From NCBI GenBank assembly GCA_947460795.1, contig CANHJA010000001.1:1-34241 (forward strand): a stretch of 34,241 nucleotides of DNA, read 5' to 3'. The notes beneath the pieces were generated by a model. That model did no database searches and had not been told where the DNA came from. It saw only the letters and a program-made list of their open reading frames with translations. The DNA comes from Bacteroidota bacterium. Lineage in GTDB: Bacteria; Bacteroidota; Bacteroidia; Chitinophagales; Chitinophagaceae. The first letter of the stretch is position 1. The number at the start of each line of letters is the position of its first letter. A program made the translations under genes and the position numbers. This document shows, piece after piece, positions 1-34,241 of this stretch.

Positions 1-1110
1 ATTTCGAATGATTTGCCCAGCTAAAATTCCTTTTTTTATTAATTTTAATTGAGATGTTAATGCATTATAATAAGCTACGTGATTTTCCTGCATTAATAAA
101 ATATTGCTGTTTTGATTGATAGCAACTAGACCATTCATGTCAATATAATTTGTCAAAACTTCACTTTCAATTGCTAATTTATTTTTATTTTTTTCATACG
201 CTATGTCTTTCATTGAGCCATCTTTCTTTTTAAAACAAGCCAAAAAGAAACCTTCTCCTTTTAATTTATGTGGGAAAAATCGATAGCCTTTACCTTTGTG
301 AATTTCACTTTCTGTTTCCACTATATTCCATTTTTCATCCAATGGTATATTACAACTTTCAACATCAAAATTTCCTAAAATATAGTCGACCATTTCTTCA
401 TTTTCTTCCTGACTAAATGAACAAGTCATATATATTAAAATGCCATCTTGCGCTATACAAGGATAGCTATCATGTAAAATACGTTTTTGTCGTTGTACAC
501 ATAAATTTACATTGTCCTGTGTCCACTCGTCTAAATAACCTGGAATTCTTCTGAATAGTCCAGAACCAGAACAAGGAGCATCCACAATCATTAAATCAAA
601 GTGATTGAATAATTTACCAAAATGAAGTGCGTCGGAATTAGAAATCCAAGTATTTATATTTCCCCATTTCGTTACATTTTCATTTAAAATATTTACACGA
701 GTAGCAATAACTTCATTCGCAATCAACAAAGAATCTTCACTTAACAACGATGATAGCAAAGTTGTTTTTCCTCCTGGTGCAGCACATAAATCCAATGCGG
801 TAAGTTGTTTATTAAAATCAACTAACTGTTTCAATGCAAATTCTAAAAACATCGATGAAGCCTCTTGTACATAATAAGCACCTGCATGTAACAATGGATC
901 AGCAGTAAAATTGGGTCTGTTTTTTAAATAATAGCCATGTTCACTCCAAGGTACTTTTTCTTCAGATTCAAATTGCGTTGTCTGTTTTAATGGATTCATT
1001 CTAACCGATGTAATAGGCTCAGTATGTTGAATGTCATGAAATTCTTCCCAAGAAATATTTAATTTTTTAGGTATACTATGTTCGTAAATATGGTTTAATG
1101 TTTTCGACAA
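1..1110 (-). CDS. rRNA (cytosine-C5) methyltransferase, RsmF/RsmB (NOL1/NOP2/Sun) family; the 3' end runs off the window
   Basis: My own minus-strand translation is open from TTG 1110-1108 down to position 1, with a TAA immediately upstream at 1113-1111. It contains SVRMNPLK, YYVQEASSMF, LDLCAAPGGKTT (SAM motif), and DAPCSGSGLFRR and YMTCSFSQEENE (the two Cys motifs of m5C RNA methyltransferases). The first in-frame ATG (999-997) lies inside the conserved SVRMNPLK block, so the start must be upstream, near the TTG. The ORF is missing from the track because the window edge truncates it. Confidence 0.85.
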   Translation of the reverse strand, partial: MSKTLNHIYEHSIPKKLNISWEEFHDIQHTEPITSVRMNPLKQTTQFESEEKVPWSEHGYYLKNRPNFTADPLLHAGAYYVQEASSMFLEFALKQLVDFNKQLTALDLCAAPGGKTTLLSSLLSEDSLLIANEVIATRVNILNENVTKWGNINTWISNSDALHFGKLFNHFDLMIVDAPCSGSGLFRRIPGYLDEWTQDNVNLCVQRQKRILHDSYPCIAQDGILIYMTCSFSQEENEEMVDYILGNFDVESCNIPLDEKWNIVETESEIHKGKGYRFFPHKLKGEGFFLACFKKKDGSMKDIAYEKNKNKLAIESEVLTNYIDMNGLVAINQNSNILLMQENHVAYYNALTSQLKLIKKGILAGQIIRN

Positions 1111-1159
1111 TTAGGCAGTTTTAAATGTTCAATGTATTTTTAATTTCTAATTTACAAAG

Positions 1160-1669
1160 ATGCGTTTTTTCTTTACAGGATTCATGGGAAGTGGAAAAAG
1201 TTTTTGGGCAAAAAAAATGTCTCTCAGCTTGTCTATACCGTATATTGATTTAGATGAATACATTGAAGTAAAAGAAAAAATGACAATTTCTGATATTTTC
1301 AATCTTAAAGGCGAAGCTTACTTTCGACAATATGAAAATCTTTGCCTCAAGGAAATCGTTTCCTTACATGATCATTTTATACTTTCATGTGGTGGAGGAA
1401 CACCTTGTTTTCATGACAATAAAAAAATCATGAAAGCATTGGGTAAAATTATATTTCTTGATGTGTCAATTGAAACACTAACGAAAAGACTCATAGAAAA
1501 TAAGGAACAGCGTCCAATATTGAGAAACATTCCAAATGATGAAATGCAAACCTACATTGAAAATTTAATGTCATTTCGCAAAACTTTCTATGAAGATTAT
1601 GATATAAAAGTAGATGCTGATTTGATAAATGAAACTACCTTTGTGGATCTATTAAAACAATATGTATAA
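1160..1669 (+). CDS. aroK: shikimate kinase
   Basis: 169-aa ORF with the P-loop GFMGSGKS and an SCGGG block, and a size typical of AroK. It overlaps the next ORF by 8 nt (ATGTATAA). Confidence 0.9.
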   Translation: MRFFFTGFMGSGKSFWAKKMSLSLSIPYIDLDEYIEVKEKMTISDIFNLKGEAYFRQYENLCLKEIVSLHDHFILSCGGGTPCFHDNKKIMKALGKIIFLDVSIETLTKRLIENKEQRPILRNIPNDEMQTYIENLMSFRKTFYEDYDIKVDADLINETTFVDLLKQYV

Positions 1670-2051
1670 ACCATCACTCATAGCAGGTACCATTTTTGCC
1701 ATGACGGCAGTTGTTTTTGGTGCATTTGGAGCACATTATCTAAAAACAATTTTTACACCCGAAATTCTTTTGAGTTTCGAAACAGGTGTAAAATATCAAT
1801 TTTACCATGCATTTGCACTCATTGCGTTGGGAATTTATGCGAAGTTTTCGAATCATCCCGTTCATTGGATACATCGTTTATTTACTTTAGGCACTTTGTT
1901 TTTTTCAGGTTCTATATATGTACTGTGTTATTTTAAAGCTACACTTCAAATTGGTCTCGGAGGTATAGGCATTATTACACCAATAGGAGGTTTGTTAATG
2001 ATTGCTGCTTGGGCTATGTGGTTGCTAAATATCCTGAAAATTAAAGAATAG
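1662..2051 (+). CDS. DUF423 (YgdD-like) small integral membrane protein
   Basis: 129 aa with four hydrophobic helices. The GAFGAH motif after helix 1 and the YQFYHA block are typical of DUF423. Confidence 0.75.
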   Translation: MYKPSLIAGTIFAMTAVVFGAFGAHYLKTIFTPEILLSFETGVKYQFYHAFALIALGIYAKFSNHPVHWIHRLFTLGTLFFSGSIYVLCYFKATLQIGLGGIGIITPIGGLLMIAAWAMWLLNILKIKE

Positions 2052-2081
2052 CTTTAGTTGTAGAAAAAAATCTTCAGCAAT

Positions 2082-4016
2082 TTATTCGCCCGAACTGTTT
2101 TCATTTAGTTTATTCGCTAAATCGAATGCTTTGTTATTATTTAATTGTGCATTTTGATTATCGCCAATTTGTGCATATAATTTTGATGCAATTTGATACC
2201 ATTCTGGTGTACTATTTGGATCAATTTCAATTGCTTTATTGATGGCCATAATGGCATCTTGAAATTTGCCTATATTCGCTAAACTTATTGCATAAAAGTA
2301 CCAAATGTTTTCATTTGATTGATCCAATTTTAAATTATTGGCATATTTTTCTGCAGCAAAAGCAAAGTTGTTTTTTTGTAATGAATCAAATGCAATAATA
2401 TCCTCTTTATTTTTTCGTTCAATAACTACGCAAAGTGGAACTCCATCTGCTTCTACTGTGTGAACTACATTCGCTGGAGGCCATTTTTTATTCAACAACA
2501 TTTCAGAACTAATAAACCTTGAATAAGCGATGAAATAGTCCCAATCCGTATGGTCTCTTTCTCTCCATCTTCCATAATCAACACCAATCCAATTGGTATC
2601 ATTTGCGAAGTATTTATCGCATCCACCGGCACCACTCATATTTGTTAATACTTTTATTTTTCCTTTTTTCTTTCCTTTTAAATTTTTTATCATCCATTCT
2701 CCAGCTTGTTTACCTGAATTTTGATAATAATCAGTTTCATAATATCCAAATGCGCCATTTATACCACCTACTAATTGATTGAAATAGACTACTTGATTTG
2801 GATGATTTTTAAATGAAAAAATGATTTCTGGTAATAATGTAATGAAAGCAATAAGTATCAATAAATAGGGTTTGCCTTTTACTAAATTAGTAAGCAATAA
2901 ATTAAATAAAAGGGCTGCTAATACAACAATAAATGGATATACAAATAATACATGTCTCCAAGTATCATATAGAGTTGATTTGTTGTAAATCATAAATAAA
3001 AGTGGAAAAAGAAAAGAAAAAATAAGTACAATTGAATTAAATTTTCCATATTCTTTAATCGCTTTTTTTATAAAAACAAAAAATAAAATACAACTTAAAA
3101 TAACAATTATAGGACTCGTAATGCCAATCCATTTAAATTCATAATACCATTTTGGAGTTTGGCTGTACATCATTTCTCCTTCGAATAATGTTTTTAATTG
3201 TACAGAAAAATTAGCCATCACTTTCAAAGATTCCAAGGGTGCTGTAAAAGGATTTTCTAAACCATAAGGCCAAAATAGTATCCCTAAAATGTATCCACCC
3301 AGGAAGGCAATAATAATTCCAGTTAAAACATTTTTTAATAATTTTTTATCTTCATTAAAATAGGATTGTACATTTTTTCTATTTATTAAATAATAATAAG
3401 CTGTAAACAATCCTATAAATACCAATAATAAAAATCCACCAGCAGGTCTTACTGCTAAAGTTAATCCAAAGCCCAATCCTAAACCGACTAAATTGCTTTT
3501 GTATTTATTTGGAAAATCAATTAAAAAGGAGATGATAAAATAGATCCCCATAACAAAACCGGCAGCAAAAGGGATGTCTTTTGGATTGTTCATACTTTCG
3601 CCAAATATTTTTGGTGAGAATACTACAAATAGCAATGCAATAATTCCAACGTACCATTTTTTGCTAATTTTAGTAGCTAATAATCCTGTAAAAATCATCA
3701 ATAAAATACCAAATGAGGCATTGAAAAAATGACGTAAATTTAAAATCGGAATGGATGGAAATAACCTGTGAAAACCTTCTGTGATAAATTCAAAAAAACC
3801 ACCATATAATTCAACATGAGAATATTGAAGTCCTTTCGCTGTATAATCTAATGCTTGTTTGGAATCTTTTGTAAAATAATCCCAAATATCTTGACCGTAA
3901 ATAATATGTAACCATTCATCACCTGATTGCCCATATTTAGAACTTACAGTTAGCATCACAATGGATATGATTAAACTCAATGCAATGAAAATATATTTGT
4001 ATGTTTTTTGTTCCAT
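2082..4016 (-). CDS. GT-C fold membrane glycosyltransferase (GT39/GT83, PMT/ArnT-like) with a C-terminal TPR domain
   Basis: 644 aa. A polytopic N-terminal domain of about 430 aa has an acidic SGDEW in the first loop. A soluble C-terminus carries TPR-like repeats (NIWYFYAISLANIGKFQDAIMAINKAIEIDPNSTPEWYQIASKLYAQIGDNQNA). It lies 5 nt downstream of the GT2 gene in the same orientation. Confidence 0.7.
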   Translation of the reverse strand: MEQKTYKYIFIALSLIISIVMLTVSSKYGQSGDEWLHIIYGQDIWDYFTKDSKQALDYTAKGLQYSHVELYGGFFEFITEGFHRLFPSIPILNLRHFFNASFGILLMIFTGLLATKISKKWYVGIIALLFVVFSPKIFGESMNNPKDIPFAAGFVMGIYFIISFLIDFPNKYKSNLVGLGLGFGLTLAVRPAGGFLLLVFIGLFTAYYYLINRKNVQSYFNEDKKLLKNVLTGIIIAFLGGYILGILFWPYGLENPFTAPLESLKVMANFSVQLKTLFEGEMMYSQTPKWYYEFKWIGITSPIIVILSCILFFVFIKKAIKEYGKFNSIVLIFSFLFPLLFMIYNKSTLYDTWRHVLFVYPFIVVLAALLFNLLLTNLVKGKPYLLILIAFITLLPEIIFSFKNHPNQVVYFNQLVGGINGAFGYYETDYYQNSGKQAGEWMIKNLKGKKKGKIKVLTNMSGAGGCDKYFANDTNWIGVDYGRWRERDHTDWDYFIAYSRFISSEMLLNKKWPPANVVHTVEADGVPLCVVIERKNKEDIIAFDSLQKNNFAFAAEKYANNLKLDQSNENIWYFYAISLANIGKFQDAIMAINKAIEIDPNSTPEWYQIASKLYAQIGDNQNAQLNNNKAFDLANKLNENSSGE

Positions 4017-4021
4017 TTTTA

Positions 4022-4774
4022 TTACAGTTTATAATTCGATTTTAATTTTAATAATTCTAAAGGCACTTTGAAATAATCGGATAATTTTATTTTTGATCCT
4101 TTTACATCGTCCCATTTTTTTATGAAAAATTCCTGTGCTATATCATTGATTTGTTGTTGTGAATAATGTTGAATGGATTTGCAAAATAATTCAATATCAA
4201 AAAACCATTTAGATTTAAAAGGAGCTGAAAAAATGATTGGTATAATAGACGGTCTGAAAAATTTAAAACCACATTGGGTGTCATAAATAGGAGTTTTAAG
4301 AATCCATACACTAACAACTGTTGCAAACATTCGGCCTAAAACAAAACGGATGAATTTTCGATGTATGTTTCCGCCCATGTGCATAATTCTGGAGCCAAAT
4401 ACAAATAATTTATTATTTTCATTAAAAACAGACACTATACGCTCAACTTCTTCTAAAGGCGTAGCTAAATCGGCATCTAAAAAACCAATAATGTCAAAAT
4501 TGTTTTTTCCATGCAAATGGTTTATTCCATTCCGAACCGTTTCTGCTTTTCCCATATTGTGTGGGTTGTTTAGCACCTCAATTTGTAAAGGATATTTATT
4601 CGCAAATTCTTGTAAAATTGTCAAGGTATTGTCGCTGCTTCCATCATTTACAAAACAATAGTAATGGTTTTTGAATGTAATAATATCTTGTTCAAAAGAA
4701 GGAATAGAAATCCTGTTTCCTTCATTATAGCAGGGAACAACCATTCCAATATTAAAAGTTGTTGAATCTGACAT
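4022..4774 (-). CDS. GT2 family glycosyltransferase, polyprenyl-phosphate hexosyltransferase-like (DPM1/ArnC/GtrB class)
   Basis: 250 aa with GT-A motifs VVPCYNEG, NDGSSDNT and LDADL (DxD). Its start overlaps the stop of the upstream methyltransferase gene. Confidence 0.85.
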   Translation of the reverse strand: MSDSTTFNIGMVVPCYNEGNRISIPSFEQDIITFKNHYYCFVNDGSSDNTLTILQEFANKYPLQIEVLNNPHNMGKAETVRNGINHLHGKNNFDIIGFLDADLATPLEEVERIVSVFNENNKLFVFGSRIMHMGGNIHRKFIRFVLGRMFATVVSVWILKTPIYDTQCGFKFFRPSIIPIIFSAPFKSKWFFDIELFCKSIQHYSQQQINDIAQEFFIKKWDDVKGSKIKLSDYFKVPLELLKLKSNYKL

Positions 4775-5508
4775 TATTTAATAATTTTTCCATGAGAGAC
4801 GCATGTAACTCCCATTAATTTGTTGTTTTTTAAATGATTGGCATCAAATGCCGAAATAGTATACAATACTTTATTAACTATTGGTGATGCTGGTTGCATT
4901 TCTGATGTATAATTTTTCTTTGGAGGCAACAGATTGGCAATTTTTCTCATTATCCAAACCAAAGGAAAAAGAGTGCCATACAAATAGTAAATATTGTTAT
5001 AGGTGTATTTACAATTGTCCAATAAATTTTTTAAGCTAGAAATTGTATATCGTCTAAAATGTTCTAAATAAACATCATGTTGCGACCACAAGGATTGAAA
5101 TGCAGGTACTGTTATGAAAAAATAATTACAATCTCCAACGCAATTGTTTTTGATCGAATTCAACATTAAATCATCATGTTCCAAATGTTCTAAAACATCC
5201 ATCATAATTACCAATGTGTTTGAAATCGTATCTGGTATTTTATGTTGTTTTACCAATCTCGTGTTTTGAGAAGCAAGCATTTCTTCTTCTGTATATTCAA
5301 TGTCAATTAAGTAGCACTTATTTATTTTTGTTGGAAATTCTTCTAAAATGATTCGGGCAAAAAATCCTGTTCCAGAGCCTACATCAATGATGTCATAGGT
5401 AATATCATCCGGTAGTTTTCTAAAAAAATCAAACAAAGGCAATTTCTTACTTTGATAATACCAATGCGTATCTTGATTAATCCCTGAATTAATTTCCTTT
5501 ATATCCAT
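4774..5508 (-). CDS. class I SAM-dependent methyltransferase
   Basis: 244 aa with motif I IDVGSGTGFF and an acidic post-I LIDIE. It is the first gene of a three-gene minus-strand operon with the GT2 and GT-C genes. Confidence 0.8.
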   Translation of the reverse strand: MDIKEINSGINQDTHWYYQSKKLPLFDFFRKLPDDITYDIIDVGSGTGFFARIILEEFPTKINKCYLIDIEYTEEEMLASQNTRLVKQHKIPDTISNTLVIMMDVLEHLEHDDLMLNSIKNNCVGDCNYFFITVPAFQSLWSQHDVYLEHFRRYTISSLKNLLDNCKYTYNNIYYLYGTLFPLVWIMRKIANLLPPKKNYTSEMQPASPIVNKVLYTISAFDANHLKNNKLMGVTCVSHGKIIK

Positions 5509-5632
5509 ATAATAAATTAAGCGTAAATTGTTTAGTTTGTAAATATAATTGTCTTTTATTTTATACCAACAGAAAAATGCTCAATTCTTATGCAGGCATT
5601 GAAATAAATTTACTTGGTAAGTATGAAAGTGA

Positions 5633-7066
5633 TTAATTAATTTTAGTGATCTTAATCACATTGGTCGGTAAATGCTCTTTTACAGGCGTACTTCCTGTGC
5701 TGATTACGACTTGTTCGGACTGCAATAATCCCTTTTCCTTTAAAAAATCAATTTGATCAGAAATCATTTCATCTAAGCTATTTTCTTTGTCGTAATAAAA
5801 AGCTTGGACACCCCAACTTAAACTCAATTGATTAATCAGTGATTGTGTTTGAGTAAATATGTACAAAGGAGCGTGGGGCCTAAAACTAGATAACATAAAG
5901 CCAGTATAACCACTTTGCGTCATTCCTATAATTGCGTTGGCTTTTACATCTTCGGCTATTTTGCAGGCATTATAACATAAAGCATCCGATAAAAATGAAG
6001 GCGAGTGGGCTTGTGGAATTAAGTTTTGATGATATACTGTTTCCTCTTTTTCAACTTCTGAAATAATTTTACTCATCGTTTCAACGACCAATGAAGGATG
6101 ATTTCCCATTGCAGTTTCTCCACTTAGCATAACCGCGTCTGCTCCTTCTAGTACTGCATTTGCTACATCAGAAATTTCACTTCGATTGGGTTTTACACGA
6201 TCAATCATGCTTTCCATCATTTGTGTAGCAATAATAACTGGTTTAGCACGATGAATGCATTTACGCACAATTGTTTTTTGAATCATTGGAATTTGTTCTA
6301 CAGGCAATTCTATTCCTAAATCGCCACGAGCAACCATTACTGCGTCGCTAGCTAAAATAATCTCACGAATATTAATTACTGCTTCAGGCTTTTCAATTTT
6401 CGCTATAATTTTCGCATTGCTTCCTTTGTCTTTCAAAATTTTACGCAAATGTGTAATATCCTTTGGTTCACGAACAAAAGAAAGTGCCACCCAATCAATA
6501 TTTTCACCAATGATAAAATCAATGTCTTGCAAATCTTTTTCTGTAATGGCAGGCAAAGAAACTTTTGTTTCAGGTAGATTTATTCCTTTTTTAGAGCTTA
6601 ATAAACCAGGTGTGGTTACAATTGCCGATACATCATTATTGGAGTGTATTTCTGAAATTTTTACTTCAATTTTTCCATCATCAATTAATATTTTTTCACC
6701 CACTTTCACATCATTATGAAAATTTTGATACGATAAATAAACCCGTTCTTTTGTGCCTAAACATTTTTCCGATGTAAAGGTGATTGTTTCTCCTTCTGTT
6801 AATTCTACACCATTGTTTTCAACTTCTCCTATTCGTAATTTAGGACCTTGCAAATCTCCTAAAATGGCGATATTAAATGGGTAATTTGCGTTTATTTGAT
6901 TGATTAAATCAATAACTACTTTATGATCTTCATGTTTTCCATGTGAAAAATTTAATCTAAAAACATCTACGCCTGCATGTACTAGTTTTAATAATCCTTC
7001 ATAAGTATTACAAGCTGGGCCTACAGTTGCTATAATTTTTGTTTTCTGATTATTTCGTTGCGTCAT
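5633..7066 (-). CDS. pyk: pyruvate kinase
   Basis: 477 aa with KIIATVGPA, FRLNFSHG, MVARGDLGIE and a C-terminal allosteric domain. Confidence 0.95.
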   Translation of the reverse strand: MTQRNNQKTKIIATVGPACNTYEGLLKLVHAGVDVFRLNFSHGKHEDHKVVIDLINQINANYPFNIAILGDLQGPKLRIGEVENNGVELTEGETITFTSEKCLGTKERVYLSYQNFHNDVKVGEKILIDDGKIEVKISEIHSNNDVSAIVTTPGLLSSKKGINLPETKVSLPAITEKDLQDIDFIIGENIDWVALSFVREPKDITHLRKILKDKGSNAKIIAKIEKPEAVINIREIILASDAVMVARGDLGIELPVEQIPMIQKTIVRKCIHRAKPVIIATQMMESMIDRVKPNRSEISDVANAVLEGADAVMLSGETAMGNHPSLVVETMSKIISEVEKEETVYHQNLIPQAHSPSFLSDALCYNACKIAEDVKANAIIGMTQSGYTGFMLSSFRPHAPLYIFTQTQSLINQLSLSWGVQAFYYDKENSLDEMISDQIDFLKEKGLLQSEQVVISTGSTPVKEHLPTNVIKITKIN

Positions 7067-7181
7067 GATGTAAAATTAATGATTTATTTTGAGTGAATAA
7101 TTATTCATTTATAAAAACTAGCTAATATATATGACACATTTTATTAAAAACAATTCAATTTTGATGAAATATTTAACTTTA

Positions 7182-7214
7182 TTGCTATAAATTGACGTTT
7201 TTTTCATACATTTG
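7182..7214 (+). promoter_or_regulatory. candidate sigma-A promoter of rplY (Bacteroidota type)
   Basis: An exact -7 box TACATTTG (TAnnTTTG) sits at 7207-7214, 55 nt upstream of the ATG. The -33-like ATTG at 7181-7184 gives a 22-nt spacer, longer than the ideal 19. Confidence 0.5.
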
Positions 7215-7268
7215 CGCTCTTTAAAATAAAAAAAAGACGTTCAAGGTCTATAACATTGAAAAAAATAT

Positions 7269-7856
7269 ATGAAACTAGTTACAATTGAAGGACAACTTAG
7301 AAGCGATTTTGGCAAAACAGCATCCCGTCAATATCGTTCTGAGGGCAGAGTGCCTTGTGTAATCTATGGTGGGTCAGAAAACATTCACTTTACAGCTACA
7401 CAAAAAGAATTAAAAGGTGTTATTTACACTGCAGAATTTAACAAAGCGGTTATTACTGTTGATGGTAAAACGTACACTTGTATTTTGAAAGATTTACAAT
7501 TTAACAAAACAACAGATGTTGTTACCCACTTAGACTTTTTAGAATTAGTTGAAGGAAAACGTTTAAATGCGAACGTTCCTTTAAAATTCGTTGGTCAATC
7601 TGTAGGTGTAAAATCTGGAGGTCGTTTTGAAATCAAAATGAGTACTATCAAAGTTCGTACAATCCCTAAATATTTAACAACATCAATTGATGTAGATATT
7701 ACTCACTTAGAAATTGGTAAAAATTTACGTATCGAAGATATCAAAGTTGAGAATATTGAAATTATGCACAACAAACGTATTCCTGTTGCTGCAGTAGTTA
7801 CCACTCGTGCTCTTAAACAAGCTGAGAACGAAGCTGCTAAAGCGGGTAAAAAATAA
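7269..7856 (+). CDS. rplY: 50S ribosomal protein L25/general stress protein Ctc (long form)
   Basis: 195 aa with RSEGRVPCVIYGG near the N-terminus and a two-domain length typical of Ctc-type L25. A strong terminator follows. Confidence 0.9.
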   Translation: MKLVTIEGQLRSDFGKTASRQYRSEGRVPCVIYGGSENIHFTATQKELKGVIYTAEFNKAVITVDGKTYTCILKDLQFNKTTDVVTHLDFLELVEGKRLNANVPLKFVGQSVGVKSGGRFEIKMSTIKVRTIPKYLTTSIDVDITHLEIGKNLRIEDIKVENIEIMHNKRIPVAAVVTTRALKQAENEAAKAGKK

Positions 7857-7875
7857 GTTGATTTTTATATCAGCT

Positions 7876-7908
7876 AAAAAAGCGAAGATTTATTCTTCGC
7901 TTTTTTTA
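7876..7908 (+). terminator. Rho-independent terminator of rplY
   Basis: The stem AGCGAAG (7881-7887) pairs with CTTCGCT (7895-7901) around a 7-nt loop. The A-run/T-run flanks can extend it, and T7 follows at 7901-7907. Confidence 0.85.
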
Positions 7909-7958
7909 TTTCAATAAAATTCCATTTTATCATTTAATTTCGCAAAAAATAAAATTTT

Positions 7959-8405
7959 ATGAGTGATATGAAACTAACACAAGGAAAAATACATACGAAT
8001 AAAGGAGTAATGACGTTTGAACTTTTTGACGATGCAACACCCATTGCAGTAGCAAATTTCAAAAAATTAATAGGAGTAAACTTTTACGACGGGATTAAAT
8101 TTCACCGTGTAATCCCTAATTTTATGGTTCAAGCAGGTTGTCCAGATGGAACTGGTGCCGGAGGGCCTGGATACAGCATTAAATGTGAAACTAGCAACGA
8201 AAAACAATTTCACGACAGAGGCGTAATATCGATGGCTCACAGAGGTAGAGATACTGGTGGTTCTCAATTCTTTATTTGTCATAACAGACAAGGTACTGCT
8301 CATTTAGATGGTGTGCATACTGCATTTGGTAAAGTAATTGATGGATTGGATGTTTTAGATTCTATAACAGGTGGTGATGTGATGGAAAAAGTTGAATTGA
8401 TTTAA
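7959..8405 (+). CDS. peptidyl-prolyl cis-trans isomerase, cyclophilin type
   Basis: 148 aa with FHRVIPNFMVQAG, GGSQFFI and HLDGVHTAFGKV cyclophilin blocks. Confidence 0.92.
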   Translation: MSDMKLTQGKIHTNKGVMTFELFDDATPIAVANFKKLIGVNFYDGIKFHRVIPNFMVQAGCPDGTGAGGPGYSIKCETSNEKQFHDRGVISMAHRGRDTGGSQFFICHNRQGTAHLDGVHTAFGKVIDGLDVLDSITGGDVMEKVELI

Positions 8406-8422
8406 TAAAATCTTTCTAAAAA

Positions 8423-9679
8423 TTGCAAGTCATACTTTTTATATTTTATTGTGTTCTCTTTTCTTATTTTTTTTATATTTATAAATTAGATAGTAATACT
8501 GGACTTTCAATAAAAATAATTGTAGGGCTTTTTTTATTTAAAATTGTTGGAGGATGTATTAACTTATATGTGCATTACAACGATTATATCACCAATGATA
8601 TCGGTTTTTATTTTGAGCAATCTGTTCATGAATTAGCGAATATGAAATATAATCCCATTGCTTTTTTAAAAGAATGGTTATTTAATTGGGGCGATTCGTC
8701 AGGGAAATTAAACATGTTTGAAAAAGAAAACATGTCTTTTTGGAGTTCTATAGGAATGCAGGTGCATTATAAATACATGACATTGGCCAATATTTTTTCA
8801 TTGGGTAATATTTATGTAGATGTTATTTTATTTAATGTTATGTATTTTATTGGTCAGCTGTATTTGTACAAAACACTTTATTTAAACGCACCTCATAAAA
8901 AATATCTATTTTTAGTTGTAGTATTTTTAATTCCTTCTGTTGTTTTTTGGTGCAGTGGTATCCACAAAGACGGCATCATTCTTTCATGTATTGGCTTTAT
9001 TTCTTACTCTATAAATCAATTTCTAGCAACTAAAAACAGCTTGAAGTTATTTGTTGGTATTTTATTTTTAAGCCTACTTTTTATAACACGATATTTTTAT
9101 TTGTTATGTATTTTTCTACCAATAATGCTTTGGATATTCACAAATAAATCGAAATACAAATTGACGATTTTTAGTGTAACTTATTTACTAGCTTTTATTA
9201 TTTTATTTAATGTCAATTCGCTTTTTCCTGCTATTAAACCATTAGAATTAATTTCTAATAAACAAAAGGATTTTATAAATTTGATAGGGTATTCTGATAT
9301 GGAAACTCCTTTATTAGAAAATAATTTTATGAGTTATGTGAAAAATTTTCCAACCGCTCTAAACCATATATTTTTAAAGCCTTCATTTCATTACAACGAA
9401 TATTTTAAATATAAAATCTCCGCTTTAGATTCTTGGCTTGTTTTCAGCTTGATTATATTATTCAGCGTTTATATCAAAAGAAAAAATCTACACAATGGAT
9501 TTTTCCTTTTTTTATTATTTTTTGGGTCAACAGTCTATTTGTTCATTGGTTATACGATTCCCAATGCTGGAGCATTAGTAAGATATAAAAGTGAATTCAC
9601 AGTGGTTTTATTATCTGCATTAGTGGGCTTAAGTGAAGTTCCTTTTTTGAAAAGAATGTATTCTAAAGATATTATTTAG
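8423..9679 (+). CDS. polytopic integral membrane protein of unknown family (possible GT-C-like transferase)
   Basis: 418 aa and about 10 or more hydrophobic helices. I recognise no soluble domain. The track start is a TTG; the first ATG is 72 codons in, so the start is uncertain. Its 3' end overlaps the convergent GT2 gene by 8 nt. Confidence 0.6.
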
Positions 9680-10388
9680 CTTTAAAAAGGCCATATTTTA
9701 AAATGCAATAAATAGCTCTGAAGCCATCTTTCCAGCCAATTTTTTTACCTTCTTCATATGTTCTTCCATAATAGGAAATACCTAATTCGTATATTCTTAT
9801 GTTTTTTATTCTAGATAATTTTGCCGTAATCTCAGGTTCGAAACCAAATCTATTTTCTGTTAAATTTAATGATTGAAAAATATCTCTGCGAACAATTTTA
9901 TAGCATGTTTCCATGTCTGTTAAATTCAAATTGGTAAACATATTTGATAATTTAGTCAAAAACTTATTTCCAATACTGTGCCAATAAAATAAAATACGAT
10001 GGGGTTTTCCTCCTATAAATCTTGAGCCATAAACAACATCAGCGAAACCATTTACAATTGGTTTAAGCAACAAGTTGTATTCTTCGGGGTCATATTCTAA
10101 GTCGGCATCTTGTATGATAATGTAGTCACCCGTTGCCTTTTGAATGCCAGTTCGAATGGCAGCCCCTTTTCCTTGATTGTATGAATGTTTATAGTACGTA
10201 ATCGTTATTTCAGGATTTTCTGCTTGGTATTTAATGATAGATTCTTCAGTATTGTCATTAGAAAAATCGTTGACAATAATCAATTCACGTTCAATATTAT
10301 GAATTAATTCAACCGATTTAATTTTATTTAAAATAAGATGAATTGTTGAACCTTCATTGTAGGCTGGAATAATGATGCTTAATTTCAT
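9672..10388 (-). CDS. GT2 family glycosyltransferase, polyprenol-phosphate mannose/glucose synthase-like
   Basis: 238 aa with [33 protein letters not shown] and GSRF, all typical of DPM1-like enzymes. Confidence 0.85.
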
Positions 10389-10443
10389 ATAATGGGATGC
10401 TGTTTTGCAAATTCTATTTTGTTACTTTGTAAAAATATGTTAA

Positions 10444-10791
10444 ATGAGTAAATTAGTAAAAGAATTTAATGATTATAGAGAAAAAATGAATGAGGTTATT
10501 TTAGGTAAACAAAATAAAGTGCTGGGACGATTGTTTAACTTAGATACCAATACCTACATGGAAGGTGCGATAGATGTAAAAACAAAAGAAATGTTAGGAC
10601 TTGTAGCTTCAATGGTTTTGCGATGTGATGATTGTATAAAATACCATGTGTTACAATGCCATAAAGTTGGAGTAACTACAGAGCAATTGTATGAAATTTT
10701 TGCAGTTGCTAATATTGTAGGAGGTACGATTGTTATACCGCATACTCGACGAGCCGCTGAGTTTTGGGAAGAGTTAATAAATGAAAATTAA
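10444..10791 (+). CDS. carboxymuconolactone decarboxylase / AhpD-like family protein
   Basis: 115 aa with the AhpD-core CxxC-xx-H motif (RCDDCIKYH). Confidence 0.75.
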   Translation: MSKLVKEFNDYREKMNEVILGKQNKVLGRLFNLDTNTYMEGAIDVKTKEMLGLVASMVLRCDDCIKYHVLQCHKVGVTTEQLYEIFAVANIVGGTIVIPHTRRAAEFWEELINEN

Positions 10792-10815
10792 CGTTAATTA
10801 CTCTTTTATTATCTA

Positions 10816-10870
10816 AAAAGAAAATCCAAATTCCTTTAAGTTTTATACTGAGGAATTTGGACTTTCATTC
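10816..10870. terminator. bidirectional hairpin terminator between convergent genes
   Basis: An 11-bp perfect stem, TCCAAATTCCT (10825-10835) with AGGAATTTGGA (10851-10861), encloses a 15-nt loop. The tails are T-rich on both strands (CTTTCATTCTTTT on plus, TTTTCTTTTT on minus). Confidence 0.55.
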
Positions 10871-10887
10871 TTTTGATTTTTAGTAGC

Positions 10888-11814
10888 TTAAGCCACGATA
10901 TCAATATCAAAATTAACTAAATCAACAAATTGATTTAATCGGTTCATTACATCTTCATTGGTGATTTCTGTTAATCGCTCAGTACCAAATTTTTCCACTA
11001 CGAAGCTTGCCATTGCAGAGCCTACTATAATTGCCGTTTTCATGTTTTCAAAAGAAATATCTTTAGTTTGTGCTAAATGTCCAATGAATCCACCCGCAAA
11101 TGTATCCCCAGCACCTGTTGGGTCAAACACATCTTCTAATGGTAATGCTGGAGCAAAGAAAACTTGTTTTTCATGAAACAATAAAGCTCCATGTTCACCT
11201 TTTTTAATGATTACATACTTAGGCCCCATTTCCATAATTTTTTGAGCAGCTTTCACTAATGAATACTCACCACTTAGTTGACGAGCTTCTCCATCGTTTA
11301 CCATTATTAAATCAACCATTTTAATTGTTTTCATTAATTCGTCCATGGCAATATCCATCCAAAAATTCATGGTATCCATGATAATTAATTTAGGACGATT
11401 TTTCAATTGCTCAATAATTTGACGTTGCAATGAAGGCATTAAGTTGCCCAACATTAAAAACTCACAATCTTGGTAACTCTCAGGAACTTTTGGATCAAAC
11501 TTTTCCAATACGTTTAAATCTGTAATCAATGTATCTCGAGTATTCATATCCATATGATATTTTCCACTCCAGAAAAAAGATTTTTCATCTTTCAAAACTT
11601 CAACCCCTTCAAATTGAACACCACGAGCGCTCAACGCATCCAATTCTCCCTGAGGAAAATCTCCTCCAATAATGGAAATTTGTTTAATTGGCTGTGTAAA
11701 ATGAGAAGCACTCCAAGCTGCATAGGTAGCGGATCCTCCAATAATTTTATCTGTTTTTCCAAATGGTGTTTCAATAGCATCAAAAGCCATTGTACCTGCA
11801 ATCATTAATGACAT
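10888..11814 (-). CDS. PfkB/ribokinase-family carbohydrate kinase
   Basis: 308 aa with the C-terminal signature DPTGAGDTFAGGF and an N-terminal GGSA motif. Confidence 0.85.
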   Translation of the reverse strand: MSLMIAGTMAFDAIETPFGKTDKIIGGSATYAAWSASHFTQPIKQISIIGGDFPQGELDALSARGVQFEGVEVLKDEKSFFWSGKYHMDMNTRDTLITDLNVLEKFDPKVPESYQDCEFLMLGNLMPSLQRQIIEQLKNRPKLIIMDTMNFWMDIAMDELMKTIKMVDLIMVNDGEARQLSGEYSLVKAAQKIMEMGPKYVIIKKGEHGALLFHEKQVFFAPALPLEDVFDPTGAGDTFAGGFIGHLAQTKDISFENMKTAIIVGSAMASFVVEKFGTERLTEITNEDVMNRLNQFVDLVNFDIDIVA

Positions 11815-11831
11815 AGTAAAATAAATTTTTG

Positions 11832-11862
11832 CAAAGTTAACTCTTGCGGTTAGCTTATCAAA
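11832..11862 (-). promoter_or_regulatory. sigma-A promoter of the PfkB kinase gene
   Basis: On the minus strand, TTTG (11862-11859), exactly 19 nt, then TAACTTTG (11839-11832) match TTTG-N19-TAnnTTTG. The ATG lies 18 nt downstream of the -7 box. Confidence 0.7.
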
Positions 11863-11888
11863 TATTTAAAGAAGGAATTAAACACACG

Positions 11889-13088
11889 TTATTCAGCCTT
11901 TTTATTAATTATAATGATTTTTTCATTCTTAAAATTGGTTGTCACAAACAAATAAAGATCTCCACCATCTTTAATCCCTAATTTCTTCCTTACCTCATTC
12001 GTAGAAATCGGGAAATTTCGAACAGCAATATTAGCTTGCATTTCAGGAATCATTCGAGCTATTTCTTTTTTGTCAAATTTTGTTATGGCATCAATTTTAA
12101 ATGTTCGACCCGGAAAATTTTCAATTAAATTCTCAGAAGTATATAAATGTGTGTGCGGATGCAATTTTTTTAATCCCAATTGTTGTCCAATTATTTTAAA
12201 CGCACCCGCTTTCATTATAGAAGCATTGGGTTCATATAAATAATAGAGTGGTTCAGCATATTCAGAAATTGTTTGTTTTTCATCTTTCAAATAATAATCA
12301 AAAATTTGCTTTCCTTTTTTATCAAAGTTAATAGTGGTTATTTTTATTTCATTTTCATATCCTTTTTCTAATAGAAAAAGCAATTCTTTGCATTCATTAT
12401 CTACTGAAATTACATGTACTTCTTTTACAAATTTTAATTCGGCAATCGCTTTGGAAATATCGAGTAGAGGAGAGGTTTTAATTAAAATTTTGGATGAAAG
12501 AGTAAATAATTTATCTAAAATTGAAACTACATTGGGTTCATATTCAGTTAATGAAACAACTTTATTTCCTTGCTCATTTCTTCGAGCTGGATCAATGTAA
12601 ATTAAATCAACTTTCTCATTAAATTCATTGATAAAATCAATGCTATCAATGCCTACAGCTATTTTTACATTCGTTTGATTGAGTACAAAAAAATTATGTA
12701 AATCTATTTCTGCTAATTCTTGGTTTCGTTCTATTAAAATGCCCTGCTCAAACTGTTTGGCAATAAATAAGCTGTCAATGCCCATGCCGGTAGTTAAGTC
12801 GATAAAGGTTTTTCCTTTTAATAAACTGGCTTTGTAATTGGCGGTAATTTCAGAAGAACTTTGTTCTAAACTCAAGGATACAGGAAAAATAATTTCATTG
12901 CAATTATAGATCGAAGGTAATTTTTTTTGAATTTTTTTCCTGCTTAAAACTTGGTGCCTTATTTTTTTATCAATCGATAAATTGGAAGAAATATCTTGAT
13001 TGATAGTTTCTATTTTTAAAATTTGTTCTTGTTCTAAACGAGTTAAAGCAATTTTTGAATTAAAAAAAGGGGACTGTAAATCTAACAT
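11889..13088 (-). CDS. class I SAM-dependent methyltransferase with a THUMP-like C-terminal region (probable RNA methyltransferase)
   Basis: 399 aa with the SAM motif IDLTTGMGIDS and a DLIYIDPARR block. The overall layout matches the about 390-aa Bacteroidota methyltransferases of this type. The family assignment is from memory. Confidence 0.65.
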   Translation of the reverse strand: MLDLQSPFFNSKIALTRLEQEQILKIETINQDISSNLSIDKKIRHQVLSRKKIQKKLPSIYNCNEIIFPVSLSLEQSSSEITANYKASLLKGKTFIDLTTGMGIDSLFIAKQFEQGILIERNQELAEIDLHNFFVLNQTNVKIAVGIDSIDFINEFNEKVDLIYIDPARRNEQGNKVVSLTEYEPNVVSILDKLFTLSSKILIKTSPLLDISKAIAELKFVKEVHVISVDNECKELLFLLEKGYENEIKITTINFDKKGKQIFDYYLKDEKQTISEYAEPLYYLYEPNASIMKAGAFKIIGQQLGLKKLHPHTHLYTSENLIENFPGRTFKIDAITKFDKKEIARMIPEMQANIAVRNFPISTNEVRKKLGIKDGGDLYLFVTTNFKNEKIIIINKKAE

Positions 13089-13136
13089 TTCTCTCTAATT
13101 GTTATTGATAGTCTTATAGACTTTGAAGCAAATGAA

Positions 13137-13913
13137 TTATAAATTTCTTGCTACAATTTCTGCAATATCCAATACTTGTATTTCATCTTCCTTTTCGTTG
13201 TTTTTAACCCCATCATTTAACATGGTTAAACAAAATGGACAATTGGAAGCAACTACTGTTGCTCCTGTTTCTAAAACATCTTTTGTGCGTTCCATATTGA
13301 TGCGAATACTTCCAGGTTCATCTTCTTTAAACATTTGAGCGCCACCTGCACCACAACATAAACCATTTGTTTTACAACGTTTCATTTCCACCAATTCTGC
13401 ATCCAATGTTTGCAAAACTTCTCTAGGAGCTTCATAAATATTGTTTGCACGACCTAAATAACAACTATCATGATACGTGATTTTTTTTCCTTTAAACTCG
13501 CCACCGTCTTTTGTTTTTAATTTACCTTCATTTATTAATTGTTGTAAATAAACAGCATGTGAAATAACTTCATAATTACCTCCCAATTCTGGGTATTCAT
13601 TTTTTAAGGTATTAAAACAATGAGGACAAGTTGTAACAATTTTTTGTACGCCATACATATTCATTAATTGAATATTGTTGTACGCCATCATTTGAAATAA
13701 AAATTCATTTCCTGCACGACGAGCTGGATCACCTGTACAACCTTCTTCTTTGCCCAAAATAGCAAATTTAGTTCCTACATGATTTAATATTTCTACAAAA
13801 GCTTTTGTTACTTTTTGTGCTCTGGCATCAAAACTACCAGCACATCCAACCCAAAAAAGGATTTCTGGTGTTTCATTGTTTGCTTGAAATTCGGCGTATG
13901 TTCTAACTGTCAT
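13137..13913 (-). CDS. (Fe-S)-binding oxidoreductase subunit with two CCG cysteine-rich domains (HdrD/GlpC/LutA-like)
   Basis: 258 aa with Cys motifs TTCPHC, LCCGAGG and SNCPFC. It sits directly downstream of the membrane ferredoxin-domain partner. Confidence 0.8.
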   Translation of the reverse strand: MTVRTYAEFQANNETPEILFWVGCAGSFDARAQKVTKAFVEILNHVGTKFAILGKEEGCTGDPARRAGNEFLFQMMAYNNIQLMNMYGVQKIVTTCPHCFNTLKNEYPELGGNYEVISHAVYLQQLINEGKLKTKDGGEFKGKKITYHDSCYLGRANNIYEAPREVLQTLDAELVEMKRCKTNGLCCGAGGAQMFKEDEPGSIRINMERTKDVLETGATVVASNCPFCLTMLNDGVKNNEKEDEIQVLDIAEIVARNL

Positions 13914-13958
13914 TTTTATAATTTTTTTATTTTTTCAATGGAATTTTAGTTTCTAAAT

Positions 13959-15275
13959 TTAATTATTTGTCCAAGCATCTCTGTCATCCGGACTAAATTT
14001 CCATGGGGCCATGTTATTTTCAATATTGCTGAACATTCCATTCCACTCTTGTGGAGCATTGCTTTCTTCCATTACCAAATTTCTGCGTAATTGCATAATA
14101 ATGTCTAATGGTGAAATTGAAACTGGGCATTCTTGTACACACGCATTGCAAGTTGTACATGCACGAAGCTCTTCTACAGTAATGTAATCATGCAACAATG
14201 TTTTGCTGTCGTCTTTAAATTCTTTGTTTATATTGATGTTTTTACCAACTTCTTCTAATCTATCACGAGTAGCCATCATTATTTTTCGAGGAGATAATTT
14301 TTTATCAGTTATGTTGGCAGGACAAGCTGCTGAGCATCTTCCACATTCTGTGCAACTATATGCATCCATCAAATTTTTCCAACTTAAATCAAATACATCT
14401 TTCGCACCAAATTTCATTACTGCATTGGCATCTGTTCCAGTAGGAGCTAGCTCGGGTTGCATCATGTATAATACTTCATTTTGAATTTCAGGCATATTCG
14501 CAATTTTACCTTTTGCATCCAGTCGAGCATAAAATGCATTCGGAAACGCAAGAATTACATGCAAATGTTTCGAATAAGGTAAATAATTCATGAATAGGAA
14601 AATACCTATGATGTGCATCCACCAAGAAGCACGTTCAATACCCATTAATGACCCTTCGCCCAATCCGCTAAAAATAGGTGCAATGAATTGAGAAATCCAA
14701 AAAGGAGAAGTTTGTGTGTAATGTTCAGCATGTAAGACTTGTAAATTAATATCAACTGCGTTCATGATTAAAAACAAACTCATCAATACGATTTCAAATA
14801 CCAAAATTAAATTGGCGTCGTTTCTTGGTTGTGCTTCCAATAATTCACCTCTATTTAAGCGATTTACTTTCGTTACATTTCTTCTAATTGCGAAAATTAC
14901 GCAAGCTACTAATACTAAAAGCGCTAATATCTCAAAACAACCTATTAGGAAATCATAAAAACCGCCCAATAATGGAGCAAATAATCGATGATGGCCCGTA
15001 ATTCCATCTAAAATAATTTCAACAATTTCTATATTTATGATAATAAAACCTACATAAACAAAAAGATGTAAAACAGCCACTAATGGGTTTGAAAACATCT
15101 TTTTTTGACCTAATGCATTCATCATTACATTTTGCCACCGCTGTTTTGGTTGGTCAGTTAAATCTTCGTCTTTTCCTAATAAAATATTCCTGCGAATTTC
15201 CATTACTTTTTTTGAAAATAAGAAAATGGCAATTGCAGAAATAATAATAAATGCTATTTGTTGAATAATCATCAT
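13959..15275 (-). CDS. membrane-anchored 4Fe-4S dicluster protein (NarI/DsrM-like membrane domain fused to a DsrK/HdrD-like ferredoxin domain)
   Basis: 438 aa. The N-terminal roughly 240 aa carry about 5-6 TM helices. Two CxxCxxCxxxCP motifs follow (CTECGRCSAACP, CTTCNACVQECP). Confidence 0.8.
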   Translation of the reverse strand: MMIIQQIAFIIISAIAIFLFSKKVMEIRRNILLGKDEDLTDQPKQRWQNVMMNALGQKKMFSNPLVAVLHLFVYVGFIIINIEIVEIILDGITGHHRLFAPLLGGFYDFLIGCFEILALLVLVACVIFAIRRNVTKVNRLNRGELLEAQPRNDANLILVFEIVLMSLFLIMNAVDINLQVLHAEHYTQTSPFWISQFIAPIFSGLGEGSLMGIERASWWMHIIGIFLFMNYLPYSKHLHVILAFPNAFYARLDAKGKIANMPEIQNEVLYMMQPELAPTGTDANAVMKFGAKDVFDLSWKNLMDAYSCTECGRCSAACPANITDKKLSPRKIMMATRDRLEEVGKNININKEFKDDSKTLLHDYITVEELRACTTCNACVQECPVSISPLDIIMQLRRNLVMEESNAPQEWNGMFSNIENNMAPWKFSPDDRDAWTNN

Positions 15276-15307
15276 ATAAATAAATTAGTATAGCTTTTAG
15301 CTGACTA

Positions 15308-15338
15308 CAAAAATAATCGGAATGTTTACAATTGCAAT
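15308..15338 (-). promoter_or_regulatory. candidate sigma-A promoter of the Fe-S operon
   Basis: The minus strand reads ATTG (15338-15335), 19 nt, then TATTTTTG (15315-15308). The -7 box is exact and the -33 keeps the TTG core. The ATG is at 15275. Confidence 0.6.
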
Positions 15339-15532
15339 CATTTTATTTATATAAAATTCAATAATTTACGTATTAAATTTAAATGGTTAGTAAAATGAAA
15401 GTAATTAAAGTATTAACAGCCTATAAATATTGATTTATAAGCAACTTTTAGTTCAATTTTTACTGGTATTCATTTTAATTGATAGACTATTGAATTTTAT
15501 TTTTTTGAGATCTGAAAACAAATAAAATTCTT

Positions 15533-15540
15533 TACTTTTG
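15533..15540 (+). promoter_or_regulatory. -7 box upstream of the PyrR-like gene
   Basis: TACTTTTG matches TAnnTTTG exactly. It overlaps the TTG (15538) that the ORF track uses as a start, which favours the ATG at 15565. There is no well-spaced -33; the nearest TTTG (15504-15507) is 25 nt away. Confidence 0.45.
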
Positions 15541-15564
15541 AAGCTCCAAACAAGAAAATATAAT

Positions 15565-16059
15565 ATGCCTCATATACAATTGTTAGATTCGTCAAAAGCT
15601 CAACAAATCATTAAGCGCATGGCTTATGAAATTTATGAAAATAATATTGATGAAAAAGAAATTACCCTAATTGGCATACAAGAAAGAGGTGTAGATATTG
15701 CTCATCTATTACAAAAAGAAATTGAGGAGATTTCAAAACTAAAAATAGTGACCGCTAGCATCGACATCGATAAAAACAACCCTTTAAATCCTAAAATCAC
15801 AGATAAAATTAAAATTGCAAACAAAAATATTATTGTTGTAGATGATGTAGCGAATTCTGGTAAAACGATATTGTATGCCTTGAAATGCCTTTTGCATGAG
15901 ATTCCTAAAAAAATTCAAATAGCGGTTTTAATTGATAGAAAACACAAATTATTTCCTATATCCTCTGATTTCATAGGCATGCAAATTTCTACCACGTTGA
16001 AAGAGCATATCAAAGTGATCGTAGAAAAAGGGAATATTGTTGCAGCGATTTTAGAATAA
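15565..16059 (+). CDS. pyrR: PyrR-family phosphoribosyltransferase (pyr operon regulator / uracil PRTase-like)
   Basis: The product aligns by eye to PyrR: ILD..QI.R....EI.E.N, LIGIQERG, the PRPP loop IIVVDDVANSGKT and IQIAVLIDRKHKLFPI. I moved the start to the ATG at 15565; the track has TTG 15538. Confidence 0.7.
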   Translation: MPHIQLLDSSKAQQIIKRMAYEIYENNIDEKEITLIGIQERGVDIAHLLQKEIEEISKLKIVTASIDIDKNNPLNPKITDKIKIANKNIIVVDDVANSGKTILYALKCLLHEIPKKIQIAVLIDRKHKLFPISSDFIGMQISTTLKEHIKVIVEKGNIVAAILE

Positions 16060-16105
16060 TTTTATTGTAGATATTCATAAGATTGGATTGCTTTTCACGA
16101 ACTAT

Positions 16106-17641
16106 TTATTCAGTTTCTTTTTTCATGCCAAATTTTTCTCGAATCTTATCAAACTTTTTATCATTCCAATTAATTAATATGTAGAAATATTCCTTTACTT
16201 TTTCAGGATTTTTTTCTACATAATCTTTAAACTGACTATAAATATCATGATGAAATAATGTGATAAAAACATAGCATTCTAAATATCCCATTTTTTGCAT
16301 TGCCCGAGCAAAAGGGAAATATTCTTTGTCTGTTTTATTCAACATTTTTTTCCAAGAATATATTTCTGCGTATTTTTCAATTGATTTTTCATTCGGCTTT
16401 CGTATCCCTAAACTGTCGTATTTATTAAAAACATCCGCTTTGGTTTCTTGGTAATGCCACCAAGGAGTTTTCTTTTCCGCTACAATTTCTTCAAAATTAT
16501 AAATTGTACTAATCGGGAAAACCTCTCTACTAATCCATTGATTGTCAAATTGAGTTCCAGATTTATTTACTGAGCGCTTTAAAAATGCAAAAAATTGATG
16601 TTCCGGATAAACCATAATGGCTTCTATAATGTGTGAAGCGGCTTCTGTATAATTCCCAACTGAATAATTATATAAAGCGAGTTTCTCAAATGCATCGGGT
16701 AAATTAGGATTTATATAGGTAGCCGTTTGAAATTCTTTAATGGCTGCCGTGTCGTTGTTTAAAAGAAAATAACAATTTCCTAAATAAATATGGGCGTTGT
16801 AAAATGGAGGGTATATTTCAATTGTCTTTTGCAACAAAGAGGTTGCTAAAGGAACATTTCTTGCATGAAATTCTACTAACGCTTCATGGTATAAATCGAG
16901 GGCTTCATCGGGTGCAAATAAATCAGTATTAATTGTATCTATTAAAAATGTTCTTAAATAATAGGATGCTGAATCTACTATATTTAATTGTCTTGTTGCT
17001 TTTCTACAATTTTGTAAAAAATCATATTGATATGTTTCGTAAGGAATTATTGCCAAACTTTCTAGGGTCTCTGCTTCTCCTCTTAAATCTTTAAATGCTC
17101 TTTTTAATTCTTTCGAATCTCCATTTGGTTCGTTTTCTAGTAAGTTACTTTTATTGCTAGAAGTGTCATTTTCTTCTTCAATATCAAAAGGTGTTTGAGA
17201 TGAAAAATCTTTTTCTATTTTGCTCGATTTTTTATTTGATGGTTCATTATCTCTATTTAATCCAAAATCGGATAGTGTTGCTGGCTTTTTACTGATATAT
17301 TGAAGGGTGTCATTGGTTTCAAAGCCATCTGTTGTATCTTGTTCAATATTAGCAGTTTTAGAAGTAGGAATGCCCTCCAGGATGTATGCTTTTTTAATAT
17401 CTCGCAATACTTGACGTTGTACTTGGACCAATGCTTCATGGTAATAAGCATCGTTTGGATGCTCTTTTACTAAATCTTTTAAAATTCGTTCTCCTTCGTA
17501 AATTTTAAAGTTGTTGAGTAATTTTTTTGCCCTAATAACTCTTCTTTTCTCCGAATCTGGTATTTTAGGGTCTACTACTTTCTGCGCAAATCCTAAGTTG
17601 GATATTAAAAAAAGTAACGTATATAAAAGTAGGTGCTTCAT
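16106..17641 (-). CDS. secreted TPR-repeat protein
   Basis: I moved the start to the ATG giving MKHLLLYTLLFLISNLGFAQ, a signal peptide; the track TTG is 12 codons upstream. TPR-like helices appear in both halves, with an acidic, Ser-rich linker. Confidence 0.7.
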   Translation of the reverse strand: MKHLLLYTLLFLISNLGFAQKVVDPKIPDSEKRRVIRAKKLLNNFKIYEGERILKDLVKEHPNDAYYHEALVQVQRQVLRDIKKAYILEGIPTSKTANIEQDTTDGFETNDTLQYISKKPATLSDFGLNRDNEPSNKKSSKIEKDFSSQTPFDIEEENDTSSNKSNLLENEPNGDSKELKRAFKDLRGEAETLESLAIIPYETYQYDFLQNCRKATRQLNIVDSASYYLRTFLIDTINTDLFAPDEALDLYHEALVEFHARNVPLATSLLQKTIEIYPPFYNAHIYLGNCYFLLNNDTAAIKEFQTATYINPNLPDAFEKLALYNYSVGNYTEAASHIIEAIMVYPEHQFFAFLKRSVNKSGTQFDNQWISREVFPISTIYNFEEIVAEKKTPWWHYQETKADVFNKYDSLGIRKPNEKSIEKYAEIYSWKKMLNKTDKEYFPFARAMQKMGYLECYVFITLFHHDIYSQFKDYVEKNPEKVKEYFYILINWNDKKFDKIREKFGMKKETE

Positions 17642-17688
17642 TAATTTGACAGTAAAAAACTGTTCACAAAATAACATTTTTTATTTTA

Positions 17689-19071
17689 TTAATAGCCAGA
17701 TTGAGTTAAGTATTTCTTTGCTAATTCAAAGTCTTCTGGGGTATCAATTGATATTCCAATTTCATTTACAACAGCCATGTATACATTCATCCCATTTTCA
17801 AGCATTCGTAAGTTTTCTAATTTTTCGGTTCGTTCAAGTTGTGATATAGGCATTTGGGTAAATGCTAATAAACTTTCTTTTTTGAATGCATATACACCTA
17901 TGTGTTTATAAAATTGTTGGTTGCTTTTTTCATCTCTCACATAAGGAATTGGAGAACGAGAAAAATACATGGCTTTGAAATTTTTATCTACAACTACTTT
18001 TACACAATTTGGGTTTTGTATGGTGTCATTGTTTGTGATTGGTAAAATTAAAGAGCCAACATCTACCATTGAATTATTAAATAAAGCAATTACTTTTTCA
18101 AGTGCGTCTTTTGAAATAAATGGTTCATCGCCCTGCACGTTTACAATGATGTCTGCATCAATTGTTGTTGCTATTTCAGCTATTCTATCTGTTCCACTTT
18201 CATATTCTTTTGAGCTTAAAACGGCTTTGCCTCCATTTTTTTGTATTTCATTGAATATGGTTTCTTCATCACAAACAACGATCACATCGTCAAATAAATT
18301 CATTTTTGTTATGGCCTCATAGGTTCGAAGAATTATTGTTTTGCCATCCAGTTCTTTCATTAATTTTTGAGGAAATCTTGATGCATTTAAGCGGGCAGGA
18401 ATTAATGCAACTATTTTATTTGTTTGATTTTCTTTTTTTTGATAGTTAAAAATATATTCAATTGTGGCAAATATCATTAGGGTGATGATAGTGCCTGCAA
18501 TGCTCCCAGCGTATATATCTTCAAAAAAATGTTGTCCTAAATAGATGCGTGAAAATCCAACGCACAATGCCAAAACAAAAAACAGGAGTGACCACTTTTT
18601 GTATTGTTTTGGTAAAAACAATGACAATAGCATGAAAAACCCAAAAGCCCCTAATGTATGGCCAGAAGGGAAACTGTTGTTTAAATAATTATCCAACCAA
18701 GAAACTGTTTGAACTTTTGACAAACCATAATATGAAATCGGCCTTGGTCTATTGAAAAAATATTTAGTATAATAAATGATAGTAGGTATTGATATGCCAA
18801 ATACTAAACTGGTAATTATATATTGGCGATTTCGATAAATAGGAATTATTAATAACCAAATTAATAGGATGGCAATTACATCACCTCTTCCATAAGCGCT
18901 AAATACATCGTTTAATATATTTAATGTGGGTGTATGTGTATGATTGATAGGAAAAAATAATTCGTCTTTTGTTTTTATTAATAACAAAGCGCCTCCCAAT
19001 AAAAACCAAATGAGTGCAGGAATTATAAAATATAAATTATTTAAAATAGACTCTTTAATTATTTTTTTCAA
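17689..19071 (-). CDS. kdsB: fusion protein: N-terminal PAP2 (acid/lipid phosphatase) membrane domain plus C-terminal 3-deoxy-manno-octulosonate cytidylyltransferase (CMP-Kdo synthetase)
   Basis: 460 aa. Residues about 1-215 carry six TM helices and all three PAP2 motifs: KYFFNRPRP (Kx6RP), PSGH and SRIYLGQHFFED (SRx5Hx3D). Residues about 216-460 carry KdsB blocks IVALIPARLNASRFP, ESGTDRI and VNVQGDEP. Confidence 0.85.
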   Translation of the reverse strand: MKKIIKESILNNLYFIIPALIWFLLGGALLLIKTKDELFFPINHTHTPTLNILNDVFSAYGRGDVIAILLIWLLIIPIYRNRQYIITSLVFGISIPTIIYYTKYFFNRPRPISYYGLSKVQTVSWLDNYLNNSFPSGHTLGAFGFFMLLSLFLPKQYKKWSLLFFVLALCVGFSRIYLGQHFFEDIYAGSIAGTIITLMIFATIEYIFNYQKKENQTNKIVALIPARLNASRFPQKLMKELDGKTIILRTYEAITKMNLFDDVIVVCDEETIFNEIQKNGGKAVLSSKEYESGTDRIAEIATTIDADIIVNVQGDEPFISKDALEKVIALFNNSMVDVGSLILPITNNDTIQNPNCVKVVVDKNFKAMYFSRSPIPYVRDEKSNQQFYKHIGVYAFKKESLLAFTQMPISQLERTEKLENLRMLENGMNVYMAVVNEIGISIDTPEDFELAKKYLTQSGY

Positions 19072-19077
19072 AATGAA

Positions 19078-20511
19078 TTATTTTTTAATTTTTAAAAACG
19101 TTCGTAATTTTTCTATCATTTTTACATAAGATTCTTTGCTCATTAATGGAGAATCATTATTGGCTTTGATGGTTAAAAATATACCGATCATTGCTAAAAT
19201 TACGGATGGAAACCACATGCCCAATGGGACAGAAACCACGTTTTCTTTAGCGATATTTTCTCCTATGGTATTCATGAAATAATATATAATAAAAAAAGTA
19301 ATCGCTATAATAAAAGGCATTCCTAAGCCCCCTTTACGAATGATAGAGCCTAATGCAGCGCCAATTATAAAAAGCAAAATACATGCTGTTGGTAAGGTAA
19401 ATCGTTTGTGAATGGCAATGCTGTGTTCCGTTAAATTGATGTAATGAATTTTAATATTTTGTTTATTTACTTCCAGCATGCTTTTTATACTTCTTGCCGA
19501 AACTTCTGCTGAGGTTAATACTCGTCCGAATAAACTGTCAGGTATTCTCTTGTAAAAAGAATCTTTATTATTGATAGAAGTTTTTGCAAATTTATTTTTT
19601 GTGTTTTTTGATGTATCATTTCTGGCTACATAAATGGCTGGGTAAAAGAGTTCTTTGGTTGAATTGGAGAGCCTAGCAATATTCATTTTTGTGGTATCAA
19701 TTTGTTCTGAAATTTGCTCAAATGTCATCACATCCCTCATGTTTTTAAAATAATTTTCATCTGTTTTAGGCATTTTAAAATCAGATAAATCAAAAACTTT
19801 TTTCCAGTATTTAAATCCTAACCGAATTTGTTCATGTTCGTCTATATTTTTAGGTGTTTTTTCTTCGTATCTCCATCCATCTTCGAGTTCAAATATTAAA
19901 TAACGCTTGTCATCAGACACATATATTTTTCCTTTTTTAGCAATAATTACTTTATCGTTTCCTCGTCCAGATGTGTGATCGTATATTTTAATATCGTGCA
20001 CCGTTTTATCGTCTGCATCTTTTTTAGAAATGTAAATGGTATGATTTGGAATATCTTTATAAAAAGTGCCAGCTTTAATAGCCACTACTGGTTTTTTATT
20101 TTGTATATCGTAAAGTAATCGTGTTGCTTTTAATTGAGCTCTCGGAATAACATAATTATTAAAGGCAAAAGATCCAACAGATATCATAATAATAAACACC
20201 AACAATGGTTTTGAAAACTTGGCCATTGAAATGCCTGCAGACTTTACGGCTGTTAATTCAGATGTTTCCCCTAAATTTCCATAGGTCATAATGGCTGCAA
20301 ACAATATACCTAAAGGCAGTGCAATAGGAACTAGGGTGGTAGAAAGCAATCCTAAAAATTGCATAATAGTGAGTACATCCAATCCTTTACCTATGAATTC
20401 ATCAATCCAAACCCACATAAATTGCATCACAAAAATAAACCATGTAACCATAAAGGCTCCTAAAAAAGGAGGTATAAATGATTTAATTAAAAATTTATGG
20501 AGTGCTTTCAA
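19078..20511 (-). CDS. LptF/LptG-family LPS export permease
   Basis: 477 aa. It has the typical YjgP/YjgQ N-terminus (LIKSFIPPFLGAFMVTWFIFVMQF), three TM helices, a large periplasmic beta-jellyroll-sized insert and three more TM helices. Confidence 0.85.
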   Translation of the reverse strand: MKALHKFLIKSFIPPFLGAFMVTWFIFVMQFMWVWIDEFIGKGLDVLTIMQFLGLLSTTLVPIALPLGILFAAIMTYGNLGETSELTAVKSAGISMAKFSKPLLVFIIMISVGSFAFNNYVIPRAQLKATRLLYDIQNKKPVVAIKAGTFYKDIPNHTIYISKKDADDKTVHDIKIYDHTSGRGNDKVIIAKKGKIYVSDDKRYLIFELEDGWRYEEKTPKNIDEHEQIRLGFKYWKKVFDLSDFKMPKTDENYFKNMRDVMTFEQISEQIDTTKMNIARLSNSTKELFYPAIYVARNDTSKNTKNKFAKTSINNKDSFYKRIPDSLFGRVLTSAEVSARSIKSMLEVNKQNIKIHYINLTEHSIAIHKRFTLPTACILLFIIGAALGSIIRKGGLGMPFIIAITFFIIYYFMNTIGENIAKENVVSVPLGMWFPSVILAMIGIFLTIKANNDSPLMSKESYVKMIEKLRTFLKIKK

Positions 20512-20656
20512 TTATCTTTATTAAGTGTATGAGCAAATTTAGTTTTTACAAAACAGAAATTAGTTAAAGAATGCAAAAAGATTTAAAATAAATTTTAGAA
20601 TTGTAAAATGTCATTTAAAAAGTTTGTTGATTTACTGAGTAAATAAATAATTTCAT

Positions 20657-20685
20657 AAAAAAAACCAATTGAAAGTACAACTGGT
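20657..20685 (-). terminator. Rho-independent terminator of the START-like gene
   Basis: An 8-bp stem forms between 20664-20671 and 20678-20685 around a 6-nt loop. Its single imperfect position is a G-U pair on the minus-strand RNA. A U8 run follows on that strand (plus-strand A8 at 20657-20664). It lies 30 nt past the stop. Confidence 0.65.
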
Positions 20686-20714
20686 TTTCTTATTGATAAA
20701 TATTTATTATATTA

Positions 20715-21095
20715 TTAACTCCCTACACGATGCATTAAATCATGAATTTGTGCATCCCAAAGTAATTGTTGGTCTGCCACTTCATTTTTTTCTGCAAAAT
20801 CTGTGATTGTTAAAATCGTTTCATTTGTTACTGGGCTTTTTTCAATTCTGAATTCAAAATATTCATCTTCTTCCATCCAATCCCATTTAAATACTACATA
20901 TTCGTTTTCTTCAGCTGCAATCAGTTCTGCGTATTCTTCACTTCCTTTCCATGAAAACACAAATTTAGTTTCGCGTTGTTTCACTTTTTCAGCAAACCAT
21001 TCTCCTAATCCTGCAGGAGTAATAAGAAATTCGTATAAAATTGTTGGGGAACATCTTATAGAATATTCTTTGTTATATTTAATTCTTTTAGCCAT
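20715..21095 (-). CDS. START-like / SRPBCC (AHSA1-type) domain protein
   Basis: 126 aa, acidic, with a beta-rich pattern (SIRCSPTILYEFLITPAGLGEWFA ... VVFKW ... FEFRIE). The family call is from memory and only moderately secure. Confidence 0.6.
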   Translation of the reverse strand: MAKRIKYNKEYSIRCSPTILYEFLITPAGLGEWFAEKVKQRETKFVFSWKGSEEYAELIAAEENEYVVFKWDWMEEDEYFEFRIEKSPVTNETILTITDFAEKNEVADQQLLWDAQIHDLMHRVGS

Positions 21096-21188
21096 GATTA
21101 CTTTATGGATACAATAATAACATAATTATTGAACTAACAAAATTATTTTTTAATTATTTTATAATTTATTTACACACCAAAAAAACAT

Positions 21189-21219
21189 TTTGCTTTTAAA
21201 TTCATTAACAATACATTTG
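21189..21219 (+). promoter_or_regulatory. sigma-A promoter of rpoD
   Basis: TTTG (21189-21192), exactly 19 nt, then TACATTTG (21212-21219) is a perfect match to the Bacteroidota -33/-7 consensus. It lies about 77 nt upstream of the ATG. Confidence 0.75.
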
Positions 21220-21295
21220 CGAATCATTGGTCACTTACTGCCATTTAATTATTTCTTAACAAATAAATTATTATTAACGAAAAATTTTATACATT

Positions 21296-22171
21296 ATGTC
21301 AATGCGCCAGCTAAAAATTACTAAGTCTATCACGAATCGTGAAAGCCAGTCGTTGGAGAAATATTTACAAGAAATTGGAAAAGTAGATCTAATTACCCCT
21401 GAAGAAGAAGTTATTTTAGCTATTAAAATTAAACAAGGTTGTGCTAAAAGTTTAGATAAGTTAACCAAAGCCAATTTGCGTTTTGTGGTTTCTGTTTCTA
21501 AACAATATCAAAATCAGGGTTTGTCTTTAAGCGATTTAATAAATGAAGGAAATTTAGGATTGATAAAAGCTGCCCAACGTTTTGATGAAACAAGGGGTTT
21601 TAAATTTATTTCCTATGCTGTTTGGTGGATTCGTCAATCTATTTTGCAAGCCCTTGCTGAACAAAGTAGAATTGTTCGTTTGCCATTAAATAAAGTTGGA
21701 CTTACGAATAAAATTAACAAAGCCTACTCTCAATTGGAACAAGAGTTTGAAAGAGAACCTTCTCCAGAAGAATTGGCAATTGTATTAGAAATGAATGCAG
21801 AGGAAGTGAGAAATACCATGAGTTCATCTACTCGACATGTAAGTATGGATGCTCCTTTTGCCAATGGCGAAGAAAATACATTGCTTGATATATTAAACAA
21901 TCCAAACTCCGAAAGTGCTGATTTAGCTATTGATCATGATGAATCTTTAAGAGATGAAATAGATCGTTCCTTAAGTACATTAACCGATAGGCAAAAAGAT
22001 GTTTTGAAATATTTTTTCGGGATAGGATTAGATAATCCGATGAGTTTAGAAGATATAGGTGAACAATTTGGATTAACTCGTGAGCGAGTTCGTCAAATCA
22101 AAGACAAAGCCATCACGAAGCTTCGTTCAACTTCTCGAAGTAAATTGTTAAAAAACTATTTAGGCAATTAA
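21296..22171 (+). CDS. rpoD: RNA polymerase primary sigma factor (Bacteroidota short RpoD)
   Basis: 291 aa with region 2 [10 protein letters not shown] and region 4.2 [14 protein letters not shown]. It lacks the long region 1.1, as is typical for this phylum. Confidence 0.95.
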
Positions 22172-22187
22172 ATTTAAAGAGATAAAT

Positions 22188-22219
22188 AAAAAAGGTGCAA
22201 AATTATTTGCACCTTTTTT
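22188..22219. terminator. bidirectional Rho-independent terminator (rpoD and the J-KTSC gene)
   Basis: The stem GGTGCAAA (22194-22201) pairs with TTTGCACC (22206-22213) around a 4-nt loop. It is flanked by A6 upstream and T6 downstream, so it works on both strands between the convergent genes. Confidence 0.85.
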
Positions 22220-22236
22220 AATTTAACGAATATGTT

Positions 22237-22680
22237 TTAAACATTTGATTTACTGATATTTCTGTAAGGAAATGAATTGAAAATATGACGTTTTGCAAAT
22301 CTTCCAACCGTTGGAGAGTTTACCATTTTGATGTAAGTATTTTTAGGAACACCATAATATTCATATACTATACCTTCTTGAAAAGTAATTTTTAAAGTTG
22401 TGCCACTGTGAACAAAATCATCCATAAACATAGAATTGGTGATCTTAGTGTATTCTTCCATATTCGCAGCATGCGTTTCAGGATGAATGCCAACTAAACA
22501 ATGGTACGCTTCAATAATTTTTTGACTCTTCAAATCCGCTTCGGCTTTTTTTACTTCGTCGTCAGCAAATTTATCTGGATGCCATTCTTTAATTAAGTTT
22601 CTGTATTTTACTTTTAAATCGGCTAATGTTGTTGCTGGTGTTGCTTCAAACATTTTTTTATAACTAATAATCTTGTGCAT
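22237..22680 (-). CDS. J-domain (DnaJ-like) protein with a C-terminal KTSC domain
   Basis: 147 aa. The J-domain core is LKVKYRNLIKEWHPDKF with the HPD tripeptide. The C-terminal TLKITFQEGIVYEYYGVPKNTYIKMVNSPTVGRFAKRHI matches the KTSC pattern. Confidence 0.75.
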   Translation of the reverse strand: MHKIISYKKMFEATPATTLADLKVKYRNLIKEWHPDKFADDEVKKAEADLKSQKIIEAYHCLVGIHPETHAANMEEYTKITNSMFMDDFVHSGTTLKITFQEGIVYEYYGVPKNTYIKMVNSPTVGRFAKRHIFNSFPYRNISKSNV

Positions 22681-22707
22681 AATTAATCTTGATGAATTTT
22701 AAGTTGG

Positions 22708-22739
22708 CAAACTTATTGTTTTACATTCATTATTACAAT
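22708..22739 (-). promoter_or_regulatory. candidate sigma-A promoter of the J-KTSC gene
   Basis: The minus strand reads ATTG (22739-22736), 20 nt, then TAAGTTTG (22715-22708). The -7 box is exact and ends 28 nt upstream of the ATG at 22680. Confidence 0.55.
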
Positions 22740-22873
22740 AAAACACCACTTCATTAGGAATTAATTATTAAATGATTCCTTTTTTATTTACCTTGTTTAT
22801 AAATTAATCTACCTAAAATTAATGATAAGATGATATTAAAGTAATATTTTCACAATATAAATTATTAAAAAAG

Positions 22874-24559
22874 ATGTTCAAAAAAATATTGACTTTAAGT
22901 GTAGCTTTATTGTTAGTTACAATTGTTATGAAAGCGCAACAATGGAATGGCTACTTTTTAACCTCAGCAAAAAACTCTACTTCAGCTACATTATATGATA
23001 CCTCATGGAATGTACATAAAACTTGGACTGGTTTAACAGGCTCTACAGGATACTCATCTTATTTAATGCCAGGTGGATATTTATGGAGAGCTGCTAAAGC
23101 TTCTTCAGGATTGCCTATGGGTGCTCCTGGTGGACCAATTTGTGGAAGAATTACAAAGCATGCTTACAATGGAACTTTACTTTGGGATTATAGTATCACC
23201 GGTACTGATTTCGTTTCTCATCATGACATAAGACCATTGCCAAATGGAAACGTATTGGCAATCGTTTATGAGAAAAAAACAGCTGCACAAGTTGCGGCAG
23301 TTGGTGGTACATTAACTACAACAATGTGGCCCGATAAAATTATTGAAATTAAACAAACTGGGTTAAATACAGGAACTGTTGTTTGGGAATGGCATGCATG
23401 GGATCATTTAATGCAAAATACAAATTCTGCTTTGCCAAATTATGTAAGTTCTTTGTCTGCACATCCAGAACTATTAAATATCAATGCCAATTCTACATCT
23501 GATTGGTTGCATACCAATGGAGTAGATTATAACCCGATGTTAGATCAAATATCTTGGAGTTCTCATAATCAACATGAGTGGTATATTATAGATCACAGTA
23601 CAACCTCAGCTGAAGCTGCTTCACATACTGGTGGAAATTCAGGTAAAGGTGGCGATATATTGTATCGTTGGGGGAATCCTCAAAACTATGGAGCAGGAAA
23701 CGCTTCTAATAAAATTTTAAATGTTACCCATGATGCGCATTGGGCAGATGAATTTTCTACTGTTCCAGGTCGTTTATGTGGTTATAACAATGCTGGAGTT
23801 TCAAATAATCAATCTTCTGCAGACCAAATAGTTACTCCAATCAGTGGATACAATTATACCATCACATCTGGCTCGGCTTATTTGCCTACAACCTATAATC
23901 ATAGGAATACCGTGAGTGGTATGTATAGTAGCAATGAAGGTGGAACACAACAATTGCCAAATGGAAATGAATTAGTAGCCTCGCCTGTAACCAATATGAT
24001 CAGAGAATTTAACGCAGCAGGTGCAGTTGTATTCAGTCATTCAGCTTCTGCTTCTAAAACAAAAAAATACAGTGCATGTTTTATAAATAATGAGCCACCA
24101 GCTATTCCTACTATTACGGCCAATGGAAATGTATTGTCTTCTTCTCCAGCAAACGAATACCAATGGTATATGAACGGACAAAAAATTGCAGGTGCTACGA
24201 GTCAAACATACACTGCAACACAAGCAGGTAACTACCTTGTTCGCATTACCGATGCAAATGGTTGTGTATATCAATATTCATCTGCTTATGTTCAATTTCC
24301 TTTAGGAATGATTGATGTTAATTTCAATGATAAATTGAATGTGTATCCTAATCCTACAGCTGGTATTGTGCACATTAAAGAAGCTAGTTTATTTGGAAAA
24401 CAATACAGTATTCAAGTAATTAATAACCTAGGAACTTTAGTGAAAACATTTTACAATGCAGAAACAATCGACATTTCATCTTTGGCGAATGGAAACTATT
24501 TTATTCGTTTAATAAGCAATGAAGGAACGGCAACCAAACAAATTTCTTTAAATAAATAA
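22874..24559 (+). CDS. secreted arylsulfotransferase (ASST)-like beta-propeller protein with a T9SS C-terminal sorting domain
   Basis: 561 aa with a signal peptide (MFKKILTLSVALLLVTIVMKAQQ). His-rich propeller blocks are SHHDIRPLPNGNVL, DWLHTNGVDYNP, HEWYIIDHSTT and THDAHW. An Ig-like module (YQWYMNGQKIAGATSQTY...GCVY) and the CTD (LNVYPNPTAGIVHIKE...) follow. Confidence 0.7.
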   Translation: MFKKILTLSVALLLVTIVMKAQQWNGYFLTSAKNSTSATLYDTSWNVHKTWTGLTGSTGYSSYLMPGGYLWRAAKASSGLPMGAPGGPICGRITKHAYNGTLLWDYSITGTDFVSHHDIRPLPNGNVLAIVYEKKTAAQVAAVGGTLTTTMWPDKIIEIKQTGLNTGTVVWEWHAWDHLMQNTNSALPNYVSSLSAHPELLNINANSTSDWLHTNGVDYNPMLDQISWSSHNQHEWYIIDHSTTSAEAASHTGGNSGKGGDILYRWGNPQNYGAGNASNKILNVTHDAHWADEFSTVPGRLCGYNNAGVSNNQSSADQIVTPISGYNYTITSGSAYLPTTYNHRNTVSGMYSSNEGGTQQLPNGNELVASPVTNMIREFNAAGAVVFSHSASASKTKKYSACFINNEPPAIPTITANGNVLSSSPANEYQWYMNGQKIAGATSQTYTATQAGNYLVRITDANGCVYQYSSAYVQFPLGMIDVNFNDKLNVYPNPTAGIVHIKEASLFGKQYSIQVINNLGTLVKTFYNAETIDISSLANGNYFIRLISNEGTATKQISLNK

Positions 24560-24569
24560 ATTAAAAAGT

Positions 24570-25562
24570 ATGTTCAAAAAAATAATTTCTGCAATTTTAT
24601 TCTTGGTCATTTTTTCACCCATTGCAAACGCTACATATGTTCGTTTTGCAGTAAATATGAAAGGTTCTGGAATGATTAGTTCCAACGATGCCTACATGAC
24701 TTCTACTTTTCAAGATGAAATAGGAATGGGCGGAGATTTAACTCATGGCTATTTGCATTTAATACAAAGCACCACTGATACAAATATTTATTACGCAACA
24801 TTTAATATACCTGCGAATCAACTATTTGAATATCAATTTGAAATGGGAATTACTGGATATGATTTAGAAAACATTCCGATTGAGTCTCAAAGTTTAGCGA
24901 ATGGATACAGGTGGTTATATGTAGATTCTATGATCAATGACACATTAAATATGCCAGCTGTTTTTTATAGTGGAAACAATACAGCAACAGATACGATGTA
25001 TCGTTTCAAAGTAAATATGTCTAATGAAATTGTAACTGCCAACGATGTTCGAATTGGTGGCTCATTTCAATCTACTTTAGCTAAAATGTATAGTTTTGGA
25101 AATGGTATTTATGAATACATGGCTTGGTTAACTCCTAATTCAGCAGTTACTTACAAATATTTTAATGGCAATAATACAAATCCAGAAACCGTGCCCAACA
25201 GTTGTACTTCAACTGGAAATAGAGAGATTAACAGTGTTACCAATGCTCAAATTTTACCTACGGTTTGTTTTAGCAGTTGTGTAAATTGTGTTCCATTATA
25301 TACAACCAATGTCAATAAAAATAATGGCATTACATTGTCTCCCAATCCGATGTCTACCAATGCTGTTATTACATTCAACGATCAAGCATTATCTCATTCA
25401 ATATCAATAATAGATATTTATGGTAGAACGATCAAACAATTCAAAAATATCTCAACACAGTCATTTTCTATCAATAAAGAACTGATGCATGCGGCATGCT
25501 ATTTATTACAAATTGTAAATGATAAAAATGAGCAAACCACATTGAAATTAATCGTAGAATAA
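24570..25562 (+). CDS. secreted T9SS cargo protein with two tandem beta-sandwich (CBM20-like?) modules
   Basis: 330 aa with a signal peptide. An internal duplication is visible (YVRFAVNMKGSG...FEYQFEMG and YRFKVNMSNE...VTYKYFNGNN). The T9SS CTD is ITLSPNPMSTNAVITF...LKLIVE. The CBM assignment is tentative. Confidence 0.65.
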   Translation: MFKKIISAILFLVIFSPIANATYVRFAVNMKGSGMISSNDAYMTSTFQDEIGMGGDLTHGYLHLIQSTTDTNIYYATFNIPANQLFEYQFEMGITGYDLENIPIESQSLANGYRWLYVDSMINDTLNMPAVFYSGNNTATDTMYRFKVNMSNEIVTANDVRIGGSFQSTLAKMYSFGNGIYEYMAWLTPNSAVTYKYFNGNNTNPETVPNSCTSTGNREINSVTNAQILPTVCFSSCVNCVPLYTTNVNKNNGITLSPNPMSTNAVITFNDQALSHSISIIDIYGRTIKQFKNISTQSFSINKELMHAACYLLQIVNDKNEQTTLKLIVE

Positions 25563-25578
25563 TTTTTTAATAACAGTT

Positions 25579-25620
25579 AGAGAACACTGAATGAATCACA
25601 TTTTTTGGTGTTCTTTTTTA
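25579..25620 (+). terminator. possible attenuating hairpin/terminator between T9SS cargo genes
   Basis: The stem AGAACAC (25581-25587) pairs with GTGTTCT (25608-25614), followed by T5. The loop is long (20 nt), so the call is weak. The track's TTG start for the next ORF (25605) lies inside this hairpin. Confidence 0.4.
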
Positions 25621-25634
25621 ATTTTACAAACAAC

Positions 25635-27899
25635 ATGAAACCGCAACATTTTTTAATCTTATTATTCAGTTTGTTTTTTTCGACAGCAAAATCTCAAACC
25701 TTCTATGATATTAATGTCGTTCAAGATATTGAAATCAGTTTCCCTCAATCTAATTGGGATTCTATCATGGATGTAAATAAAAGTACAACCGAAGATTATT
25801 TAATGGCAAACTGGGTTAAAATCAATGGGGTTCAATATGACAGTGTAGGAGTGCGCTTCAAAGGGAATAGTTCATATAATGCGAACAGCAGTAAAAATCC
25901 ATTAAACATTTCATTGGATGAATTTAAAAAACAAAATTACGAGGGATTTGAATCCATAAAACTCAGCAATGGGTATGGCGATCCTTCATTTATTAGAGAA
26001 GTATTGGGCTACGGAATTTTACAAAAATACATGCATTGTCCTAAAGCTAATTTCGCAAAGGTTACCATCAATGGTATGTATTATGGTGTTTTTACCAATG
26101 ATGAAAGCATCGATAAAAAGTTTATTGCCGATCATTTTTATAGCAACGATCAATGCTTTATTAAATGTTCTTCCTCATTGTCGCCATCAGCGGCCTCTAA
26201 AAATAGTTTAAAATATATCAATGCCAATAGTGCCAGTTATTCTTCTACATATGATATGAAATCGGATACAGGTTGGAATGCTTTTATTAATTTATGCGAT
26301 GTAGTAACGAACAATACAACTGAGTTGCCTTCAAAATTAGATATGGACAGAGCCATTTGGATGTTGGCTTTCAATAACTTATTTGTAAACTTAGATAGTT
26401 ACAGTGGAGTATATGCCCAAAATCACTATGTGTACCAAGATCATACCAATCATTTTAATCCAATTGTTTGGGATTTAAATATGTGTTTTGGAGCATTCCC
26501 TTTTGCCGGACAAGGAACAATTGGCATCGGACAAAAAACACTCACCGAGTTAAAAGAATATTCGCCATTTGCACACGCAACCGATATTGCTTGGCCTCTA
26601 ATAAATGATGTATTGGCAGATACTACTATGAAAAGAAAGTATTTAGCCCATTTAAAAACGATGCTTTCAGAAAATATCATTAATGGAAATTATCTAAATG
26701 ATGCAATGCAATATCAATCTATTGCAGACAATGCATTGATTGCAGATTCTAATAAATTATTTACGTATCAGCAATTTCAAAATGGACTTAATACCGATGT
26801 CATTTTTGGTAACTTTACGGTTCCAGGAATTGCTAATTTATTAGAAGCCCGTAAAATATATTTACAAACGATTCCTGAATTAACGGCTACAGAACCTACA
26901 ATCAATACTCCCGTTTTTAGCAATGCATCACCTGCTATAAATGCCAATGTCAACGTAGCAGTTACAATAATGAATGCCAATACTTCAAGTGCCTATATTG
27001 GTTATCGATATGATGTGAAAGAAAAGTTTAGCAAGTTGCCATTGTTTGATGATGGAATGCACAATGATGGAAGTGCCAATGATGGGGTATATGGAAATGC
27101 CTTCACGATGACAGGCGCTGTTATGCAATATTATGTGTATGCTGAAAATTTATCGATCGGAAAATTTTTACCTGCAAGAGCAGAGCATGAATTTTTATCA
27201 TTGAATGCTATTACTACAGTTCCTCAAATAGGGGATGTTGTCCTCAACGAATTTTTAGCACAAAATGATCATTGGAATCTTGATGAATACAGTGATCGAG
27301 AGGACTGGATTGAATTATATAATAAAACAAATTCAGTATTGGATTTGAGTAATGTATATCTATCAAACAAGGCCAATACAATTTCTAAATGGAAGTTGCC
27401 AGCAGGTACCACAATAATGCCCAATGGTTATTTAACTATTTTCGCAGATGACGATTCATTGGAACAAATCTTTCATACCAATTTTAATTTAAGTAAAGAC
27501 TCTGGAACAATAATTCTCAGCAATGGAAATGTTATTTTAGATTCCGTAAATTATTACACGCAATTAAGCGACACTTCTTGGGGGCGTTTGCCCAATGGTA
27601 CTGGAAATTTTACGTATTTAATTCCTACCTACGGGTATGAAAATAATCATTTCCCATTGGCTAGCAGTTCAATTTTTTCTCCTAAAACAAACTTTGTACT
27701 TTATCCAAATCCTGCCAATAACTCAGTGACTGTAACATACAATGGAAGAAAAAAAGTAACTGTTTTAAATATTTTGGGACAACCAATCTATACAGGAAGT
27801 GCCAACAACAGCTTGCAAATAAATACGACCAATTGGATAGGAGGGATGTATTTTGTAACCTGTGGAAATGCAACTCAAAAACTGATGATCGTAAAGTAA
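25635..27899 (+). CDS. secreted CotH kinase-family protein with a lamin-tail domain (LTD) and a T9SS C-terminal sorting domain
   Basis: I moved the start to the ATG giving MKPQHFLILLFSLFFSTAKSQ, a signal peptide. CotH blocks are NPLNISLDEFKK, IREVLGYGILQKYM, AKVTINGMYYGVFTNDESIDKKF and VWDLNMCFG. The LTD block is VVLNEFLAQN...DWIELYN. The CTD is VLYPNPANNSVTVTY. Confidence 0.8.
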   Translation: MKPQHFLILLFSLFFSTAKSQTFYDINVVQDIEISFPQSNWDSIMDVNKSTTEDYLMANWVKINGVQYDSVGVRFKGNSSYNANSSKNPLNISLDEFKKQNYEGFESIKLSNGYGDPSFIREVLGYGILQKYMHCPKANFAKVTINGMYYGVFTNDESIDKKFIADHFYSNDQCFIKCSSSLSPSAASKNSLKYINANSASYSSTYDMKSDTGWNAFINLCDVVTNNTTELPSKLDMDRAIWMLAFNNLFVNLDSYSGVYAQNHYVYQDHTNHFNPIVWDLNMCFGAFPFAGQGTIGIGQKTLTELKEYSPFAHATDIAWPLINDVLADTTMKRKYLAHLKTMLSENIINGNYLNDAMQYQSIADNALIADSNKLFTYQQFQNGLNTDVIFGNFTVPGIANLLEARKIYLQTIPELTATEPTINTPVFSNASPAINANVNVAVTIMNANTSSAYIGYRYDVKEKFSKLPLFDDGMHNDGSANDGVYGNAFTMTGAVMQYYVYAENLSIGKFLPARAEHEFLSLNAITTVPQIGDVVLNEFLAQNDHWNLDEYSDREDWIELYNKTNSVLDLSNVYLSNKANTISKWKLPAGTTIMPNGYLTIFADDDSLEQIFHTNFNLSKDSGTIILSNGNVILDSVNYYTQLSDTSWGRLPNGTGNFTYLIPTYGYENNHFPLASSSIFSPKTNFVLYPNPANNSVTVTYNGRKKVTVLNILGQPIYTGSANNSLQINTTNWIGGMYFVTCGNATQKLMIVK

Positions 27900-28014
27900 A
27901 TACTTGTTTAATACAGCATTGTTAATCGCTATGAAATAAACCAAAGGCTAATTTTCAATGGTTTTGAAGTACAGGATAATTGCAAGGAACTATTTTAGTT
28001 AACCAGTTGTTTAT

Positions 28015-28683
28015 TTAATCCACTGTAATATGTAAACATCCATTCTTCTCAAATTTTACATAACATTTCTTCATATTATGCAATGAGTCAAGCGCTTGAA
28101 TAAAATTTTTACACTGCTTTTTATTTTCTCTAAATGCACGATAACTTATGTCAAAGGTTTTACCTTTTAAATGTGCACTTGTTTTAATTGCATTCTTATT
28201 TTTGCGCATTAATTTTCTAACTGACTCTAATGTTCTTGTAGTACTAGTTATTTCAAATGGAACATATGGAATTGAATCTTTTGAACAATTACACATGTAT
28301 AACTTTGAAAGTTCTTGAATGAAATCAAAACCTCTTGGCAAAATATAAGGCCTAGATGACTCAGATTCTCTAATGGTATAATAATTATTTGTCTTTAGTT
28401 CTAATAAAATTGAATCTTTTAGTAGGTTATCTAATTTATTAAAATCTTCTTGAGGCTCTATGCCTTGTTTGTTTGAATAGGCTTTTTCATGATCTGCCAC
28501 TAAATCATTAAATAAATTTGGACAATTAATACATTCTGCAGATTGAAAGCCACTGCTATTTTTATAATATCCAAAAATGGCTTTCATTTTTCGAATTATT
28601 TTTTTTCTAAAAGGAATTAAACAAATAATTACTACTAAAACAACAATTATAATTTTACCGATGTCTTTTTTTAATATTTTCAT
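28015..28683 (-). CDS. membrane-anchored LAS/M15-like (VanY-type fold, DUF5715-like) putative peptidoglycan peptidase
   Basis: 222 aa with an N-terminal signal anchor (IIIVVLVVIICLIPF). SAHLKGKTFD matches the SxHxxGxxxD metal-binding spacing of M15 peptidases, and a late His occurs in CLHITV. The family call is tentative. Confidence 0.55.
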   Translation of the reverse strand: MKILKKDIGKIIIVVLVVIICLIPFRKKIIRKMKAIFGYYKNSSGFQSAECINCPNLFNDLVADHEKAYSNKQGIEPQEDFNKLDNLLKDSILLELKTNNYYTIRESESSRPYILPRGFDFIQELSKLYMCNCSKDSIPYVPFEITSTTRTLESVRKLMRKNKNAIKTSAHLKGKTFDISYRAFRENKKQCKNFIQALDSLHNMKKCYVKFEKNGCLHITVD

Positions 28684-28793
28684 TTTTAGGTTCTAAATTT
28701 TGTAAAAGGTATTTTAGAATTGTTATCTAGTTTTATTGGGAGAAGTATTGTATTCACATAACATTTGAAAAAAGTATAAGTTATGTTAGCACT

Positions 28794-29315
28794 TTAGTTA
28801 TCTTCGCTTTCAACCGTTTTGTTCAATCTTGAAATAAGATTAAACTTTTTAGTTTTTTCGTCAAACTTATAAAAGTAATAATGCAAGTCTATTTTTTTTT
28901 CATCCTTTTCATTCATTAGCGTTTCGTATGTGTAGAATAAATAGCTATTTTTTTCATATCTAATATTCTCATTATTGTCATAATATACACCTCTATATGA
29001 GTGTTCAGTCGGTATAGAATAAATCAAACCTGTATTCCTATCTACCATTACTCCATTACTACAGCCAGTGCCGCATCCCCATAATATGACAACATAATGT
29101 CCACCAAAGTCAACATTTGTGTTGTTATATCCTTCTGTTATTGCTGTTCGAAATTTTCTTCCAAGTTTGTGACTATATAAATTTAGATTTGCTTTCTTGC
29201 TATTAGAGATTTTGGCTGGATAATTTTCAAACTTAACTCCTCCTACTGATTGTGAAAAAATGCTTGTATAGAAAAACACACATGCTATAGCCAAGATGAT
29301 TTTTGATAGTTTCAT
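28794..29315 (-). CDS. secreted hypothetical protein
   Basis: 173 aa with a signal peptide (MKLSKIILAIACVFFYTSIFSQ) and a Cys-containing block GGHYVVILWGCGTGCSNG. I recognise no family with confidence. Confidence 0.6.
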   Translation of the reverse strand: MKLSKIILAIACVFFYTSIFSQSVGGVKFENYPAKISNSKKANLNLYSHKLGRKFRTAITEGYNNTNVDFGGHYVVILWGCGTGCSNGVMVDRNTGLIYSIPTEHSYRGVYYDNNENIRYEKNSYLFYTYETLMNEKDEKKIDLHYYFYKFDEKTKKFNLISRLNKTVESEDN

Positions 29316-29462
29316 TTTTTTTATTTTTTTATTTTGAAGTGATTAAATAATCAATATTTTAATAAATGAATTCCATAGGAAGGTACATTTAAAAATATAT
29401 TTCTTTACAGTATATAAATGCCTATTTTACTCGTGTTTGTAGAACTAAATTAATTTTATTTC

Positions 29463-29852
29463 TCAATATCCTATTTTTCCAGCTCCCGTGTTTCTATTAT
29501 ATTTGACAGTATAAGGATAGACTTGTTCCGACATTCCATCGTCACCAGGTTTTTTAATTATTTGTAAACTTGTTTTTTCGCCTTTTGCATTTTTAAGTGT
29601 AAATACTTGGGAGTATTTACTTTTACTAAAAGAGCCAGTCATCTTTAAACTTTCATATATTTCCATACCCGCTATTGCAAATATTACTGAATTTTCTAAA
29701 ATGTAGATATCCCAAAATGGCTCAGTCCCAAATCCATGAAACAAGACTTTTATTTTTTTATTTTGAATATCAGTGTACGTTTTTTTAGGGGACTGTGCAA
29801 TTGTACATATAAATGAACAAAGAATTGCAATTAATAATATTATTTTTTTCAT
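29463..29852 (-). CDS. secreted hypothetical protein or lipoprotein
   Basis: 129 aa with a signal peptide (MKKIILLIAILCSFICTIAQ) and a GTEPFWDIYI block. This resembles the GNEPFW motif of small periplasmic proteins of unknown function. Confidence 0.55.
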   Translation of the reverse strand: MKKIILLIAILCSFICTIAQSPKKTYTDIQNKKIKVLFHGFGTEPFWDIYILENSVIFAIAGMEIYESLKMTGSFSKSKYSQVFTLKNAKGEKTSLQIIKKPGDDGMSEQVYPYTVKYNRNTGAGKIGY

Positions 29853-30040
29853 TTTTTGTTTTTAATTTTTCCTATTTTTTAATTTTAGAATTACGCTTAT
29901 TTTTTAAAATAAATAATTGTATAGTTTACAAAATTAATTCTTTCTGTGTATATAAAAAATATCAGATTTGGTACAATTATTAATTTTTCAAGTGGATATT
30001 TTTTATTTGGGGGATGTAAAATGTTCATTTAATCCTCCAA

Positions 30041-30075
30041 TAAAAAAGTCCCGATTGCTCGGGACTTTTATTTTA
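30041..30075 (-). terminator. Rho-independent terminator of fusA
   Basis: The 8-bp stem AGTCCCGA (30047-30054) pairs with TCGGGACT (30059-30066) around the 4-nt loop TTGC. A T-run follows on the minus strand (plus-strand A5 at 30042-30046). It lies about 25 nt past the stop. Confidence 0.85.
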
Positions 30076-30090
30076 TACTTTCAAATTGAA

Positions 30091-32238
30091 TTATTCTTCA
30101 ATTCTTTTACCTTTTGATTTAGCAATAATTTCTTCTGCTACGTTATTTGGAGCAGGAGCATAATGACTAAATTCCATCGCGTTACTTGCACGACCAGATG
30201 AAATAGAACGCAATTGAGTAACATAACCGAACATTTCAGATAATGGAACTTTCGCTCTGATAACTTGCGCACCAGCTTTAGAATCCATACCTTCCAATAA
30301 TCCACGACGACGATTTAAGTCACCTGTAACGTCTCCCATGTATTGGTCTGGAGTTACTACTTCTACTTTCATGATTGGCTCAAGTAAAGTTGGTTTTGCT
30401 TTACGTCCAGCTTCTCTGAAACCTTGACGAGCACACAACTCAAAACTCATTGCATCAGAATCCACATCATGGTAACTACCATCAAATACTCTGATTTTCA
30501 TATCTACAACTGGATACCCAGCTAATACACCATTGTTCATTGCATTTTCAAATCCTTTTTGAATAGCAGGTAAGAACTCTTTAGGGATAGAACCTCCAAA
30601 TAATTCATTCACGAATTGGAATGATTTACCGTCGTTTTCTTTTAACCATTCTGCATCAGCAGGCCCAATTTCAAATTGAATATCGGCGAATTTACCACGA
30701 CCACCAGATTGTTTTTTCAAAACTTCACGGTGTTCAACTTTATTTTGGAATGCCTCTTTATAAGCAACCATTGGAGCTCCTTGGTTAACTTCCACTTTGA
30801 ATTCACGACGCATACGATCTACAATGATTTCAAGGTGTAACTCACCCATACCACTTAAGATAGTTTGTCCTGTTTCTTCGTCTGTTTTAACACGCAATGT
30901 AGGATCTTCCTCTACTAATTTAGCGATAGCCATACCCATTTTATCAACGTCTGCTTGTGTTTTAGGTTCAACAGCAATCGAGATAACTGGTTCAGGGAAT
31001 GTCATTGACTCTAACACAACTGGGTGTTTTTCATCGCATAAAGTATCTCCTGTTTTAATATCTTTAAATCCTACTGCTGCACCAATATCACCTGCTTCGA
31101 TGTAGTCAACAGGGTTTTGTTTGTTTGCGTGCATTTGCATGATACGAGAAATACGCTCATTTTTACCAGTACGTGTATTCAATACATAAGAACCAGAATC
31201 TAAACGACCTGAATAAGCACGGAAGAACGCCAAACGACCTACGAAAGGATCCGTCATGATTTTAAATGCCAACGCTGAGAAAGGTGCTTTTGCATCAGCT
31301 GGTCTTTTTACCTCTTCTCCAGTATCTGGGTTAACACCATCTACTGCATCAATGTCCAAAGGACCAGGTAAGTAACGACAAACAGCATCTAATGCAGTTT
31401 GAACTCCTTTATTTTTGAATGAAGAACCACACATCATCGGAATGATAGAGATATCAATTACCGCTTTACGAATTGCTTCATGCATTTCTTCTTCAGTGAT
31501 TGAATTTGGATCTTCAAAGAATTTTTCTAATAATTTTTCATCGTATTCAGCAACTGCTTCTACTAATTCTTGACGATATTGATTTACTTCTTCAATCATA
31601 TCTTCAGGAATAGGAACTTCTTTGAAAGTCATCCCTTGTGTAGCGTCGTCCCAAACAATTCCTTTCATTGTAATTAAATCTACCACACCTTTGAAATTAT
31701 CTTCAGCGCCGATAGGCAATTGCAATGGAACTGCTTTAGCACCTAACATTTCACGAACTTGTTTTACAACGTTCAAGAAATCAGCACCGCTTCTATCCAT
31801 TTTATTTACGAAACCAATACGAGGAACTTTGTAACGGTTTGCTTGACGCCAAACTGTTTCAGATTGAGGCTCAACACCTGATACCGCACAGAATAAAGCT
31901 AATAAACCATCCAATACACGCAAAGAACGCTCAACCTCTACCGTGAAATCCACGTGACCTGGAGTATCAATGATGTTGAATTTATATTGTTTTGTATCTG
32001 CATTTTTAACACCTTGTGTCATTGGGAAATTCCAAAAACAAGTTGTTGCAGCTGAAGTAATAGTGATACCTCTTTCTTGTTCTTGAGCCATCCAATCCAT
32101 GGTTGCTCCACCATCGTGAACCTCACCAATTTTGTGGTTAACCCCTGTGTAATACAAAATACGTTCTGTCGTAGTTGTCTTTCCTGCGTCAATATGCGCA
32201 GCAATTCCGAAATTTCTTTGGTAGCGTAAATCTGCCAT
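30091..32238 (-). CDS. fusA: translation elongation factor G
   Basis: 715 aa with G1 [10 protein letters not shown]3 DTPGHVDF and G4 NKMD, and full-length domains II-V. Its G+C content is higher than that of neighbouring genes, as expected for a conserved, highly expressed gene. Confidence 0.95.
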
Positions 32239-32456
32239 TTTTGTTGTTTAAATTAATTTATGAATAATAAAAAAACTATTTATTAGCTTTTTAAGAGTTG
32301 CGAAGGTAATACCAATTTTTTAGATAAAAAAAAAGAGTTCGCAATTTAATGTTAAGTTGTTTTTGGACCCCGATTTTTAATGTATTATGATGATATATTC
32401 TTACAAGTGAGCGTGACGACGACAGTTTTATTTATTGGAGACGAAGGAAGCGGTGT

Positions 32457-32540
32457 AGGTTTTGCTTAGAAAGCTTATTGTATCATAAATTACAGGTATG
32501 CTTAGACTGCTTCGTGCCTCGCAGTGACGTCCCCTCGTGG
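32457..32540. repeat. direct repeat copy A (contains a REP-like ~30-nt element, forward orientation)
   Basis: AGGTTTTGCTTAGAAAGCTTATTGTATCATAAATTACAGGTATGCTTAGACTGCTTCGTGCCTCGCAGTGACGTCCCCTCGTGG. It recurs 164 bp downstream as copy B with 3 substitutions in the first 63 nt and 1 more after the insertion point. The 30-mer 32500-32529 is the inverted complement of 32595-32624. Confidence 0.9.
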
Positions 32541-32620
32541 TTGCTGCTATGAAATAATGGAACCTTCAAGATGAGTATAATCTCGATTCCGGAGCGTCGT
32601 TGCGAGGTACGAAGCAATCT

Positions 32621-32722
32621 AGGTTTTGCTTAGAAAGCTTATTGTAACATAAATTATTGGTATGCTTAGACTGCTTCGTGCCTTTCCGAATAGCGGAACA
32701 GGCGCAGTGACGTCACCTCGTG
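32621..32722. repeat. direct repeat copy B (same element, interrupted by a 19-nt hairpin insertion at 32684-32702), abutting the 21-bp array
   Basis: The sequence matches copy A from 32621 to 32683. Then come the extra TTCCGAATAGCGGAACAGG and CGCAGTGACGTCACCTCGTG, which runs straight into the first 21-bp unit at 32721. Confidence 0.9.
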
Positions 32723-33048
32723 CAGGAGCTGGTTCAATACGTGCAGGAGCTCATTCAATACTTGCAGAAGCTGGTTTAATACGTGCAGGAGGTCGTTCAA
32801 TACTTGCAGGAGGTCGTTCAATACTTGCAGGAGGTCGTTCAATACTTGCAGGTGCTGGTTCGATACTTGCAGGAGCTGGTTCAATACTTGCAGGAACTGG
32901 TTTGATACTTGCAGGAGCTGGTTTAATACTTGCAGGAGCTCGTTCAATACTTGCAGGAGGTCGTTCAATACTTGCAGGAGGTTGTTTGATACTTGCAGTT
33001 GATTTTACTAGAAGGGCAGTAACTATTAAAACAAAAAAGGATGTGTAA
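32662..33048 (+). CDS. candidate Gly/Ala-rich heptad-repeat protein (AGAGSIL repeats); mutually exclusive with the minus-strand ORF 32751..33053
   Basis: This ORF runs in the same direction as the downstream genes. Its stop overlaps an ATG of the DUF3817 ORF in an ATGTGTAA arrangement, like aroK/DUF423. It shares the same A/T third positions. Against it, the ATG and first ~20 codons lie inside the REP-like element, and copy A of that element gives only a 9-codon ORF. Confidence 0.25.
   Translation: MLRLLRAFPNSGTGAVTSPRAGAGSIRAGAHSILAEAGLIRAGGRSILAGGRSILAGGRSILAGAGSILAGAGSILAGTGLILAGAGLILAGARSILAGGRSILAGGCLILAVDFTRRAVTIKTKKDV
32721..33000. repeat. tandem repeat of a 21-bp unit, 13 full copies plus a partial 14th (consensus TGCAGGAGCTGGTTCAATACT)
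   Basis: Units start at 32721, 32742, 32763 and so on, every 21 nt, up to 32973, with a partial unit at 32994. Units 4, 5, 6 and 12 are identical (TGCAGGAGGTCGTTCAATACT). Only 9 of the 21 columns vary. Confidence 0.97.
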
Positions 33049-33053
33049 ATCAT
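32751..33053 (-). CDS. candidate secreted heptad-repeat protein (SIE[P/R][A/P]PA repeats); mutually exclusive with the plus-strand ORF 32662..33048
   Basis: The ATG at 33053 gives a non-repeat hydrophobic N-terminus, MIYTSFFVLIVTALLVKSTAS, that looks like a signal peptide. Pro/Ala-rich heptads follow. All consensus third codon positions are A/T, which fits the genome bias. Against this ORF, a promoter would have to sit inside the divergent DUF3817 gene, and the stop is a variant repeat codon. Confidence 0.3.
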   Translation of the reverse strand: MIYTSFFVLIVTALLVKSTASIKQPPASIERPPASIERAPASIKPAPASIKPVPASIEPAPASIEPAPASIERPPASIERPPASIERPPARIKPASASIE

Positions 33054-33073
33054 TTTTGCAGCATCTTTGCGAA

Positions 33074-33388
33074 ATGAACAGCAAGTTGAATTCGATTAAA
33101 CAAATTCGATTAATAGGCATGATTGAAGGTATTTCATATCTTTTTTTATTATTCGTTTCTATGCCTTTAAAATACATCTGGAAAATGCCTCAAGCAGTTA
33201 TCATGAATGGTTGGGTACATGGTTTTTTATTTGTGTTGCTGGCTATTTCGATTTTAAAAACTTGGGTGGTTTGCAAATGGCCTTTTAAACGTGCTTTTAT
33301 AGCTGGCATTGCTTCTTTATTGCCTTTCGGTACTTTTTGGTTTGATAAACGTTTAAAAGAGGAGCAATCATTATACGAACAATATTAA
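33074..33388 (+). CDS. DUF3817 family small integral membrane protein
   Basis: The product reads IRLIGMIEGISYLFLLFVSMPLKY...GWVHGFLF...LLPFGTFWFDKRL, the characteristic DUF3817 pattern. I prefer the ATG at 33074 (104 aa, typical length). The track start at 33041 adds 11 residues and is not excluded. Confidence 0.75.
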   Translation: MNSKLNSIKQIRLIGMIEGISYLFLLFVSMPLKYIWKMPQAVIMNGWVHGFLFVLLAISILKTWVVCKWPFKRAFIAGIASLLPFGTFWFDKRLKEEQSLYEQY

Positions 33389-33397
33389 ATACATTAT

Positions 33398-33976
33398 ATG
33401 ATGAAACAAATCTCTTTTTTTACGCTACTATCTATTTTGGTTATCAGCTTGTCTTCTTTCTTTTTCAATAAAAAAATTGTCAAAAAGCCACAAGCTATTT
33501 TGTTTATGTTGCATCAAAATGAGCGAAAAATTGAGCAATTAAAAAAAATGAATCGCAAAATGGATGCTGATCAGGTGGCCCTTGAAACACAAAATATCAA
33601 CAATTCATTGGTTACTTACTTAAGTTCATCGATCACCTTTTGTCCGGTTTATTTTTTTTACAGTTCAGATTTTGAACAAGTGATTCAAAAGAATTGGGAT
33701 TCGGTACAATTTATTAATAACAGACCTACAGCGAAGCAATTGGAAAATTATTTTATTGGAGACTATAACGAGCCCAGTGGAATTTATTTACACGACGAAA
33801 AATTTCAAGAGCTCGATTTTATACTTAATTATACACCCATACATTTAACCCAAAAAGGCAATGTGGCGGCTTCTTTTTCGATCTTGAAATCGAAAATAGT
33901 TGATGTAAAATTGTACCGATATTACGAAAATTATGAGAAAAGAACCCGCAGACAACAAAATAGAAAGAAACCTTAG
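33398..33976 (+). CDS. hypothetical protein with an N-terminal signal peptide or anchor
   Basis: 192 aa with a hydrophobic N-terminus (FFTLLSILVISLSSFFF) and a basic C-terminal tail. I recognise no family. It lies 9 nt after the DUF3817 gene. Confidence 0.55.
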   Translation: MMKQISFFTLLSILVISLSSFFFNKKIVKKPQAILFMLHQNERKIEQLKKMNRKMDADQVALETQNINNSLVTYLSSSITFCPVYFFYSSDFEQVIQKNWDSVQFINNRPTAKQLENYFIGDYNEPSGIYLHDEKFQELDFILNYTPIHLTQKGNVAASFSILKSKIVDVKLYRYYENYEKRTRRQQNRKKP

Positions 33977-33985
33977 GGCTTGATT

Positions 33986-34016
33986 TTTGTTTTCAACAGC
34001 TTTTTAATTACTTTTG
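33986..34016 (+). promoter_or_regulatory. sigma-A promoter of lpdA
   Basis: TTTG (33986-33989), exactly 19 nt, then TACTTTTG (34009-34016) is a perfect consensus match. It ends 29 nt upstream of the ATG. Confidence 0.75.
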
Positions 34017-34020
34017 CTAA

Positions 34021-34241
<221 letters not shown>

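Follow-up and report, generated by a model that had tools for sequence, protein, structure and literature searches.

A 21-bp tandem array between fusA and a DUF3817 gene is probably a copy of a non-coding, interspersed minisatellite of a narrow Bacteroidota lineage

A tandem array with a period that is a multiple of three raises the question of whether the open reading frames that run across it belong to a gene or are by-products of the repeat. Such an array lies between a fusA-like gene and the gene for a DUF3817 membrane protein in the window, that is, the whole stretch of 34,241 nt from a Bacteroidota contig that was analyzed here. A reading of this DNA from the sequence alone (hereafter, the sequence-only reading) had concluded that the array looks coding, with a non-coding role as the fallback. 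Comparison with related contigs favors the fallback: the array is probably non-coding repeat DNA and belongs to an interspersed 21-bp minisatellite, restricted to one lineage, that resides in a mosaic, MITE-like intergenic element. The array and the genes on its two sides are the following.

32721..32993, plus strand: array of 13 full 21-bp units, consensus TGCAGGAGCTGGTTCAATACT, delimited by repeat finder, consensus scan and direct count
30091..32238, minus strand: elongation factor EF-G (fusA-like), left flank, transcribed away from the array, with EF-G Pfam domains and an identical protein on 23 contigs
33074..33388, plus strand: DUF3817 membrane protein, right flank (PF12823, E = 4e-24), the exact 104-aa product of which is called on 18 contigs

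Tandem Repeats Finder placed the array at 32721-32998, with a period of 21, 13.2 copies, 88% matches, no indels and a score of 381, and a consensus scan allowing up to 3 mismatches returned 12 in-register matches compared with none in 100 shuffled sequences. By direct count, 13 full units follow each other head to tail and are succeeded by an incomplete 14th (TGCAGTTGA...); one unit, TGCAGGAGGTCGTTCAATACT, is present in four identical copies. The sequence-only reading had described the array in precisely this way, and its further counts were reproduced as well: there are exactly nine variable columns (6, 7, 8, 9, 11, 12, 15, 16 and 21), the G+C content of the consensus unit is 10/21, consensus columns 1, 4, 7, 10, 13, 16 and 19 are all A or T, and the array is richer in G+C than the AT-rich window (0.46 vs 0.31). 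Across the 146 units compared, the unit resolves into a 17-nt conserved core, TTCAATACTTGCAGGAG, which spans the unit boundary, and a 4-nt hypervariable stretch at positions 9-12: the entropy is 1.03, 1.85 and 0.78 bits at positions 9, 11 and 12, respectively, and at most 0.62 bits at all others. An Rfam scan of 31500-34241 (E <= 1) gave no match, and comparison of fold z-scores with shuffled sequences revealed no significant RNA structure on the plus strand of the array (-0.5) and less structure than in shuffled sequences on the minus strand (+4.3). A CRISPR-like interpretation was rejected because spacers are absent. The unit is also 17/21 identical, in the same frame, to the motif GARARALP of the nearby lpdA; we considered this motif as its origin and attribute the similarity to chance (about 0.1 such cases expected after correction for multiple testing).

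The window contains a single array, and the evidence on dispersal comes from related metagenome and MAG contigs. An exact-pattern scan of representatives of 185,579 species matched one MAG, on two contigs and at different loci, a scan of JGI metagenomes yielded 11 contigs, and no array was found in viral, plasmid and phage collections. Judged by flanking sequences and neighboring genes, the 21-mer array occupies at least five unrelated intergenic loci, each flanked by real genes:

locus A: between fusA and the DUF3817 gene (the site in the window)
locus B: between a TPR gene and a Crp-family gene
locus C: downstream of the lysS terminator
locus D: beside a gene for a 229-aa protein
locus E: 460 nt downstream of tRNA-Pro

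Thus, across contigs the repeat is multi-copy, intergenic and confined to a narrow lineage; dispersal within one genome was seen directly in the single MAG, on its two contigs. The contexts differ widely, most arrays being located between convergent genes or downstream of terminators. The sequence-only reading had itself named genome-wide scattering of the same 21-mer as an observation that would make it a generic satellite, and the same unit does recur at these unrelated loci.

A comparison of copy number between strains, which the sequence-only reading had recommended, shows that arrays at one locus differ from strain to strain (2 to 15 units overall) and do so in whole 21-bp steps. There are 2, 3, 5, 10, 11 or 13 units at locus A, 2, 6, 10 or 15 at locus B, 8 or 10 at locus C, and 5 or 13 at locus E. 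Adjacent units are identical in 24 cases as against 15.7 +/- 3.0 expected, and 15 of 2000 shuffles reach the observed number. Unit variants are also locus-specific, for example, G at position 9 in 33 of the 67 units at locus A and in none of the 94 elsewhere. The arrays also sit exactly at synteny breakpoints. At locus B, two left and two right flanks are found in all four combinations, with the array as the point of exchange, and contigs L011 and L012 carry a two-gene cassette with arrays on both sides. Assemblies break in or at the repeat, and contigs L004-L007 end at window positions 32422-32467.

Around the array, several smaller modules can be delineated, which together form the composite region between the conserved upstream regions of the two flanking genes.

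32387..33023, strand not assigned: composite repeat region between the conserved fusA upstream and DUF3817 upstream regions; metagenome assemblies of near-identical strains break here
32440..32519, plus strand: 80-nt repeated module, copy 1, consisting of a right hairpin arm, a 45-nt spacer and the left arm of the next hairpin
32604..32683, plus strand: 80-nt repeated module, copy 2, 89% identical to copy 1 at a spacing of 164 nt
32503..32621, plus strand: 'zero-unit' copy of the element, with 27-nt inverted-repeat arms (32503-32529 and 32595-32621) around 65 nt that contain no 21-mer
32667..32722, plus strand: leader directly 5' of the array, comprising the inverted-repeat arm TAGACTGCTTCGTGCCT, a 19-nt insert with a small hairpin (TTCCGAATAGCGGAACAGG) and the junction motif CGCAGTGACGTCACCTCGTG
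32994..33023, plus strand: tail, made up of the incomplete 14th unit and, after it, TTGATTTTACTAGAAGGGCAGTAAC

The relatives L027 and L031, which are ~90% identical, are homologous up to 32386, and all relatives with no array at this position are homologous again from 33024 on. The 27-nt arms of the zero-unit copy are 85% complementary and fold significantly as DNA (z-score -4.65), as do the equivalent arms in L027, which enclose 2.4 units in the loop (z-score -5.35). In the leader modules to which arrays are attached, such 27-nt inverted repeats can surround 0, 2.4 or many units. The leader of the window also precedes the arrays in L001, L011, L012, L027 and L031, and the tail is identical in L024, L027, L031 and L032, where it forms the right-hand junction of the orthologous arrays. 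Locus A has a leader of ~190 nt on the 5' side of its array, and locus B has this leader in inverted orientation on the 3' side. One leader family is common to locus A, L012 and (inverted) locus B, a second lead-in is common to loci C and D, and L030 and L039 have a 200-nt leader in common. The tails are heterogeneous, with at least seven types. In the more distant relatives L033-L038, which were searched for an empty site, the position is taken by other cargo and fusA is not its neighbor. We found no transposase partner, parent IS, target-site duplication or empty site for the element.

Three open reading frames overlap the array, all of which had been listed in the sequence-only reading and which we regard as probably incidental.

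32662..33048, plus strand: ORF of 128 aa in the AGxxSIL frame, with the start codon within the repeated 80-nt module and the stop within the conserved DUF3817 upstream region
32751..33053, minus strand: ORF of 100 aa in the SIEPAPA frame, which in orthologous arrays is truncated by a TGA at the first unit
32666..32968, minus strand: ORF of 100 aa in the LQVLNxL frame, with a TTG start, stops in 8 of 21 arrays and a codon-usage score of -0.59

The sequence-only reading had taken four of the six frames to be free of stops. In the window array, this holds for CRSWFNT, AGxxSIL and LQVLNxL, whereas SIEPAPA has one stop near the 3' end and the remaining two frames have 4 and 10. Four open frames are not unusual for such a repeat because 56% to 73% of tandemly repeated random or shuffled 21-mers give at least as many. 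The argument from codon composition was correct as far as it went: the codon-usage log-likelihood per codon is 0.43 for the plus AGxxSIL frame and 0.60 for the minus SIEPAPA frame (the best of the six), compared with 0.36 +/- 0.12 for the window's true genes and at most 0.18 for wrong frames, so that both frames show codon usage typical of the genome. Random 21-mers match this signal in one frame in 23% of cases and in two frames in 2.5%, and the evidence it provides for coding is weak given that just seven distinct codons underlie the score. Nevertheless, these coding-like codons in two frames, which chance would rarely produce together, the openness of the plus frame and the period that is a multiple of three are the points that count against the non-coding verdict.

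Variation among units and orthologs bears on both coding interpretations. As a test of the frame, the sequence-only reading had suggested looking for an excess of synonymous changes. Over the 146 units, third positions show no such excess: in both favored frames, the variable positions 9, 11 and 12 fall on the first or second base of a codon, and the third positions that the frames have in common (1, 4, 10, 13 and 19) hardly vary, a pattern opposite to the signature of purifying selection. Neither is one frame retained with its start and stop among orthologs and paralogs, since the plus frame stays open with termini that differ within locus A and between loci. Among 5.8 billion proteins, the plus ORF has seven matches and the minus ORF two, all of them short, overlapping arrays and devoid of Pfam domains; no homologs were found beyond the arrays themselves, and Pfam searches with all three ORFs gave nothing meaningful. 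The stops that the sequence-only reading had proposed to look for in orthologous arrays do close the minus frame, whereas the plus frame remains open. Altogether, the suggestion that the array looks coding is contradicted by the presence of the 21-mer at the at least five intergenic loci, the minus-frame stops in orthologs, the clustering of variation at first and second codon positions and the lack of conservation of the ORF ends.

The stronger of the two coding candidates is a predicted small protein encoded on the plus strand (32662..33048) with the layout MLRLLRAFPNSGTGAVTSPR-(AGxxSIL)13-AVDFTRRAVTIKTKKDV, in which heptad positions 3-4 would diversify and the number of repeats would vary between strains. 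AGxxSIL is the sole frame that is open in all arrays, its three stops all being in the terminal junction unit GGTTAAATTTG, the other frames being interrupted in 15 (SIEPAPA), 12 (CRSWFNT), 8 (LQVLNxL) and 6 (QELVQYL) of the 21 arrays; its codon-usage score is within the range of true genes, gene callers predicted the ORF on several contigs, and three locus A variants with 3, 5 and 13 repeats have the common end VDFTRRAV(T/I)(I/F)K(T/I)KKDV. The openness, however, is structural: no stop codon ends in T or C, and the variable codon is NNT in 139 of the 146 units and NNC in the remaining 7; by inspection, only 3 of the 63 possible single-base changes in the consensus unit create a stop in this frame. 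Moreover, the variation is nearly all non-synonymous, the start codon is absent from L027 and L031, where the C-terminus extends for more than 60 codons over DUF3817, and the frame is joined to unrelated termini at loci B-E, in line with the locus-specific N- and C-termini of the database matches. The Bacteroidota-type promoter motif TAnnTTTG (-7) does not occur within 32150-33150. We therefore consider this protein improbable. Far less probable still is the predicted secreted, proline-rich protein with SIE(P/R)(A/P)PA heptads on the minus strand (32751..33053), for which an ATG start followed by a hydrophobic, signal-peptide-like N-terminus (MIYTSFFVLIVTALLVKSTA) and the top codon-usage score would speak. 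The second commonest variant, CA at positions 11-12, always reads TGA in this frame, and in L024, L027, L031 and L032 the first unit of the orthologous array already closes the frame; even in the window, the ORF ends short of the last two units. The region upstream of DUF3817 supplies its N-terminus, L027, L031, L011 and L001 lack the ATG, and both database matches are the truncated ends of ORFs that enter an array and terminate there. A 60-aa gene upstream of DUF3817 in relatives, examined as a short homolog of this ORF, proved to be unrelated in sequence, and an exact look-up of a neighboring 192-aa protein returned no record.

The unit could also be viewed as a putative protein-binding site, with one 17-bp core per two helical turns, an option that the sequence-only reading had left standing, that is compatible with a dispersed repeat and that we rate as a minor, rather unlikely rival. 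The candidate binders would be a nucleoid- or partition-type protein, the transposase of a parent element or a regulator of the DUF3817 and fusA promoters. The combination of a conserved 17-nt core and an unconstrained 4-nt spacer is what a binding site with a linker is expected to look like, a 21-bp period keeps such sites on the same face of the DNA helix, and the locus A array ends 75 nt ahead of the DUF3817 start codon; segments of BrickBuilt, the repeat discussed below, show promoter activity (PMC4596501). Against this possibility, neither a gene for a candidate binding protein nor a Rep or Par gene is present near the array, the 17-nt core was never found in isolation outside arrays in 344 kb of related sequence, the contexts of the arrays are very different (mostly convergent genes or regions downstream of terminators), and a range from 2 to 15 units at one locus argues against a tuned architecture. 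Promoter motifs were not found either, the sigma-70-type scan giving six weak matches (at most 9/12) vs 2.7 +/- 1.6 in shuffles, none of them informative, and terminator-like sites near the array (one) are no more frequent than in shuffles. The strong conservation of the 17-nt core is more than neutral satellite dynamics alone would account for; recent amplification, gene conversion or a function that depends on the sequence could lie behind it. Plasmid iterons and partition centromeres (the 22-bp iterons of the R6K gamma origin, F sopC, pSK41 parC) lie beside rep or par genes, once per replicon and with a fixed number of sites. The array resembles them in its helix-phased, head-to-tail direct repeats of ~20-22 bp but differs in the lack of an adjacent rep or par gene and of any plasmid or phage match, in its occurrence at several chromosomal loci rather than once per replicon, and in its highly variable copy number.

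The interpretation of the array as an interspersed non-coding minisatellite has a precedent in the same phylum. BrickBuilt, a minisatellite-containing MITE of Porphyromonas gingivalis, consists of 23-nt spacerless tandem direct repeats in 1 to 22.8 copies that are dispersed and strictly intergenic (Klein et al. 2015, PMC4596501). The array, with units in the range of ~20-25 nt that are head-to-tail, spacerless and imperfect, is probably a repeat of this type, and BrickBuilt is its closest known analog, although not a relative by descent, because the BrickBuilt TIR, GAGACCTTTGCA, is absent near the array and the unit is 21 rather than 23 nt long. Both repeats are confined to one narrow lineage of Bacteroidota, distinguish conserved from non-conserved positions, span similar copy ranges (2 to 15 for the 21-bp arrays), occur as several dispersed intergenic copies with inverted repeats and, tentatively for the 21-bp element, with leader and tail segments that are full, partial or missing, and have attracted spurious hypothetical ORFs from annotation pipelines. 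In a comparison based on the TIR, no sequence similarity was detected between the two. The 21-bp repeat further differs in its codon-like period and composition, the confinement of variation to 4 nt, the occurrence of the leader in either orientation relative to the array and the two-gene cassette between two arrays, BrickBuilt not having been found split by insertions; it yielded neither a TIR match to an IS family nor a target-site duplication.

More distant parallels exist in other phyla. Mycobacterial interspersed repetitive units (MIRU) are reportedly VNTR loci. MIRU units are 46-101 bp long and lie within operons in a fixed orientation, with small ORFs that overlap the stop and start codons of the neighbors. 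The similarity consists in interspersed, intergenic, minisatellite-like tandem repeats with strain-variable copy number and units with short open frames seen as ORFs; unlike MIRU, most of the 21-bp arrays are located between convergent genes, with no operon or overlap layout and no sequence relationship. In the BOX elements of Streptococcus pneumoniae, boxA is followed by a variable number of 45-nt boxB modules, usually fewer than here, and by boxC. Here, too, the intergenic element is modular, with a variably repeated center and outer modules that, like those of BOX, can pair into a long stem-loop (the 27-nt arms around 0 or 2.4 units), but the phylum is different, there is no sequence similarity, and the 21-bp arrays often lack the outer module on one side.

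We propose a tentative plan of the element in which a leader with 27-nt inverted-repeat arms would be followed by n 21-mers, as an expandable inner module, and by a tail. The array would grow and shrink through replication slippage or unequal recombination, and the element, as a putative MITE, might spread via non-autonomous transposition or recombination between copies. The long, near-identical tracts could then serve as recombination substrates, giving rise to deletions, insertions and exchanges of flanks at strain-variable hot spots, and the layout in the window, with the array abutting DUF3817 and with both cargo genes and a conserved 60-aa ORF missing, may be one such product. The ORFs across the array would be by-products of a stop-poor unit with a length that is a multiple of three.

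If so, the array reveals no new protein family or molecular machine, and the hypothetical proteins that are called over such arrays in databases, in at least three frames, are almost certainly artifacts. The element would be a second, unrelated case in Bacteroidota of a minisatellite within a hairpin-flanked mosaic element. The repeat explains the assembly breaks at the fusA/DUF3817 site in this freshwater lineage, and the arrays could be useful as VNTR-type strain markers and are candidate drivers of micro-diversity in uncultured populations. Direct comparative evidence places the arrays at synteny breakpoints and at the edges of strain-specific gene content.

A more specific proposal, which we regard as conceivable but not likely, is that the arrays are portable homology tracts that edge gene cassettes and mediate their gain, loss and exchange, in a manner resembling attC sites but with no dedicated recombinase. 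Integron-like attC arrays between cargo genes were considered as well and rejected, each locus having a single GC-rich hairpin. The cassette in L011 and L012, the flank combinations at locus B, the deletion layout of the window and the cargo genes in one orientation are consistent with homology tracts, and the hot spots would be the fusA|DUF3817 junction, the Crp region and the tRNA-Pro region.

The 21-bp tandem array lies within an 800-bp intergenic gap, next to several repeated modules:

30091..32238, minus strand: EF-G gene, left neighbour of the array
32440-32519 and 32604-32683: 80-nt module, present twice, 5' of the array and close to it
likewise 5' of the array and close to it: 20-nt junction motif, present twice, CGCAGTGACGTCmCCTCGTG
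32503-32529 and 32595-32621: 27-nt inverted arms forming a long hairpin
32721-32998: the array
33074..33388, plus strand: DUF3817 membrane-protein gene, right neighbour of the array

Tandem Repeats Finder reports a period of 21, 13.2 copies, 88% matches and 0 indels, and direct counting yields 13 full units and a partial 14th; one unit type occurs four times, and nine columns vary (6, 7, 8, 9, 11, 12, 15, 16 and 21). The unit consensus has a G+C content of 10/21, with A/T at each third position counted from 1, and GC is 0.46 in the array against 0.31 in the window; 12 in-register matches to the consensus (at most 3 mismatches) compare with 0 in 100 shuffles. The array is therefore exactly as the sequence-only reading had described it, and the three overlapping ORFs reported there are all present. 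Four open frames are unremarkable, because 56-73% of random or shuffled 21-mers in tandem have at least four of six frames open. The hairpin of the 27-nt arms has a z-score of -4.3 to -4.7 against shuffles, and an Rfam scan of the array region gave no match.

The same reading had considered the array to be coding, in either the plus AGxxSIL frame or the minus SIEPAPA frame. Pooling 146 units from 21 arrays, we found entropy mainly at unit positions 9 (1.03 bits), 11 (1.85) and 12 (0.78), no other position exceeding 0.62. In both frames these three positions fall on the first or second base of a codon, and the third positions that the two frames share are almost fixed, so that the expected synonymous excess is absent and the pattern is the reverse of purifying selection on a protein. 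Stops interrupt SIEPAPA in 15 of the 21 arrays, CA at positions 11-12, a common variant, giving TGA on the minus strand; the LQVLNxL, CRSWFNT and QELVQYL frames are interrupted in 8, 12 and 6 arrays, respectively. In the orthologous arrays of three related contigs (L024, L027 and L031), SIEPAPA is closed at the first unit. The minus ORF takes its ATG from the sequence upstream of DUF3817, and this ATG is missing from L027, L031, L011 and L001. Thus, it is extremely improbable that SIEPAPA encodes a protein, despite its gene-like codon usage.

AGxxSIL is open in every array except for the terminal junction unit, but the hypervariable codon reads NNT in 139 of the 146 units and NNC in the remainder, and neither form allows a stop. 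The start codon of this frame falls within the repeated 80-nt module and is lacking from L027 and L031; the C-terminus either reaches a stop in the DUF3817 upstream region or continues for more than 60 codons across DUF3817; and at loci B-E, listed below, the frame is fused to unrelated sequence. Among 5.8 billion proteins, the plus ORF had 7 matches and the minus ORF 2, all of them short, devoid of Pfam domains and overlying arrays. What favours coding is the codon-usage score per codon, which, on the basis of just seven codons, is 0.43 for AGxxSIL and 0.60 for SIEPAPA, compared with 0.36 +/- 0.12 for true genes and at most 0.18 for wrong frames, in agreement with the codon-composition point of the sequence-only reading. 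Random 21-mers reach that level in one frame in 23% of cases and in two frames in 2.5%. This usage may be a trace of coding origin, but it is outweighed by the comparative evidence, and we consider it unlikely that AGxxSIL encodes a protein. The substitution pattern, the stops, the variable termini and the dispersal described below all disfavour the coding claim.

An exact 30-nt pattern spanning the unit boundary was found, among representatives of 185,579 species, in a single MAG, on two contigs and at two different loci. Patterns of the same kind matched 11 JGI metagenome contigs and 0 viral contigs, and plasmid and phage collections yielded no array. Judged by flanks and neighbouring genes, there are at least five loci, at each of which the array lies between real genes:

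Locus A (the window array): between fusA and DUF3817
Locus B: between a TPR gene and a Crp-family gene
Locus C: directly after the lysS terminator
Locus D: beside a 229-aa gene
Locus E: about 460 nt downstream of tRNA-Ser/tRNA-Pro genes (L025:3421-4318, L028:63-870)

Because the 21-mer is scattered over at least five intergenic loci, it is a generic satellite by the sequence-only reading's own measure, which counts against its coding claim. The number of units at a given locus differs between contigs, with an overall range of 2 to 15. The locus E array borders an island segment that encodes an S24/LexA-like repressor and is probably an integrated element.

At locus A, we compared the window with contigs encoding an identical EF-G or DUF3817 protein, which, to judge by their record names, probably come from freshwater metagenomes and MAGs. 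Identity in BLAST is about 99-100% as far as 32422-32467, and homology restarts at 33024; between these points the strains diverge. Several contigs terminate at the repeat, and scaffolds have N-gaps within the array. L024, L027, L031 and L032 are about 90% identical to the window in this region and share its architecture and right-hand tail TGCAGTTGATTTTACTAGAAGGGCAG, with 5, 10 and 11 units; further copy numbers are 3 and 5 (database ORFs) and 2 (L002). The site upstream of DUF3817 (window 32387-33023; counterparts L001:5600-9440, L011:3740-9950, L012:1-3690, L033:1-5660, L035:1-840 and L037:1-2730) is a strain-variable hot spot, at which the cargo is entirely different even between near-identical strains, as it is between related ones. 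L001 has three genes, including those for a DUF4116 protein and a GIY-YIG protein; L011 has lipoprotein, membrane-protein, (FAD) monooxygenase and porin-like genes; cargo elsewhere comprises Peptidase_C92, an aspartyl protease and an MwoI-type restriction-modification pair. Every cargo gene called lies on the strand opposite DUF3817. In cargo-bearing strains the array adjoins the EF-G side, and in L011 and L012 arrays lie on both sides of a two-gene cassette. More distant relatives (about 80% identity in the adjacent 192-aa protein) carry different cargo and lack the array.

A 60-aa ORF (MDYAFLKEIKWFKKIDKIHMHLKKYSR...; L011:9763-9948) directly upstream of, and divergent from, DUF3817 is kept in all cargo strains (equivalents in L001 and L012-L019), and related sequence is present in L033 and L037. 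The window (absent at 32999-33023), L024, L027 and L031 have lost this ORF by deletion, and in them the array tail runs directly into the sequence upstream of DUF3817. In L011 (5722-5815) and L001 (8850-8945, minus strand), the terminal junction unit GGTTAAATTTGCCCATAACG is followed by a GC-rich hairpin (stem of about 30 bp; z-scores -4.1 and -3.4); the stems differ in sequence between the strains, but the pairing, the flanks ATAACG...CTGTTA and the loop are kept. The hairpin bears a loose resemblance to attC sites, although each locus has just one. L011 also carries an unrelated tandem repeat (8302-8706; 42-bp period, blocks of 3.3 and 4.0 copies) on either side of a scaffold gap; it is part of a 428-aa porin-like ORF, in which it specifies repeats of 14 residues of the TRTKSNNTNERILK type.

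The unit consists of a conserved 17-nt core (TTCAATACTTGCAGGAG) and a variable 4-nt stretch, and no isolated core occurs outside arrays in 344 kb of related sequence. The same 27-nt arms enclose 65 nt and 0 units in the window versus 2.4 units in L027 (hairpin z-score -5.35); therefore, the array lies in the loop that the inverted repeats enclose. At locus A, only the left arm accompanies the array, and the tail is a different one. The leader in front of the locus A array, about 190 nt long, recurs at locus B inverted and behind the array; another lead-in is common to loci C and D, and a 200-nt leader is common to L030 and L039 in otherwise different surroundings. The element is thus a modular mosaic, in which an expandable repeat stands between a leader and a tail. 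In a sister strain, the 80-nt leader module contains a 36-bp internal tandem duplication (2.2 copies; L011:4130-4207), which shows that the flanking modules are themselves unstable.

Adjacent units are identical in 24 cases versus 15.7 +/- 3.0 in within-array shuffles (15 of 2000 shuffles reach 24), and G at position 9 occurs in 33 of 67 units at locus A versus 0 of 94 elsewhere; both fit local duplication and deletion, together with homogenisation within each locus. The arrays probably grow and shrink by slippage or unequal recombination. At locus B, all four combinations of two left and two right flanks are found, with the array as the exchange point (L020:1763-1897, 6 units; L023:1125-1344, 10 units; L030:2186-2236, 2 units; L039:5127-5441, 15 units), which implies recombination within or at the array. 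At locus A, cargo is inserted or deleted at or between arrays. The arrays probably serve as recombination substrates; that they are cassette-junction recombination tracts at strain-variable hot spots is a doubtful, though not negligible, reading. Transposition of the whole element is plausible; neither a parent IS nor a target-site duplication nor an empty site was found in the relatives examined.

As the best explanation, we consider it probable that the array is an interspersed, non-coding minisatellite of variable copy number, set within a mosaic element of MITE-like kind. Its nearest known counterpart is the BrickBuilt element of Porphyromonas gingivalis, a spacer-less 23-nt tandem repeat whose copy number runs from 1 to 22.8, flanked by leader and tail segments that have inverted-repeat ends, present in 19 strictly intergenic, species-restricted copies and over-called as hypothetical genes (PMC4596501). 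The present element is organised in a similar way, with leaders that are each common to some of the loci and heterogeneous tails of at least seven types. Unlike BrickBuilt, it has a period that is a multiple of three, a sharply confined variable stretch and a leader in both orientations; no sequence relationship is detectable, the BrickBuilt TIR being absent near the array. Mycobacterial MIRU loci and pneumococcal BOX elements are looser analogues. An iteron or centromere array is excluded by the absence of rep/par genes and by the dispersal.

Just past the window end, lpdA (dihydrolipoamide dehydrogenase) of L033-L035 encodes a GARARALP motif with TGCAAGAGCTCGTGCATTACC, which is identical to the unit variant TGCAGGAGCTCGTTCAATACT at 17 of 21 positions and in the same frame as AGxxSIL (L033:7071, L034:1673, L035:2248); the L011 copy (11397-11417) has two further differing positions. 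This similarity was judged a coincidence, with about 0.1 such matches expected after multiple testing. The EF-G region of the window (30091-32238 and 29463-29852) departs from a canonical str operon: rpsL and rpsG do not precede the EF-G gene, and two small genes (129 and 173 aa) with no Pfam match follow it. The gene could be an additional EF-G paralogue or belong to a rearranged operon.
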